Source of the DNA: Gemmatimonadaceae bacterium | GTDB taxonomy: Bacteria; Gemmatimonadota; Gemmatimonadetes; Gemmatimonadales; Gemmatimonadaceae | NCBI GenBank assembly: GCA_051859245.1 | Contig: JBHYGA010000008.1 | Span: 1 to 64,000 of the forward strand | Reading direction: 5' to 3' | Length of the DNA stretch: 64,000 nucleotides | Shown: piece by piece, positions 1 through 64,000 of the stretch | Layout: the number at the start of each line of letters is the position of its first letter | How positions within the stretch are numbered: the stretch's first letter is position 1 | Made by a program: the position numbers and the translations under genes | Notes under the pieces: generated by a model | The model's database searches: none | What the model was told of the DNA's origin: nothing | Seen by the model: the letters and a program-made list of their open reading frames with translations, nothing else

Positions 1-4
1 GCCG

Positions 5-58
5 GCCGGGCGCGCCGGGAGCGGGCGGGGCGCCCGCCCGGCGCTGGCCGACCGACAG
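5..58. repeat. Inverted copy of the core of the GC-rich hairpin element at 21002-21049
   Basis: Reverse complement of 5-48 (gccagcgccgggcgggcgccccgcccgctcccggcgcgcccggc) matches 21008-21049 with 1 mismatch and a 2-nt indel; gacag (54-58) matches ctgtc (21002-21006). Confidence 0.8.
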
Positions 59-220
59 CGCGTCGGTCCCCGGTGGGCTCCCGGCCCTACGCGCGCGGGG
101 TGTGGCGCCACGGCGGCGCTGGCGCGCCTGATGGCGGCACTCGCCTGCGGCTGGGGCTGGGGGGCACCACACGGATCTCGGCTGGGGCGCGGGCTTGGCC
201 GGCGCAACTCCGCACCGGAC

Positions 221-1333
221 TCAGCGGTCGATTCGCGCCGGGACTGGACTGAGGCCGGCGGCGAGCACCTGGAGCTCGGCGCCGGGTTCCTGCTCGCGGC
301 GGATCATCGCGATCGCCACCGGGCCGTACCTGGGCGAGATCACGGCGGAGCGCACGTCGCCCACCGGTTTGTCGTTGGCGTCGCGCACTTCTGCGGGCAC
401 GGCCAGCGGTGTGCTGCTGGAGAGCACGCGCAGGTGTCGGTTCACATGCCCGCGAAAGTGAATACGCGCGACGGTTTCCTGGCCCGTGTAGCAGCCCTTG
501 TCGAACGACAGGGCGTGCAACGTGCCGAGGTTGGCTTCCTGTGGGATCGTGGTGTCGTCCATATCAACACCCCACGCGGGCCGACCGGATTCCACGCGCA
601 GCACGTTCAGTGCGCGCGCGCTACCGGGTGTGTGATTGCTCAGCGACGCCCGAACGGTTTCGACAAGCGCGTCGGGCACAAGCAGTTCGTAGCCATCCAC
701 GTCATCCAGTGACGGCAACCGAACGGCGTGATACTCCACGCCCTCGTGCGCTCGGCTCAGGCATGCGTACGGCGCCAGCAAATGCTCGGCGGGTGCGTGT
801 GGCGCGGGTGCGTGTGGCGCGGGTGCATGCGACCCGAGTGCATCGTCTGCCCGCGCATTTGCATGAAGCGCCGACCAGACACTCGCCAACGACTCGGCGG
901 ACTGCGGACCGTAGAGCACAAAACTGCGAAACGCGCGCTCCGTGTATTTGGCCAAACGCGGATTCACAAACTTGCGCACCAGGTCGCGCCAGCCGGCCCA
1001 CGCGGCGCTGTTCACCGTCGTGAGATACCGTTCCTCGGCAAGGCGCACGATGCGCATATCGGCCACAATACGACCCTTGGCCGTGAGCGCCGCGGCGTAC
1101 TCCCCGTCGCCAACGCCAAGTATGAGCACATTGTTGGTGACGAGCCCATTCAGCGCGGCCGCCGCCTGCGCACCGGTGAACTCCAGGTGGTGCGAATCTG
1201 TGGACTGAAGCACGGCCACGCTCTCGCGCATGGCCTGATACGCGAGCAGATCGTCGCCCGCCAGCGCCTCGGCGACTTTTGGAACAGCGGGTTCGACGGG
1301 ACCTGTCTTTTCTATGACCGATATTTCAGACAT
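221..1333 (-). CDS. ygfZ: YgfZ/GcvT-family folate-binding protein (Fe-S/tRNA modification)
   Basis: Signature KGCYTGQETVAR motif; GcvT-like N-terminus (LNGLVTNNV, LTAKGRIVADM). Confidence 0.9.
   Translation of the reverse strand: MSEISVIEKTGPVEPAVPKVAEALAGDDLLAYQAMRESVAVLQSTDSHHLEFTGAQAAAALNGLVTNNVLILGVGDGEYAAALTAKGRIVADMRIVRLAEERYLTTVNSAAWAGWRDLVRKFVNPRLAKYTERAFRSFVLYGPQSAESLASVWSALHANARADDALGSHAPAPHAPAPHAPAEHLLAPYACLSRAHEGVEYHAVRLPSLDDVDGYELLVPDALVETVRASLSNHTPGSARALNVLRVESGRPAWGVDMDDTTIPQEANLGTLHALSFDKGCYTGQETVARIHFRGHVNRHLRVLSSSTPLAVPAEVRDANDKPVGDVRSAVISPRYGPVAIAMIRREQEPGAELQVLAAGLSPVPARIDR
789..831. repeat. In-frame 15-bp tandem repeat (about 2.8 copies) encoding HAPAP in ygfZ
   Basis: gcgggtgcgtgtggc x2 plus a partial copy; protein reads SHAPAPHAPAPHAPA. 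Confidence 0.85.
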
Positions 1334-1365
1334 GATGAAGTCGAGAGGACTGCGACGGTTGCTGA

Positions 1366-1608
1366 CTAGGCCGCCTGCGGTTCAATCGGGAGCGTCACGA
1401 CCCGTTCCGCTGCGAGTTGAGCCGCGTAGGCCAAGGCCGCGGGAATAGCATCTGGGCCAAGGCCCGGGTAGCTGTTGCGAATGGCTTCGGAGCTGGTGCC
1501 TGCGGCCAGGTTCGCCAGTACAACCGACACTGGAATCCGTGTACCCCGGATGCAAGCCTGTCCGTGACAGACCATTGGATCAACGCTGATGTGCTCTTGC
1601 CATGTCAT
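1366..1608 (-). CDS. DUF433-family protein (putative antitoxin)
   Basis: ISVDPMVCHGQACIRGTRIPVSVVL...YPGL...ALAYAA is the typical DUF433 pattern; GGGAG RBS upstream. Confidence 0.85.
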   Translation of the reverse strand: MTWQEHISVDPMVCHGQACIRGTRIPVSVVLANLAAGTSSEAIRNSYPGLGPDAIPAALAYAAQLAAERVVTLPIEPQAA

Positions 1609-1682
1609 TATTCAGCTCCCGTTGGACACTCCTGCAATCTATCAAGCGTGAGGATGTCCGCTATGCACCGCTGCAGCGACAG

Positions 1683-2318
1683 CTACTTCGGCCACCCCGC
1701 CAGAACAAATCGACCCATCGCGGCTTCAATCCCCGAACGCACACTGGCCGGTTCGACAAACCGCACAGACTGCTCCGTCGACGCCGAATACCTCTTTGAT
1801 GCCGCAATAATGCCCGCATACTGGCTCATAAAGAGCGGACGATCTCGCAACTCCTCGAGTACGCCGGGGTCATCGCCCGCAACAGTACGCACGGCTTGCG
1901 TCTCACTTTCCAGATACGAGAACAATCCAGCCGCTGCGACACGCGTGCTGTCCGCCCGCAGCACCAGTCGCCAGCCGGACGACACCGCCGCCTGACAGCG
2001 GCGCACCACATCCGTATCAACATCCGGAACGCCGAGCGCGAGCCGGCGAGTCCACTCCCGCTCCGCCGCCAGAGCGCAAAGGTCAATCCCCACCTCGTCT
2101 GCCGCCGCACCGGGCGCGAGGTCCGACGCCAGACGCCGCGCCGCGTTCGACCAGCTGCGACCCGCGATCCAATCCGGCGATAATCCCAGAGCCTCGCTCG
2201 CACCGGCCTGCACCCAACCCGCGCTCTCGGCGCCGATCAAAAAACTCGCCAATCGAGACGGCAGCGTGTCGGCCAGCACGCCATCAACTGCGACCACGAG
2301 CACTCCCGAACGGTTCAT
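1683..2318 (-). CDS. HAD-superfamily-like protein with degenerate motif I
   Basis: N-terminal VLVVAVDGVLADT resembles DxDGxLxDT; 4-bp overlap with the glcF stop. Confidence 0.55.
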   Translation of the reverse strand: MNRSGVLVVAVDGVLADTLPSRLASFLIGAESAGWVQAGASEALGLSPDWIAGRSWSNAARRLASDLAPGAAADEVGIDLCALAAEREWTRRLALGVPDVDTDVVRRCQAAVSSGWRLVLRADSTRVAAAGLFSYLESETQAVRTVAGDDPGVLEELRDRPLFMSQYAGIIAASKRYSASTEQSVRFVEPASVRSGIEAAMGRFVLAGWPK

Positions 2319-3751
2319 TCGCCCAACGCCGCGTCGAGCAGTTCAATCGGATGCACCGCCACCGTGCTGCTCCCGCTCCGTAGCAGCCCGGCGCCAATCT
2401 GCATGAGGCAGCCGGGATTGCCCGTGGCGAGATAATCCGCCCGGGCATCGGCAATGTGCTGCAACTTGGGCGCGAGCACCGCGTCGCTCGTGTCGGGCTC
2501 GACGAGATTGTAAATGCCGGCGCTGCCGCAGCACTGATCCGCATCGGCGAGTGGCACGAGCTCCACATTGGGCAGCGCACGCAACAGCGCGACGGGTTCA
2601 CGCGTGATGCGCTGCGCGTGCATCAGGTGACACGGCGGATCGTACGCCACGCGCACGGGCGTATGCGAGGTTCCATGCGGCGATCCATGCGACGTTAGTT
2701 GCGGCAACGCCACCTGTTCTCCCGTGGCCAGCAGCTCACTCACATCGCGCACGCGCCTGGCCACGGCAACGGCGCGATCATGCCACGCCGCATCGTCATG
2801 CAGCAAATGCCCGTACTCCTTGAGCATTGCGCCGCAACCTGCGGAGTTCACAGCGATCAATGCATCGGGCGTGCGGTCAAACGCAGCAATGTTCCGGCGC
2901 GCCAATTCTCGTGCGCCCTCAAGATCACCCGCGTGTGCATGCAGCGCGCCACAGCACGACTGCTGCTCAGCAGAACACACCGAAAACCCCGCGCGTGCAA
3001 TGACACGCGATGTCGCGTCATTCGTATGCGCGAACAATCCGCGCATCACACAGCCTTCAAGCAACACAACGTCACCTCGAGGCGGGGCACTGTGCGTGCC
3101 TGATGCACTCTTGCTCGCGCTCTTTTCCAACGAGTCGTTGGAGCGTGTTCGATCAACACCCGTATCGGACGAGCGTCCCGCCACCCGCCGCAATTTGTCC
3201 CGCTTGACCGGCGCACTCGACGCCAGCATCGCCATTGGAAACGCCAACCGCGCGGGCAATGCACGCGCAAACACACGCGGCAATCCCGTAGCTCTGAACA
3301 CCCGCGCACCGAGCAACACCACCGACAGCAACGTGGTGCGTCGAAACAATGACAGCACCACTCGCGCGACCAACGGAATCGGACGCACCGATTGCATTGT
3401 CGCGCGCGTGGCCTCCAGCAACTGACCGTACGGCACACCACTCGGACACGCCGTCTCGCACGCGCGACAACCGAGGCACCGATCAAAGTGTGTGCCCACA
3501 TCGGGATCGTCGAGCTCAAGTTCACCGTCGAGCAGTCGACGCATCAACAACAGTCGTCCACGCGGCGAATCATTCTCGTCGTGCAGGTTCACGTACGTGG
3601 GGCAGGCGGGCAGGCAGAACCCGCAATGCACACACGCATCGAGTCCGCGAGACGCCTGCGCAAGTGGTGTGCCGGCGAGACACGCGGGCTGTTGTGCACC
3701 AGCCGCATCGTGCATCACAAGCGGCTCACGCATCTGTGCGCCATCGCTCAT
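2315..3751 (-). CDS. glcF: Glycolate oxidase iron-sulfur subunit
   Basis: Two CxxCxxCxxxCP 4Fe-4S motifs (CVHCGFCLPACP, CLGCRACETACP) plus CCG domains (CCGALHAH, CCGSAGIYN). Confidence 0.9.
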   Translation of the reverse strand: MSDGAQMREPLVMHDAAGAQQPACLAGTPLAQASRGLDACVHCGFCLPACPTYVNLHDENDSPRGRLLLMRRLLDGELELDDPDVGTHFDRCLGCRACETACPSGVPYGQLLEATRATMQSVRPIPLVARVVLSLFRRTTLLSVVLLGARVFRATGLPRVFARALPARLAFPMAMLASSAPVKRDKLRRVAGRSSDTGVDRTRSNDSLEKSASKSASGTHSAPPRGDVVLLEGCVMRGLFAHTNDATSRVIARAGFSVCSAEQQSCCGALHAHAGDLEGARELARRNIAAFDRTPDALIAVNSAGCGAMLKEYGHLLHDDAAWHDRAVAVARRVRDVSELLATGEQVALPQLTSHGSPHGTSHTPVRVAYDPPCHLMHAQRITREPVALLRALPNVELVPLADADQCCGSAGIYNLVEPDTSDAVLAPKLQHIADARADYLATGNPGCLMQIGAGLLRSGSSTVAVHPIELLDAALGE

Positions 3752-4899
3752 ACACCCACCGCCGGCATCATCTCACCCAGCAACCCACGATTCAGAATCC
3801 ACGAGGGATCGAGTGCCCGTCGTAATCCCATTGATACGCGATCACTCACCGCACTCGGTACATGCGACCACCCGTCCACCGGCAGCGTTTCCCACGCAAC
3901 CGCAGCACCCGGCGGTGCCATGCCGCGCACAAAACGCTCGAGCACTGCGGCACTGTTTTCAAGCGTTGCACACACACGCACCACGCCGCGCGCCACGGAG
4001 CCACGCACCTGTGGCTGCCAACATTGACACGCCGAGAGATGATCCATCACATGCCGCCACGTCGCTGAGAAATGCGTGGGCATGTGCGACACACGAGCCA
4101 CAAGTGATTCGTCAGGTGAAATGCGTGAGAGTTCATTGAACACCGATACCGGCACCTCGCGCACATCACCGAGCGCGCCTAACGCCGAAAGCTGCGCGTT
4201 CACTCGTGTTTCATTGCCCGCGAGACGCACGAGCAAACACACGCTGTCATGCACGCCAAGCGCACTCGCCAAAGCACCGCTCAACAACTCGAGCGCCAAC
4301 GGCGCGATCGGCAAATCTGCGAGCGGCGCCAGTCGTGATTCAAGCGACATCCGATCATCGGTCGCCACCACAAACGCGCGATCCACTTCCGGCCGTGCGC
4401 GCAAACGCACACTCACTTCGGTGATCACACCAAGTGTGCCCCATGCGCCGGTGTGCAGTCGCACGAGATCAAAACCGGCCACATTCTTGACCACGCGCCC
4501 ACCGGCGCGCGTCACGTCACCCGTTCCGGTAATGCACTCAATACCAAGCACCAGATCGCGTGCGCGTCCCATGGCCGCAGCAAGCGGTCCGTCGGACGCG
4601 GTGGCAATCGTGGCTCCGAGTGTCGCACCAGGCGCGGCCTCGGGATCGAGCGCCAGCCACTGCCCATGCTCGGCCGTCGCCTGAGCGATCGCGTCGAGCG
4701 TGGTACCGGCGCGCGCTGTGAGCGTGAGATCACCGGGCGTGTACTCCACAATGCCTGCGTAGTCGCCTACACGGAGCATCGTGCCGCTGCACGGACGCCC
4801 GGCTTGCAACCACGTTCCGCCGCCCACTACGCGCAGCGGTTCTTCACTCACCTGCGCATCTGCAACCTGAGCGGCCAGTTCGGCGACTGTTGTGGACAT
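3748..4899 (-). CDS. glcE: Glycolate oxidase FAD-binding subunit
   Basis: GIVEYTPGDLTLTARAG and GGRVVKNVAGFDL motifs; start placed at MSTTVAEL (ATG 4899) to avoid overlap with glcD. Confidence 0.85.
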   Translation of the reverse strand: MSTTVAELAAQVADAQVSEEPLRVVGGGTWLQAGRPCSGTMLRVGDYAGIVEYTPGDLTLTARAGTTLDAIAQATAEHGQWLALDPEAAPGATLGATIATASDGPLAAAMGRARDLVLGIECITGTGDVTRAGGRVVKNVAGFDLVRLHTGAWGTLGVITEVSVRLRARPEVDRAFVVATDDRMSLESRLAPLADLPIAPLALELLSGALASALGVHDSVCLLVRLAGNETRVNAQLSALGALGDVREVPVSVFNELSRISPDESLVARVSHMPTHFSATWRHVMDHLSACQCWQPQVRGSVARGVVRVCATLENSAAVLERFVRGMAPPGAAVAWETLPVDGWSHVPSAVSDRVSMGLRRALDPSWILNRGLLGEMMPAVGV

Positions 4900-4927
4900 G
4901 CAGCAAATATAGAGCGGCGCAGCCCGC

Positions 4928-6361
4928 CTAATGTCGCGAAGATCCGGACCATTCGCGACACGAATGTACCGGCACCACTTTGCCCGGATTCGCGCGTCGC
5001 CCCGGATCAAAGACCTCGCGCACCGAACACATGGCCGCCAGCGACGGCGCGCTGAACAGATCTTCCATGTAGCCCAGCTTGTCGAGTCCCACACCGTGCT
5101 CGCCGGTAATGGTGCCGCCGGCGTTGATGCAGGCCTGCATGATCTCGCTCATCGCCGCGTGCACACGCTCTGACTGCTGCGGGTCGCTCGCGTCATACGA
5201 GATGTTCGGATGCAGGTTGCCATCACCGGCGTGAAACACATTGCACACGTTCACCTGATGCCGTTCGCCGATCTCGTGGATCTGTTCGAGGATCTGTGGC
5301 AACTTCGTGCGCGGTACGACGGCGTCCTGCACCACGAGATGCGGAGCAATGCGACCCAGCGCACCAAACGCCTTCTTGCGACCCTGCCAAAGTCGTGCGC
5401 GATCGGCATCGGCAGACGCGATGCGCACATTGCGAGCGCCCGCATCTCGGCAGCACTGTTCAATCACCCGCACGTCTTCGTCGAGCCCTACGGCAAGGCC
5501 GTCTACTTCCGCGAGTAGCACCGCGGCGGCATCTACCGGATAACCGGCCGCGTAAATGCTCGCTTCAACGGCGCGAATGGTGGACTGGTCCATCATCTCG
5601 AGCGCCGCCGGTACAATGCCCGTGGCAATAATCGCAGACACGGCACGTGCGGCGTCAGTCACACTGGTAAAGTCTGCCAGCAGCGTGCGCACCTGCTCAG
5701 GTACCGGAAGCAGTCGCACCCAGATATCGGTGGCAATGCCAAAACATCCTTCGGAGCCAATGAACAATCCGCACAGATCGTAGCCAAGGTCTTCACTCAC
5801 CGACGAACCAAAGCTCACCAGTTCACCGTCTGGCAAACACACGGTGAGCGCGGCAATGTGATTGAGTGTGACGCCGTACTTGAGACAGTGCGGACCGCCC
5901 GCATTTTCGGCCACGTTTCCGCCGATCGTACACGCCGCCTGACTCGATGGATCTGGCGCGTAGTACAAACCAAACGGCGACACCGCGCGAGCCAGTGACG
6001 CATTCACCACGCCCGGTTCCACGTGCGCAATGCGATTGCCAGCATCAATGCTGTGAATGCGCGTGAGACGGTTGAGACCAATCACGACCGCATCGTCCGC
6101 CAGTGATCCACCAGAGAGGCCGGTGCCGGCACCACGCGGCACAAACGGTATGCCCTGTTCGGCGAGCAGTCGGACAACGGCGCACACTTCGTCTCGCGAT
6201 CCCGGCAGCACCACGACGCGTGGCGTAGCGCGATAACCCGGCAAGCCGTCGGAGTCGTACGCGGTGAGTTCAGCGGCGCGCGACTTCACCCAACGTGCAC
6301 CGACAATGTTCGAGAGCGCGTTCGTGAGTGACGCGTGCGACACGCGACTCATGGTGTGCAA
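4928..6361 (-). CDS. glcD: Glycolate oxidase subunit D (FAD-linked oxidase)
   Basis: PRGAGTGLSGG, PDPSSQAACTIGGNVAENAGGPHCLKYG, HAGDGNLHP and GEHGVG motifs. Confidence 0.9.
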   Translation of the reverse strand: MHTMSRVSHASLTNALSNIVGARWVKSRAAELTAYDSDGLPGYRATPRVVVLPGSRDEVCAVVRLLAEQGIPFVPRGAGTGLSGGSLADDAVVIGLNRLTRIHSIDAGNRIAHVEPGVVNASLARAVSPFGLYYAPDPSSQAACTIGGNVAENAGGPHCLKYGVTLNHIAALTVCLPDGELVSFGSSVSEDLGYDLCGLFIGSEGCFGIATDIWVRLLPVPEQVRTLLADFTSVTDAARAVSAIIATGIVPAALEMMDQSTIRAVEASIYAAGYPVDAAAVLLAEVDGLAVGLDEDVRVIEQCCRDAGARNVRIASADADRARLWQGRKKAFGALGRIAPHLVVQDAVVPRTKLPQILEQIHEIGERHQVNVCNVFHAGDGNLHPNISYDASDPQQSERVHAAMSEIMQACINAGGTITGEHGVGLDKLGYMEDLFSAPSLAAMCSVREVFDPGRRANPGKVVPVHSCREWSGSSRH

Positions 6362-6387
6362 TGCACGAGCGTCACGGTGAACGCCGT

Positions 6388-6780
6388 TCAGCTCGCGTTT
6401 TCAACGGCGGGTGACAGCTCCGCCACGAGCGTGCGCAGTTCCGAAAACTCAAACGGCTTGAGCAGCACACGTGTTGCGTCGCGCAACGCCCGCTGTTCGG
6501 CCGAGAACTCCATGTTGTCGCCGGTGGTGAACACAAAGCGCTCAAGCAACGACGGCCACTGTCGCTGAATGCGTGTGGCAATCTCGAGTCCGTTGACGCC
6601 AGGCAAGTGCACGTCGCAAATCACCAGGCCATAGCCGGTATGAAACGCGTCGAGCTGCGTGCACGCGCTCGTGCCGTCACCAGCTTCGTCAACATCCCAT
6701 CCGTTGCGCTCAAACCATTTGCGCAACGCGAGCCGGATGGAGGGTTCGTCGTCGACCAGAAGAACACGGGACTTTGGCAT
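6388..6780 (-). CDS. Single-domain response regulator (REC)
   Basis: VLLVDDE, ICDVHLPGVNG, FTTG and LKPF receiver motifs; start MPKSRV. Confidence 0.85.
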   Translation of the reverse strand: MPKSRVLLVDDEPSIRLALRKWFERNGWDVDEAGDGTSACTQLDAFHTGYGLVICDVHLPGVNGLEIATRIQRQWPSLLERFVFTTGDNMEFSAEQRALRDATRVLLKPFEFSELRTLVAELSPAVENAS

Positions 6781-6852
6781 GTGAAAAAGGTGACGCAGCA
6801 CACCCGCAGACACAAGGCGAGATCACACAATCCTGGTGACGCGCGTCGTGCT

Positions 6853-6890
6853 GAAACGCCAAACGCCCCAACCGAAGTTGAGGCGTTTGG
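6853..6890 (-). terminator. Stem-loop with UUCG tetraloop downstream of the sigma factor gene
   Basis: Minus strand ccaaacgcctcaac-TTCG-gttggggcgtttgg followed by cgtttc; the U-tract is weak. Confidence 0.6.
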
Positions 6891-6966
6891 GTCCTGCGAG
6901 AGCACGCAAGAGCGCGCGATACCACTCACACCATGTGGTGCGGCGGCAAGCAACTCACACTACACG

Positions 6967-7875
6967 TTACGCAACACCCCAGAAACCGCTGAGGGCTGAT
7001 CCATCGGGCGACTCACGAAGCTTTTCAAAGGCCCGCTCGCGAATCTGACGAATGCGTTCGCGCGTGACACCCATGAGCGCGCCAATGCGCTCGAGTGTCA
7101 TGGCCTCTGATCCTTCTTCGAGTCCGTAGTACAGGTACAGAATCTTGCGTTCGCGCGGTGTGAGGTAGCGTCGGAACACCCGATCAATGAACTCGCGCAT
7201 GAGGCGTGAGTCGGTGCCTTCTTCGATCTCGACATTCGTTTCACCCGCAAATCGCTCACCGAGCGTGCTGGCTTCACGATCCTGACGATCGATCGGTGCA
7301 TCGAGTGACACTTCCGCGCCGGTCATCGTGCGTGACTGGCGCACCGACTCCACCGGTTCTTCGAGCATCTTGGAGAGCTCGGCGTCGGTCGGCTCGCGGC
7401 GCAGCACCTGACTGAGCACTGTTTCGGCGCGCGAGAGGCGAATGAGCTGCGAGTTCTGATTGAGCGGAATCCGCACGGAGCGCGTCTGCTCAGCCAGCGC
7501 CTTGAGGACGGCCTGCCGCACCCACCACACGGCGTACGAAATGAACTTGACGCCCTGGTCGGGATCGAACTTGCGCACGGCCTTGAGCAACCCTTCGTTG
7601 CCAATGGCCACGAGTTCGCTGAGGTCGAGGCCGTGTCCCTGATACTTCTTTACGTAGGAGATGACGAATCGGAGATTCGCCGTCACGAGTCGCTCTGCCG
7701 CCGCTTCGTCCCCCTGCTGGGCCAGTCGCGCGAGGCGCCGCTCTTCCTGAACGTCTTTGATCAGGGGGAGCTTCTGGATGTCATGCAGGTATTGGTCGAA
7801 CGCGGAGGATGGAGCCGAGCGAAAGAAACCTTTGGACCGGGGTTCGCAGGTCCTGCTGGCGGCCGCTGCTGGCAT
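6967..7875 (-). CDS. RNA polymerase sigma-70 factor, RpoD/SigA family, lacking region 1.1
   Basis: ANLRFVISYVKKY, GNEGLLKAVRKFDP, FISYAVWWVRQ and region 4 TLERIGALMGVTRERIRQI; start uncertain (7875, 7917 or 8049). Confidence 0.9.
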   Translation of the reverse strand: MPAAAASRTCEPRSKGFFRSAPSSAFDQYLHDIQKLPLIKDVQEERRLARLAQQGDEAAAERLVTANLRFVISYVKKYQGHGLDLSELVAIGNEGLLKAVRKFDPDQGVKFISYAVWWVRQAVLKALAEQTRSVRIPLNQNSQLIRLSRAETVLSQVLRREPTDAELSKMLEEPVESVRQSRTMTGAEVSLDAPIDRQDREASTLGERFAGETNVEIEEGTDSRLMREFIDRVFRRYLTPRERKILYLYYGLEEGSEAMTLERIGALMGVTRERIRQIRERAFEKLRESPDGSALSGFWGVA

Positions 7876-8295
7876 ACACGCCCTCGCAAATGATGACCGG
7901 ATGGGTGGAACCGGCATTGTTTCGCCGGCCCCGGTACAGGTGGGACTGCCACAGTACGACAGGAAGTCGAATCGGTCAACACAAATCTTTGCGAGATGAT
8001 TCTCGGATGACGTTGCCGCCGTGAAGCGTGACGACATGTTGACGGGCAAAGCGTTATTTTAGACGCTATACTGTTCTTATAGTGATTCGTTGATGGGTGC
8101 AATGAATGGCAATTTCAGCACTTTCAGGGTTTGCGCGTCTGCCGTAGCAAAATCCGAGATATCCACGAAACTGTTATCCAGAAACTGGAAATATCCGGTC
8201 CGGGTACATGAAAGTACCCGCATTGACGTATCAGGAGGTCTGCCCGGGGAGGCAGACCTCCGCGCACGCTGCGAGTCGCCTGGCTAAAATTCCGA

Positions 8296-9429
8296 TCAGT
8301 CCGCCGAGCGCTTGGCCGCGCTTCGCGACACCGCCAGGGCGGCCAGCACCGCCTCATCCGACACCGGCGTACTCCAGCTGTGATCCGCACCAGGGTGCAT
8401 GCGCCCCAGGCGCTCGGGCAGTGCGTAGCGCACTTCGCCGGCGCGCGCCTTCTTGTCACTGCGCGTGGCCTCCAGCAGATCGCCGTCACGCACGGATCGC
8501 GGCGGACCGTCGGGCAATCCCGCGCGCCGCACCGCGTCCGCGACCACGTCGCCCAACCCGTGCTCGGCGATGCCGAGTTGTTCCGCCAGGCGCGTCTCGA
8601 TCACCAACCCGGCCGCAACCGCTGCGCCATGCGACACGGCAAAGTGCAGCGAGTGCTCAATGGCATGCGCAATCGTGTGCCCGGCGTTCAGAATGTGCCG
8701 CAGTCCGGCTTCGCGCGCGTCCTGCGCCACCACGTGCGCCTTGATCGACACACTGCGCGCGACCAGCTCCGGCAACACCGCCACCTCAGCGCCTTCTGAT
8801 CCGGCGAGTCGCGGCAGCACACCACAGAGTTCACTGAAGGCGTCGGCATCGGCGATCAAACCGTGTTTGATCATCTCGGCGAGTCCGTCCGCACGCACCG
8901 ACATCGGCAGCGAGCGCAGTGTGTTGATGTCGGCCAGTACCAACGATGGATTATGAAACGCGCCAATAAGATTCTTGCCCGCCGCCGTATCAACGCCGGT
9001 CTTTCCGCCAACGGCACTGTCGACCATCGCAAGCAGCGTGGTAGGTACCTGTACCACCGGCACGCCGCGGTGCAGTGTGGCAGCCACAAAACCGGCCAGG
9101 TCGCCGGTGACACCGCCGCCCATGGCAATCACTGTGGTGTCGCGACCAGCGCCCCACGCCAGCAACTCGTCGCTCAGACGATGCCACTGATCGCGCGTTT
9201 TGTTGGACTCGCCGCTCGGGACGCGTAATCGCAACAATCGTTGCGCCGAAATACTCGGCGGCAGCGACTCGGCCACTCGAGAAGCGTACAATCCGTCCAC
9301 CGCTTCGTCGGCAATGATCGCGTACCGGTGATTCGGCGCGTACTCCTGCACGAACCGCCAGAAGTTGTCGAGCGCACCGCGCGCGACGAACACCGGATAC
9401 GACAACGCCAACGCGAGCGGTGTTACCAC
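8296..9429 (-). CDS. aroB: 3-dehydroquinate synthase
   Basis: GGGVTGDLAGFVAAT, PTTLLAMVDSAVGGKTG, KNLIGAFH and LNAGHTIAHAIE. Confidence 0.95.
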   Translation of the reverse strand: MVTPLALALSYPVFVARGALDNFWRFVQEYAPNHRYAIIADEAVDGLYASRVAESLPPSISAQRLLRLRVPSGESNKTRDQWHRLSDELLAWGAGRDTTVIAMGGGVTGDLAGFVAATLHRGVPVVQVPTTLLAMVDSAVGGKTGVDTAAGKNLIGAFHNPSLVLADINTLRSLPMSVRADGLAEMIKHGLIADADAFSELCGVLPRLAGSEGAEVAVLPELVARSVSIKAHVVAQDAREAGLRHILNAGHTIAHAIEHSLHFAVSHGAAVAAGLVIETRLAEQLGIAEHGLGDVVADAVRRAGLPDGPPRSVRDGDLLEATRSDKKARAGEVRYALPERLGRMHPGADHSWSTPVSDEAVLAALAVSRSAAKRSAD

Positions 9430-9968
9430 GTGACCTCGCCTGCGCCCGCTCGCTTGTTGGCGAGTCGTGCGAGGGTGAACAACAAATCGCTCAACCGATT
9501 CAGGTAGATGACTGTGAGCGAAGGCAACTCGATCTCATGCGCGAGACGCACAACGCGCCGCTCCGCCCGACGACACACGGTACGCGCCACGTGCAGCGCT
9601 GCAGCCTTGGGCGTGCCACCTGGAATGATGAAACTGGTGAGCGGCTCGAGCTCATTCTCCGCCGAGTCAATGGCACGTTCCAGTTCTTCAATGCGCTCTT
9701 CGTCAATGCGCGCCTTGCGAAGCTGTTCGCGCATTTTCTCGTGATCGGGAGTCGCCAGTAACGCGCCAATGGCGAACAGGTCGCGCTGAATCGGCACGAG
9801 TACTTCATCAATACGTGGCATGAGCTCAATCGAGCGCGCCAGGCCGAGTGCGGCGTTGAGCTCGTCCACGTCTCCGTAGGCCTCAACCCGCGGATGGTCC
9901 TTCTCAACTCGGCCGCCGCCAAAGAGCCCGGTAGCGCCGGTATCACCGGTTTTTGTATAGATCTTCAT
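9423..9968 (-). CDS. ATP:cob(I)alamin adenosyltransferase, PduO type
   Basis: KIYTKTGDTG, YGDVDELN, ARTVCRRAER and YLNRLSD. Confidence 0.95.
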   Translation of the reverse strand: MKIYTKTGDTGATGLFGGGRVEKDHPRVEAYGDVDELNAALGLARSIELMPRIDEVLVPIQRDLFAIGALLATPDHEKMREQLRKARIDEERIEELERAIDSAENELEPLTSFIIPGGTPKAAALHVARTVCRRAERRVVRLAHEIELPSLTVIYLNRLSDLLFTLARLANKRAGAGEVTW

Positions 9969-10065
9969 AGACGCGGAAGTTAACGAGGCGAACCCGCCCC
10001 GGAGAACAGCTTTTCGCCGCGCCCCGCACGGTGACCCGGCACCGCGCCCGGATTATCTTGAGAGG

Positions 10066-11091
10066 ATGATCCACGACATCACCATCATCGGCGGCGGCCC
10101 CACGGGGCTGTTCGCGCTTTTCTACGCGGGCATGCGCGGCGCTTCGGCGCAAATCATTGATGCGCTCCCCGAACTCGGCGGACAGCTCACCGCGCTCTAC
10201 CCCGAGAAATACATCTTTGACGTGGCCGGCTACCCGAAGGTGCTGGCCAAAGATCTGGTCAAGAATCTGACGGAGCAGGCAAGTCAGTTTCACCGTGAGA
10301 CCGGCTTACCCGCGCACTTGAATCAGCGCGTGGTCGCGCTCGAACAGGCCGACGATCATTACGTGCTGGTCACGGAGAGCGGTCGCTTTCCCACGCGTTC
10401 GATCATTATTGCGGCGGGCATTGGCGCATTCAAACCGCGTCGCTTGCCGCAGGCTTGCGCGGAACCGTGGTATGGTCGTGGTATTGAAGACGTGGTCACC
10501 AATCCCGACGCGTTCGTTGGCAAGCGTGTAGTGATCATTGGCGGCGGCGACTCGGCGTTTGACTGGGCCGCGCAGCTTCGTTCGCGCGCGACACACGTGT
10601 CACTGGTGCATCGCAGCGATCGTTTCCGCGCCCACGCGGCTACGGTGACCGAAGTGCAGAACGCGAGTGCCGAAGGTGGCAACGTGTCCATTCACACCTT
10701 CAATGAACTTGAAGCGGTGCGTCCGAACGGAAGCGACACGCTCGGTGGTATAACGCTGCGCAACATCAAGACCAAAGAAACGCAGGACATCGATTGCGAC
10801 GTGGTGCTGCCTATGCTCGGCTACGTGAGCGATCTCGGTGCACTCGGCGAGTGGGGACTGTCGCTCGAGAAAGACGAAATCGTTGTGAATAGCTGCATGG
10901 AAGCGGGTCGTCCGGGCATCTACGCGGCGGGCGACATTACCACGTATTCCGGCAAGCTCAAGCTGATCGCGTCAGGATTCAGCGAGGCTGCAATCGCCGT
11001 CAATCAGGCGGTGCACTGGGTGTATCCGGAGAAGAAGGTGGCGCCGGGGCATTCTAGCAACCTCGCTGTGTTCGGGCAGAAGCCGGATTAA
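10066..11091 (+). CDS. Ferredoxin--NADP+ reductase (TrxB-like, YumC type)
   Basis: GGGPTG, GGQLTALYPEKYIFDV, GGGDSA, HRSDRFRAH and GKLKLIASGF; no CxxC active site. Confidence 0.85.
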   Translation: MIHDITIIGGGPTGLFALFYAGMRGASAQIIDALPELGGQLTALYPEKYIFDVAGYPKVLAKDLVKNLTEQASQFHRETGLPAHLNQRVVALEQADDHYVLVTESGRFPTRSIIIAAGIGAFKPRRLPQACAEPWYGRGIEDVVTNPDAFVGKRVVIIGGGDSAFDWAAQLRSRATHVSLVHRSDRFRAHAATVTEVQNASAEGGNVSIHTFNELEAVRPNGSDTLGGITLRNIKTKETQDIDCDVVLPMLGYVSDLGALGEWGLSLEKDEIVVNSCMEAGRPGIYAAGDITTYSGKLKLIASGFSEAAIAVNQAVHWVYPEKKVAPGHSSNLAVFGQKPD

Positions 11092-11223
11092 CTGCCGGGG
11101 GCCCGTCGGCGCTGCGCGCCTCGGGCCAAGAGCACGAAAACTGCAACAGATAAGGACACGAAAACTGCAGCAGCTGCAGTTCTTCGTGTCCTTCGTGCTT
11201 TCGTGTCCTTCCCGCCCGCAGTT
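11089..11223. repeat. REP-like palindromic intergenic element (complete copy, both arms) between convergent genes
   Basis: taactgccgggggcccgtcggcgc...gggccaagagcacgaaaactgc...aaggacacgaaaactgcag / ctgcagttcttcgtgtccttcgtgctttcgtgtcctt; the left part is nearly identical to 51102-51177. Confidence 0.75.
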
Positions 11224-11259
11224 CCCCCAGCATTAGGAGCACGCTCGCGAGAACCGGAC

Positions 11260-12183
11260 CTACGCGTTCTGTCGCACCCGCGGATCCACCTTCGCGTACA
11301 CCATATCGGTGAGCAGATTCACCGTTACGAACACCACCGACAAAAACAGCACCGCGCCTTGCACCGCCGGCAAATCGCGTCGTGCGATGGCGTTGACCAC
11401 GTATCGCCCAATTCCCGGCCACGAAAAGATTGTTTCGGTGAGAATGCTGCCCGTGAGGTAGCCGCCAAAGTCGAGGCCGATCACCGTGACGATTGGAATG
11501 AGAGCGTTGCGCAGGGCGTGACGCGTGAGCACGGATGGTTCGGCCAGTCCTTTGGCGCGCGCGGTGCGCACGTGATCTGCGCCGAGCACTTCGAGCATTG
11601 ACGATCGTGTCATGCGCGCGAGATACGCGATCGAACGCGAGCCCAGCGCAAGAGCTGGCAATACAAGAAACGCAACGCCTCCGTACCCCGACGCGGGGAA
11701 CCAGCGCAGCGACACGGAGAACGTCACGATCAGCAACAATCCGATCCAGTACACTGGAAAGGAGATCCCGAGGTACGTGGCAGCGAGCGTGATGCGATCG
11801 AACCACCCGTTGGGGCGGACGGCGCAGGCAACACCCACGCTCACACCAAGCACGATGGCGAGCAGCATCGCAGCGCCGGCGAGCAACAGCGTGCGCGGAA
11901 ACCGTTCAAGCAAGTCGCTCAGAATCGGTCGACCAGTCACATACGAGTTGCCGAGATCACCCTGCACAACGCCGAGCGCGTAGTGCGTGAACTGCGACAA
12001 GAGCGGATCATCAAGTCGCAGTTCGGCGCGCAGTCTGGCAATCGTGGCCTCGTCGGCGCGTTCGCCAACCATAGCCAGCACCGGGTCACCTGGCGCCACG
12101 TACAGCAGCAGAAACACCACTACCAGCACGCCGAACAGCGTGGGGATGAGAAGCAATGCGCGCCGTGCAAGCAGTGCTAGCAT
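11260..12183 (-). CDS. Peptide/nickel ABC transporter permease (DppB/OppB family)
   Basis: PGDP, RSSMLEVL...RTARAKGL, HALRNALIP and ETIFSWPGIG...RDLP. Confidence 0.9.
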   Translation of the reverse strand: MLALLARRALLLIPTLFGVLVVVFLLLYVAPGDPVLAMVGERADEATIARLRAELRLDDPLLSQFTHYALGVVQGDLGNSYVTGRPILSDLLERFPRTLLLAGAAMLLAIVLGVSVGVACAVRPNGWFDRITLAATYLGISFPVYWIGLLLIVTFSVSLRWFPASGYGGVAFLVLPALALGSRSIAYLARMTRSSMLEVLGADHVRTARAKGLAEPSVLTRHALRNALIPIVTVIGLDFGGYLTGSILTETIFSWPGIGRYVVNAIARRDLPAVQGAVLFLSVVFVTVNLLTDMVYAKVDPRVRQNA

Positions 12184-12232
12184 GCCGTTACGCGAGCCAA
12201 ATGTGACGCGCGTTGCATCTCGCGAGCGCTGC

Positions 12233-13807
12233 TCACGGCTGACCGAGCCGCACCTTCGTCCAGCGCTGTCCGTTGAAAATCACTGGTACTTCAAACCCCT
12301 GTACCCATGGCTGCACCGCGTACATCTCGTTGTAAAAGAAGAGCGGCAGCAGCCCGACATCACGGTGTGCGAGTGCGTCCGCGTCTTTGTACAGCTGCGT
12401 GCGACGGCCGGCATCACTTTCGCGACGGGCCAGAGTGACGAGCGAATCAAACTCGGCGTTGGCGTAGAACGAGACGTTGCCACCCACGCCATGATTGGCC
12501 GAGTGCAGCAGCGGGTACAAAAAGTTTTCCGCGTCGGGATAGTCTGCGTACCAGTCTTTGAGAATCAGGTCCACCTGACCATTGCGCGCCGCTTCACGCA
12601 CCGATGACGCGTCGCGTTGTACCAGCTTCACACGAATGCCGGCCTCGCCAAGAAACCCCTGCATTGATTCGGCCAATCGCGGAAACGGCGCGGTTTGTGA
12701 GGACCAGAGCTCCACGTCTATGCCATTGGGATATCCGGCTTCGGCGAGCAGTGCCTTGGCGCGAGCAATGTCAAACGCGTAGGGTGTACGCGAGGCATCA
12801 AAGCCTTCAAGCGACGGCGGGATCACACCCGCGGCGAGCTGTCCGCGTCCGCCGAGCAAACGATCGAGAATTGTCTTGGCGTCGATGGCGTGCGCGATCG
12901 CTTGCCGCACGCGTGCGTCGGCCAACGGCCCACGCTTCACGTTCACACCGATGTACCAGAGCCGCAGTGCCGGTGCGGAGGTGAGCAGCGCCTTTCGCTC
13001 GGGCGTGGACTCCCAGCTCGCCGTCTGATCTTCGGGGATATACAGAATGTCGACGGAGCCGTTCTCGAACTCGGCCACTGCGGTGCTGGGCTCGGGGATA
13101 ATGCGCGCGACAAGCGTATCGACCGACGGCGCGCCGCCAAAGTACGACTCATTGCGCGCGAACTTCACGTAGTCGTCGTGCCGCCATTCCACGAGCTTCC
13201 ATGGTCCTGTGCCAATGGGCTTCTCGCCAAAGTCCTCGCCCACGCCGTCGGGTACCACGGACGCCACTGGCATTGCCAGCAGCTTGGGGAAGATCGCGAG
13301 CGGCTCCTCGAGCGTGATCACGACGGTGGAATCATCGGGCGCCACGATGCCTTCAAGCGCGGTGTTCTTGCCCTCGCTGTAGCCGCGCGCGCCGCGAATC
13401 GGGTAGAGTGGCCAGCCACGTCCACCCGTCGATGCGGGATCGAGCACGCGCCGAAAGCTCTCGACTACGTGCGACGCCACCAGCGCACGTCCGTCGTGGA
13501 ACTGCACGCCGGACCGCAGGTGAAAGGTGTACTGCAGGCCGTCTTCGGAAATGTCCCAGCGTTCCGCCAGACCCGGCTCGATGCTCGCGTCGGGCGCGAA
13601 GCGCGTCAGGCCGTCAAAGAGGTACGCCACGGCCCGACCTGTGGGCACGTCGGTTGATCGAGCCGGGTCGAGGGAGCGCGGATCATACCAGTCGCGCGAG
13701 TCCACCAGCGTGTGGCGTTGCTCGGAGCGGTCGGCACCTTGGCAAGCCGAAAGCAGCGCTACGAAAGCAGCGAGCGCGAACGGCGAAGAAGCGGGGAAAA
13801 CGCGCAT
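12233..13807 (-). CDS. Peptide ABC transporter substrate-binding lipoprotein (family 5)
   Basis: LLSAC lipobox, SLDPA, YTFHLRSGVQFHDG, PIGTGPW and RVRQAIAHAID; start MRVFP. Confidence 0.9.
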   Translation of the reverse strand: MRVFPASSPFALAAFVALLSACQGADRSEQRHTLVDSRDWYDPRSLDPARSTDVPTGRAVAYLFDGLTRFAPDASIEPGLAERWDISEDGLQYTFHLRSGVQFHDGRALVASHVVESFRRVLDPASTGGRGWPLYPIRGARGYSEGKNTALEGIVAPDDSTVVITLEEPLAIFPKLLAMPVASVVPDGVGEDFGEKPIGTGPWKLVEWRHDDYVKFARNESYFGGAPSVDTLVARIIPEPSTAVAEFENGSVDILYIPEDQTASWESTPERKALLTSAPALRLWYIGVNVKRGPLADARVRQAIAHAIDAKTILDRLLGGRGQLAAGVIPPSLEGFDASRTPYAFDIARAKALLAEAGYPNGIDVELWSSQTAPFPRLAESMQGFLGEAGIRVKLVQRDASSVREAARNGQVDLILKDWYADYPDAENFLYPLLHSANHGVGGNVSFYANAEFDSLVTLARRESDAGRRTQLYKDADALAHRDVGLLPLFFYNEMYAVQPWVQGFEVPVIFNGQRWTKVRLGQP

Positions 13808-13909
13808 GCGAAATTTGGGGACCGGGAAGGGTGCGAATCGCGTATAATTGTCAATCTGCACGTTTACTCCGACCCCCTCAACATCCTGGCCGTTCCCGAT
13901 CGCCATTGC

Positions 13910-16201
13910 ATGCGCCCATTAACGGGCAGTCCGCCGCCTGTACGGGTGTCGTCGCGCGCCCGAATTGCGCGGCTTTCGCTTGGCGTCTGCGCGATCGCAA
14001 TCGGGTTGTTGTCATCGCCGCTTGAGGCGCAGGATTTTTCCTGCGAGCGCGGCGATCGTGAAGTGCGAACGCGTCGCTTTACCGGCAACAGCGAGTTTAC
14101 CACGCTCGAACTCGTGTCCGCTGTTGCGACATTGCCATCAACGCTGGCCGGACTGCCGTTTCTGAGCACGAAACGTTGTCTTGATCCAACGGAGTTCGCG
14201 CGTGATGTGCAGCGCCTCGAGATTCTGTATCGCCGACGCGGGTACCCGGAAGTAAGCGTCGATACAATTGTCACTCCGGTGCGTGGTGACTTGATCGATG
14301 TGGTCTTCGCGATCAACGAAGGGGCGCCAATGCGCGTGTCGTCGCTCTCGATACGCGGACTGGAAAGTATTCCCGGGAGTGATGCGTTGATCAACGCATT
14401 CCCGTTGCGAGCGGGCGGTCTGTTTAATCGGCAGGCGCTGGAGTCTGGTCGTGACTCGCTCGTGCGTGATCTTCGCAATAACGGATGGGCTGGAGCCGAA
14501 GCGCTGCTGGCCTACACCACCGACGAGCGCGCGCGTTCGGCCGAGGTCGAAGTGCTCGCGGTTCCAGGTACGCGGGCGCGCATTGGTGCAGTACGGGTCA
14601 TCGTTGATTCCGCGCGCGAACAAGGCGGTGTGTCGGAACAGACAATCCGTCGCGCCATGAACGTGAATACGGGCGACTGGTACAGTGCGCGGGCGCTCAT
14701 TTCGGCGCAGCGTTCGCTCTATCAGCTCGACGCGTTCCGGCGTGTGGATTTGCAGATGGATCGCGAACCATCACTTGGCGACAGCGTGGTGGATCTCACC
14801 GTGCGATTGCTTGAGGGTAATCGATTCACGGCACAAGGCGGTCTTGGCTGGGCGACACTTGACTGTATTCGCATGCAGGGCGCGTTTACCGATCGCGATT
14901 TTGTCTCGTGGGCGCCGCGCCTGGAGCTTACGGGGCGCGTTTCAAAAGTGGGTTTGGGTGATCCGCTCGGCGGCGCGCCGGAATTGTGCCAGGCACAGGC
15001 GCGCGGCGATCCGTACAGTCGCACGCTCAACTACTACGCCGGTGTCACCCTGCGGCAGCCCACGGTGGGGCGGCGTTCGCGTGTGCCTACGATCTCGCTG
15101 TACAGCTCCACGTTGAGCGAGTACCGCGCGTTTCTTCGCCGCACGCCGATTGGTGGCGCACTATCGATTACAAATCCGCTGCAAGGGCGTGTGCCGAGCA
15201 CCGTGAGTTACCAGATGGAGCTGGGCCGCACCGAAGCGGAGCCGGCGTTCTTCTGCGCCGTGTTCAACTCCTGTGATGCGGAATCGCGTTCATTCCTGCA
15301 GCGCAATACGCGATTGGCCGCGCTCGGCTACGCGGTCAACTTTGACGGCACCAACGATCCACTGCGACCAACACGCGGTTATACCGTGCGGTTCGACGCG
15401 CGACATGCGAGCACGCTGGTGGGCTCCGACGCGTCGCAGCAGTTCAATCGATTTGTATCAGATGCCACGTGGTACGCCGAGCTTGGCGCGGGTGCGGTGT
15501 TGCTGGCGCATGTGCGCGGTGGCGTGGTGTTTGGTGGTGGCACGCGTCCGTCTGTGGGCGGATTCATTCCGCCGCAAGAACGACTGTACGCCGGTGGCCC
15601 AACCACAGTGCGTGGCTTCCGACAAAACGAGTTGGGCCCGGCGGTGTACATCGTGCCGGCATACGAAACGGTGGTTGAGAATGGCCTCACGTATTTCCGC
15701 GCTGACACGTCGTCGTTTGAGGAGCGCGTGGTGCCCGTGGGCGGCAATACGCTGCTCGTTGGCAACGTGGAAGTGCAGGTGCCGAGTCCTGTGTTGCGTG
15801 GATTGTTGTCGTGGGCGGCGTTTGCCGATGTCGGACGATTGTGGAATCGCGGCGATGTACCTGGCGTGCAACAGCTCGGTGAAAACGCGCCTGGCACGCG
15901 GTGGACGCCCGGTGTTGGCGTGCGTATTGTGTCGCCCTTTGGTTCGATTCGTGTTGATCTTGGATACAACCCGTATCGACTGCCCGCCGGCGCAGCGTAC
16001 TTTAATGCGCCGTTGCAGGCCGGCATCGCGCCGCTGTATTGCGTGAGTCCGGGCAATACGCTGCCGGTGTTTCCCGCCACGGCGCCGGCTGAGCCGCCGC
16101 TGCAGTCAAGCGGTGCCTGCCCAACATCGTTTCGTCCGGCGCAGCGCCCTGGATTTTTGCGGCGACTGAATCCGAGTATCTGGATCGGACAGGCGTTCTA
16201 A
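13910..16201 (+). CDS. Omp85-family outer-membrane protein (TamA/BamA-like, POTRA domains plus barrel)
   Basis: POTRA-like YRRRGY/INEG, YAGGPTTVRGF loop, SPFGSIRVDLGY and C-terminal IGQAF; start approximate. Confidence 0.85.
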   Translation: MRPLTGSPPPVRVSSRARIARLSLGVCAIAIGLLSSPLEAQDFSCERGDREVRTRRFTGNSEFTTLELVSAVATLPSTLAGLPFLSTKRCLDPTEFARDVQRLEILYRRRGYPEVSVDTIVTPVRGDLIDVVFAINEGAPMRVSSLSIRGLESIPGSDALINAFPLRAGGLFNRQALESGRDSLVRDLRNNGWAGAEALLAYTTDERARSAEVEVLAVPGTRARIGAVRVIVDSAREQGGVSEQTIRRAMNVNTGDWYSARALISAQRSLYQLDAFRRVDLQMDREPSLGDSVVDLTVRLLEGNRFTAQGGLGWATLDCIRMQGAFTDRDFVSWAPRLELTGRVSKVGLGDPLGGAPELCQAQARGDPYSRTLNYYAGVTLRQPTVGRRSRVPTISLYSSTLSEYRAFLRRTPIGGALSITNPLQGRVPSTVSYQMELGRTEAEPAFFCAVFNSCDAESRSFLQRNTRLAALGYAVNFDGTNDPLRPTRGYTVRFDARHASTLVGSDASQQFNRFVSDATWYAELGAGAVLLAHVRGGVVFGGGTRPSVGGFIPPQERLYAGGPTTVRGFRQNELGPAVYIVPAYETVVENGLTYFRADTSSFEERVVPVGGNTLLVGNVEVQVPSPVLRGLLSWAAFADVGRLWNRGDVPGVQQLGENAPGTRWTPGVGVRIVSPFGSIRVDLGYNPYRLPAGAAYFNAPLQAGIAPLYCVSPGNTLPVFPATAPAEPPLQSSGACPTSFRPAQRPGFLRRLNPSIWIGQAF

Positions 16202-16203
16202 CC

Positions 16204-19200
16204 ATGGCCAGACCGCGCACCATTGTCTTTACCGCCGCCGGGCTGTTGCTCGGTGTGCTGTTGCTCGCGGTTGGCGCGGTTGGTGTACTCACGCAAACCG
16301 ATCGTGGACGGGCCACGCTGCTGCGCGCGGTACTGCCGGTTGCGCGCACCGCAATTCCGGGATCGCTCTACGTTGGTCGTGTTGGTGGTTCGCTGTTCAA
16401 CGACATGACCATCGACTCGCTGGAAATTCGTGCACCAGATGGTACCGCGTTCTTGCGCACGGGGCCGGTGCGACTGGAATACGATCCACGCGATTTGCTT
16501 GATCGGCGAATTGTGCTGAGCCTGGCGCAGGTCACGCGTCCGGTGGTGCACCTTGTTGACTACGGCAACAACGATTGGAACTGGAAGCGTGCGCTCAGAA
16601 AAACGCCCACAACTCCGCGTCCGCCGTCGCTCACGAAGGGATTCGGCGACTGGATTCGTGTGGACAGCCTCGAGGTGATTGAAGGCACGTTGACGGTTGT
16701 CGAGGCGTGGAGGCCGGCGGATTCGTTGCGTGGGGCGAAACGTGACAGTGCGATTGCGTTCAACCTCGCTCGACGTGATCTCGAGATTGATCGCGACGGT
16801 GATCGTCTGGTGAAAACACGTCGATGGGAGCGTGGTTATGCCGCGCTCGGTCCGTCGCGCATTGCGCATCCGGATACCGCCGGCATGAGTCTGGCGGTGC
16901 GCCGTCTTGACGCGATTGAGAATGACCCACCGTTCTGGTTCCGCAACATGTCGGGTGCGGTGCGGTTGGTGAAAGATTCGCTGTGGGTAGACGATTTCAA
17001 GTTGCATTTACCGCGCTCCGGCGGCACGGCCAGCGGCAAAGTGGTGTGGGGCAGCGGTCTGCCCATGCGCTGGGATCTTCGCATTCGCGGCGATTCGGTG
17101 GCGTTCAGTGATATTGCGTGGATCAGTCCGGTGTTGCCGCACGTGGGTGGCGGAACCACGGAGCTGCACATTCGCAACAATCCGCGCAATGTGCGCGTGA
17201 TGGAGTACGTGATCACCAACATGGATGCGCGTGCGCTTTCATCGCGCATGCGCGGTCGCATGACCTTCGCTGTTGGCGACACGGTGCTGCGCATTTCAGA
17301 TGTTGATGTGGATCTCGCGCCCATGCACACCGATATGCTGCGCTGGATGAACGCCGAGCCGTTCCCGTACGACTGGCGCGGCGCGATCACCGGCCGCGTG
17401 CAGGCGCGAGGTGGTCCGGTTACACGCTTCATGGTTGACGAGGCACGCGTTGCGTATGCCGACGAGCATGTGCCGGGCGCGGTGACCAGGGGAACGATTC
17501 GTGGTTTGATGAACGTCTATGAGCCCGCGTTTGCGGTGTTCCTCGGCACGAATGTAGAGATCGATCAGCTGGATCTGCGTACGCCGCGTTTTGTGAATCC
17601 GATGTTCGTGGAAATGAACGGACTGGTTTCGGGCACAATGACGCTTGATTCACTATGGACCGACGTGCGGTTTTCGAACGCGCAGTTGGCGCATGTGGAT
17701 GGGCCTGGAGATACCACGCGCGTGACGGGTGATGGTCGCATCACGCTGTACGAAACGAGCACCGGCTTTGATGTCACGATGACCGCAGCGCCGCTGTCGT
17801 ACACCACGATGTCGCGGTCGTATCCGTCGCTGCCGCTGCGAGGGCTCGCCGTCGGTCCGATTCGCGCCAAGGGAACGGTGGAAGATTTTTCGCTCACCAC
17901 AGCTCTGGCTGGCGCAGGTGGTGAGATTGCGTTTGTTGGTACGATGGACGCGTTTGAACCGGACTTTCGCGTGACCGGCGCGCTCCGTGTTGCTGGCGCC
18001 GATCTGCGCACGCTGTTCAACGATTTTTCCATGCCCGAAACCAATCTCGGCTTCTCCGCTGATCTCGACGTGCGTGGTGAATCACTGGCGACTTTGGCGG
18101 GCACGGCGCGTGCTGCGCTCTCCGAGCGTTCGTCGCGCGTTGGTACGGTGCCACTCTATCGCGGTGTGGCCGATCTGCGTTTTGCTGACGGTCGCATGCA
18201 CGTGGATTCACTCGTTGTGGAGAGCGCGGCGTTTCGTGGTGATGCACGCGGTGCGCTGGGGCTGACCTCAACGATTCGCGATACCTTGCTGATTCGCGCG
18301 AACGCCGATTCGCTCGGCGGACTGCGTGCTCTCGCGCGCTGGGGTGGTTTCCTGGCTGATGTTGACAGTGTCGCTGCCGACTCCGCCGGCGACGTTCCAA
18401 TGCAGGGCACGCTCGAGTTGCGAGCGCAGGTTGTCGCGTCGCTTGATACGATGGAGACCGTGGGCGTGGGCGTTGATCTGCTCGCTGATGCGCGTGATGT
18501 GCTGGTGGGCACAACGAGCGCGCGGCGCGCGGTGGTGAATGCAACGATTGACGATGTGCTCCGCAAGGCGCGCGGGGTGGCTCGTCTGACACTGGATTCC
18601 TCGAGCATTGCCGGTGTGGCCGCAGACGCCGTCGCGGCGAACGTACGGCTCGATGATGGATTGCCGTCGCGCTTCGATGCGTCACTGCGTGCACCGTCTG
18701 AGGCCACGGTAACCGTTTCGGGCGGCACACGGCGTGTCGCAGACTCGATTGCGGTGCGCGTGGATCAACTCGATGTTCGAACGCCATCGGCGGCGCGTGT
18801 GGCTGCGCTTCGTAATCGGTCGGTACAGGCGTTGGTCGATACGTCGCGCAATGGATTCTCGCTGGCCTGGCCGGCGCATCTCATGCTTGGTACGAACGGC
18901 GCCGTTCGACTCGACTCGTTGCTCTGGCAGCATTCGGTACGTGGCACACTTGCCATGCGCGGTGCGATTGCCGCCGACAGCACCGTCTCTGGTACTGTGG
19001 ATGCGGTGGCGTTGCCGCTCGCCGATCTCGGTTCGTTGCTGCGGCCCGCAAGTGACTGGGGTGGTTCGTTGAGTTCCGCGATTCGAGTTGCAGGCTCACG
19101 TGAGGCCCCTGACTTGCGAGGCACGGTTGCGCTGCGCGACGCCTCACTGGGTTCCGTGACGCTCGGACAGCTCGATGCGACCGCGCAATACGCCGCGCGC

Positions 19201-20835
19201 CGCGTCAACGCAGACGTTGCACTGCAGGTGGACGGTCGCTCGGCGTTTTCTGCGTCGGCGTCGCTGCCAATGGATTTAGCCTTTGCGCCGCGAACGCGCC
19301 GCTTGCTCGACGAGCCGTTAACGGGTCGCGTGACCAGCAACGCGGTCGATCTTGGCGTGCTCGAATCCATTGTGCCGTCGTTGCAGCGTGGCACTGGTCA
19401 ACTCAACACAGACATCGCACTGACTGGTACGTGGGAGCAGCCGCGCCTGACCGGTCAACTCACGATTGATCGCGGTGGACTCACTGTAGAGCCGTTGGGC
19501 ATCCGGCTTGAATCGTTGTCGACCAATGTGCAGTTGGCGGGTGACACGATTTCAATTCGTCGACTCACGGCGCAGAGCGGTGAATCGCGTCTTGACACGA
19601 TGTCGCTCACCGGATCCATCACGATCGCATCGGTGCGAGATCCGGTGTTTGATTTGCGTCTCACGGCCAATGCCTTTACGGCCATTGATCGCGCGCGCGT
19701 TGCGACGCTGGCCATCAGTACGGTGCAGCCGATCACGCTCAAGGGCCCGCGCAACAACGCGCTGCTGCAAGGTGCAGCGCGCGTTGATCGTGGACGCGTG
19801 TTTCTCAACTCGCTCAGTCAACGGCGCGCGCTGGATCTGAGTGACAATCTCGATCTGATCGACACCACCGCCGTGCGCGTGGATGCGGTCCTGGCCAACG
19901 CACCCAACGCACTGGTGCAGGGACTGTCGCTCAACAATGTGCGACTCGACATCGGCGATGATGTGTGGCTGCGTTCACCGGAAGCCAACATCAAACTCGG
20001 TGGCGGGCTCCGACTCACGCGTGCCGTTGATCCTCGCGACGGCCTGGCGCGCCTGGCGCTTGCGGATTCGCTCACTGTGCAGCGCGGTACGTATCAGCTC
20101 AATCTCGGACTGGCGCGACCAACATTTGATGTTGAACGCGGCACGATTCGATTCTTTGGTGATCCGGATCTTGATCCGGCACTGGATATCGCGGCGCTGC
20201 ACGTGATTCGTCAGCAGCGTCCGAATTCAAATCGTCAGGACGTGCGCATTCGTGTGCGCATGGGTGGCACGCTCACCCAGCCGACGCTCACGCTGAGCAG
20301 CGCCGACAATCCGCCGCTCCCCGAGAGCGATATGCTCAGTTATCTCGTGACAGGCGAACCGGCGTACGCGCTGTTTGGCACGCCGTACGCCGAACAAGGC
20401 GCCACGCTCGCATTGCGTTTGGCGAGCAGCTACCTGTCGAGCCGATTGGCCGGTGGCCGGTTTGATCTGGTGCAAGTTGAGCCAACAGCGCTGAATCCTG
20501 GTGAGGCCACCAATCTTCGGCAGAGTGGTCTCGGTATTCTTGCCGCCACGCGCGTTGGTGTTGGTGGTCAGGTTGGTCAGCGCACATTTCTCAGCGTGAC
20601 CACAGGCCTGTGTGGCCTCGCCCCACAAGGCGCCGGCAGTGCCGACCAACTCTCTCTCTTTGCGCAGGGACTCGGCGTAAAACTTGAGCGTCAGTTCGAC
20701 AGTCGCTTCTCAGCCGCGCTTGGCGTTGAGCCAGGGAGTTCGGCGCAAACGTGCGGACGTCCTGGCGCGTCGCGAACGTTCCAGCAAACGCCGCCTCAGA
20801 TCGGTTTTGACCTGTTCCGGTCGTGGTCGTGGTAG
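16204..20835 (+). CDS. tamB: Translocation and assembly module TamB-like protein
   Basis: 1543 aa, N-terminal anchor, beta-rich body, DUF490-like C-terminus (GTLTQPTLTLSS...ESDMLSYLVTG); directly follows an Omp85 gene. Confidence 0.8.
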   Translation: MARPRTIVFTAAGLLLGVLLLAVGAVGVLTQTDRGRATLLRAVLPVARTAIPGSLYVGRVGGSLFNDMTIDSLEIRAPDGTAFLRTGPVRLEYDPRDLLDRRIVLSLAQVTRPVVHLVDYGNNDWNWKRALRKTPTTPRPPSLTKGFGDWIRVDSLEVIEGTLTVVEAWRPADSLRGAKRDSAIAFNLARRDLEIDRDGDRLVKTRRWERGYAALGPSRIAHPDTAGMSLAVRRLDAIENDPPFWFRNMSGAVRLVKDSLWVDDFKLHLPRSGGTASGKVVWGSGLPMRWDLRIRGDSVAFSDIAWISPVLPHVGGGTTELHIRNNPRNVRVMEYVITNMDARALSSRMRGRMTFAVGDTVLRISDVDVDLAPMHTDMLRWMNAEPFPYDWRGAITGRVQARGGPVTRFMVDEARVAYADEHVPGAVTRGTIRGLMNVYEPAFAVFLGTNVEIDQLDLRTPRFVNPMFVEMNGLVSGTMTLDSLWTDVRFSNAQLAHVDGPGDTTRVTGDGRITLYETSTGFDVTMTAAPLSYTTMSRSYPSLPLRGLAVGPIRAKGTVEDFSLTTALAGAGGEIAFVGTMDAFEPDFRVTGALRVAGADLRTLFNDFSMPETNLGFSADLDVRGESLATLAGTARAALSERSSRVGTVPLYRGVADLRFADGRMHVDSLVVESAAFRGDARGALGLTSTIRDTLLIRANADSLGGLRALARWGGFLADVDSVAADSAGDVPMQGTLELRAQVVASLDTMETVGVGVDLLADARDVLVGTTSARRAVVNATIDDVLRKARGVARLTLDSSSIAGVAADAVAANVRLDDGLPSRFDASLRAPSEATVTVSGGTRRVADSIAVRVDQLDVRTPSAARVAALRNRSVQALVDTSRNGFSLAWPAHLMLGTNGAVRLDSLLWQHSVRGTLAMRGAIAADSTVSGTVDAVALPLADLGSLLRPASDWGGSLSSAIRVAGSREAPDLRGTVALRDASLGSVTLGQLDATAQYAARRVNADVALQVDGRSAFSASASLPMDLAFAPRTRRLLDEPLTGRVTSNAVDLGVLESIVPSLQRGTGQLNTDIALTGTWEQPRLTGQLTIDRGGLTVEPLGIRLESLSTNVQLAGDTISIRRLTAQSGESRLDTMSLTGSITIASVRDPVFDLRLTANAFTAIDRARVATLAISTVQPITLKGPRNNALLQGAARVDRGRVFLNSLSQRRALDLSDNLDLIDTTAVRVDAVLANAPNALVQGLSLNNVRLDIGDDVWLRSPEANIKLGGGLRLTRAVDPRDGLARLALADSLTVQRGTYQLNLGLARPTFDVERGTIRFFGDPDLDPALDIAALHVIRQQRPNSNRQDVRIRVRMGGTLTQPTLTLSSADNPPLPESDMLSYLVTGEPAYALFGTPYAEQGATLALRLASSYLSSRLAGGRFDLVQVEPTALNPGEATNLRQSGLGILAATRVGVGGQVGQRTFLSVTTGLCGLAPQGAGSADQLSLFAQGLGVKLERQFDSRFSAALGVEPGSSAQTCGRPGASRTFQQTPPQIGFDLFRSWSW

Positions 20836-20955
20836 TGTAGGCGCGCTGATGTTGGTTCGCGGTGTAGTGTAGGCCACGCGAGGCCGCCAAGAACGCAGGC
20901 TGTTTACAGGCGCCCATGAGGGTTGATCTCGTGACCCGACCATCCCCAACTCCGC

Positions 20956-21105
20956 ACGTTCGGTGTGGCCCGCGGGGGCCGGGGCCCCTCCGCCGCGCCT
21001 TCTGTCCGCCAGCGCCGGGTGGGCCCCGCCCGCTCCCGGCGCGCCCGGCGGGCAGTGGGCGCGAAGGAGGGCGCCCCGGCCCCCGCGGGCCCCACACCAA
21101 ACGTT
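20956..21105. repeat. About 150-nt extremely GC-rich imperfect inverted repeat flanked by ACGTT direct repeats (MITE-like or artefact)
   Basis: acgttcggtgtggcccgcgggggccggggcccctcc... pairs with ...ggagggcgccccggcccccgcgggccccacaccaaacgt; inner stems ctgtccgcc/ggcgggcag and gcgccggg/cccggcgc. Confidence 0.8.
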
Positions 21106-21138
21106 TCGATACGAACCGATCGGTCGTCTCACACAGAC

Positions 21139-23817
21139 ATGCCCGATTCGATTTTTGGAGTTGCTGCTCCGCCCGCCATAGAACTGTCGGCTGCGCTCGA
21201 CGCGATTGATCGCGCCGGGCCGTTTGCTTCGCGCCTGCGTGTGGCTGCGGCCACGCTTCACGCGTGGGGGTTTGGTCGGGTCATGCTTGTGTTGCGCGAC
21301 GCTTCCATGGCGCCGCAGCACACCGTCTTCGCCGGCAATCGCGATCCCGAAGCCGCGCCCGACGCCATGCAGCCATTGCCAGGCGTGGTGTGGCGTCAGC
21401 GACTGCCCCTGTTGTTGCCCTTTGCGCGCGACGGCTGGTATGTGTTGCCCGGACACGATGCGTGGGTGGCCCGCGAGTTCTGGGCCAGCGAGCCGTTGCC
21501 GCGTGGCGTGCCCGGTGAGTGGGGCTCGCACGATTTAATTGTGGCCACATTGCGTGGCGCGAGCGGTGAAGTGCTGGGCACGGCGCTGCTCGCCGAGTCT
21601 GACGCGCAGTTGCGCCCGGATCGCGAACGGGCGCTCGAGGCGTTCGCGCTGTTGCGTCATCTCGGTGGACGCGTGGCGCATGACGCACTGCATGAGTTGG
21701 CCGAGCAGCGTGCCGAACGCTTGCAGCGTTTGCAGGAGGCCGGCGCGGCGCTCGCGCGCTCACTCGACGAGCGCGAAATTCTGCGCGAACTCGCGCGACA
21801 GGTATCACGCGCCACACATCCGGATGGTGTGGTGATCGTTGCGCCGGATCTGGCCGCGAATCAGTACCACACGCTGGTGCGATTTGTTGGCAATGTCGAG
21901 CGACCCACAGGTCCCGTGCGCACGCTCGGTGACGGCGTGATTGCCGACGTCACACGAAACGGACGCCCGGTGCTTTCGGGAAGCGTGGATCCACGACTCG
22001 CTCGCAGCGCACAGCCGGAGTGGTCACCGTTGGCGGCACTCGATGTGATGGGCGAGACAGTGACCGAATTCGGTCCGCCGGGTTCGGTACTCGCCGTGCC
22101 GGTGATGGTTGGCATCAGGCTGCTCGGTGTGCTGGCGATTCATGCCAGCGCGAGTGGACGATTCACGCGCGAAGACGAAGAACTCGTGTCCACGATGGCC
22201 TCGCAGGCGGCTACTGCACTCGCAAACGCGCGTCGTTATGCAGAGAGCGAACGTGAGCGCCGGCAGACCGAAGCGCTGGCCGACGTCGCAAGAGCGGTGG
22301 GCGAATCGCTGCGGCCTGGTGAAGTGCTGCACCTGATTCTGCGTCATGCGCTTGCGTTGTTGCAGGCTGAGGGAGCGTGCATCGCACTTCGTCACGGCGA
22401 CTGGTTGCATATCGTGGCTGGTACGGGTGCGGCAGATCTCTTTGCTGGTGTCCATGTGCCAACAAGCGCCTCGTTGCTCGGGCGCGTGTGCCTGGAAGGC
22501 GGTCTGATTGTCTCGAACAACCTGCCGCAGGAAGACGGCGCGTATTCTCCGCTGCAGCGCATTGCGCCTATTCGCAATACGGTCATTGCGCCACTCACCA
22601 CGGCGCGCGGAATTATCGGCGCGATTGCCGTGATCAATCGCGCCGTGCCCTTTAGCGAAGATGACGGCCGCATTCTGCAGCGACTCGGCGATCAGGTGTC
22701 CGTGGCCATTGTGAATGCCCGCCTGTTTGAGGAAGTCGAGCACGCCACACGCGAATGGAAAGTGGCGTTTGACGCGGTGGCCACCGGTCTGGCGGTGCTT
22801 GATGACAGTCGGCGCATCATGCGCTGCAACCGGCGTCTCGCTGAACTGTGTGGTGAGACGGAAATTTCCGCGTTGCTCGGCGTGAGTTTTCAGAAGGCGC
22901 TGCTGGACGATACGGTGATTGCGGCCGATGACGACGTGGTCGCGCGCGCGAGTCGCGAAGGGGTGGTGGCGCGTGGCGATGTTCGACACACGCGACGTGG
23001 CCTGACGTTTACGATCACCGCGTCGCCACATCCGCACGGCGGCACAATGGTGACCGTGGACGATATCACGGAAGCGCAGCGGCTCGCCGAACGCCACCAG
23101 CGCGTGCTCGAAACCGCGATGGACGCGATTGTCATTACCGATAGCGAGCGGCGCATTGCGTTTGCGAATCAGGCGGCGCACGCGCTGTTGTCGCATGCCC
23201 GAACCCTCGTAGGAACGCCGGTGGCCGATCTGGTGGCACCGGAGTCGCTCGATGTCGTCAGGCGATACGAGACGTTGGCGTTGCACGGTTCCGCGCAACA
23301 ATACGAATGCCTGATTGTGCGCGCCGATGGCTCGCGACGTCAGGTTGAAGTTCGCACGGCGCCGCTCACCGAAGGCGGTGAAATCATCGGCACGGTGGCG
23401 TGTCTGCGCGACATTACGGATCAGCGTGCGGGCGCCTCGGCGCTTGAACGCGTGGAAGCGCGATATACACGACTCGTGGAAGAAGCGACGGATGCCATTT
23501 TTACGATCGACATGCGCGGCAACTTCACGTCGGTCAATAAATCGCTTGAAGAAGCGAGCGGTGTCGCGCGCGAACATCTGATTGGTCGTCGTTGTGTCAC
23601 GATGATTGATCCGCGCGACCGTGAAATGGGAGAAGAGTCGATTCGCCGCACGCTTGCCGGCGAGCGACTGCAGATATCAGTGCGCTATCCGTCGCCTGAA
23701 GGTCGTATCCTCATTGGCTCGCTCATCTCGTCGCCGATTTTCGAGGATGGCATTGTGGTGGGGGCGCTTGGAATCATGCGTTACGTGGCGGACGAACCGT
23801 TGCGGTTGGCCCACTAG
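21139..23817 (+). CDS. Multi-GAF / multi-PAS sensor protein with no recognisable output domain
   Basis: GAF motifs (LAVPVMVGIRLLGVL...ANAR; IAPLTTARGIIGAI...VNARLF) followed by three PAS repeats; ends GALGIMRYVADEPLRLAH. Start uncertain. Confidence 0.8.
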   Translation: MPDSIFGVAAPPAIELSAALDAIDRAGPFASRLRVAAATLHAWGFGRVMLVLRDASMAPQHTVFAGNRDPEAAPDAMQPLPGVVWRQRLPLLLPFARDGWYVLPGHDAWVAREFWASEPLPRGVPGEWGSHDLIVATLRGASGEVLGTALLAESDAQLRPDRERALEAFALLRHLGGRVAHDALHELAEQRAERLQRLQEAGAALARSLDEREILRELARQVSRATHPDGVVIVAPDLAANQYHTLVRFVGNVERPTGPVRTLGDGVIADVTRNGRPVLSGSVDPRLARSAQPEWSPLAALDVMGETVTEFGPPGSVLAVPVMVGIRLLGVLAIHASASGRFTREDEELVSTMASQAATALANARRYAESERERRQTEALADVARAVGESLRPGEVLHLILRHALALLQAEGACIALRHGDWLHIVAGTGAADLFAGVHVPTSASLLGRVCLEGGLIVSNNLPQEDGAYSPLQRIAPIRNTVIAPLTTARGIIGAIAVINRAVPFSEDDGRILQRLGDQVSVAIVNARLFEEVEHATREWKVAFDAVATGLAVLDDSRRIMRCNRRLAELCGETEISALLGVSFQKALLDDTVIAADDDVVARASREGVVARGDVRHTRRGLTFTITASPHPHGGTMVTVDDITEAQRLAERHQRVLETAMDAIVITDSERRIAFANQAAHALLSHARTLVGTPVADLVAPESLDVVRRYETLALHGSAQQYECLIVRADGSRRQVEVRTAPLTEGGEIIGTVACLRDITDQRAGASALERVEARYTRLVEEATDAIFTIDMRGNFTSVNKSLEEASGVAREHLIGRRCVTMIDPRDREMGEESIRRTLAGERLQISVRYPSPEGRILIGSLISSPIFEDGIVVGALGIMRYVADEPLRLAH

Positions 23818-23878
23818 GGCACTGGTCCGCTCGCCCCACTGGCATTGCCGGTGTCGGGACGCAAAGTTCTACGGTCAT

Positions 23879-24685
23879 ATGCTCACACCAGACTTTGTGC
23901 CCATGGTTGGCGTGACTGCGCGCGTGCGTCCCGCCATCGCACCAATGCTCAGCACCAATCGGATTGCGTCAGTCCTGACGTCGCAGGCGTTGGCGGGTCA
24001 GCTCGTACACGTCCTTGAGGGTGAGGCCGATTGGTGGCGCGTACGCAGCGCCGATGCGTACGAAGGCTGGATGCACCGAGGTTATCTCGAAGCCGCCTCA
24101 GGCGATGAAGGTGATTGGCCCATCACCACGGGCGCAGTGGTTCGCGAGGCCGATGGCCGCGTGCGCGCGTTGCCCTTTGGCGCGCGAGTCGCACCCGACG
24201 CGATGCTGCTCTCAGGCGAAGCGTTCGACGATGACGAGCGGGCTCGCTTGTATCCAGCGGAAAGTGCGCGTCTCGTTGCAACGGCGGAAACGCACTTTAT
24301 TGGTGCGAGCTATCAGTGGGGCGGCGTGACGCCCTGGGGCTGCGATTGTTCGGGCATCGTGCAGGCCGTGGCTGCTTTTCACGATCTGTCCCTGCCGCGT
24401 GATGCGTGGCAACAGGCGCTCGAAGGCGCGCCGGTGCACGCCGCCCCGCTCGATATCGACGCGCTTCAGCCGTTCGATTTGCTGTTCTTCTCAGATCGGG
24501 AAGACCAACGCATCACGCACGTTGGCATCACACTGGAACACGGCCGCATGCTGCACAGTGCGCTCGCGCGAGGCGGTGTGCACATTGAATCACTGCGCAG
24601 TGATGACCGCTACGTGGCCCGACTCCGCGCGCAGTTCGTGGCGGCGCGGCGCGTGTTGCCCGCGCCGCACAAACCCGTGATCTGA
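23879..24685 (+). CDS. SH3 + NlpC/P60 (C40) peptidoglycan peptidase
   Basis: GASYQWGG...DCSG, LPRDAWQQ and HVGI...HS; N-terminal SQ..G..V.V...W..V.....YEGW SH3 pattern. Confidence 0.85.
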   Translation: MLTPDFVPMVGVTARVRPAIAPMLSTNRIASVLTSQALAGQLVHVLEGEADWWRVRSADAYEGWMHRGYLEAASGDEGDWPITTGAVVREADGRVRALPFGARVAPDAMLLSGEAFDDDERARLYPAESARLVATAETHFIGASYQWGGVTPWGCDCSGIVQAVAAFHDLSLPRDAWQQALEGAPVHAAPLDIDALQPFDLLFFSDREDQRITHVGITLEHGRMLHSALARGGVHIESLRSDDRYVARLRAQFVAARRVLPAPHKPVI

Positions 24686-24686
24686 G

Positions 24687-25112
24687 TTAGCTGACGAGTC
24701 CGCCAACCGGGCGCGGTTGTGGTGCGCCGCCGCGAACGTGCAGCACCACTTCGGTGCGCTGCTCCCCATTCAGTGACACGCGCATGGCATAGTCACCGGC
24801 CACATCGAGCGGCAAATCCACGGCCGCAATGATTGGCATGTCGAGCTCGCCTGTGGTTCCCGCTGGCGCCCCGATCGTGAGCTCGGCGCTGGACGACCAG
24901 AGCTCATTGCCACGGGGGTTGATCCAGTTCAGGTCCATGGAGTGGACGCCGGCGTCCGAAGGTGAACCCTTGAGTCGCACCACGAGCGTAGCCCGCGGAT
25001 GAACAGACGGAAAAGCGGCCACGTGGACCGCGTCAAACACGCCAAGCACGTTCAGCTTTCCCTCTTGTGAGAGGTTAGCCGCGTCGGCGAAGAGAGCGAA
25101 GGAAACATGCAT
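24687..25112 (-). CDS. Conserved hypothetical protein (beta-sandwich, DUF6941-like)
   Basis: ADAANLSQEGKLNVLGVFD pattern; clean ORF between neighbouring genes. Confidence 0.6.
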   Translation of the reverse strand: MHVSFALFADAANLSQEGKLNVLGVFDAVHVAAFPSVHPRATLVVRLKGSPSDAGVHSMDLNWINPRGNELWSSSAELTIGAPAGTTGELDMPIIAAVDLPLDVAGDYAMRVSLNGEQRTEVVLHVRGGAPQPRPVGGLVS

Positions 25113-25157
25113 GGCCGGAAGCTACACGCGTGGCCGTGCGCTCGCCTAGTTTTCGGT

Positions 25158-26165
25158 ATGTCCGCTGCCTCCAAATCCGCCGCTTCGCCGGCCGTTCAGC
25201 CCGCGACGCCGCATGCAGTGGCCAGGCACGGTTTCGGAGCGACCGACCTCGGCTTGTTGCTGATGGCCGCGATCTGGGGCATCAACTTTACAGTCGTGAA
25301 GGCGGGTATCGCCGCCATACCCGCCCTCGCGTTCAATGGCATTCGCGTCGTGCTCGCGGCGGTCGTGCTGCAACTCGTGGCGTTCGCTGTCGCCGGCCGG
25401 CGCTCGTTTCCCGCGCGACGTGACGCGCTGGCGTTGCTCGCGATGGGTGTGATGGGCAACGGCGTGTATCAGTTGCTCTTTATCGCCGGGTTGTCACGCA
25501 CACGCGCCGGGATCGCGGCCCTCGTGATTGCGGCCGGTCCGGCATGGATCGCCATCATCTCGCGTCTGTTTGGTCGCGAACGTCTGCCGGGGCGCGGCTG
25601 GGCCGGTATCGCGCTGCAAATGTTCGGCATGTTGTGTGTGGTCGCGAGTGCCGGATTGCTCGATGCTGATCCCACCGCGCTCAAAGGGGCCGCGTTCATC
25701 ATGGTGGGCAGTATCGTCTGGGCGCTGTTCACGGTGATGTTGCAACCGTATACGGCGCGCGTGCATCCGCTACACCTGGCGTCGCTCACGCTGTCGAGCG
25801 GTGCTGTGCTGCTGTTCGCGGTTGGGTGGCCTGCCATTCGTGTGCTCGATTTCAGCACGATCACGCTGGCCGCCTGGGGGGCCGTGCTGTACGCCGGTGT
25901 TGGTGCGTTGGTGATTGCTTACCTGCTGTTCTATCGCGGTGTGCGCATTCTGGGGCCCACGCGCACGGCGATGTACGGCAACTTGCAACCGATCATTGCA
26001 CTCTTGGTGGCCTGGGTCGCACTCAGTGAGCAGCCCACGCGCTACCAGGTGTTGGGCGGCGTGCTGGTCATGGCGGGATTGCTGATTTCCCGCACGGCTC
26101 GCATGCAGCCAGCTGGCCCCGCGCCGCATGTCACGAGTGTGCCCGCCACCGAGCGCGCGGCCTGA
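25158..26165 (+). CDS. DMT/EamA-family transporter
   Basis: IWGINF, about 10 TM helices, GPTRTAMYGNLQP and LSE. Confidence 0.9.
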   Translation: MSAASKSAASPAVQPATPHAVARHGFGATDLGLLLMAAIWGINFTVVKAGIAAIPALAFNGIRVVLAAVVLQLVAFAVAGRRSFPARRDALALLAMGVMGNGVYQLLFIAGLSRTRAGIAALVIAAGPAWIAIISRLFGRERLPGRGWAGIALQMFGMLCVVASAGLLDADPTALKGAAFIMVGSIVWALFTVMLQPYTARVHPLHLASLTLSSGAVLLFAVGWPAIRVLDFSTITLAAWGAVLYAGVGALVIAYLLFYRGVRILGPTRTAMYGNLQPIIALLVAWVALSEQPTRYQVLGGVLVMAGLLISRTARMQPAGPAPHVTSVPATERAA

Positions 26166-26210
26166 TCGATTGCTCGTGCAAAGCCCTTCCATATCACACA
26201 CTGTTCACGC

Positions 26211-26900
26211 ATGAAACTGATCCTCTTTGACATTGATGGCACGCTATTGTGGACAGACGGCGCCGGACGCAAGTCCATGGAAGCGGCGTTGCTGCAGGTG
26301 TTCGGCGCGGCCGGTGATCCGTCATATCGCTACGATGGCAAGACAGATCGCCAGATTACCCGCGAGCAAATGCGGAGTGCTGGAATTGATAATGCGGTGA
26401 TTGACGAGCGCATGGACGAAGTGCTGAGCGTGTACCTGCAGAACCTCGGTGAGTTTCTGACGCGCGATCCGGGTGCCGCCAAACTGTGTCACGGTGTGGA
26501 CGTGCTGCTCAATGCCGTCGAGGCGGAGCAGGGCGTGGTCATGGGATTGCTCACGGGGAATGTGCGCGACGGTGCGGCGCACAAACTCAAGGCGGTTGGT
26601 GTGGATATCGCGCGTTTCCGTGTGAATGCGTTTGGCTCAGATCACGAACATCGTCATGAACTGCCGCGTGTCGCACAGCGTCGCGCACAGGAAACACTTG
26701 GTCTCGATCTTCCCGGTGACCGCATCATCATTGTTGGTGATACACCGGCGGATATCGCGTGTGGTCGACCCATCGGTGCGCGCGCAATTGGTGTGGCCAC
26801 AGGGCGTTACGGTGTTGAAGATCTCGCCGCACACTCACCGCACGCGGTTTTCGCCGATCTCACCGATACCGACCGGGTGCTTGAGGCCCTACTCGCGTGA
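26211..26900 (+). CDS. HAD-family hydrolase
   Basis: LFDIDGTL, LLTGN and VGDTPADI motifs. Confidence 0.9.
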   Translation: MKLILFDIDGTLLWTDGAGRKSMEAALLQVFGAAGDPSYRYDGKTDRQITREQMRSAGIDNAVIDERMDEVLSVYLQNLGEFLTRDPGAAKLCHGVDVLLNAVEAEQGVVMGLLTGNVRDGAAHKLKAVGVDIARFRVNAFGSDHEHRHELPRVAQRRAQETLGLDLPGDRIIIVGDTPADIACGRPIGARAIGVATGRYGVEDLAAHSPHAVFADLTDTDRVLEALLA

Positions 26901-27655
26901 ACAGCCGCGAGCCTGATGACTCCGTGCGACACAATGTCTCAGACCATGAGACCGAGTGCCACACGCGCGTTGTGGGTTTGTGGCGGGGCCGTGAAATCGA
27001 CATCCGTGCAACGCTGCATCTGGATGTTGGGGCGTTGCGCTTTGAGTCGGGCTCAACACCTGTCGTGCGCGTGCGGATCGACGCACTTGATGGCTGCCAG
27101 ATCAACGCAGCCAATGCCGTCCTGTACCTGAACAGCGGCGATGTGCTCGATGTGTCCTTGCTCAATGAGTCGGCGCGTGTCGCAATGCGAGCGGCTCTTG
27201 AGTCTGCGTTTACCATGCCGGAACTCACGCGCAGCCTTCGTGAGCTCGGCGCGATCGGCGGCAGCGATGCAACCGCGCACGACCGTTGGTTCGCCCCGTT
27301 GCTGGTCGCGCGTCGCGCGATTGTCGGTGTGAGTGACCCGCTCCGTCAGCTCGCGCTGTTTGATATCGACAAGCTGCGCGATGAACTGGCCCGCGCGCTG
27401 GCCGAGCTCGCCGCGCAGCGAGCCGGCGGCGATGCGCCGCGTGCGAGAGCGATAGACGCAATCCTCGAAGATGAAACCGAGCCCGTTCGCCGCGCGATGG
27501 CGCGCGTTGCCATCGCGGCATCAGCGTTGGAAGGCAGCGCGTCCGATTCGCGGCTCGGCGACTGGAGACGCTGGGTACGGGAGCTCATGGAGCTCTACCG
27601 CGCGGCCGACAACGCCTGGCCGGCAATCGCGCGGGCGCTGCGCAGCACCTTGTAG
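26897..27655 (+). CDS. Hypothetical protein
   Basis: 252-aa ORF overlapping the HAD stop by 4 bp; coding-like composition; no recognisable motif. Confidence 0.6.
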   Translation: MNSREPDDSVRHNVSDHETECHTRVVGLWRGREIDIRATLHLDVGALRFESGSTPVVRVRIDALDGCQINAANAVLYLNSGDVLDVSLLNESARVAMRAALESAFTMPELTRSLRELGAIGGSDATAHDRWFAPLLVARRAIVGVSDPLRQLALFDIDKLRDELARALAELAAQRAGGDAPRARAIDAILEDETEPVRRAMARVAIAASALEGSASDSRLGDWRRWVRELMELYRAADNAWPAIARALRSTL

Positions 27656-27784
27656 GCGGCGCATTCTGGTCGCTCAGCGTGTATCTGAGCGCTAAACCTT
27701 TGTGCATGTGCGGCCGAGACTCTGGCGTAACGAGTGTTCTTGAACCGCATGACGCGGTGAGAGCACGCGCTTCCCACCTCTCGC

Positions 27785-30007
27785 ATGTCCGCGACATCCC
27801 ACCCAGCTCCTCCGCGTCGCCCGTGGCGCGCTGCCGTGCTTCACGCACTACGCGCTGTCTTCGGTGCCCGATCTGACAACAGCGCCACACTCGATCTCGA
27901 GCGCAGCCGTCTCGCCGAAAGCGAGCAGCGTTTTCGCACGCTGGTCAACAACATTCCAGGGCTTTCGTATCGGCGGCGCAACGATACCGAATGGACCATG
28001 GAGTTTCTCAGTGATGCAGCGATTGCGGTCACCGGTTACCCAGCCAGCGACTTCCTTGGGGAACAACCGCGACGATTTGCCTCACTCATTCATCCCGACT
28101 ATCGCGCCGAAGTCGAAGTCATTGTCAACGAAGCGATTGCCCACCGCACCAGTTTTGCGGTTGAGTATCAGTTGCAACACGCTGACGGTTCCTTGCGATG
28201 GGTGAGCGAAACCGGCCAGGGGGTATTCCGCACGGAAGCGGATGCGTCGCCGTCGTACATCGACGGCGCGATTTTTGACATCACCGAACGGCATCGTGCC
28301 GAACAGAACCTGATCGACGCGCGACTCGATGCCGAAGACGCCAGTCGGCAGTTGCTGGAAACAAATCAGATTCTCGAAGAAGCAACGGCGCGTGCGAACT
28401 CCATGGCCGCGCAAGCGGAGATGTCGAGTCACGCCAAGAGTGAGTTTCTGGCCAACATGAGCCACGAGATTCGCACGCCGCTCACGGCCATTCTTGGCTA
28501 CGCCGACGTCCTTCGCGACGAAATCGTGGACAGCAGCGCATCGCGCACGCAACTGGACGCGGTCAATACGATTCGTCGGGCCGGCGAACACTTGCTCACT
28601 GTGATCAACGATGTGCTCGACCTCTCCAAAATTGAGGCCGGCCGCATGCAAGTGGAAGAAACCGAGACACGGCTGCCGGATTTGTTGCTGGAAGTCGATG
28701 GCTTGATGCAAGCGCGCGCTGAAGAGAAGGGCGTGCGATTGCGGACGCGCCTTGATACGCCGGTCCCCGATCGCATTCTCACGGATCCCACTCGGCTACG
28801 ACAGATCCTGCTCAACGTGGTGGGCAACGCGGCCAAGTTCACGGACGAGGGCAGCATTACGGTGGCAGTACGCGTGGTGTCGCACGCCGACGAGATGCGT
28901 CTCACAATTGATGTGACCGACACCGGACCAGGCATGACCGCGGCGCAGGCTGGCACGCTCTTCCAACCGTTCACGCAAGCCGATGCATCGGTGACGCGGC
29001 GTCACGGTGGCACCGGTCTTGGTCTCACCATCTGTCGGCGCCTGGCCGCACTCATGGGTGGTGACGTGACGCTCGCCGCAACGCGCCCGGGCGTTGGGAC
29101 CACGTTCGTGATTGACCTTCCGCTGCGACCGGCCGCGTTGGCGACAACGGTGCATGAACTGCAGTCGGTACCAGGTGATGTTGATGCGCCGCTGGATTCG
29201 TCGAGTACGCTGTTGGAGCACGTGCACATTCTGCTCGCCGAAGACGGACCAGACAATCAGCGATTGCTCACCCACCACCTGAGCAAGGCTGGTGCGCGCG
29301 TCACACTTGCCGAAAACGGGTTGGTCGCGCTCGCACTGATCACGGCTGCGCAGCGAAATAACGAACGCTACGACCTGATCATCACCGACATGCAGATGCC
29401 GGAGATGGACGGCTACACGCTGGCGCGAACCCTGCGCGCTCGAGACATCACGCTACCGATAATCGCGCTCACGGCGCACGCCATGGCAGAGGATCGCGCA
29501 AAATGTCTCGACGCCGGTTGTGACGACTACGCCACCAAGCCCATTGATCGCTCGGTGCTGCTGCGTACGGTCTCTCGATGGGTTGGCAAACAGTCCGCCA
29601 TGCACGAGGAAATCTTTCCGCTGGAGCGCGCATTCGACGAAGGCGCGCTGAGCAACGACGATGACGTCATCGCCAGCGAACATTCGATGGACCCCGAAAT
29701 GATGGCGCTGGTTCACACCTTCGTCTTGCAGCTACCCAACCGAACTGAACGACTGCTCGAACTCGTTGCTGAAGACAACCGGCAGGAAATTGCGCGGTTG
29801 GCGCATCAGCTCAAAGGGACAGGTTCAAGCTATGGCTATCCGCAGCTGACCGCCGTCGCACGCGAGCTTGAACAGGTCGCGCTCACCAGCGAGTACCCAA
29901 CCCAGCTGACAGACGCGGCCGGTCGGTTGGTTGATACGTGCAACGCAATCGAGCGTGGGCTTGGCGTGAACGTCTCACAGCTGTCGCAAGCAGCGGGTGA
30001 GTTGTGA
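27785..30007 (+). CDS. Hybrid sensor histidine kinase (PAS-HisKA-HATPase-REC-Hpt)
   Basis: FLANMSHEIRTP, NAAKFT, DTGPG, GGTGLGL; REC (AED...DMQMPEMDG...KP); Hpt AHQLKG. Confidence 0.92.
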   Translation: MSATSHPAPPRRPWRAAVLHALRAVFGARSDNSATLDLERSRLAESEQRFRTLVNNIPGLSYRRRNDTEWTMEFLSDAAIAVTGYPASDFLGEQPRRFASLIHPDYRAEVEVIVNEAIAHRTSFAVEYQLQHADGSLRWVSETGQGVFRTEADASPSYIDGAIFDITERHRAEQNLIDARLDAEDASRQLLETNQILEEATARANSMAAQAEMSSHAKSEFLANMSHEIRTPLTAILGYADVLRDEIVDSSASRTQLDAVNTIRRAGEHLLTVINDVLDLSKIEAGRMQVEETETRLPDLLLEVDGLMQARAEEKGVRLRTRLDTPVPDRILTDPTRLRQILLNVVGNAAKFTDEGSITVAVRVVSHADEMRLTIDVTDTGPGMTAAQAGTLFQPFTQADASVTRRHGGTGLGLTICRRLAALMGGDVTLAATRPGVGTTFVIDLPLRPAALATTVHELQSVPGDVDAPLDSSSTLLEHVHILLAEDGPDNQRLLTHHLSKAGARVTLAENGLVALALITAAQRNNERYDLIITDMQMPEMDGYTLARTLRARDITLPIIALTAHAMAEDRAKCLDAGCDDYATKPIDRSVLLRTVSRWVGKQSAMHEEIFPLERAFDEGALSNDDDVIASEHSMDPEMMALVHTFVLQLPNRTERLLELVAEDNRQEIARLAHQLKGTGSSYGYPQLTAVARELEQVALTSEYPTQLTDAAGRLVDTCNAIERGLGVNVSQLSQAAGEL

Positions 30008-31776
30008 GTAGCGACGCGATTCCTGCCATCGGTGCGGGCACGCCCGCCGAACACGCGCACGCTCACGTGCTGCTGATTGACGATGATCCCAACGTACAGG
30101 TGCTCGTAAGCACCATGCTCAAACCCATTGGCGCGCGCACGTCGGTAGCAGGGACCGGTGCGGAAGGGCTCAGCATTGCGCGATCGGACACGCCCGATCT
30201 CATCCTGCTCGACTACGATCTGCCGAACCTGAGCGGTCTGGATATCCTGGAAGTGCTGCGTATGGATCCAGCGCTCGCGCGCGTGCCTGTGGTCATGGTC
30301 ACGGGCAGCGAGAGCAACAGTGTACTCACGTCATGCTTTAACGCCGGCGCGCAGGACTACATTCGCAAGCCGTTTTTCGCGGCCGAACTTCGGTCGCGGG
30401 TGGGTTCCGTGCTCGAACGGCAGCGACTGCTCGTTGAGCTCGAAAGCGCGGCGCGACAGGATCGACTTACCGGATTGCCGAACCGCGAGTTGTTGCACAC
30501 CCGGTTACAGGCGGCAATTGATCAGGCGCGTGAGAGTCGCCTTGCCGGTTTCTCGCTGATGTTTCTTGATTTTGATCGCTTCAAGATCATCAACGACAGT
30601 CTCGGCCACGATGTGGGTGATCAGCTGTTGCAGTCGATCGCTGCGCGGTTGCGAGAGAATCTCCGCGCGAGTGATGCGTTTCTGCTCGAAACCACAGACA
30701 CCACGGTTGCCCGCCTTGGTGGTGACGAATTCGTGGTGCTCTTGCGCGGGGTCGCTGAGCCCGAGATCGCCATGTCTGTCGCAGAGCGCCTGATCAAGGC
30801 GCTGCAGCCTCCGCACCAACTCGGACCGCATTCGGTTCGCTCATCGGCCAGCATTGGCATCGCGTGTTACAGCAGCCACTACCTCACGGCTGATGACATG
30901 CTCCGCGATGCGGATATTGCCATGTATGAGGCCAAGTGCCGCGGCAAAGCGCGCGCGGTGCATTTTTCCTCGAGCATGCGCGACGCCATTGCAACACGAC
31001 ACGCAATGGAGAATGATCTTCGCACTGCCATTGAGCGGCAGCTGCTCACGCTCGTCTATCAGCCCATCGTCTCGTTGCAGGACCGATCGGTTGCCGGCGT
31101 GGAAGCGCTGGTGCGGTGGGAACACCCGGTACACGGCAATGTGCCGCCGTCGGAGTTCATTCCCATTGCGGAAGAAACACGCCTCATTCTGCCGCTCGCC
31201 GAATGGATCCTTCGAACGGCCTGCGCGGACTTCATGCGCTGGCAACGCGAATCCGGACTGCAGGCTCCCGGTTTTGTGAGTGTGAACCTGTCGCGCGTGC
31301 AGCTCACGGATCCCGACCTCGTGCAGCACACGCTGGCCATCGTTCGGGCAGCGGGCATGCAGCCACAGCAACTGCTGCTTGAAGTCACCGAGTCGCAAAT
31401 CATGGCGAACCGCGTTGGTGCGACACAGTTGTTGCACGAGTTCCGCGACGCCGGCGTGCGCCTTGCCATGGACGACTTTGGCACTGGCCACTCGTCGCTC
31501 TCTTGCCTGCAGGCGTTTCCGCTCGACGTGCTCAAAATCGATCGGGAGTTCATCGCGAACCTCGGTCGCGGTCGTGACTACGCTTCGCTCGTCCATGCTG
31601 TCGTTACGCTCGCCGACAACCTCGGTCTGGATGTCGTAGCCGAAGGCATCGAGGAAGTGGCGCAGGCGGCCATGCTGCAGGACCTCGGCTGCCGCTACGG
31701 GCAGGGGTATCTGCTGTCGCGTCCCATGACGAGCGAAGACCTGCTCGCCAATCACCGGTTGCCACTCGCCTCATGA
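30004..31776 (+). CDS. REC-GGDEF-EAL diguanylate cyclase/phosphodiesterase
   Basis: REC domain, DRLTGLPNR, GGDEF, EAL, DDFGTGHSSL and AEGIE. Confidence 0.92.
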   Translation: MSSDAIPAIGAGTPAEHAHAHVLLIDDDPNVQVLVSTMLKPIGARTSVAGTGAEGLSIARSDTPDLILLDYDLPNLSGLDILEVLRMDPALARVPVVMVTGSESNSVLTSCFNAGAQDYIRKPFFAAELRSRVGSVLERQRLLVELESAARQDRLTGLPNRELLHTRLQAAIDQARESRLAGFSLMFLDFDRFKIINDSLGHDVGDQLLQSIAARLRENLRASDAFLLETTDTTVARLGGDEFVVLLRGVAEPEIAMSVAERLIKALQPPHQLGPHSVRSSASIGIACYSSHYLTADDMLRDADIAMYEAKCRGKARAVHFSSSMRDAIATRHAMENDLRTAIERQLLTLVYQPIVSLQDRSVAGVEALVRWEHPVHGNVPPSEFIPIAEETRLILPLAEWILRTACADFMRWQRESGLQAPGFVSVNLSRVQLTDPDLVQHTLAIVRAAGMQPQQLLLEVTESQIMANRVGATQLLHEFRDAGVRLAMDDFGTGHSSLSCLQAFPLDVLKIDREFIANLGRGRDYASLVHAVVTLADNLGLDVVAEGIEEVAQAAMLQDLGCRYGQGYLLSRPMTSEDLLANHRLPLAS

Positions 31777-32639
31777 CACCCGCAGCATTCGCCGTAGACG
31801 CCGTCAAGCGACTCGGCCCGCTCGCTACGCTTCCCACCGTGACGCTTCGCATTATGCGACTGGCCGATGACCCCACGGCTACGGGTGACGCGCTCGACAA
31901 ACTGCTGGCGAGTGATCCCACACTCGGCGCGCGTGTACTGCGCGTGGTGAACTCGGCGTTTTACGGTTTGCCCGGAACGGTGAACACCACCGGCGCGGCC
32001 ATTGTGCGACTGGGATTCGCCGCGATCCGCAACATTGCGATCGCGGCCAGCCTTACGCGCATGTTTCGTGGTGGCAGGCTGCACCAGTCGTTTGATGCCC
32101 GTGACCTGTGGTTGCACTCGGTTGCTGTCGCCGAAGGTGCGCGACTGCTCGCACTGCAAACGCGCAAAGGCAGCGCTGAGGAAGCGATGCTGGCCGGATT
32201 GCTGCATGACATCGGCGTTGTGGTTGCCATGCAAACGCTGCGGCCGCAGTTCGAACAGTTGCTGCTCGCACTCGAAAGCGATCCGGGGCTCGAGTTTGCA
32301 AGCGCCGAGCTGCTGCATCTGGGCACTACGCACGAAGCACTGGGCGCGGCGCTCAGCAGTAGCTGGGGATTTCCGCAGTCACTGGCACACGTGGCCGCGC
32401 ATCATCATGCGCCCATGGCGCTGGAACCCGCACAGCGTGTGATGCCGGCGCTGGTGTACGTGGCAGATCACCTCGCGGCCGAATGCAAATTGGGCTACAG
32501 TCGCACGGTGCACGGGCACACGCTTGAACCCGCGGTGTGTGAATGGCTCGGGCTCAGTGAGGCCGATCTGCTCTCTGTGCGCGAGCGATTGCCGGCCGCT
32601 ACAGCCGAAGCGTCACAGGTGCTTGGCGACGGGAGCTGA
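31773..32639 (+). CDS. HDOD domain protein
   Basis: DPTLGARVLRVVNSAFYG, LWLHSVAVA, AGLLHDIG, W.FP and HH.P. Confidence 0.9.
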   Translation: MTPAAFAVDAVKRLGPLATLPTVTLRIMRLADDPTATGDALDKLLASDPTLGARVLRVVNSAFYGLPGTVNTTGAAIVRLGFAAIRNIAIAASLTRMFRGGRLHQSFDARDLWLHSVAVAEGARLLALQTRKGSAEEAMLAGLLHDIGVVVAMQTLRPQFEQLLLALESDPGLEFASAELLHLGTTHEALGAALSSSWGFPQSLAHVAAHHHAPMALEPAQRVMPALVYVADHLAAECKLGYSRTVHGHTLEPAVCEWLGLSEADLLSVRERLPAATAEASQVLGDGS

Positions 32640-32768
32640 GGAACTGCACCCGCATCCGCTTGCACAGCCCGACGACGCAGCGCGCGAGGCACGCCACGCG
32701 CCCAACGCACGGCGCGCAATGAATGCCACCGACGCGAGAACGATGAGCGCTACGATCAGGGATTGCAT
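32613..32768 (-). CDS. FeoB-associated Cys-rich membrane protein (51 aa, absent from the ORF track)
   Basis: Hand translation MQSLIVALIVLASVAFIARRALGAWRASRAASSGCASGCGCSSSAPVAKHL*; starts 3 nt after the feoB stop; TM helix plus CxxxCxC. Confidence 0.8.
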   Translation of the reverse strand: MQSLIVALIVLASVAFIARRALGAWRASRAASSGCASGCGCSSSAPVAKHL

Positions 32769-32771
32769 GCG

Positions 32772-34949
32772 TTAGCCTCCGTATCCAAGGGCTCGTCCCA
32801 CGGTGTACACAAGCCACGCGGCTCCGTACGCCAGTGCGAGCATGTAGCCAAACTGAATCGCGGCCCATGACCAGCCAATCTTGCCGCCGCCCGCTTCGCG
32901 CACGGTGATTGCCGTGGTGCTCATGCACATGAGCGCGTACACGTAAAACACCATCAAACCGAGTGCCACCAATGTTGAATACACCGGACGACCGGTGTTC
33001 GGATCAACTTCAGCCTTAAGGCGCTCGCCCAGCGCGGCGGCATTGTCTTCATCGCCGCCCACGCCGTAGATCGTGCCCATGGTGGACACGAACACTTCAC
33101 GCGCCGCAAAGCTGGCAGCAATCGACACACCAATTTTCCAGTCGTAACCGAGCGGGCGTACCACCGGCTCAATAATCTTGCCGATCTGTCCGAGTGCGCT
33201 CTGCTCCAGCTGCTGCTCCTGTTGCGCGACGTCAGACAACGCGGGATCTGGCGCCGTACGCGGATACGTGGCCAGCGCCCACAGCACTATCGAGAGTGCC
33301 ATGATCACCGTGCCGGCGCGGCGTACGAATAACATCGCGCGCTGCCACACGGTCACACCAAGCGTACGCACACTCGGCCACCGGTACGACGGCAGCTCGA
33401 GAATCATGGGCCGCACGGGACCCTTGAGCAGCGTGCGCTTGAACACGGCAGCAACGGCGAGCGCGGTGAGTGTACCGAGCAGATACATGCCGAGTAACGT
33501 CATGCCCTGCAGACCAAAGCCAAGCGGAAGCGTACTCGCTGGCACAAATGAACCAATGAGCAGCGTGTACACCGGCAGTCGTGCCGAGCAACTCATGAGC
33601 GGCACCACCATCATCGTGGCCAATCGATCTTGCCGGTTCTCAATCACGCGTGTGGCCATGATGCCAGGTACCGCACACGCATAACCCGACAACATGGGAA
33701 TGAAGCTGCGGCCGTGGAGGCCAACGCGTCGCATCACTCGATCCATGAGAAACGCCGCGCGCGCCATGTAGCCGCTGTCTTCCAGTACGCCGATGACCAG
33801 AAACAGAATGCAGATTTGCGGGAGGAACACGAGCACCGATCCCACGCCCGCAAACACGCCGTCTACCACGAGCGACCGCAGCTCACCTTCGGGCATGAAG
33901 CTGCCAACGAGAGAGCCGAGCGCCGCAATGCCACCTTCGATGGCGTCTTGCAACGGTGCGGCCCACGTAAAGACGGACTGAAAAACAAACGCCATCAGTC
34001 CAATAAACAGAATCGGACCAATCACGCGATGCAGTGCAACGGAATCAATGCGATCAGAGACAGACTGGCCATGCGCTGCGCGCGACGCGGTAGTGCGCGC
34101 CATCACTTCGCCAATCCATCCGTAACGCGCATCTGATTCGAGGCGCTGCGGCGCAATGCCCATCTGTGCGAGCGTGACGGTTGCGTCGCGCCGCGCATCG
34201 TCGAGACCGTCAATCGTTTCGAGATGCGGCTCGGCGTGTTGCACCGACATCAGGCGCAGCGCTTCGAGCCGCGCCGCCGACGGTTTGAATCCCGCCTGTT
34301 CGAGACGCTGCACAACCGGCAGCAGTGCGTCGTCTACGGCGTGCGGCAATGCGAACTTTCGACTCGGCGCCGGCAGTGTGACCGCGATTTCGCAGGCGCG
34401 CGTGAGCGCATCGAGTCCCTGCGCACGCTTGGCAATCAGTGGCACAACCGGCACACCGAGTTCGTGAATCAGCTCGGGCACATCAATCGTGATGCCCTTG
34501 GCTTCCGCCGCGTCCATCTGATTGAGCGCCACCACAACCGGCACACCAACTTCGAGCACCTGGCTGGTGAGATACAGGTTGCGCTCAAGATGTGCGGCGT
34601 CCACCACCACAACGATCACATCAGGGCGCCATCCGTCCCGCGCTTTGCCGAGCAATACCTCGAGCGCAATCTGTTCATCGGGCGAGGACGCGGAGAGCGA
34701 ATAGCTGCCCGGGAGATCAAGACACGAAACGCGTGCGCCACCCGCCGTGCGAAACGCACCTTCCACGCGTTCCACGGTCACGCCGGCAAAATTGCCAACA
34801 CGCTGACGCAGTCCGGTCAGCGCATTGAAGAGTGTCGTCTTGCCTGTGTTAGGATTTCCTACGAGCGCGATGCGCAAGACTGCGGCATCATTCGGTGCAG
34901 GAAGCGCGGGCGGTGTTGATTCGACCACCGGCACAGCGAGATCGCTCAT
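32772..34949 (-). CDS. feoB: Ferrous iron transporter B
   Basis: GNPNTGKT, GNFAGVTVE, DLPG, NQMD, LEDSGYMARAA and MSCSARLP. Confidence 0.95.
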   Translation of the reverse strand: MSDLAVPVVESTPPALPAPNDAAVLRIALVGNPNTGKTTLFNALTGLRQRVGNFAGVTVERVEGAFRTAGGARVSCLDLPGSYSLSASSPDEQIALEVLLGKARDGWRPDVIVVVVDAAHLERNLYLTSQVLEVGVPVVVALNQMDAAEAKGITIDVPELIHELGVPVVPLIAKRAQGLDALTRACEIAVTLPAPSRKFALPHAVDDALLPVVQRLEQAGFKPSAARLEALRLMSVQHAEPHLETIDGLDDARRDATVTLAQMGIAPQRLESDARYGWIGEVMARTTASRAAHGQSVSDRIDSVALHRVIGPILFIGLMAFVFQSVFTWAAPLQDAIEGGIAALGSLVGSFMPEGELRSLVVDGVFAGVGSVLVFLPQICILFLVIGVLEDSGYMARAAFLMDRVMRRVGLHGRSFIPMLSGYACAVPGIMATRVIENRQDRLATMMVVPLMSCSARLPVYTLLIGSFVPASTLPLGFGLQGMTLLGMYLLGTLTALAVAAVFKRTLLKGPVRPMILELPSYRWPSVRTLGVTVWQRAMLFVRRAGTVIMALSIVLWALATYPRTAPDPALSDVAQQEQQLEQSALGQIGKIIEPVVRPLGYDWKIGVSIAASFAAREVFVSTMGTIYGVGGDEDNAAALGERLKAEVDPNTGRPVYSTLVALGLMVFYVYALMCMSTTAITVREAGGGKIGWSWAAIQFGYMLALAYGAAWLVYTVGRALGYGG

Positions 34950-34975
34950 GTGGCGACCGAACTACTGAGCTTCGC

Positions 34976-35290
34976 TCAGCCGCGCGCCGAACGGACGGCT
35001 GGCAGCGGCTGAACAGTGATGCCGGCAGTGAGCGCCGAACCGAGTGCGATACGCGTGCCGCGCACATCGAGAACCATCGCGTGACGCGCGTCAATCACGC
35101 TGACCGACGTGCCTTCGCACAAACCGAGTGCACGGAGGCGGCAGGCTTCGTCTGAACCACAATCATCAAGGCCGAGCACGGTGGCGCGACTGCCCGGACG
35201 ACACTGCGAGAGCGTACACGGACGCGCGTCTGCAAGCAGACCATTCGCAGGCTGTGCGACCGACTCAAGAACAGGAAGCTTGGTGCTCAC
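34976..35290 (-). CDS. feoA: Ferrous iron transport protein A
   Basis: RLRALGLCEG...V...VRGTRIAL SH3-like pattern; directly upstream of feoB. Confidence 0.85.
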   Translation of the reverse strand: MSTKLPVLESVAQPANGLLADARPCTLSQCRPGSRATVLGLDDCGSDEACRLRALGLCEGTSVSVIDARHAMVLDVRGTRIALGSALTAGITVQPLPAVRSARG

Positions 35291-35306
35291 GTGGCGATGA
35301 TGAGAA

Positions 35307-35326
35307 GATGAGAATGGTTCTCAATC
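35307..35326. promoter_or_regulatory. Fur-box-like palindrome upstream of feoA
   Basis: TGAGAATGGTTCTCA (35309-35323), close to the 7-1-7 TGA(T/G)AAT-N-ATT(A/C)TCA Fur consensus, 18 nt upstream of the feoA GTG. Confidence 0.7.
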
Positions 35327-35420
35327 GTTACTTACTTAGATTAGCACAACGAGAGAGGCGAAGCAATGGGGAGTGATTTTGTCGGGAGACGCTCCCCAGC
35401 CTCCGTTGTTAGCGAGCCCG

Positions 35421-36260
35421 TCAGGCTGGGGCCAGCGCTGAACCGTTGGGGTCGCGCCGCGCCATGATGAAGCCCACGCCAATGACGGCGATCGTAATCG
35501 CGATCACCTGCGCGATCGTGAGTCCGGCCACAAAGCGATCGTCCTTGGCTCGGAAGAACTCCACGATAAAGCGCTCCAGACCGGCCACCACGCAGTACAC
35601 GCCGGCCAGCCACCCTTCCTTATGGGTGTGCTTCCGGAACTGCCACAGCACCAGAAACATCACGAAGCCCATGGCCACTTCGTACAGCTGCGTGGGGTGT
35701 ACGGCGATCACCTGGAGCGGATCGGTGCCGGGCGGGAGATCCACGCCGAACATGCTCTGCAGGTTCTGTGCGGTGCTCGGCGGCGCGCCCTCTGGGAAGC
35801 GCACGGCAAACGGACCGCTCCACGGCCGGCCGTAGTCATCACCAACCGCCCAGCATCCGGTGCGTCCCACCGCGTAGCCACCGGCGATGGAAATGCCGGC
35901 GACATCCGCGATGCGAAAAAACCCGAGCTTCTTCCAGCGAACGGTGAGTGTGCACAAAATCACCGCGCCAATAAATCCGCCCCAGAAGACAAAACCGCCG
36001 CGACTGAAAAACGCCGAGACGTCACCCACCAGAATCACGTAGTAGGTCTTGGCACCAATCAGCGTACCGATCAACGCGGCCATGATGATGTCGGGCATCG
36101 CGTCGGCTTCCACGAGCTGTCCGCGCCGCGTGAGCTCACGAATGCAGATAATCTGCGCGAGCACAAATCCGGCGAGCACGGCCAGACCAAACCCCGTGAG
36201 CTCGATGGGACCAAACTTGAAAACCGTGGGCAGCGCCGTAATGCCGTCAATAGCAAGCAT
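35421..36260 (-). CDS. lgt: Prolipoprotein diacylglyceryl transferase
   Basis: GGFVFWGG, GRTGC...GDDYG, HPTQLYE and RFIVEFFR. Confidence 0.9.
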   Translation of the reverse strand: MLAIDGITALPTVFKFGPIELTGFGLAVLAGFVLAQIICIRELTRRGQLVEADAMPDIIMAALIGTLIGAKTYYVILVGDVSAFFSRGGFVFWGGFIGAVILCTLTVRWKKLGFFRIADVAGISIAGGYAVGRTGCWAVGDDYGRPWSGPFAVRFPEGAPPSTAQNLQSMFGVDLPPGTDPLQVIAVHPTQLYEVAMGFVMFLVLWQFRKHTHKEGWLAGVYCVVAGLERFIVEFFRAKDDRFVAGLTIAQVIAITIAVIGVGFIMARRDPNGSALAPA

Positions 36261-36287
36261 GCGCGAATGGTGGCGAAAGAAGACGGA

Positions 36288-37397
36288 TTAGCGCGATGCT
36301 GAGCCGCTGCGGGCGGCGCTTCGCGAGACGGAGTGAGTCGGCGACCGCTGTAACATACCGGGAATGGGCATCGCCGCGTGCGCGGAGAACGCGGGATGTC
36401 CAATCTCACCTGCCGCGAAGCGAAATGCACCCGCGGCGGCGATCATGGCGGCGTTGTCGGTGGCGAGTCGGGGTGAAGGGGCGAAGACTACCTGACCGTT
36501 GGGCAGGGCCCGCTGCATGGCCGCCTGCAACGCCTGATTGCAGGCCACACCGCCGCCGAGCACGACACGATCACGATTGAACAATCGGGCGGCGCGGGAA
36601 GTTTTGGCCACGAGCGTATCAACCACCGCGTCCTGAAATCCACGCGCAATGTGTGGCCGTTCTTCGTTAATCGTGCCATTTGCTTCGGCGGCACGAACGG
36701 CCAGCATGACGGCGGTTTTCAACCCACTGAATGACAGGTCAAAATAGTCCGCATCGTCGGGCTGCTGGTTGCGCCGCAGCATGGGCCGCGAAAACACATG
36801 GCGCGACGGATCACCGTCGCGCGCGAGCAACTCCAGCGGTCGACCGCCAGGATACGGAAGTCCTAGCAGCTTGGCCACCTTGTCGAACGCTTCACCGGCA
36901 GCATCATCACGCGTCTGACCGAGCAACTGATACGAGCCCCAGTCTGGAACATCGAGCAACAACGTGTGCCCACCGCTCACCAACAGCGCGGTAAAGGGCG
37001 GCGTGGCAAGCGGGTGTTCAAGCGCCGTGGCAAACAGATGACCTTCAAGATGATGTACAGGCACAACGGGTACGCCGCGCGCGAGACCGAGCGCTTTGGC
37101 AAAGTGCACACCCACAAGCAGCGCGCCTACCAGACCAGGCGCGTGTGTCACGGCGATCGCGTCACAATCGTTCACATCGCACGCGGCGTCGCGCAGCGCT
37201 TCGCGCACGACCGGAGGCAGTGCGGTGAGATGTTGCCGGCTCGCGATCTCCGGCACCACGCCACCAAACACGCGGTGCACATCCTGCGATAGAATCACCA
37301 GCGAACGCAGCGTGAAGGCATCTCCGGTGCGCTCAACAACGGCGGCCGATGTTTCGTCGCACGATGTTTCAATGCCGAGAATTCGCACGGTGCTCAT
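36288..37397 (-). CDS. tsaD: tRNA N6-threonylcarbamoyladenosine synthesis protein TsaD
   Basis: GIETSCDET, GGVVPEIASR, HHLEGH, SGGHT, DDAAGEAFDK, SFSGLKT and TDNAAMIA. Confidence 0.95.
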   Translation of the reverse strand: MSTVRILGIETSCDETSAAVVERTGDAFTLRSLVILSQDVHRVFGGVVPEIASRQHLTALPPVVREALRDAACDVNDCDAIAVTHAPGLVGALLVGVHFAKALGLARGVPVVPVHHLEGHLFATALEHPLATPPFTALLVSGGHTLLLDVPDWGSYQLLGQTRDDAAGEAFDKVAKLLGLPYPGGRPLELLARDGDPSRHVFSRPMLRRNQQPDDADYFDLSFSGLKTAVMLAVRAAEANGTINEERPHIARGFQDAVVDTLVAKTSRAARLFNRDRVVLGGGVACNQALQAAMQRALPNGQVVFAPSPRLATDNAAMIAAAGAFRFAAGEIGHPAFSAHAAMPIPGMLQRSPTHSVSRSAARSGSASR

Positions 37398-37425
37398 GGC
37401 TGCACACCGCTGTTTAGGGCGTCGC

Positions 37426-37842
37426 TCATGGCACGGGTTGCACGGACTTGGTGGTATCCCGCTCTGGGCGACGCAGCAGCACCAGCAACAATCGCGGGCG
37501 AACGTCGCGCACGACTACATCACTGCCAGTTGGTAGATTGATATCCTCGCCACGCAGTTCAAGCCGCGCGCTGTCGCCGCCTTCGCTCGTGACCGCGCGG
37601 GGCATCATGGGCGGTGTCGTAATTAGTTTGAACAATTCTCGGCGCTTGCCAACCACGAGTGCTTCAACCGGCGGTGTGGGTTCGGCCAGCGTGACGTCGG
37701 CATCAAGCGTGAGCGCGACGTTCACGGGAATCCATTCCGACGCGGATTCTTCTGCACTCACGATGAGCCAGAGGCCCGTGGCCAGGACGAGTGCAATCAC
37801 GGCCCGCGGCCATTCGGCGCGCAGTCGCCGCTTCATGCCCAC
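37426..37842 (-). CDS. Membrane-anchored YbbR/CdaR-like protein
   Basis: N-terminal ALVLATGLWLIV helix followed by a beta-rich domain; family assignment tentative. Confidence 0.5.
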   Translation of the reverse strand: MGMKRRLRAEWPRAVIALVLATGLWLIVSAEESASEWIPVNVALTLDADVTLAEPTPPVEALVVGKRRELFKLITTPPMMPRAVTSEGGDSARLELRGEDINLPTGSDVVVRDVRPRLLLVLLRRPERDTTKSVQPVP

Positions 37843-37845
37843 GCG

Positions 37846-38400
37846 TCAGGCCTCAGACTCGGCCAGCAGTTGCGCGATGAACTTACGGTTGCTTTCTGAG
37901 TTCCAGTCGTCCGGGCCGATCCACTTGCGACGCACCGTGCCCGACTTGTCGATCACGTACGTTTCTGGCACAGCACGATACGGATACACGGCGCGAAACA
38001 GCTCTTCGCGATCGTGCAACACGTCAAACGTCAGTGAGAACTCCTTCACAAAATCGCGAATTGCTTTGTCCATATCGCGGTTGTCGACACTTACGGCAAC
38101 GACCGCGAGTCCCTGACCATCGAACGCTTTGTGCAGCTGTTCCATGCTTGGCATTTCTTCACGGCATGGGCCGCACCACGTGGCCCAGATATTGAGCAGC
38201 ACCACCTTGCCACGGTAGTCGCTCAACGTTTTGAGCGAGCCGTCGGTACGACTCATATCGATCGCGTTGAATCCCGGCGCTTGCGAGCCAATGCCCACGT
38301 GGAACGACTCTTCGTGCATCATGCGCGAGCCCACAAACAACCCCACGGCCAGCACAGCCACGATCCCCGCTACCGCCATCCACTGTTGTTTCACCGTCAT
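37846..38400 (-). CDS. TlpA/ResA-family thiol-disulfide oxidoreductase
   Basis: LNIWATWCGPCREEMP and VPETYVID; start MTVKQQW overlaps the rpe stop. Confidence 0.9.
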   Translation of the reverse strand: MTVKQQWMAVAGIVAVLAVGLFVGSRMMHEESFHVGIGSQAPGFNAIDMSRTDGSLKTLSDYRGKVVLLNIWATWCGPCREEMPSMEQLHKAFDGQGLAVVAVSVDNRDMDKAIRDFVKEFSLTFDVLHDREELFRAVYPYRAVPETYVIDKSGTVRRKWIGPDDWNSESNRKFIAQLLAESEA

Positions 38401-39062
38401 ACCGAAACTCCGCACAGTGCGCGCAACGCACCGATCTCCGCGGTTGGATTGGCTGCGGTGAACACGGCGTTCCCCGCAACGAATGTGTCTGCACCGGCGC
38501 GCCAGCAACGCGTGATCGTCTCACGACTCACGCCGCCATCAATCTCAAGTACGGCGCGTGAGCCGGTGGCCACGAGCATCTGCTTGGCGCGCGCAATTTT
38601 GTCGACCGTGTACTCAATAAACTTTTGCCCGCCGTAACCTGGATTCACAGTCATGATGAGCAGCAGATCCAGCTCGGCGGCCACCTCGCGCACCTGTTCG
38701 AGCGGCGTAGCCGGATTCAACGCTACACCAGCCATGCAGCCAAGTTCGCGAATGCGCGCCAACTGCCGATCCAGATGCGGCGCGGCCTCGGCATGCACGG
38801 TGAGTACATTGGCGCCGGCCTTGGCATAATCATCGAAGTAGCGCTCTGGCTCCACGACCATCAGATGCACATCAATCGGCAATGATGTGCATCGACGCAC
38901 GGTTTCGATCACCTTGGCGCCAAACGTGAGGTTCGGGACAAAGCGCCCGTCCATCACGTCAACGTGAATCCAGTCGGCACCGCCGGCTTCACACATGGCC
39001 AGGTCATCAGCGAGACGTGCAAAGTCGGCCGATAGGATAGACGGAGCAATACGTACGGTCAT
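38397..39062 (-). CDS. rpe: Ribulose-phosphate 3-epimerase
   Basis: IAPSILSADF, HVDVMDG.FVPN, DVHLM, MTVNPGYGGQ and EIDGG. Confidence 0.95.
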   Translation of the reverse strand: MTVRIAPSILSADFARLADDLAMCEAGGADWIHVDVMDGRFVPNLTFGAKVIETVRRCTSLPIDVHLMVVEPERYFDDYAKAGANVLTVHAEAAPHLDRQLARIRELGCMAGVALNPATPLEQVREVAAELDLLLIMTVNPGYGGQKFIEYTVDKIARAKQMLVATGSRAVLEIDGGVSRETITRCWRAGADTFVAGNAVFTAANPTAEIGALRALCGVSV

Positions 39063-39649
39063 GGAAGCGTGTCGGCGCGCATGGTGTCAATGCGCGTGGT
39101 GTCAATGCGCGTGGTGTCAATGCGCATGGTGTCGGGCGGCATGGTGTCAATCGTCATTGGATTGATCGAACGACGACGGTCCGCGAGAATCAAATTCACC
39201 GTTGCGGGCAACTGCACGCGCTCGCCGGGAACGGGAAACGTTTCAAGCACGGTGCCGGTGCGCTCGTCTGATTCACGAAACATGATATCGCCGAGGGTAA
39301 AACCGGCGCGTTCCAGCAAGCGCCGTGCGTCACCTTCCACACGGCCAAGCAGATCGGGTACCACAGCAACGGGCGTGCTCGAGACTTCCACCCCTTCGCC
39401 GCGTCGCGCGGTCTGCGCAGACCCAGCGCGCATGCCGTCTGCTCGAGGGCCGCTGAACGTTTTGCGCGGTGCCGGTTCGTCGATTACCTCGTCTACGACT
39501 TCCGGAATCGGCGTGCGCGAATCTCCTTCAAGAATTCGCAGCGACACAAACCCGCTGGCTGCTCCGAAGATCAGCCCCGCTCCAAGCGCGATGCCGGCGC
39601 GAGAGAGCCAGAGCTTCGTGAGTGGAGACATTTTCTTGTTGGTGCTCAC
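39059..39649 (-). CDS. Membrane-anchored PASTA-domain protein
   Basis: TM helix, VPDLLG...ARRLLERAGF and GTVLETFPVPG; C-terminal DT(T/M)RI repeats. Confidence 0.75.
   Translation of the reverse strand: MSTNKKMSPLTKLWLSRAGIALGAGLIFGAASGFVSLRILEGDSRTPIPEVVDEVIDEPAPRKTFSGPRADGMRAGSAQTARRGEGVEVSSTPVAVVPDLLGRVEGDARRLLERAGFTLGDIMFRESDERTGTVLETFPVPGERVQLPATVNLILADRRRSINPMTIDTMPPDTMRIDTTRIDTTRIDTMRADTLP
39076..39152. repeat. 15-bp in-frame tandem repeat (about 5 copies) encoding DT(T/M)RI
   Basis: (a/g)tggtgtcaatgcgc x3 plus degenerate copies. Confidence 0.85.
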
Positions 39650-41082
39650 GAGTTCTCCCGACGGCGCAGGCGTGCGGCAAACGCACCGTCTGCACCATGA
39701 AGATGTGGCAGGACGCGCAACCGACCATTGTCGAGCACGGTGTCTGGCACTGAACCCTCTGGAGGCGGCTCAAGCACAAACTCGGGGTGTTCCGCGAGAA
39801 ACGCGTCAACCGGCGCGTCATTCTCTTCCGGCTCAAGTGAGCACGTGGAATAAATGAGCAATCCACCAGGGCGCACACACTGTGCCGCTGACCGCAGAAT
39901 CTCGCGCTGAATGTTGCTCATCACCGCGAGATCCGATGTCTTGAGGCGCCAGCGTGCATCGGGATGACGACGGAACGTACCGGTTCCAGTGCACGGCACG
40001 TCGAGCAACAGCGCGTCCATATCGCGCAGCGCCGGTTCACGCGCATCACCCACGTACGCCACAATGTTTTCTACGTCGAGTCGACCAAGGCCGAGCAACA
40101 GGCGCTCCAGTCGGCCCGGCACACGATCGGCTGCAATCACCAGCTTTGCCACGCGTGACAGTTCCAGCGATTTGCCACCGGGCGCCGCACACAAATCGGC
40201 CACAATGCTTCCGGGCGCAATCGCCGCGTACCGCGTGACCAACGTGGCCGCGGGATCCTGCACAAACAGCAGCCCCTGCTTGAACGCACCGAGTTCGGTG
40301 AGCTGCACGCCGTGACCGAGCACGAGTGAGTCACTCACAAGCGGTGCATCGGACACGGTGACCCCTGCGCCTTCGAGCATGGCCTCGAGCTGCTCACGCA
40401 CCACGCCAAACGGGCGCAAAACGATCGGCGCCTCGTGGTTGTTTGCTTCAAGCAATTTTTCCGTGTCCGCCAAGCCGAATCGTGCGACCCAACGCGCAAC
40501 CATCCACCGCGGATGCGACGCGCGCTGTGCCAGCGCGTCAATCGGATCAGTGGGCGGAATCGGTTGCAGCGCGTCACGTTCGCGATCCACACGACGCAGC
40601 ACCGCGTTCACCAGCTTGCTCGCACCAATGCCGTGTCGCTGTTTGGCGAGTTCAACCGTTTGTGCGATGGCCGCATACGGCGGCACACTGCCCATGTTGA
40701 GCAGTTGATACGCACCAAGTCGCAGCAGATCGGCCACGTCGCCATCGAGGCGCGCCAGACCACCGCGCACACGCGCGCCGAGGATGGCGTCAAACCAGCT
40801 GCGTTTGCGCAGTGTGCCCCAGACCAGCTCCTGCACCCAGCGGCGATCGCGCGCGTCGAGCGGACCGGCGTGACGGTCAAAAGCGGGATCAAGCAGCTGG
40901 CCACTGCGGATTTCCGCGAGAATGGCCGCCGCGGCTATGCGCGATTCGGTGATCGACGCGGTCTTGCCCCGCGGACCACGATACAGTTTGCGCACGCGAT
41001 CAACCGAGTTGCCCTCGGGCTCGCGCGCGTCCACCCCTACATCGGGACCGAAGTCCCCGTCAGATTCCCCCACCGGCGTCAT
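39646..41082 (-). CDS. rsmB: 16S rRNA m5C967 methyltransferase RsmB
   Basis: NusB-like N-terminal domain, VQD, DLCAAPGGK, DVPCTGTG.FRRHPD and YSTCSLEPEEN; start uncertain. Confidence 0.92.
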   Translation of the reverse strand: MTPVGESDGDFGPDVGVDAREPEGNSVDRVRKLYRGPRGKTASITESRIAAAAILAEIRSGQLLDPAFDRHAGPLDARDRRWVQELVWGTLRKRSWFDAILGARVRGGLARLDGDVADLLRLGAYQLLNMGSVPPYAAIAQTVELAKQRHGIGASKLVNAVLRRVDRERDALQPIPPTDPIDALAQRASHPRWMVARWVARFGLADTEKLLEANNHEAPIVLRPFGVVREQLEAMLEGAGVTVSDAPLVSDSLVLGHGVQLTELGAFKQGLLFVQDPAATLVTRYAAIAPGSIVADLCAAPGGKSLELSRVAKLVIAADRVPGRLERLLLGLGRLDVENIVAYVGDAREPALRDMDALLLDVPCTGTGTFRRHPDARWRLKTSDLAVMSNIQREILRSAAQCVRPGGLLIYSTCSLEPEENDAPVDAFLAEHPEFVLEPPPEGSVPDTVLDNGRLRVLPHLHGADGAFAARLRRRENS

Positions 41083-42070
41083 GGGAGGAAAGATAGCCGG
41101 TTCCCTCTGAATCGTCGAAGCGGTCGCCAATCCTCACGCCGCGGCCGCGCATCCAGTCGAGCGGCGCGAGGCGGCCCTTGCCTGCCGGCTGCACCTGCGA
41201 GATACGCACCGCGCCCGAGCCACAGCGCACCACGAGCCCTTCGGCGTCAACGGATCGGATGGTACCCGGACGGCTGGCCAGCAGCGCATCGTCGGTGATA
41301 TCCGCGTCGGTCTCGGCGATAACCCGCACGCCGAAACACTTCACGGACTGTCCGTGCAGCACGGTGTGCGCGCCGGGCCGGGGATCAAAGGCGCGAATAA
41401 TGCGCGACACATTGATCGCGTCGCGATTGAAGTGCAGCTCGGCAGACGCGCGATCGATCTTGGCGGCGTACGTCGCTTGCGAGTCATCCTGCGCGATCTC
41501 CTGCGACGCACCCGCTTCGAGCAACGCCAGGGCCTGCACAATGCCGAGCGCGCCCAGCTCGGCGAGCTGATCGTGCAGCTCGCCGTAGGTAGTGTCGTTG
41601 TTGATCGGTGTACGGACCACGTGCAACATCGGGCCGGCGTCGAGCGCGAGCACCATGCGCATGATTGTCACGCCGGTTTCCGTGTGCCCTTCAAGAATCG
41701 ACGCCTGAATAGGCGCCGCACCGCGCAACCTGGGCAACAGCGACGCGTGAATGTTCAGCGTACCAAGCCGCGGCGCGTCGATCACCAGCTGCGAAAGAAT
41801 GTGCCCGTACGCCACCACCACACTCAGGTCGGGCGCGAGCGCGGCCATGTCACTCATGAAGGCGTCGCCGCGCGGTCGCTCCGGTTGCAACACCGGCAGT
41901 CCTTCTTGCAGTGCCGCCGCTTTCACCGGCGAGGGATCGAGTTGCGAACGCGAACGTCCGCGTGCGCGATCCGGTTGTGTCACCACACCCACCACATCAT
42001 GCCCCTCGCCTAGCAAGGCGAGCAGCGGGGGTACAGCAAAATCGGGAGTACCCCAGAACAAAATGCGCAT
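41060..42070 (-). CDS. fmt: Methionyl-tRNA formyltransferase
   Basis: MRILFWGTPDFA, VTQPDR, NIHASLLPRLRGAAPI and LDAGP. Confidence 0.95.
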   Translation of the reverse strand: MRILFWGTPDFAVPPLLALLGEGHDVVGVVTQPDRARGRSRSQLDPSPVKAAALQEGLPVLQPERPRGDAFMSDMAALAPDLSVVVAYGHILSQLVIDAPRLGTLNIHASLLPRLRGAAPIQASILEGHTETGVTIMRMVLALDAGPMLHVVRTPINNDTTYGELHDQLAELGALGIVQALALLEAGASQEIAQDDSQATYAAKIDRASAELHFNRDAINVSRIIRAFDPRPGAHTVLHGQSVKCFGVRVIAETDADITDDALLASRPGTIRSVDAEGLVVRCGSGAVRISQVQPAGKGRLAPLDWMRGRGVRIGDRFDDSEGTGYLSSHDAGGGI

Positions 42071-42074
42071 GATG

Positions 42075-42614
42075 TCAGGCTTCGGGCGGCAGGTCTTCCA
42101 CAGGCAATACACGCAGCAACTTCGGGTACTGCACTTTTTCTTCTTCCCATGTGCGCATGGCCGCTCTGCGTTTGAGTAACGACAGGCGATCAAGAAACAG
42201 TTTGCCGTGCAGGTGATCAATCTCGTGCTGCAGGCACACGGCTAACAACTCCGTACCGGTGACTTCGATCACCTTTCCGTCAATATCAAGCGCGCGCACC
42301 GTGACTTCGGCCGAACGATCGACCTCGGCAAACACTTCCGGAATGGAGAGACAGCCTTCTTCCCATCGAATCTTGCCTTCGCGCCGGATGATTTCCGGAT
42401 TAAAGAGCGCGAATCGCTGATCATCCACACCTACCACCGTCAAACGCTCAAGACGTCCAACCTGTGGCGCGGCCAGGCCAACACCTTTGGCCGCGTCCAT
42501 GGTGTCGAGCATATCGTCCGCCAGTCGCCGAAGTTCCGGCGTGATGTGCGTGACGAGTTCGGTCTCCTGCCGAAGAATCGGCGAGCCGAGTACGTGAATG
42601 TCGAGGCGTGCCAC
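42075..42614 (-). CDS. def: Peptide deformylase
   Basis: GVGLAAPQ, EGCLS and QHEIDHL. Confidence 0.97.
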   Translation of the reverse strand: MARLDIHVLGSPILRQETELVTHITPELRRLADDMLDTMDAAKGVGLAAPQVGRLERLTVVGVDDQRFALFNPEIIRREGKIRWEEGCLSIPEVFAEVDRSAEVTVRALDIDGKVIEVTGTELLAVCLQHEIDHLHGKLFLDRLSLLKRRAAMRTWEEEKVQYPKLLRVLPVEDLPPEA

Positions 42615-42620
42615 TGCCGA

Positions 42621-45183
<2,563 letters not shown>

Positions 45184-45246
45184 GGGCGGGAAAGTAATGT
45201 CCAACACGGAATTCAGAACGGCGTGAGGCAAAAAAATCGCGCGCCG

Positions 45247-46275
45247 TTACAGCAGTTCACCTTGATCGCTGCGAACGCGCGGCGGTTCATAACCCAGATG
45301 CCGGTACGCGTGCGCGGTGGCCATGCGTCCTCGTGGCGTGCGTTGCAGAAATCCCTGCTGCACCAGGAAAGGTTCGTACACGTCTTCAATGGTGCCCGCG
45401 TCTTCGGCAACGGCGGCCGCGATGGTGCTCAGTCCAACCGGACCACCATCGAATTTTTCAATGATCACGCGCAAGAGCCGCGCATCCATATCGTCGAGTC
45501 CGAACTGATCCACGTCAAGCAGTTCCAGGGCGGCGTCGGCCACGGCCCGATCAATCGAGCCATTGGCACGCACCTGCGCGTAGTCACGCACGCGGCGCAG
45601 CAGCCGGTTGGCTACGCGCGGTGTGCCTCTCGACCGCCGCGCGATTTCGTGCGCGCCGTCGTCACTAATTTCCACGCGCAGCACCTCGGCCGTGCGGCGC
45701 ACGATGATCTCCAGCTCCGACTCCGGATAGAACGCGAGCTGATGCACCAGTCCGAATCGCGCCCGCAGCGGCGGTGTGAGCATGCCGAGCCGCGTGGTGG
45801 CGCCAACGAGCGTGAACTTCTCAATCGGCATGGTGATGCTTTGCGCCTTCGGGCCTTCCGAAAGCCGGATGTCAATCTTGTAGTCTTCCATGGCCGGATA
45901 GAGGTACTCCTCGATCACCGGGCGCAGGCGATGGATCTCGTCAATAAAGAGCAGATCCCCTTCGCGCATGTTCGTCAGCGTCCCCACCAGGTCGCCGGGC
46001 TTTTCGAGCGCCGGACCAGACGTGGTGTGAATGTTCACACCCATTTCGCGCGCCATCAGTTCGGCGAGGGTGGTCTTACCGAGTCCCGGTGGGCCAAAAA
46101 AGAGCGTGTGGTCAATCGGTTCGCGACGGCCGCGCGCAGCGTCGATCGCGATGGACAGACTTTCCTTGACCTTGCCCTGCCCAATGAACTCGGCCAGCCG
46201 CTGCGGGCGGAGCGAGAGCTCAACCACGCTTTCATCGATCAGGGCTTCGGGGGTGGTGATCTCGGGGCGGGCCAT
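45247..46275 (-). CDS. ruvB: Holliday junction branch migration ATPase RuvB
   Basis: [32 protein letters not shown] and RTPRGR. Confidence 0.97.
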
Positions 46276-46428
46276 CGCGGGCGGCGGAAGGCGGAACTGA
46301 GGAACGACTTACGCGGGTTGGGGAATATAGATGAAGACCGAGCGTTGGGCTCAGCATTCGGGCCGGATTTGCGTAGTATTCAGTAGCACTGGCTGCAGGT
46401 CGGCCAATTCCTCGCACCCCATACGACC

Positions 46429-47040
46429 ATGCTTCGTCGCCTGTTTACGCGTGACGCTGCCTTCACACGGCGCGCACTGTTGCTGACGCTCTCTTCGACA
46501 CTTGCTGTTACGGCGTTCGTTTCTCCGGCTGATGCGCGCCCCGACGCGCCGCGCGTCCATCACAACGGCGGCGCCATTTATGTGCCGCAGCTGTGGGAAG
46601 CGCCGTTGTATCACGCGCCGATTCGCATGCAGGCCGCGAAGATGGCCGCGCGGGCTGAAATGGGCGCCGATGCACCTCCCATCGATTGGCGGGTGTTGGC
46701 GGGGCTCGACTACCTCACCGGTAAGGCCACCGACACGCTCAAGGCGCTGAACGGCAAGGAAGTGCGCATTCCGGGCTTTGTAGTCCCTCTCGACGACTTC
46801 ATGGAAGACGGCGCCGAGTTCCTGCTCGTGCCGTACTACGGCGCGTGCGTGCACACCCCGCCGCCGCCGCCCAATCAGATCATCTTTGTGCAGATGGCCG
46901 GCAAGAAAGCGGTGAAGCTCACGCTGTTTGACGCGGTCTGGATGCACGGCAAAATCAAGATTGCCACGGTGGAAAGCCCGTACGGTACGGTCGGCTTCAC
47001 GCTCGACGGCACCAAAATGGAACCGTACAGCTCGCGATGA
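46429..47040 (+). CDS. DUF3299-family exported protein (ZrgD-like)
   Basis: LNGKEVRIPGFVVPLD...EFLLVPYYGACVHTPPPPPNQ; signal peptide with possible Tat motif TRRALL. Confidence 0.85.
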   Translation: MLRRLFTRDAAFTRRALLLTLSSTLAVTAFVSPADARPDAPRVHHNGGAIYVPQLWEAPLYHAPIRMQAAKMAARAEMGADAPPIDWRVLAGLDYLTGKATDTLKALNGKEVRIPGFVVPLDDFMEDGAEFLLVPYYGACVHTPPPPPNQIIFVQMAGKKAVKLTLFDAVWMHGKIKIATVESPYGTVGFTLDGTKMEPYSSR

Positions 47041-47753
47041 TGTCAAACGCGGCCCCTCCGGCCGTCGCACTCTCGAACGTTCGGTTCGCCTATCGCCCGG
47101 GTCGTGATGTTGTGTCAATCGACACGCTCACAATTGAACGCGGCGAGACAGTGTTCCTTCACGGGCCGAGCGGCAGTGGTAAAACCACGCTGCTCGGCCT
47201 GTTGGCTGGTGTGCTCACCGCCACGTCGGGATCGGTGCGTATTCTTGGCCAGGATCTGACCCCCATGTCGAGCGGCGCGCGCGATGCGTTTCGTGCGCAG
47301 CACCTGGGCTATGTGTTTCAGCAGTTCAACCTGATTCCGTATTTGTCGGTGCGGGAGAACATTCTGCTGCCTGTGCGGCTTGATAGCGCGCGCCGTGCGA
47401 AGCTTGGTGGGACGGATCCGGTAAAGGCGGCGGAATCGTTGGCGTCGGACCTCGATATTGCGTCGGCGTTAGGCTCGCCGGTCACGGAGTTGTCGGTCGG
47501 ACAGCAGCAGCGCGTAGCTGTGGCGCGGGCGCTTATCGGTTCACCGGAAGTGGTGATTTGTGACGAGCCCACATCGGCATTGGATTCCGATCGCCGTGAG
47601 CGTTTCCTGCAGTTGCTCTTTGCGTCGTGTCAGAAGGCCGGCACCACGTTGGTATTTGTGAGCCATGATTTTTCGCTGCAGCCGCTGTTCTCGCGTACGG
47701 TGGAGTTGCCCCAGATCAACAGCGCCAGCGCGCTGATTGCGAAGGAGAACTAG
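47037..47753 (+). CDS. ABC transporter ATP-binding protein (LolD/MacB-like)
   Basis: GPSGSGKT, LSVGQQQRVA, DEPT and SHD. Confidence 0.92.
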   Translation: MMSNAAPPAVALSNVRFAYRPGRDVVSIDTLTIERGETVFLHGPSGSGKTTLLGLLAGVLTATSGSVRILGQDLTPMSSGARDAFRAQHLGYVFQQFNLIPYLSVRENILLPVRLDSARRAKLGGTDPVKAAESLASDLDIASALGSPVTELSVGQQQRVAVARALIGSPEVVICDEPTSALDSDRRERFLQLLFASCQKAGTTLVFVSHDFSLQPLFSRTVELPQINSASALIAKEN

Positions 47754-47756
47754 CGC

Positions 47757-49307
47757 GTGGGCACGATTCTTCGGCTGGCCCTGCAGTCGCTGCGCAGTCG
47801 CGCGTTCACCTCGTCGCTCACCGTGGCGAGCATTGCGCTCAGCGTGACGTTGCTCGTGGGCATTGAACATGTGCGTAGCGGCGTGCGCGAAAGTTTTGCG
47901 GGCACCATTCGTGGTGTGGATCTCATCGTTGGTGCGCGCGGTGGATCGCTGCAGGTGTTGCTGTCCACGGTGTTTGGTATTGGTGCGTCGTCCACGGCGA
48001 TCAGCTACGAAACGTACGAGCGCTGGGCCGAACATCCGGCGGTGGCGTGGTCCATTCCGTTTGCGCTTGGCGACAGTCATCGCAGTTATCGCGTGATTGG
48101 CACCACGAACGAGTTTTACGAGCGGTATCGTTTTCGTGAAGACGGGCGCGTGACCTTTGCGGAGGGGCGTGCCGCGGAAACGGATACCGATGTGGTACTT
48201 GGTGCCGAAGTCGCGTCGCGTTTGGGTTACACGCTGGGTTCGCCGATCGTGGTGACGCACGGATTGCAGGGTGGCGGCATCGCGGACCACGAGGCGAATC
48301 CGTTTACGGTGGTGGGTATTTTGAACCGCACGTTCACGCCGATTGATCGCGCGATTTACGTGACGCTCGGTGGTATTGAAGCGATGCACGAGGATTTTGA
48401 GCAGGCGCCGAGTGCGGCGCCTGTGGTGCCGCCGGCGGGGACGCCGAGCATGCCGGGGGCGACGCCGCCGGTGATGCCGGGTGCGGAGCCGCCGCCGGTG
48501 ATGCCTGGCGCTACGCCGCCTGCAATGCCGGGATACGAGCCCCCGCCGGGCACGCCAACCATGCCGGGTGCGACGCCGCCGGTCATGCCGGGTGCAACGC
48601 CGCCGGTCATGCCGGGATATGAGCCGCCACCGGGCACGCCCACGATGCCCGGTGCGCAGCCGCCGGTAGCCTCAGAAGCGCGTCCGACGGCGTCGGTGTC
48701 GAGCGATTCGGCGCCGGCGGCCGACGACGACCACGCCGACCACGATCACGAAGCCGAACAGGTCTCGTCGTTCATGGTGGGGACGAAGAACCGATTCGAG
48801 GCGCTGCAGCTGCAGCGCGAAATGAACACGGATCTGGTGGAGCCAGTCACGGCCATCATTCCCGGCGTCGCACTCGGCGAACTGTGGCAGAACATTTCCA
48901 GCGCCGAAGTCGGCCTGCGCATTGTGGCCATGTTTGCGGTGGCGATTGGCCTCACGGGTATGCTGGTAGCGCTGTACAGCTCACTCGACGCGCGTCGCCG
49001 CGAAATGGCGATTCTGCGCGCGGTTGGCGCGGGTCCGCGCACCATTGTGTCGTTGCTCGTGATTGAATCCGCATTGCTGGCGTTTGTTGGCTGCGTGCTT
49101 GGTGTGTTGTTCGTCTATGCGATTCTCACGCTGGGGCAAGGCGCAATCGAAGCGCGTTCCGGTGTGCATCTTGCGATTCGCGCACTCGGCGCCACTGAGT
49201 GGAAGTATCTCGCGCTCGTGCTTGGCGCCGGCACGCTGATTGGTTTTGTGCCGGCGATCAAGGCGTATCGTATGTCGCTCACGGATGGCTTGAGTCCGCG
49301 CGCCTGA
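47757..49307 (+). CDS. FtsX/MacB-family ABC permease (ZrgC-like) with a Met/Pro-rich insertion
   Basis: DLIVGARGG.LQ.LL..VF, LGDSHRSYRVIGT, THG...DH...PF, RRREMAILRAVGA and IPGVALGELW. Confidence 0.85.
   Translation: MGTILRLALQSLRSRAFTSSLTVASIALSVTLLVGIEHVRSGVRESFAGTIRGVDLIVGARGGSLQVLLSTVFGIGASSTAISYETYERWAEHPAVAWSIPFALGDSHRSYRVIGTTNEFYERYRFREDGRVTFAEGRAAETDTDVVLGAEVASRLGYTLGSPIVVTHGLQGGGIADHEANPFTVVGILNRTFTPIDRAIYVTLGGIEAMHEDFEQAPSAAPVVPPAGTPSMPGATPPVMPGAEPPPVMPGATPPAMPGYEPPPGTPTMPGATPPVMPGATPPVMPGYEPPPGTPTMPGAQPPVASEARPTASVSSDSAPAADDDHADHDHEAEQVSSFMVGTKNRFEALQLQREMNTDLVEPVTAIIPGVALGELWQNISSAEVGLRIVAMFAVAIGLTGMLVALYSSLDARRREMAILRAVGAGPRTIVSLLVIESALLAFVGCVLGVLFVYAILTLGQGAIEARSGVHLAIRALGATEWKYLALVLGAGTLIGFVPAIKAYRMSLTDGLSPRA
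48450..48668 (+). repeat. Eight MPG-initiated coding repeats (MPGATPPV / MPGYEPPPGTPT)
   Basis: Visible in both DNA (atgccggg...ccgccg) and protein. Confidence 0.9.
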
Positions 49308-49430
49308 TTCGTGTCGCTCGCGTGGCAGGTGTGGCGATACATGCCGCGCACGCAGTTGAAGTAACCAACCCCGTGCGCGTCAGGTCGCGGAGAGACGCGC
49401 ACACTCTCCAGTTCCGCGCAGGAGTTTTAC

Positions 49431-51086
49431 ATGTCGTCACGTTTGTTCACGCGTTCGGGCATCGCCCTCGCGTTTGTGATTGCGGCTATGCCGCTCGACG
49501 CGCAGGGCCCGGGTGGTCGCGGTCCGGCTCGCCCGATTGTCAAAGCGCCTGGTGCCACGCCCCCCGCGATCGATAGCGCACCGGAATACGTGCGTCGCTC
49601 GCCCGCTACTGATGCGGGCATCAATCGCATTTATGAAGAGGGCATGCAGCGCTCGCAGGTGGCGAAAATTGCGCAGGTGTTGCTCGACTCGATTGGTCCG
49701 CGACTCACGGGTTCGCCCAACATGAATCGTGCGCAAGATTGGGCCGTGTCGTTGCTTAAGAGCTGGGGCGTGGACGCAAAGAAGGAACAGTACGGCACAT
49801 GGAACGCGTGGAAGCGTGGCTCTGCGTATGCATCGCTCACCGCGCCGCGTGTGAAGACACTCGACGCAACGATGTTGTCGTGGAGTGGCAATACCGGCGG
49901 ACAGTTTGTTGAAGGCGGCGTGGTAATTCTTGAGCCGTATCAGACGCTCGAAGAGTTCCGTGCGTGGCTGCCGAAGGTGAAGGGCAAGATCGTTCTAACT
50001 GGCGGACCACGATTGTCGTGTCGATCGGCCGAGCAGATTGGTTTGTTCGGAATGCCGAGCACGATTGAAGCGCTGAACCTTGAGCAGAATCAGCTCACGG
50101 CCACGTATCGCGGACTCAATCAGCGCGTGCCCACGTTCTATCAGGATGTGAAAGACGCCGGTGCACTGGCCGTCTTTGAATCGAGCTGGTCGGCGTACTC
50201 GGGCGTACAGAAGATCTTCGGATCGCCGCGCAACAACCCGCTGCCCACGCTCGACATTGGCTGCGAAGATTACGGCATGCTGTTCCGACTGGCGCAGAAC
50301 AACCAGGGTCCAGTTGTGAAGTTGATGGCCGAATCGGAGTCACTCGGCGAACAGCCGGTGTTCAATGTGGTTGGCACGATCAAAGGCTCGGAGAAGCCGA
50401 ACGAATACGTGATGCTCTCTGCGCACTATGATTCGTGGGAAGGACACTCGGGCGCCACCGACAATGGCACGGGCTCCGTGACCATGCTCGAGGCGCTGCG
50501 TATTCTGAAGACGGTATATCCGCAGCCGAAGCGCACGATCATCATTGGGCTTTGGAGCGGTGAAGAGCAGGGCCTCAACGGATCTGGCGCGTATTCGGCC
50601 GATCATCCGGAAGTGATTGAAGGGCTGCAGTTCCTCTTCAATCAGGACAACGGCACAGGCCGCGTGGTCAGCATGGGCCCGGGCATTCTGCCCAAGAACG
50701 GCGCGCGTTTGGCGCAGTACATGTCGGCGATGCCCTCAGACATCACGCAGTGGATTCGCCTGTCAGGCCCTGGCGGCATTGGTGGTGGCACCGACCACGT
50801 GTCGTTCGCCTGTCGCGGCGCGCCGGCGCTGACGCTCAACGCACTGTCTTGGGATTACAGCAACAGCACGTGGCACACGCAGCGCGACTCGTACGACAAG
50901 CTGATCATCGACGACGTGAAGAACAACGCGACCCTCACGGCGATGCTGGCGTACATGGCGAGCGAAGATCCGGAGCGTAGCTCGCGTGAGCTGATCAGTC
51001 CGCTGCCAACGGGGCCGAACGGTCAGCCGATCACGATTCCGAACTGTGGTACGCCGACGCGCAGTTCGCAGGGGAACCGAAGATAG
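49431..51086 (+). CDS. Secreted M28-family peptidase (carboxypeptidase Q-like)
   Basis: IGPRLTGS, SAHYDSW, GATDNGTG, GEEQGL, TDH and HT..D; signal peptide; AGGAG RBS. Confidence 0.9.
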   Translation: MSSRLFTRSGIALAFVIAAMPLDAQGPGGRGPARPIVKAPGATPPAIDSAPEYVRRSPATDAGINRIYEEGMQRSQVAKIAQVLLDSIGPRLTGSPNMNRAQDWAVSLLKSWGVDAKKEQYGTWNAWKRGSAYASLTAPRVKTLDATMLSWSGNTGGQFVEGGVVILEPYQTLEEFRAWLPKVKGKIVLTGGPRLSCRSAEQIGLFGMPSTIEALNLEQNQLTATYRGLNQRVPTFYQDVKDAGALAVFESSWSAYSGVQKIFGSPRNNPLPTLDIGCEDYGMLFRLAQNNQGPVVKLMAESESLGEQPVFNVVGTIKGSEKPNEYVMLSAHYDSWEGHSGATDNGTGSVTMLEALRILKTVYPQPKRTIIIGLWSGEEQGLNGSGAYSADHPEVIEGLQFLFNQDNGTGRVVSMGPGILPKNGARLAQYMSAMPSDITQWIRLSGPGGIGGGTDHVSFACRGAPALTLNALSWDYSNSTWHTQRDSYDKLIIDDVKNNATLTAMLAYMASEDPERSSRELISPLPTGPNGQPITIPNCGTPTRSSQGNRR

Positions 51087-51101
51087 TAACTGGAGCAGGC
51101 A

Positions 51102-51190
51102 TAACTGCCGGGGCCCGTCGGCGCGCTGCGCCGACGGGCCAAGGGCACGAAGAACACAAAAGGACACGAAAACTGCAACGGCAACAGATT
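51102..51190 (+). repeat. REP-like element, left arm (perfect 13-bp stem at 51112-51140)
   Basis: taactgccggggcccgtcggcgc-gct-gcgccgacgggccaagggcacgaa...aaggacacgaaaactgc; matches 11089-11168. Confidence 0.75.
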
Positions 51191-51246
51191 CTGAGGGGAA
51201 CTGCAACGGGCCACTGCTTCCTAATCGAATTTGCGATGCGTTCTTA

Positions 51247-52401
51247 TCAGCTTGGGCGCTTAGGTGCTCTCTCCAAACGGTAACGCTCGACCGAGAGCAG
51301 GTCATCCGCATTCCGACGAACTCCAAGCACGTAGTCGCGTCCGATTTCCATCACTTGCAAGCCGTTAGGTAGCACGACCGTCGCGATAACGGCACCTGAG
51401 GCGTTCAGCACTAGACACTCACGTGGTTGCGCTGTAGGCACTTCCTCGAACAACTCGACCCACAGACCATCGTTGTAGTCGGCGTATAAGCTGCTGTAGT
51501 AGGGTCGTGTCTTGGGACGCCACTTACTGTCCAGCTCCGCAAGAGCCAGCTCGCGATCTGCCCCAGGAGAGACCTCGCGAACCAGCCTTGCTCGTTCTGC
51601 TGCGATCCGCGACTCCCTCCAAGCCGTCTCTTTGATGGCCAACGTCGTGGATCCGGTGCTTCCGGTGCGAGTATCGAGCCACGACAGCTTTCTCTCGCCT
51701 GAGTCTCCGAACCACAGTTTCTCATAGGCACCAACAACGTGGAGATGGTGACCCAGCCGTTGTTTAGAGCCTAGCATGCCAGCTGCTGCGTTCGACGTCG
51801 CGACTGTAAGTGAGGTCGACGCCAAGCGCGGACCAAGCGACGCCGTGACCCGCGTCCGAGTGGGGTCCAGAAGCACGTACTCCACCGAATCTCGACGAAC
51901 TCCGGTTACCACCTTCGCTTCAACCGTCCAGCTACTCGTGCGCATTCCCCAGAACCGACCATTCCCTAGAACGCCGCCGATAGTGACTTTAGCGCCGTCG
52001 AGCACGGTCTCTCGGCGCTTCTCACGAACTGAGTCACTGTCGAACCAGACTGCTCGACGTCGGTCGTAAACGACGATTGCGTCGTTCAAGCGTCGCAGGA
52101 ATGCGATGGAACCGACTTCGTTTGGCCCCTCGCCGCGTCGTGTCGCGATCTGCAGAGGCTGACCGTTCGCGTCGAAGATGCGCAGTTCTCCTGATTGTCT
52201 CTCTGCGACTAGAAGGCGTCCGCGATTGAGTTCGCTAACCGCAACAATGGCGCCGAAATTTTTCGCAGGCGATCCATCATCCTCTATTCGAAGAGTCGGT
52301 GCAGACGAAACTTCGTAGCGTTGTATCGACTGTGCGGCGAGCGGGCGCAAGCCCATCCAAGCAAACAGTAGAAGTAAATTCGCACTTAAAGGTCCGGTCA
52401 C
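51247..52401 (-). CDS. Secreted 6-bladed beta-propeller-like protein
   Basis: GTG start with GGAG RBS, signal-like LLLLFAWMGLRPLAAQ, repeated blades with GRRGEGPNE-like motif (TRRGEGPNEV), PYYSSLYAD...GLWV, VLNASG and EIGRDYVLGV. Confidence 0.75.
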   Translation of the reverse strand: MTGPLSANLLLLFAWMGLRPLAAQSIQRYEVSSAPTLRIEDDGSPAKNFGAIVAVSELNRGRLLVAERQSGELRIFDANGQPLQIATRRGEGPNEVGSIAFLRRLNDAIVVYDRRRAVWFDSDSVREKRRETVLDGAKVTIGGVLGNGRFWGMRTSSWTVEAKVVTGVRRDSVEYVLLDPTRTRVTASLGPRLASTSLTVATSNAAAGMLGSKQRLGHHLHVVGAYEKLWFGDSGERKLSWLDTRTGSTGSTTLAIKETAWRESRIAAERARLVREVSPGADRELALAELDSKWRPKTRPYYSSLYADYNDGLWVELFEEVPTAQPRECLVLNASGAVIATVVLPNGLQVMEIGRDYVLGVRRNADDLLSVERYRLERAPKRPS

Positions 52402-52429
52402 GATGACTCCAAGACGAAGAAGAATGAGC

Positions 52430-52474
52430 AAAAAAGAAAATGCTTGACAAAGATGCAGGGGGGGGGAGTATCGT
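52430..52474 (+). promoter_or_regulatory. Putative sigma70 promoter with a poly-G (G9) spacer for the peptide gene
   Basis: A-tract 52430-52440, TTGACA 52444-52449, 19-nt spacer containing G9 (52458-52466), TATCGT 52469-52474. Confidence 0.55.
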
Positions 52475-52561
52475 CGGCAACTCATCTCACCCTGAGATGT
52501 AGTCGAAGCGTTCACTCAGGGGCGCTCCGAAGCTGATCCTCTAGACTGTCAGGAGTAGTCG

Positions 52562-52786
52562 ATGACGTTGAGACACTTTGGTTTTGCATTGTCGATGGCG
52601 GTCCTCAGTTTCGCATACACCGAAACCGCTCAAGCAGCGGACGAGGGTCCATGCCCTCGCATTACTTACGACTCGACAAACGGCTCGTGCAGCAACACCG
52701 GCGGAACGACGTGCAAGACCTGCAAGTACAACTGCAGCATCACCGGTGATGACGTCGAGATCGATCGCTGCCCGGCAGTCGAGTAA
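52562..52786 (+). CDS. Small secreted cysteine-rich peptide (74 aa, 6 Cys)
   Basis: AGGAG RBS 6 nt before the ATG; Sec signal ending AQA|A; mature ADEGPCPRITYDSTNGSCSNTGGTTCKTCKYNCSITGDDVEIDRCPAVE. Confidence 0.75.
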   Translation: MTLRHFGFALSMAVLSFAYTETAQAADEGPCPRITYDSTNGSCSNTGGTTCKTCKYNCSITGDDVEIDRCPAVE

Positions 52787-52866
52787 GGCCATAGCGATAA
52801 AGCATTTCTCAAGCACACTCTGAAGCCTGCGTCCACGAACACTTTAGCTCAGGAACTACATCACGC

Positions 52867-53523
52867 GTGCGCAACAAGGAAAAACGTTCACGTTTCGATC
52901 GCATCCTGAGTGTTGCAACGGTCTTGGCATTTGCGACCGCGATCGGATTGTTCATTCGTCCGAGTGCTCCGCTTGGACGCAGGCTGATGAGCTATGTAGA
53001 GATACTGGAAGTTCAGTGGAAGGCACCAAAACGTTGGGCCGAGCTTTCTCTTGCTGCGCTGCCCCTGCAGGAAGGAGCAGCCAACTATCAAGTGATTATG
53101 ATCGCTGACTTTCAATGTGCGTTTTGCGCTGAGAGTGCACCGATCGTAGACTCCGCAATAGCACTTGGAATGAGCGTCGGATACCTGCACATGCCAGCTC
53201 CATCGCGCGCTTTAGCAGTCAGGGCTGCTGAGCTCAGTGTTTGCGCAGCCGCAGGTGGCGAGTTCAAACGGGCGTTTGACCACTATTTCTACACACTCAA
53301 TTGGGCGAACGCGGATTCCGTGGAGCTCATTCTGCCTAATGTCGAAGACCCGCGCTTCCAATCGTGTGCGCAATCAGATAGCGCGAAGCTTGAAGTGGAA
53401 CGATCGATTCGAGTTGCCTCGGAGCTTGGCGTTCGAGGTACTCCGGTCTTCGTCTCAAGAACCGGATTGATTCGCGGAATCCCAAGTCTGAAAGAGCTTC
53501 AGGCAATCGCCGGGGCGCAGTAA
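52867..53523 (+). CDS. Membrane-anchored DsbA/BdbD-like thiol-disulfide oxidoreductase
   Basis: N-terminal TM helix, ADFQCAFC active site, AA..S.CA, second Cys (FQSCAQ) and GVRGTPVF cis-Pro loop. Confidence 0.85.
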   Translation: MRNKEKRSRFDRILSVATVLAFATAIGLFIRPSAPLGRRLMSYVEILEVQWKAPKRWAELSLAALPLQEGAANYQVIMIADFQCAFCAESAPIVDSAIALGMSVGYLHMPAPSRALAVRAAELSVCAAAGGEFKRAFDHYFYTLNWANADSVELILPNVEDPRFQSCAQSDSAKLEVERSIRVASELGVRGTPVFVSRTGLIRGIPSLKELQAIAGAQ

Positions 53524-53689
53524 TGTCAGCTTAGCTACGAAGGTGCGAATGGAGATAGTCACCATTCGGGAGCGACGGCAAACATCTTCGCTGAATGCTG
53601 GGCCTCTTGGACAAGGTGTAAGTCAATCCAAGAGACCAGACTCATTCAGATGAAAACTGAACGGTTCGCGACTTGCTTCCAAGCCGCGA

Positions 53690-53778
53690 GCTGCTTTCGG
53701 GTTTTTGTAGTTCGCAGTTTTCGCGCCTTCGCGTTCCCTGCGGCCCGCCCTGCAGGAACGTTGACCGGAGGGCAGTGA
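53690..53778 (-). repeat. Diverged REP-like arm in opposite orientation, just after the ruvA stop
   Basis: Minus strand tcactgccc...gcgggccgcagggaacgcgaaggcgcgaaaactgc shares actgcc, cgggcc and aagg..cgaaaactgc with the 11089 and 51102 arms. Confidence 0.45.
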
Positions 53779-54375
53779 CTACCGGCCCAGCACCACCAGC
53801 GCCGCGCGCACTGTACTCGCGACATCACCCTGCGCGCCAACTTGCCGCACCGCCGCAAGCGCCTCGGCTTCGCCATAACCGAGTGCAATAAGCGCACGCA
53901 CCGATTCGTTATTCGGCGCAGCACCGCCCGCCCGCGCGCGCGACACATCACCGCCACCGGCCACGAGCAAGTCGTCTACCTTCTCGGAAAGATCCAGCAC
54001 AATCTGCTCGGCTTTACGCTTACCCACGCGCGGTACGCGCATGAGTGTGGTGATGTCCTTGGCGCGCAGCACTTCGACTACTCGCTCGGCGCCAATGGTT
54101 GAGAGAATGCCCAGCGCCAGCGACGGACCTACGCCCTTGGCCGTGAGCACACGACGGAATACATCGCGTTCCAGTCGCGAGACAAAGCCGTATAGATCCC
54201 ACGCATCTTCACGCACCGCGAGATGTGTATGCAACGTGAGTTCCGCGCCGTCAGCCGGGAGCTTCTCGAAAACGGAGAGCGGAATATGCACTTCGTACCC
54301 CGTGCCACCGCTCGTTTCGATTTCGATGAGCGCAACAGAGCGATACACCAGACGACCAGTCAGCAGCGCAATCAT
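53779..54375 (-). CDS. ruvA: Holliday junction DNA-binding protein RuvA
   Basis: MIALLTG, GTGYEV, VREDAWDLYGF, GVGPSLAL, VPRVGKRKA and ALIALGY. Confidence 0.95.
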   Translation of the reverse strand: MIALLTGRLVYRSVALIEIETSGGTGYEVHIPLSVFEKLPADGAELTLHTHLAVREDAWDLYGFVSRLERDVFRRVLTAKGVGPSLALGILSTIGAERVVEVLRAKDITTLMRVPRVGKRKAEQIVLDLSEKVDDLLVAGGGDVSRARAGGAAPNNESVRALIALGYGEAEALAAVRQVGAQGDVASTVRAALVVLGR

Positions 54376-54902
54376 GGGCGGCGCGTGGGCAACTTGAGTG
54401 AAGACAACGAGGGGAGCCGCGGCGCGAGCAGCGCACACAGCGCCGCAGCGACACCGTCGGCCGCGTCGGCGGGCTGCGGCGGAGACTTCAGGCGAAGCAA
54501 CTGCGCCACCATGTACTGCATTTGTTCTTTCGTTGCGGCGCCACGTCCGACAATGGCCTTTTTGATCACCGCGGGCGGGTACTCCTCGATCGTGACACCA
54601 GCCAGTTCACCGGCCAGCAGAATCACACCGCGCGCGTGGCCCAATACAACAGTAGTGCGCACATTCTTGGCGTAGAACACGTCTTCAACAGCCATTGTTG
54701 ACGGTGCGTGACGCGCGATCAGTTCCGTCACACCTTCATGAATGTCGCGCAGCCTCGCCGCCAACGGCTGCTCGGCGCGCGTCCGAATCACACCACATTC
54801 AATGAGCTCCGGTGCACCGCGAACACCGCGTCGCACCACACCGTACCCGGTGACCGCCGTGCCCGGATCAATGCCGAGAACGACGCCACCGGTGAGCGTC
54901 AC
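54372..54902 (-). CDS. ruvC: Holliday junction resolvase RuvC
   Basis: LGIDPG...TGYG, AVEDVF, LGHARGV, G.G.A.KEQ and DAADG.A. Confidence 0.95.
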   Translation of the reverse strand: MTLTGGVVLGIDPGTAVTGYGVVRRGVRGAPELIECGVIRTRAEQPLAARLRDIHEGVTELIARHAPSTMAVEDVFYAKNVRTTVVLGHARGVILLAGELAGVTIEEYPPAVIKKAIVGRGAATKEQMQYMVAQLLRLKSPPQPADAADGVAAALCALLAPRLPSLSSLKLPTRRP

Positions 54903-55630
54903 GCGTCGTCGTCCATTTCGAAGTTCGCGTCAATGTTCTGCACGTCGTCGAGATCATCGAGTGCGTCGAGCAACTTGAGCAGCGCGGTCGCATTTTCGCC
55001 TTCCACTTTTACCGTGGACTTAGGCACCCAGGCCAGCGCCGCTTCACGCACCGGATAACCCGCCTTCTCGAGTGCTTCACGTACCGCGTGCAAATCCGAG
55101 GGCGCAGTGGTGATGGTAAAATCTTCGCCGTCGAGCGCTACATCTTCAGCGCCCGCTTCAAGCGAGGCCATCATCACCGTGTCTTCGTCGCGCCCTTCGG
55201 CAGCGAGTGACATGCGTCCCTTGCGATCAAACAGATACGACACGGAGTTCGACGCACCAAGATTTCCACCGTTGCGCGACAACTTGTGCCGCACGTCGGC
55301 CACGGTGCGCGTGGGATTGTCGGTGAGTGCCTGAATCATCAGCGCCACACCGCCCGGCGCGTACGCCTCGTACAGCACTTCGATGTAGTCCACACCTTCG
55401 AGTTCGCCGGTGCCCTTCTTGATGCCGCGCTCAATGTTTTCCTTGGGGCACGACACTTTGCGCGCGTTGTCAATTGCGGTGCGCAAACGCGGATTGCCCT
55501 CGGGGTCACCGCCGCCGGCCTTGGCGGCTACGGTGATTTCACGAATGAGCTTTGTGAACAAGGCACCGCGCTTGGCGTCAACCGCCGCCTTGTAGTGCTT
55601 GGTGGTTTTCCATTTACTGTGACCAGCCAT
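54899..55630 (-). CDS. yebC: YebC/PmpR-family protein
   Basis: MAGHSKW, GDPEGNPRLR, YE.Y.PGG, TDN..RT and DDVQ. Confidence 0.95.
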   Translation of the reverse strand: MAGHSKWKTTKHYKAAVDAKRGALFTKLIREITVAAKAGGGDPEGNPRLRTAIDNARKVSCPKENIERGIKKGTGELEGVDYIEVLYEAYAPGGVALMIQALTDNPTRTVADVRHKLSRNGGNLGASNSVSYLFDRKGRMSLAAEGRDEDTVMMASLEAGAEDVALDGEDFTITTAPSDLHAVREALEKAGYPVREAALAWVPKSTVKVEGENATALLKLLDALDDLDDVQNIDANFEMDDDA

Positions 55631-55723
55631 ATTCACTCCGGGAGCGTCTCAAAGGCGAAGGCGCCGCAGAAGCGGGGCCAACCTGATTCAACCTCAAAAT
55701 ATAATCAGCGCTGAGGGCTGGCC

Positions 55724-56533
55724 CTACGCCTCGATCACGTCTTCGAACCGCAGGCAGGGGGCGTCAAAATAGAGGTCCACATAGGCCCGATCACCCGTGC
55801 GGTGCTTGAGCAGATGCAATTCGGCCGCCCCGACCAGCGCCGAGTCTGATTGGTAGAGCTCTTCCCGAAACAGGCCGAGCACGAGGTCCGCGTGCGCACT
55901 CACCGCACCGCGCACGCCAAAATCGGCGAGCACCGGGCGCAGGTCGCGGCGCGTGCGATCAAGGTTCGGCAGGTGCGCGGTGAGCAGCACCACCATGTCA
56001 CGTGACACCGCGAGGCGCTTGCAGGCGAGTACCGCGTACGCGAGCGCGTCGTCGCGCGACGATGGATCCGTGAGCAGCGCTTCAAGTCCGTCAATCACGA
56101 GCAGTCGCGTGCCGCGCGCGGCGTCAACGGCGCGGGTGACGCCGGCCACACCGTCAAGCTCCATGGACATGATCACTGGTGCACGCTCGCGCAAATGCGA
56201 TGCGGCCGCCGAGAGCGCGGTGCGCGCCGCATCATCGAGTGAACCGCGCCGCAAGGTTTCCAGCGGAACGCGCGAAACCGACGTGAGTGCGCGTTCAAAC
56301 GTGCGCGCCGCCGAGTATTCAGACGAGAGTACAAGCGAAGGCGTACCCATGGCGCTGGCGCGCAGTGCAAACGCGAGGGCCAGCGATGATGTACCGCTGC
56401 CTGCGTCGCCACCAAGCACGATCAGATCACCGGCGCGAAAACCGCCGTGCACCAGTGGTGCCAGGCTTGGAAATCCGCACGGCACGAGCCACGGATCAGC
56501 TGACGCGGTGCGAACGGGTGGTCGCGCGGTCAT
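55724..56533 (-). CDS. DnaB-like helicase C-terminal (RecA-fold) domain protein with degenerate Walker A
   Basis: GFPSL...GGFRAGDLIVLGGDAGSGTS, RPVLADF...ADLVLGLFRE...AELHLLKHRTG; no DnaB N-terminal domain. Confidence 0.75.
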   Translation of the reverse strand: MTARPPVRTASADPWLVPCGFPSLAPLVHGGFRAGDLIVLGGDAGSGTSSLALAFALRASAMGTPSLVLSSEYSAARTFERALTSVSRVPLETLRRGSLDDAARTALSAAASHLRERAPVIMSMELDGVAGVTRAVDAARGTRLLVIDGLEALLTDPSSRDDALAYAVLACKRLAVSRDMVVLLTAHLPNLDRTRRDLRPVLADFGVRGAVSAHADLVLGLFREELYQSDSALVGAAELHLLKHRTGDRAYVDLYFDAPCLRFEDVIEA

Positions 56534-56579
56534 GCGTCGTGCCCTCGCGAAGCAGCACCGCCAAATCTGGCCAGCACGC

Positions 56580-56972
56580 TCATGACGCCGTGGCGAGTCG
56601 GCGCACCAACCGCTCGATTTCGAGCGACGCGGCGCCGTCGAGATATCCGCCCGCCGCCGCACCAACCGCACGTAAGGCGCCGGCAGTTGGCATCGCGCCA
56701 GCCGTGGTTGCATCGATCACGCGGGCCAACGGCACACGCAGCGCGGCCGGGAGCGCAAGCGACGCCAGCCAGATGCGGGCCGCCGCCGAACGAGCCTGTC
56801 GATCTTCGAGCGGCAATCGGTCGGGCGGCAGCAAGCCACTCGCCAGCCGCGCGACCGCGAGCAGGGCCAGCACCACTTCGCGCCCGCCGCCAAGCGGCAG
56901 CCGGCCGGCCAGTCCGGCCATGGCGGGAAACGGGAACCCGATGGGAGCGAGTGAGTAGGGAGGTTGAAGCAT
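56580..56972 (-). CDS. Hypothetical helical protein
   Basis: MLQPPYSLAPIGFPFPAMAGLAGRLPLGGGREV...; fills the gap upstream of the DnaB-like gene. Confidence 0.55.
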   Translation of the reverse strand: MLQPPYSLAPIGFPFPAMAGLAGRLPLGGGREVVLALLAVARLASGLLPPDRLPLEDRQARSAAARIWLASLALPAALRVPLARVIDATTAGAMPTAGALRAVGAAAGGYLDGAASLEIERLVRRLATAS

Positions 56973-57033
56973 AGACACGAGCGAATCTACATCGCCTCTC
57001 ATCCGCCCGCGAAACCGGATAGCTTTCACGCAT

Positions 57034-58596
57034 ATGGCATTACCGGTCAAACAGATTCTCTGGGTCGACGACGAAGCCGAGCTTCTTGAACCCCACAAGC
57101 TTTTCCTCGGCGACAAAGGCTACGCCGTGGAGATGGCCACGAACGCGGACGACGCGCTCGAGCTGCTGCGGCGGCGTCCGTTTGATTTGCTGCTGCTCGA
57201 CGAGCAGATGCCAGGCACGCGTGGCCTGGCGGCGTATCGTGAGCTGCGAGAGTTTGCGCCATCTCTTCCCGTGGTGATGATCACCAAGAGCGAAGAAGAC
57301 GCCACCATGAAGGAGGCGATCGGCGCGAACGTACGCGACTATCTGGTGAAGCCGGTCACACCACGTCAGGTGCTCGCGGTTGTCACGCGCATTCTCGAGG
57401 GTCCGCTCATTCGCTCGCAGGCGCTGGCCCGCGGATTTGTGGAGCGGTTTCGTGCGATTGAGGCCGAACGTCATTCCGGACTCGACTGGCGCGGCTGGAT
57501 TGATCGCTGGGTGGAACTGGCGCAATGGGATGTTGACCTCGCGGACGCCGGCGAAATGGGGCTGCACGAATCGCTGCGCGGGCTCTATCCCGACATGCAC
57601 CGCGCGTTTGCGCAGTTCATGAAGACGGAGTATCCGCGATGGTTGCGCGATCTTGAAGGCGAACGTCCACCGCTTTCCGTAGACGTGGTGCCGGAGTTTG
57701 TCGCGCCCGTGCTGCGCAACGATCGGAAGGTGGTGTTCATTGTGATCGACTGCTTGCGTCAGGATCAGTGGAAGGCGATTGAGCCGTTGTTCGCGCCGCT
57801 CTTTGAGATTGAGACCACGCACTACTACGGCATTCTGCCCACGGCCACACCGTACGCACGCAACTCGCTCTTCAGCGGACTGTTTCCTGGCGAAATCGCG
57901 GCGAGATACCCCGATTGGTGGGGCGATCGTGACGACGAAACGCTGAACGCGCACGAGAAGGATCTGCTGCAGGCGCAGTTGAAAGACCTCGGCTTTGATC
58001 TGCCCGTTCGCTACAGCAAGATCACATCGCCCGCAGATGCCGACGATCTGCTGCGGCACCTGTCGAGTGCAATTGCCGGTGACGGCATCTCGGCGTTCGT
58101 GTTCAACTTTGTAGACTTGCTCACACACGGACGCAGCGAGTCCATGATTCTGTACGAAGTGGCGCGCGACGAGATGGCACTGCGTGCGCTTACGCATCAG
58201 TGGGTGCAGCGGTCTGCGCTGTTCGCACTCCTGCAGGATGCTGCGCGTCGCGGCATCAAAGTCGTGATCACCACTGATCACGGCGCGCTGCATTGCAACA
58301 CGCCGGCTACGGTATTCGCCAAGCGCGATGCGACGTCGAACCTTCGTTACAAGTTCGGCGAAGACTTGCGCGCCGAACGCGAAGACCAGGCGCTGCTCTT
58401 TACGAATCCCGACGATCTGCGACTGCCACACCGCGGGCAGTCCATGAATACGCTGCTGTCAACGGGCGACACGTTTTTTGTGTACCCCACGAAACTGCGC
58501 GAATATCAGCAGCGCTATAAGGGATCGTTTCTGCACGGCGGTGTCACGCCGGAAGAGTGCATTCTTCCGGTGTCGCTGCTGACGCCCAAACGCTAG
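57034..58596 (+). CDS. PorX-like response regulator with PglZ (alkaline phosphatase superfamily) domain
   Basis: REC (ILWVDDE, LLDEQMPG, MITKSEE, KP) plus IDCLR, LPTATPYARN, DLLTH, TTDHG, RYKFG and HGG. Confidence 0.88.
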   Translation: MALPVKQILWVDDEAELLEPHKLFLGDKGYAVEMATNADDALELLRRRPFDLLLLDEQMPGTRGLAAYRELREFAPSLPVVMITKSEEDATMKEAIGANVRDYLVKPVTPRQVLAVVTRILEGPLIRSQALARGFVERFRAIEAERHSGLDWRGWIDRWVELAQWDVDLADAGEMGLHESLRGLYPDMHRAFAQFMKTEYPRWLRDLEGERPPLSVDVVPEFVAPVLRNDRKVVFIVIDCLRQDQWKAIEPLFAPLFEIETTHYYGILPTATPYARNSLFSGLFPGEIAARYPDWWGDRDDETLNAHEKDLLQAQLKDLGFDLPVRYSKITSPADADDLLRHLSSAIAGDGISAFVFNFVDLLTHGRSESMILYEVARDEMALRALTHQWVQRSALFALLQDAARRGIKVVITTDHGALHCNTPATVFAKRDATSNLRYKFGEDLRAEREDQALLFTNPDDLRLPHRGQSMNTLLSTGDTFFVYPTKLREYQQRYKGSFLHGGVTPEECILPVSLLTPKR

Positions 58597-58599
58597 CCC

Positions 58600-60468
58600 A
58601 TGGCAACGCATACGTCTGAGATGCGGGCGGTAGCGCCGCTCAAGGTGTATCCGAGACTGTTCGCGTTCCTGCGCCCGCACCGTTGGCGCATGGTGCTGGC
58701 AGTGGTTACAAACGTAGGAGCGGCGATTCTCGACGTCTTCTCGTTCACGCTGCTCATTCCGTTTCTGAATGCGCTGTTCAAGTTGCCGCCACTCACCAAC
58801 TCGCCAGGGTTGGTGAACGACCTCTTGCAGGTCACGGTCGGCTGGTTCCTTGATTCCACCGATCCGCGCGGCTCTCTGCTCAGCGTCATTCTGTTCATTC
58901 TGGCCGTTGTCACGGCCAAGAATGTGCTGGTGTGGTTTAGCGGACAGCTCGGTGCGCAGCTGCAGGAGTACGTGCTGCGCGATTTGCGGAGTGCGCTGTA
59001 CAGCCACTTGCAGCGCTTGCCGTTGCCCTGGTTTACGAGTACCAAAGTGGGGCAGGTGATTGCGCGTGTTCTCACCGATACGCAGAACACCAAGGCCGTG
59101 ATCACCGAGTTGATTACACGCTCAATCATGAGCGGCGCACAGGTGATCGTGACGATTGTGGCGCTGCTTTCCATGTCGTGGGAGCTGACGCTGGTATCGC
59201 TGGTGGGCGCGCCGCTCATTACAGCGTCGCTGCTGCCGGTGCTGCGCAAGTTACGAAAGGGGCACCGTCGATTAGGTAATCAGCACGGTGAACTCACGAG
59301 CATTGTCCAGGAGTCGGTCACCGGCATGCGATTGGTGAAAGCATTCCGCGCCGAACCGTATGAAACGCAGCGCTTTCAGCAAGCCAACGAGGTGTTCGCC
59401 CGCGGCAACGTGAAAGTGGGTCGTCTGGCCATGTTGAGCGCACCGATTACGGAAACGCTCGGTACCGTGGTGGCCGTGGCCGTGCTGTGGACGGGCGCGC
59501 AGCTGGTCATGGTTGAGGAGACGATGGTGGGCTCCGAGCTGGTCGCGTTCCTGATCATGGTGATGCGCATGTTGCAGCCTCTCAAGCAGCTTGCGCAGGT
59601 ACCCACCGTGGCGCAGCAGTCGCTGGCCAGCGCGGAGCGAGTGTTTGAAGTGTTCGATGCACCGTCGGAAACCATGAACGATCGCGGCACACGCACCATC
59701 GCCGAGTTTAAGGAAGGACTGACGTTTGAAGGCGTGCACTTTGCGTACGAGGGCGGCGCCGAGGCATTGCGCGGCGTGTCATTCCGTGCGCGCAAAGGCG
59801 AGGTCGTGGCGCTGGTGGGGCCGAGCGGTGCGGGAAAGTCGACGCTGGTGGACCTGATTCCGCGGTTCGCCGAGCCTTCGCAAGGTCGCATTGTCCTTGA
59901 TGGTGTGAACATTGCGGACATCCGGTTGGATGCACTGCGTTCACTCACTGGCATTGTGAGTCAGGACACCGTGCTATTTAACGACACCGTGCGCAACAAC
60001 ATTGCGTTTGGTGGTCGCACATATACCGATGCGCAGGTGGAAGCGGCCGCACGCGCGGCCAACGCGCACGGATTCATCACCGAACTGCCCGACGGTTACA
60101 ATACGTCTCTAGGCGAACGTGGCGCGCGTTTGTCGGGTGGACAGCGTCAGCGGCTGGCCATCGCGCGGGCGCTGCTGCTCGACCCGCCGATTCTCATTCT
60201 CGACGAAGCCACGAGTGCGCTCGATGTGGAATCGGAGCGACTGGTGCAGGAAGCAATTGATCGGTTGCTGGAGGGCCGCACGGTGTTTGTGATTGCGCAC
60301 CGGTTGTCCACCATTCAGCATGCCGACCGCATTCTGGTGTTAGAGCGCGGCGAACTCGTAGAAGAGGGCACGCATCAGCAGTTGCTTGCCCGCGGTGGTA
60401 CCTACGCGCGGCTGCACGCAATGCAGTTTGACGGTGGCCGTACGGCCGTGTCGGCTGGCGCCGCGTGA
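58600..60468 (+). CDS. MsbA-like ABC exporter (TMD+NBD)
   Basis: GPSGAGKST, VSQD, LSGGQRQR, LDEATSALD and IAHRLST. Confidence 0.9.
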   Translation: MATHTSEMRAVAPLKVYPRLFAFLRPHRWRMVLAVVTNVGAAILDVFSFTLLIPFLNALFKLPPLTNSPGLVNDLLQVTVGWFLDSTDPRGSLLSVILFILAVVTAKNVLVWFSGQLGAQLQEYVLRDLRSALYSHLQRLPLPWFTSTKVGQVIARVLTDTQNTKAVITELITRSIMSGAQVIVTIVALLSMSWELTLVSLVGAPLITASLLPVLRKLRKGHRRLGNQHGELTSIVQESVTGMRLVKAFRAEPYETQRFQQANEVFARGNVKVGRLAMLSAPITETLGTVVAVAVLWTGAQLVMVEETMVGSELVAFLIMVMRMLQPLKQLAQVPTVAQQSLASAERVFEVFDAPSETMNDRGTRTIAEFKEGLTFEGVHFAYEGGAEALRGVSFRARKGEVVALVGPSGAGKSTLVDLIPRFAEPSQGRIVLDGVNIADIRLDALRSLTGIVSQDTVLFNDTVRNNIAFGGRTYTDAQVEAAARAANAHGFITELPDGYNTSLGERGARLSGGQRQRLAIARALLLDPPILILDEATSALDVESERLVQEAIDRLLEGRTVFVIAHRLSTIQHADRILVLERGELVEEGTHQQLLARGGTYARLHAMQFDGGRTAVSAGAA

Positions 60469-61553
60469 ATACACCGCGCGTTCGGTTGCTGCTGGCATCG
60501 TCGCGCGCGTGGGATGCGTCAACGCTGCAGCTTGCGCTCTTCGCTCAGGAAGCACGTGTGCGTGATTTGCCAGTGTCGGCCGTGGTGCCGAATGGTGCGG
60601 ACGCGTACTGGCGCGACGTGGCACCTGATGTCACGCTGTCAACATTCGACACCGAAGCGCGGGCTCGCGTGATCGCATCCACGCTGCGTGCGCGTGCGGA
60701 ATCGGTGCGCGCGAATGTGGCCGTCACCGACGATGAAGTATTGCGACGGCTGCTTGCCCGCACCGTGGCCGAACACGGATGTGTGTTGCAGCGATTGGCG
60801 TTTGGCGCAGCGCCCCAGGAGGCCTCACTCGGGTCGCGGCTGTTTTCGCGGCGTGTGCCGAGCGCGTACCTCTTGCCAACGTTGCGCGAAAAAATCAGCA
60901 CCGCACGTGAGCCGGCGAACAACAACACGTGCGAAATCCCGATGGCCGTGAGCCCGCGCGAGGACGTGCTGTTTCAGGCCGCGCGTGAAACACCGGTGTT
61001 GGTGATCGTACCGCACCCGGAGGCGCCCCACGAATCGCTGAGTGCGTTGCGCGCCGCCGCTCAGGTTGCCAAACGGCACGCGCAGCTGCGTATTCACTTG
61101 CTCGGCGCACCCGAAGCACTGCAACCGCTGCGTGTACACGGTGCCGCGCTGCAAATCGCGTCGCAGTTGACCACAGGACCACTCGGTGATGGAAGTAGAA
61201 TGCTGCCGGTGGGCACATTTGCCGCGTGGGTGATTGCCGAGGGTGACTCGGGCGCTTCCGTGGCGTTGCATGCAATGGCGCAACGTGTGCCACTGCTGCT
61301 GTGGGCGGAGTCTACGCTGATGCCGTTGGTTGAGCATGGTGTGACTGGCTGTGTGCTGGGCGGCGAGGGCGTGCTGGCCGAATCACTGGCGGCGGCCGAG
61401 TTGGCGCGCTTGATCGCGCACGACAATGAGCAGCGCGCGCTTGGTGGTGCGGCGCGACTTCGTGTGCAGCGGTTGCACGGGCCTGAGCGACTGTATGACG
61501 CGGTGCTCGAGGCGGTAACGCGCGTGCAAAGCGCGGCGCGTCGCGCGGCATGA
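60465..61553 (+). CDS. Divergent GT-B / glycosyltransferase family 4-like protein
   Basis: C-terminal EGDSGASVALHAMAQRVP...LVEHGVTG...LGGAARLRV resembles the GT4 EAM..G.P...G.TG region; translationally coupled to both neighbours. Confidence 0.55.
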   Translation: MNTPRVRLLLASSRAWDASTLQLALFAQEARVRDLPVSAVVPNGADAYWRDVAPDVTLSTFDTEARARVIASTLRARAESVRANVAVTDDEVLRRLLARTVAEHGCVLQRLAFGAAPQEASLGSRLFSRRVPSAYLLPTLREKISTAREPANNNTCEIPMAVSPREDVLFQAARETPVLVIVPHPEAPHESLSALRAAAQVAKRHAQLRIHLLGAPEALQPLRVHGAALQIASQLTTGPLGDGSRMLPVGTFAAWVIAEGDSGASVALHAMAQRVPLLLWAESTLMPLVEHGVTGCVLGGEGVLAESLAAAELARLIAHDNEQRALGGAARLRVQRLHGPERLYDAVLEAVTRVQSAARRAA

Positions 61554-62389
61554 TGGCGGAGCGTTCGCGCGCCTGGCGGCACTTGCTGCGCGATGCACGC
61601 GGGTGGATTGGTGTCAGCGTCGTTGGTTTGCTCGTGCTGCTTGCAATCGCCGCGCCACTCGTGGCCGGAGATCCGCTGCGCATCAGCCTCAACGATGCAC
61701 TGCAAGCGCCCTCGGCTGATCACTGGTTCGGCACTGACGTACAGGGGCGCGATGTGTGGTCGCGCCTGGTGTATGGCGCGCGTGTGTCGTTGCTGGTGGG
61801 CATCGTGTCGCAGGGCATCGCGCTGTTGCTTGGCGTCGCGCTTGGGCTGGTGGCCGGATACTACGGTCGGTGGATTGATGAAATCGTGATGCGACTCGCC
61901 GATGTGACGCTCGCATTTCCGTCGTTGTTGCTACTCATTGCCATGGCCGCCGCATTTTCGCCGTCGCTTACGGTGGTGTGCGTAACGATCGGTGTAGTGG
62001 GCTGGGCTGGCATGGCGCGGTTGGTGCGTGGTCAGGTGCTGGTGGTGCGTGAGCTGGAGTATGTGCAGGCCATGCGCGCGGTGGGTGCGCGTGACGCGCG
62101 CATTCTGGTGCGGCATGTTCTGCCGAACGTTGCGGCGCCGGTGCTGATTGCGGTCACGCTTGGTGTAGCCGGTGCTATCATGGCCGAGGCGGCGCTGTCG
62201 TTTCTTGGGCTCGGCGTGCAACCGCCAACGCCGAGTTGGGGCGCCATGATTGCCGACGGCCGCGACCTTTCGCAGCTGCGTGGCGCGCCGTGGACGTCAC
62301 TTGCGCCTGGTCTCGCCATTGGCGCGGCGGTGCTTGGTTTTAATCTCTTGGGCGACGCGGTGCGCGACGCTACCGATCCTCGTCGCTAG
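61550..62389 (+). CDS. Peptide ABC transporter permease (DppC/OppC family)
   Basis: HWFGTD..GRD..SR..YGARVSL, EYVQA.RAVGA, EAALSFLGLG...PSWG and NLLGD. Confidence 0.92.
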   Translation: MMAERSRAWRHLLRDARGWIGVSVVGLLVLLAIAAPLVAGDPLRISLNDALQAPSADHWFGTDVQGRDVWSRLVYGARVSLLVGIVSQGIALLLGVALGLVAGYYGRWIDEIVMRLADVTLAFPSLLLLIAMAAAFSPSLTVVCVTIGVVGWAGMARLVRGQVLVVRELEYVQAMRAVGARDARILVRHVLPNVAAPVLIAVTLGVAGAIMAEAALSFLGLGVQPPTPSWGAMIADGRDLSQLRGAPWTSLAPGLAIGAAVLGFNLLGDAVRDATDPRR

Positions 62390-62408
62390 ACATCTTTCAG
62401 ATTTTCAT

Positions 62409-63551
62409 ATGAGCACTGCTCCGCTTCGCGCACACTATCCGTGGATGTCGTCAGACGACGTCATCTATCTGAACGCCGCCAGCACTGGCCCGCATCCGGC
62501 GCGTGCGGTGGAGAAGGGGCGCGAGTGGTTGGAGCTGCGCGCGCAGCCACAGAACATCTCGATCCCGCACATGGTGAACGCCGCGCAGCACGCGCGTGAG
62601 CACTTTGCAGCGATGATTGGCGCAGAGAGCACCGAGATCGCGCTCATGCCCAATACTACCTACGGTTTGAACGTGGCCGCACGTGGATTGCCGCTGCGCC
62701 CCGGCACGATTCTCACCTTCGACGGCGAGTTTCCGAGCTGCGTGTATCCGTTCATGGCGCTTGGTTCGCGCGGTGTTGGCCTTGAGCGTGTGCCGTTTGG
62801 CGAAGATGGACTGCCAGACGAAAACGAACTGATCACGCGCATCTCACGCGGTGATGTTGTGGCCGTAGTGGTGTCGTGGGTGCAGTACGCGAGCGGCTTT
62901 GTGGTGGATCTCGCGCGGATTGGTGACGCCTGTCGAGCGGCCGGCGCCTTCTTTATTGTGGACGGCATTCAGGGCTGCGGTGTACGCGAGATTAATGTGC
63001 GAGAGCTCGGCGTTGATGTGTTTGCGAGCGGTGCTCAAAAGTGGATGCTGAGTCCGTGGGGAACGGGCTTCGTGTACGTGCGCCAGGAATTGCACGATGT
63101 GCTGCAGGCGCCTGATGTAGGCTGGGCGTGCATGACTGCATCGGCAGACTACGCGCATCTTACCGACTACAAGTACGAGTTCTGGCCCGACGCGCGCCGG
63201 TTTGAAGTGGTGACGCTCGCGTATCACGACTTTGGCGTGGCGAACGAATCACTCGCCGCCATGCGCGAAGCGGGCGGGCCGGCGGCGCTCGGCGCGCACA
63301 TTGAAGCGTTGGCGGATCGGCTCGTGGAGTGGGCGCAGTCGCGCAGCGATGTGAAGTTGTGGACGCCGGCTGACCGCTCGCGTCGTGCGGGTGTAGTTGC
63401 GGTTACGCCTGACGATATGTCGGGCGCGCTTGGTCGACTAAAGCGTGCCGGTGTGGTATGTGTGCCGCGCGAGGGCGCGATTCGGCTCGCGCCCCACGGT
63501 TACAACACGATGGAAGAGATTGAGCGGACGATTGCGGCGCTGGAATCCTAG
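62409..63551 (+). CDS. Aminotransferase class V (PLP-dependent, cysteine desulfurase-like)
   Basis: YLNAASTGP, NTT.G, EFPS, VDGIQ, SGAQKWML.P.G.G and IRLAPHGYNT. Confidence 0.88.
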   Translation: MSTAPLRAHYPWMSSDDVIYLNAASTGPHPARAVEKGREWLELRAQPQNISIPHMVNAAQHAREHFAAMIGAESTEIALMPNTTYGLNVAARGLPLRPGTILTFDGEFPSCVYPFMALGSRGVGLERVPFGEDGLPDENELITRISRGDVVAVVVSWVQYASGFVVDLARIGDACRAAGAFFIVDGIQGCGVREINVRELGVDVFASGAQKWMLSPWGTGFVYVRQELHDVLQAPDVGWACMTASADYAHLTDYKYEFWPDARRFEVVTLAYHDFGVANESLAAMREAGGPAALGAHIEALADRLVEWAQSRSDVKLWTPADRSRRAGVVAVTPDDMSGALGRLKRAGVVCVPREGAIRLAPHGYNTMEEIERTIAALES

Positions 63552-63582
63552 TTCGCGCCGAAAGGGCTGCGGCGATGAGAGC

Positions 63583-64000
63583 TTAGCGCCGAGCTCCCGT
63601 CCAGATCGCAACAATCCCGCATGATCCACCTCCTGTCAGCGGGATGAGTTCTGCAGGCGCATTCGCTGTACTCGGATAGATCTCAATTGCGGCTACAGAT
63701 CCGCCTCCCACCAACTCGTCAACCGTCAACCGCCTGTCGGCCGGCTCGGGCCCCGAGTAGTTGGGTGGTCGACGCTCGCGCGCCATTTCATCACCTGGTT
63801 GAAGCACGTCGTTCATTCGTACACCATCAAGCAGTATGGTCATCGCGCATGAACCTCGACCCGAAAGCGTCGAGCGCGAACGTTTGCCCTCTCGACGTAC
63901 CGTGACGTACCGTTTGCCTGCGAGCGCGTAAGAAGTCTGCATGGGTTTACGCTGATCCAGTTCCTCCGGCGTAATGAACTCGCCCACGATTGCACCATTC
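63583..64000 (-). CDS. C-terminal part of a TonB-plug-like domain protein (runs off the window)
   Basis: GEFIT.EEL, C....LDG, IEIYP....PAE and CG.V.IWT ending; the frame is open to the window edge. Confidence 0.65.
   Translation of the reverse strand, partial: NGAIVGEFITPEELDQRKPMQTSYALAGKRYVTVRREGKRSRSTLSGRGSCAMTILLDGVRMNDVLQPGDEMARERRPPNYSGPEPADRRLTVDELVGGGSVAAIEIYPSTANAPAELIPLTGGGSCGIVAIWTGARR

Follow-up and report, generated by a model that had tools for sequence, protein, structure and literature searches.

A cluster-encoded DsbA-type enzyme makes the disulfide of the peptide sublancin (with BdbA and BdbB), and in Bacteroides the genes for six-bladed propellers neighbour genes for NVEALA small proteins. 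The mau cluster (MauA, MauB, MauD and MauE) comprises a small disulfide-rich exported protein, a propeller and a dedicated thioredoxin-like gene; its MauA is larger than the peptide described below, is conserved and carries a Trp-derived cofactor, and its MauB has seven blades. The bacteroidetocins (class IIf, of the diderm Bacteroidales) are reported to pair a small multi-Cys peptide with a dedicated thiol oxidoreductase (PMC6671954), and a DsbA-like protein, TmcD, is reported to form the peptide disulfide in the TMcin cluster (PMC13712780). With respect to promoters, porA of Neisseria meningitidis and tp0126 of Treponema pallidum are described as having poly-G between the -35 and -10 boxes, with transcription best at a 17-nt spacer (PMC7864442).

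We analysed 64,000 nucleotides from a Gemmatimonadaceae bacterium (contig JBHYGA010000008.1, positions 1 to 64,000; this whole stretch is referred to as the window), and confirmed that three of its genes, encoding a six-cysteine mini-protein, a DsbA-like putative oxidase and a predicted propeller, are a real, mobile set that recurs across Gemmatimonadota. The trio matches no named system that we found, in keeping with an initial annotation that had called it undescribed, and the literature searched (titles and abstract openings, with few subscription journals and no supplements) yielded neither a report of this gene set nor a mention of 'NVEALA' or 'DUF5128'. The reading that we favour, at a probability of roughly 0.4, is that mini-protein and propeller make up a polymorphic complex of the cell envelope whose expression is phase-variable.

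Three genes between an M28 peptidase gene and ruvA

Two host genes outside the module, an M28 peptidase gene on the left (49431..51086, plus strand) and ruvA on the right (53779..54438, minus strand), enclose just three genes: the propeller gene (51247..52401, minus strand, 384 amino acids from a GTG start at 52401), the gene for the six-Cys mini-protein precursor (52562..52786, plus strand, 74 amino acids) and, after a gap of 80 nt, the gene for the DsbA-like thiol oxidase (52867..53523, plus strand). The propeller and peptide genes diverge from a 160-nt intergenic region, and the three-gene arrangement is thus as first annotated. The description of a foreign-looking cassette with GC below its flanks is likewise borne out, as a low-GC insertion: our recount agrees on 30 GC in 60 nt at 52981-53040, the GC content of the cassette is 0.556 where the genome averages 0.620, which ranks it among the lowest 0.3% of 1880 genome bins, and 7 of 11 relatives have nothing in the slot. 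A copy of a genome-wide intergenic repeat (51104..51207) lies at the left border of the insertion; a tie between this repeat and propellers was considered and rejected (2 of 27 repeat sites). In genomes G002 and G012 the same slot holds lone propellers, and a DsbA-like match at the G012 slot was rejected as a cassette DsbA, because it is fused to what we take to be a membrane antiporter-like protein.

The 74-residue ORF is genuine and codes for a member of a six-cysteine family that has no name. Its ATG has AGGAG 6 nt upstream, its hydrophobic N-terminus ends in an A-x-A site (leaving a mature part of about 49 residues), and its cysteines stand at positions 31, 43, 51, 54, 58 and 70; shuffled versions of the 5' leader fold as well as the leader itself (z -0.34). 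A word-index search with the peptide returned no match besides itself, and its relatives, a family of 28 representatives, came from an HMM search. None of the 28 matches NVEALA (PF14055) at E<=0.1, nor does the family match any other Pfam family, and sequence searches with the window's peptide found no match in NCBIfam or the PDB either. Foldseek, with defensin and knottin folds considered, gave no match at E<=0.001, and the best result of the fold searches (Z 3.3, to Tudor/SH3-like domains) points to no clear known fold. Atlas leads were all under 0.8 and led to Acidobacteriota clusters; a search of 301 Acidobacteriota genomes produced one weak match. The peptides are hypervariable between lineages and conserved inside one genus, where pairwise codon differences number 312 synonymous versus 150 non-synonymous, indicating strong conservation.

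Judged by its sequence, the third ORF is a putative oxidase of the DsbA/BdbD type, with a predicted thioredoxin fold, a CxxC motif (CAFC), a cis-Pro loop (GTP), an N-terminal hydrophobic membrane anchor and two further Cys. It matches Pfam Thioredoxin_4 above the cut-off (E=1.8e-5) and, weakly, DsbA-like chains in the PDB. The genome also encodes four other Thioredoxin_4 genes and a VKOR, which supports the suggestion, made at first annotation, that this gene is probably a dedicated oxidase; a search of the genome for DsbB found none.

The propeller carries a Sec-type signal and has no transmembrane tail, a single Cys (against the six of the peptide) and no lipobox, so that its exposure at the surface is not evident. 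Its match to DUF5128 is weak (E=0.032; 13.9 bits, below the cut-off of 22.9); 22 of 41 aligned relatives match DUF5128 at E<=0.01. The AlphaFold model (pLDDT 86.5) best matches NHL (Z 16.7, rmsd 4.7, 263 aligned residues) and DUF4221 (Z 16.2, rmsd 4.8, 304 aligned) structures, and as modelled the protein is a six-bladed, DUF5128/NHL-like fold. Only Gly, Pro and Glu are invariant in the alignment, which fits a scaffold role. DUF5128-like propellers number 55 in this genome, of which about four adjoin a Cys peptide and about 51 do not, so that the majority, if they function at all, would do so with no such peptide; a link to TonB-plug-like genes was rejected (2 of 55 propellers, against a background of 1.8%).

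A propeller, a small disulfide-rich subunit and a Dsb-like gene together recall the layout of the mau cluster, and the peptide is Cys-rich, acidic and exported, as might be expected of a metal-binding or redox peptide or of a small subunit in an enzyme resembling amine dehydrogenase (MauA/MauB with MauD). We regard these assignments as very improbable. The oxidase partner and the even Cys counts (19 of 21 cassette peptides) indicate disulfides rather than free thiols; the window's mature peptide has no Trp or His and is under half the size of MauA; and both the want of a family match for the peptide and the six-bladed matches of the propeller speak against a mau-type enzyme.

Recurrence across Gemmatimonadota

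Co-occurrence of the homologues and conservation of the peptide had been put forward in the initial annotation as checks on the proposal; the peptide family is conserved, and the genes do recur together. A signal-plus-Cys peptide lies within 300 nt of 25 of 32 non-housekeeping DsbAs, the set to which the window's DsbA belongs, and of 0 of 13 in the housekeeping clade, and a propeller lies within 1.5 kb of 16 of those 25 peptide-DsbA pairs and, again, of none of the 13 housekeeping DsbAs. Within the genome itself a crude signal-plus-Cys filter passes 38 ORFs in 4.7 Mb, mainly off-frame noise, yet all four DsbA paralogues (found by tblastn with the window's DsbA) have such an ORF alongside, which places DsbA-peptide adjacency above chance. 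The divergent layout described for the window is present here but is not typical, since the usual arrangement in relatives is peptide-DsbA-propeller, co-oriented.

The oxidase is the less constant member. Among 12 loci of the peptide family, three have DsbA and propeller, one has DsbA alone and eight lack DsbA; in one genus, DsbA is absent within about 5 kb at 8 of 8 peptide loci and is dispensable there. Immediately 3' of the peptide gene, the eight DsbA-less loci carry a conserved lipoprotein that has no Pfam or propeller HMM match, and that the Atlas places beside DUF5128/NHL/TolB-like clusters at 0.89-0.90, suggesting that a propeller-type partner is retained where the oxidase is not.

The propeller had been proposed as the partner gene of the peptide, and it does travel with the peptide across genomes, with binding a prediction. 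The three top BLAST matches of the window's propeller in the propeller set are propellers from three other cassettes of the same peptide family, by a small margin (85.5 versus 83.6 bits); in the propeller tree it is not sister to these three. Nearest neighbours of peptide and propeller agree in 6 of 21 cases (p=0.001), and overall the genes co-diverge weakly (Mantel r=0.15 with p=0.046 for peptide and propeller; r=-0.05 for peptide and DsbA), patterns that co-inheritance of adjacent genes can yield without binding. It is conceivable, then, that peptide and DsbA alone form the unit and that propellers are adjacent since insertions of all these genes accumulate at shared hot spots: for 9 of the 25 peptide-DsbA pairs, no propeller lies within 1.5 kb (some of these loci end at contig borders), most of the genome's own propellers have no peptide, and the M28-ruvA slot also takes lone propellers. 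We give this account little credence, given that propellers track the peptide family across genomes and that the eight loci without DsbA retain a propeller-like partner beside the peptide.

Candidate promoters and the G run

A candidate sigma70-type promoter of the peptide and DsbA genes (52444..52474, plus strand) was recognised by its match to consensus, with TTGACA at 52444-49, a 19-nt spacer and TATCGT at 52469-74; directly upstream of the -35 box lies an A-tract (52430..52440, plus strand) that may act like an UP element. The spacer contains a G9 run (52458..52466), one of 14 G/C runs of at least 8 in the genome and a candidate slipped-strand switch. Two G's less would give a 17-nt spacer. 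The same run occupies the 19-nt spacer of a weaker candidate promoter for the propeller, again a consensus match only (52450..52480, minus strand; TTGCCG at 52480-75, CATCTT at 52455-50). A promoter scan reported no promoter, because it accepts spacers of 16-18 only. The G9 run went unmentioned in the initial annotation.

Of 50 TTGACA-G8+ sites counted phylum-wide, 23 lie no more than 1.5 kb from module genes, compared with 6 of 300 windows placed at random; of the same 50 sites, 29 have TAnnnT after the run (chance 2.6%; spacers 11-20). Of 32 cassettes, 12 have a G/C run of at least 7 upstream, as against 0 of 12 housekeeping DsbAs; the other 20 cassettes have no such run in the 400 nt examined. 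At the window's locus the run is G9 in the single contig covering the site, and a length difference was seen elsewhere only between two paralogous promoters of genome G385, which are identical except for G12 versus G9 and precede a different gene. The poly-G promoter motif is widespread beyond Gemmatimonadota (metagenome and GTDB scans); in other phyla, 0 of 160 such loci among the matches listed have a DsbA or propeller match. The promoters that often precede this gene set resemble the slippery on/off switches of pathogens, and switching is a candidate property of this locus.

Proposed function and comparison with known systems

In the envelope complex that we favour, Sec would export the precursor, which would be trimmed at the predicted signal site, and the DsbA, anchored in the membrane and returned to its oxidised state by the host's VKOR, would close three disulfides to give a small rigid beta mini-protein, as linkage, Cys conservation and the model suggest. 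The exported propeller would have the mini-protein as its cognate small subunit or as a bound ligand. Together they may make up a variable structure for binding, either periplasmic or at the surface, of a type that phages, predators or neighbours would select against. A complex prediction for propeller and mature peptide (score 0.00, mark 0.32) counts neither for nor against binding. Slippage in the G run would toggle peptide, oxidase and propeller jointly in some cells, a step that draws on the statistics of the promoter class across the phylum.

The same genes could instead be a polymorphic toxin-immunity pair, in which the peptide is a bacteriocin aimed at a receptor and released from the periplasm, the propeller is its immunity protein and lone propellers are orphan immunity genes; E. 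coli heat-stable enterotoxins, which exit via TolC, offer a model route. Such a pair would suit the hypervariable peptides, the 55 propellers (19 of them in tandem within 2 kb, against a background of 6.4%), the lone propellers at the same slot in two genomes and the dedicated oxidases reported for bacteroidetocins (PMC6671954) and TMcin (TmcD; PMC13712780). We consider it unlikely. The lone propellers have a host-like GC content (mean 0.616), the peptide is strongly conserved in one genus, and a joint switch would be expected to drop immunity along with the toxin, leaving OFF cells open to their ON siblings. In particular, the label 'bacteriocin-like' used at first annotation is weakened, and a classical bacteriocin is unlikely, because the mature peptides are acidic (net charge -1 to -8 in every one of 21 cassettes, and between 0 and -6 across the family of 28), because the cassette has no ABC exporter or other transporter, double-glycine leader or regulator, and because one tract would switch both peptide and propeller.

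A small stable ligand that varies between lineages and is conserved within a genus, next to a propeller without conserved catalytic residues, might also be a strain-specific pheromone that the propeller catches and relays to a sensor encoded elsewhere. This seems improbable to us, as the window's cassette contains neither a kinase nor a regulator nor any signalling part that spans the membrane, and the propeller has no transmembrane tail. A broader and more doubtful extension of our favoured complex is that Gemmatimonadota possess a phase-variable ligand-binder system, so far undescribed, in which unrelated disulfide-stapled mini-proteins, forming a large natural library, each come with their own oxidase and matching propeller, and lone propellers, in dozens per genome, serve as a repertoire for the mini-proteins of other cells; if true, this would be self/non-self recognition in free-living bacteria, switched by slipped-strand mutation, with a logic akin to that of plant peptide-receptor pairs.

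The phylum in which this module is common is abundant and little studied, and the module has no tailoring enzyme. Its disulfide scaffolds, 45-70 residues long, are numerous and unrelated to one another, come with matching oxidases and are useful, easily expressed mini-protein frameworks; the proposed complex would also be a first way into the function of DUF5128-like propellers. The promoter of the module is a concrete, testable candidate case of phase variation among free-living bacteria, and phase variation in soil and ocean bacteria is named as a knowledge gap in a 2025 review (PMC11868660).

Compared with the described systems, the cassette shares with the bacteroidetocins a small multi-Cys peptide and an oxidoreductase in a diderm host, and differs in its Sec-type signal, acidic peptides, lack of a transporter and six-bladed propeller; bacteroidetocin loci are reported to have a GG leader, an ABC peptidase-transporter, a five-TM protein and proven toxicity, and the word 'propeller' is absent from the main text of that paper (PMC6671954). 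TmcD is reported to be missing from some TMcin clusters (PMC13712780), comparable with the loss of DsbA in one genus here. TMcin and sublancin are Gram-positive bacteriocins with a protease, ABC exporter or glycosyltransferase, none of which is in the cassette. Set against mau, the cassette encodes a variable, Trp-less 49-mer with no Trp pair and no MauA homology found, and a six-bladed fold. The DUF5128/DUF4221/BF0058 propellers of Bacteroides (PDB 3s9j, 4raa) have the same predicted fold and are exported, and a small secreted protein is adjacent in both settings, although the peptide family here is not NVEALA. With porA and tp0126 the candidate promoter shares a G run between -35 and -10, reported there for pathogen outer-membrane proteins (PMC7864442) and recognised here from sequence in free-living bacteria; unlike theirs, the run in this cassette is common to two divergent candidate promoters.

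The cassette and its six-Cys peptide family

All three genes lie where the initial annotation placed them. The peptide ORF (52562-52786, + strand) follows a ribosome-binding site, and its product has six Cys and a signal-like N-terminus; the DsbA-like gene (52867-53523, +), which passed Pfam Thioredoxin_4, starts 80 nt past it; and the propeller gene is read from the - strand, from a GTG at 52401 to 51247. The predicted propeller model (pLDDT 86.5, built on a 41-row alignment) matches six-bladed NHL, DUF4221 and BF0058 structures in structure comparison, and the protein's one named relative is from Gemmatimonas sp., by which we place the host in Gemmatimonadota. Because the propeller has a single Cys, the peptide is the obvious substrate of the DsbA within the cassette. 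Elsewhere the genome encodes a VKOR and has four other Thioredoxin_4 genes; the cassette DsbA is therefore an extra enzyme, in keeping with the dedicated oxidase proposed earlier.

The 74-aa peptide ORF is a genuine gene. Searched by word index, it matched only itself; a homologue (34% identity) adjoins the best DsbA match in the related genome G035, and a two-sequence profile found 33 representatives. In the alignment of 28 of these (excluding two long chance matches and three with long N-terminal extensions), five Cys and one Tyr are kept in every sequence and the sixth Cys in almost all, indicating the conservation on which the initial annotation had made its proposal depend. Eight orthologues in one genus differ, pairwise, by 312 synonymous versus 150 non-synonymous codon changes. 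The mature peptide is confidently predicted as a small beta sheet (pLDDT about 91); structure searches with this model gave no clear structural relative, and we found no fitting family in Pfam, NCBIfam or PDB.

Linkage of peptide, DsbA and propeller

A search with the DsbA gave 65 matches in 40 relatives, from which we assembled 45 DsbAs (40 fetched regions covering 41 of the matches, plus four own loci), the regions being hand-chosen in favor of the same genus and G035. In their tree a supported clade of 13 (99/98), which we call housekeeping, has neither peptide nor propeller nearby. Scanning neighborhoods, as had been suggested, with a crude home-made signal-plus-Cys filter, we found a co-oriented ORF of this kind within 300 nt of 25 of the remaining 32 DsbAs, against 0 of 13 in the housekeeping clade; a propeller lies within 1.5 kb of 16 of the 25 pairs, so the three genes do co-occur. 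Inspection of the seven filter-negative DsbAs revealed a 10-Cys peptide at one; for three the filter does match within 2 kb (one doubtful). The unpublished genome G021 enters the tallies solely as a negative row. Among the best 20 DsbA loci, unselected, nine have a clear peptide. The cassette peptides, with 6-11 Cys each, fall into many unrelated families; the Cys number is even in 19 of 21, and all 21 are acidic.

The source genome (G000) holds further cassettes. One (C1:528471-531281; DsbA, 8-Cys peptide, propeller) has TTGACA and G10 in an 18-nt spacer upstream, and is flanked by two similar copies of another gene; a nearby fragment (~526446-526790) we take to be tyrosine-recombinase-like. 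Another (C4:485331-488048) has two tandem 8-Cys peptides, a propeller and a DsbA split over two open frames, possibly frameshifted. At C1:1096125-1099001 a DsbA and an 8-Cys peptide precede two plug-domain-like secreted genes in the propeller's place; among the own-genome propellers, plug-like genes showed no overall association with propellers. At C1:904900-905292 a propeller is preceded by a 130-aa secreted 6-Cys ORF, and the locus gave no DsbA match.

Seen from the peptide, whose family profile matches 18 of 401 phylum genomes, the 12 anchored loci (excluding the own locus, the G035 locus and four weak matches) have DsbA and propeller in three cases and DsbA only in one. The other eight, all from one genus, are without DsbA and have a conserved ~390-aa lipoprotein directly behind the peptide; it resembles DUF5128/NHL/TolB-like clusters (Atlas) and matches neither Pfam nor the propeller HMM, so that its propeller fold is a lead only. 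In this genus, loci L081-L088 carry a highly conserved, more basic peptide form beside a lipoprotein, without DsbA and in different genomic surroundings; this form is the most testable, because several of these genomes are single-contig.

The window propeller is divergent, and its top three BLAST matches are, by a small margin over the next, propellers of three other cassettes with the same peptide family. In a 73-propeller tree, a group of 12 with moderate support contains four of the five peptide-family propellers, which do not form a clade of their own. Over 21 triplets, nearest-neighbor agreement is above chance (peptide-propeller 6, peptide-DsbA 4, DsbA-propeller 6), but across the whole set correlation is at most weak. 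A peptide neighbor is present for about 4 of the genome's 55 propellers, which counts against a tight peptide-propeller link. That the propeller is adjacent by chance of neighborhood seems improbable to us. The 55 paralogues are DUF5128-like, 19 lie within 2 kb of another, and a crude test picks out a lipobox-like motif in about a third.

Insertion slot and candidate poly-G promoter

The M28 peptidase-ruvA distance is at most about 1.5 kb in 7 of 11 same-genus genomes, and the other four have inserts there: the closest relative, G002, has one unrelated propeller bracketed by two copies of an intergenic repeat, and another genome has two propellers. On these comparisons, inserts are exchanged at this slot. 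The cassette's GC content (0.556, within the bottom 0.3% of 1880 bins across the genome) and the near-empty slot in seven genomes agree with the low GC and foreign appearance first reported. Positions 51104-51207 are a member of the repeat family (about 27 sites in the genome). An ABC permease gene (47757-49307) has an internal proline-rich tandem repeat, and this repeat appears shorter in G002.

A feature overlooked initially is a candidate promoter in the intergenic region: TTGACA and TATCGT stand 19 nt apart, nine G's lie in the spacer, and a weaker candidate box pair surrounds the same G9 run on the opposite strand. Of the genome's 14 G/C runs of >= 8, two are preceded by TTGACA, and both sit at peptide-DsbA cassettes. 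In the 400 nt upstream, a run of >= 7 is present for 12 of 32 cassettes and for none of the 12 housekeeping DsbAs (background 2.7% in loci, 0.24% in the genome). A motif-only search gave 50 TTGACA-poly-G sites in 37 of 401 phylum genomes (all 50 loci fetched), of which 23, including two previously known cassettes, lie no more than 1.5 kb from a peptide, DsbA or propeller (random own-genome windows, 6/300); this is a lower bound, because the filters missed the genes at locus L142. There (1498-2532), the genes behind a G9 promoter encode a different type of redoxin-like protein, a secreted Cys-rich product and a lipoprotein. TAnnnT follows the run at 29 of 50 sites (2.6% by chance; spacers 11 to 20). 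Because kin are not independent, the promoter counts overstate significance. Outside the phylum the motif is also frequent; 160 motif loci there gave no DsbA or propeller match and four filter-only peptide matches.

Two paralogous promoters in the related genome G385 are nearly identical apart from G12 versus G9, and the gene behind is a different one; three loci there (L127, L145, L146) repeat one such promoter and lipoprotein gene start, with G12, G9 and G9. Two G035 cassettes have G8 and G12, in promoters too diverged to count as alleles; some long G runs at contig ends in G035 are possible sequencing artefacts, and internal runs have promoter boxes on either side. Just beyond the end of the window, a plug-like gene divergent from a propeller gene has a further G9 run near its start (window 63583-64000 and G000:C8:64421-65789).

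Proposed function and known systems

Our leading reading, to which we give a probability of roughly 0.4, is that the peptide is exported and stapled by the cassette DsbA, that the propeller would hold it in the envelope, the peptide being a small and variable ligand or subunit, and that slippage may toggle the whole unit. A toxin with the propeller as immunity protein, which lone propellers would fit, is unlikely though worth weighing: acidic peptides suit it less well, the cassette is without an exporter, and the switch would drop immunity together with the toxin. Compared with the envelope subunit or ligand, a signalling role for the peptide is an outside chance, and a metal or enzyme role is very improbable.

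The peptide-DsbA-propeller module is real, recurrent and undescribed; in the mostly open-access literature searched we found no description of it, nor the trio under an established name. In its workings the module would resemble bacteriocin clusters that carry a dedicated oxidase (PMC6671954, PMC13712780), but their defining transport features are missing from it; 'bacteriocin-like', as the initial annotation had it, is weakened by this and by the acidic peptides. The module's promoter, as read from sequence here, has the same geometry as the porA and tp0126 promoters (PMC7864442).
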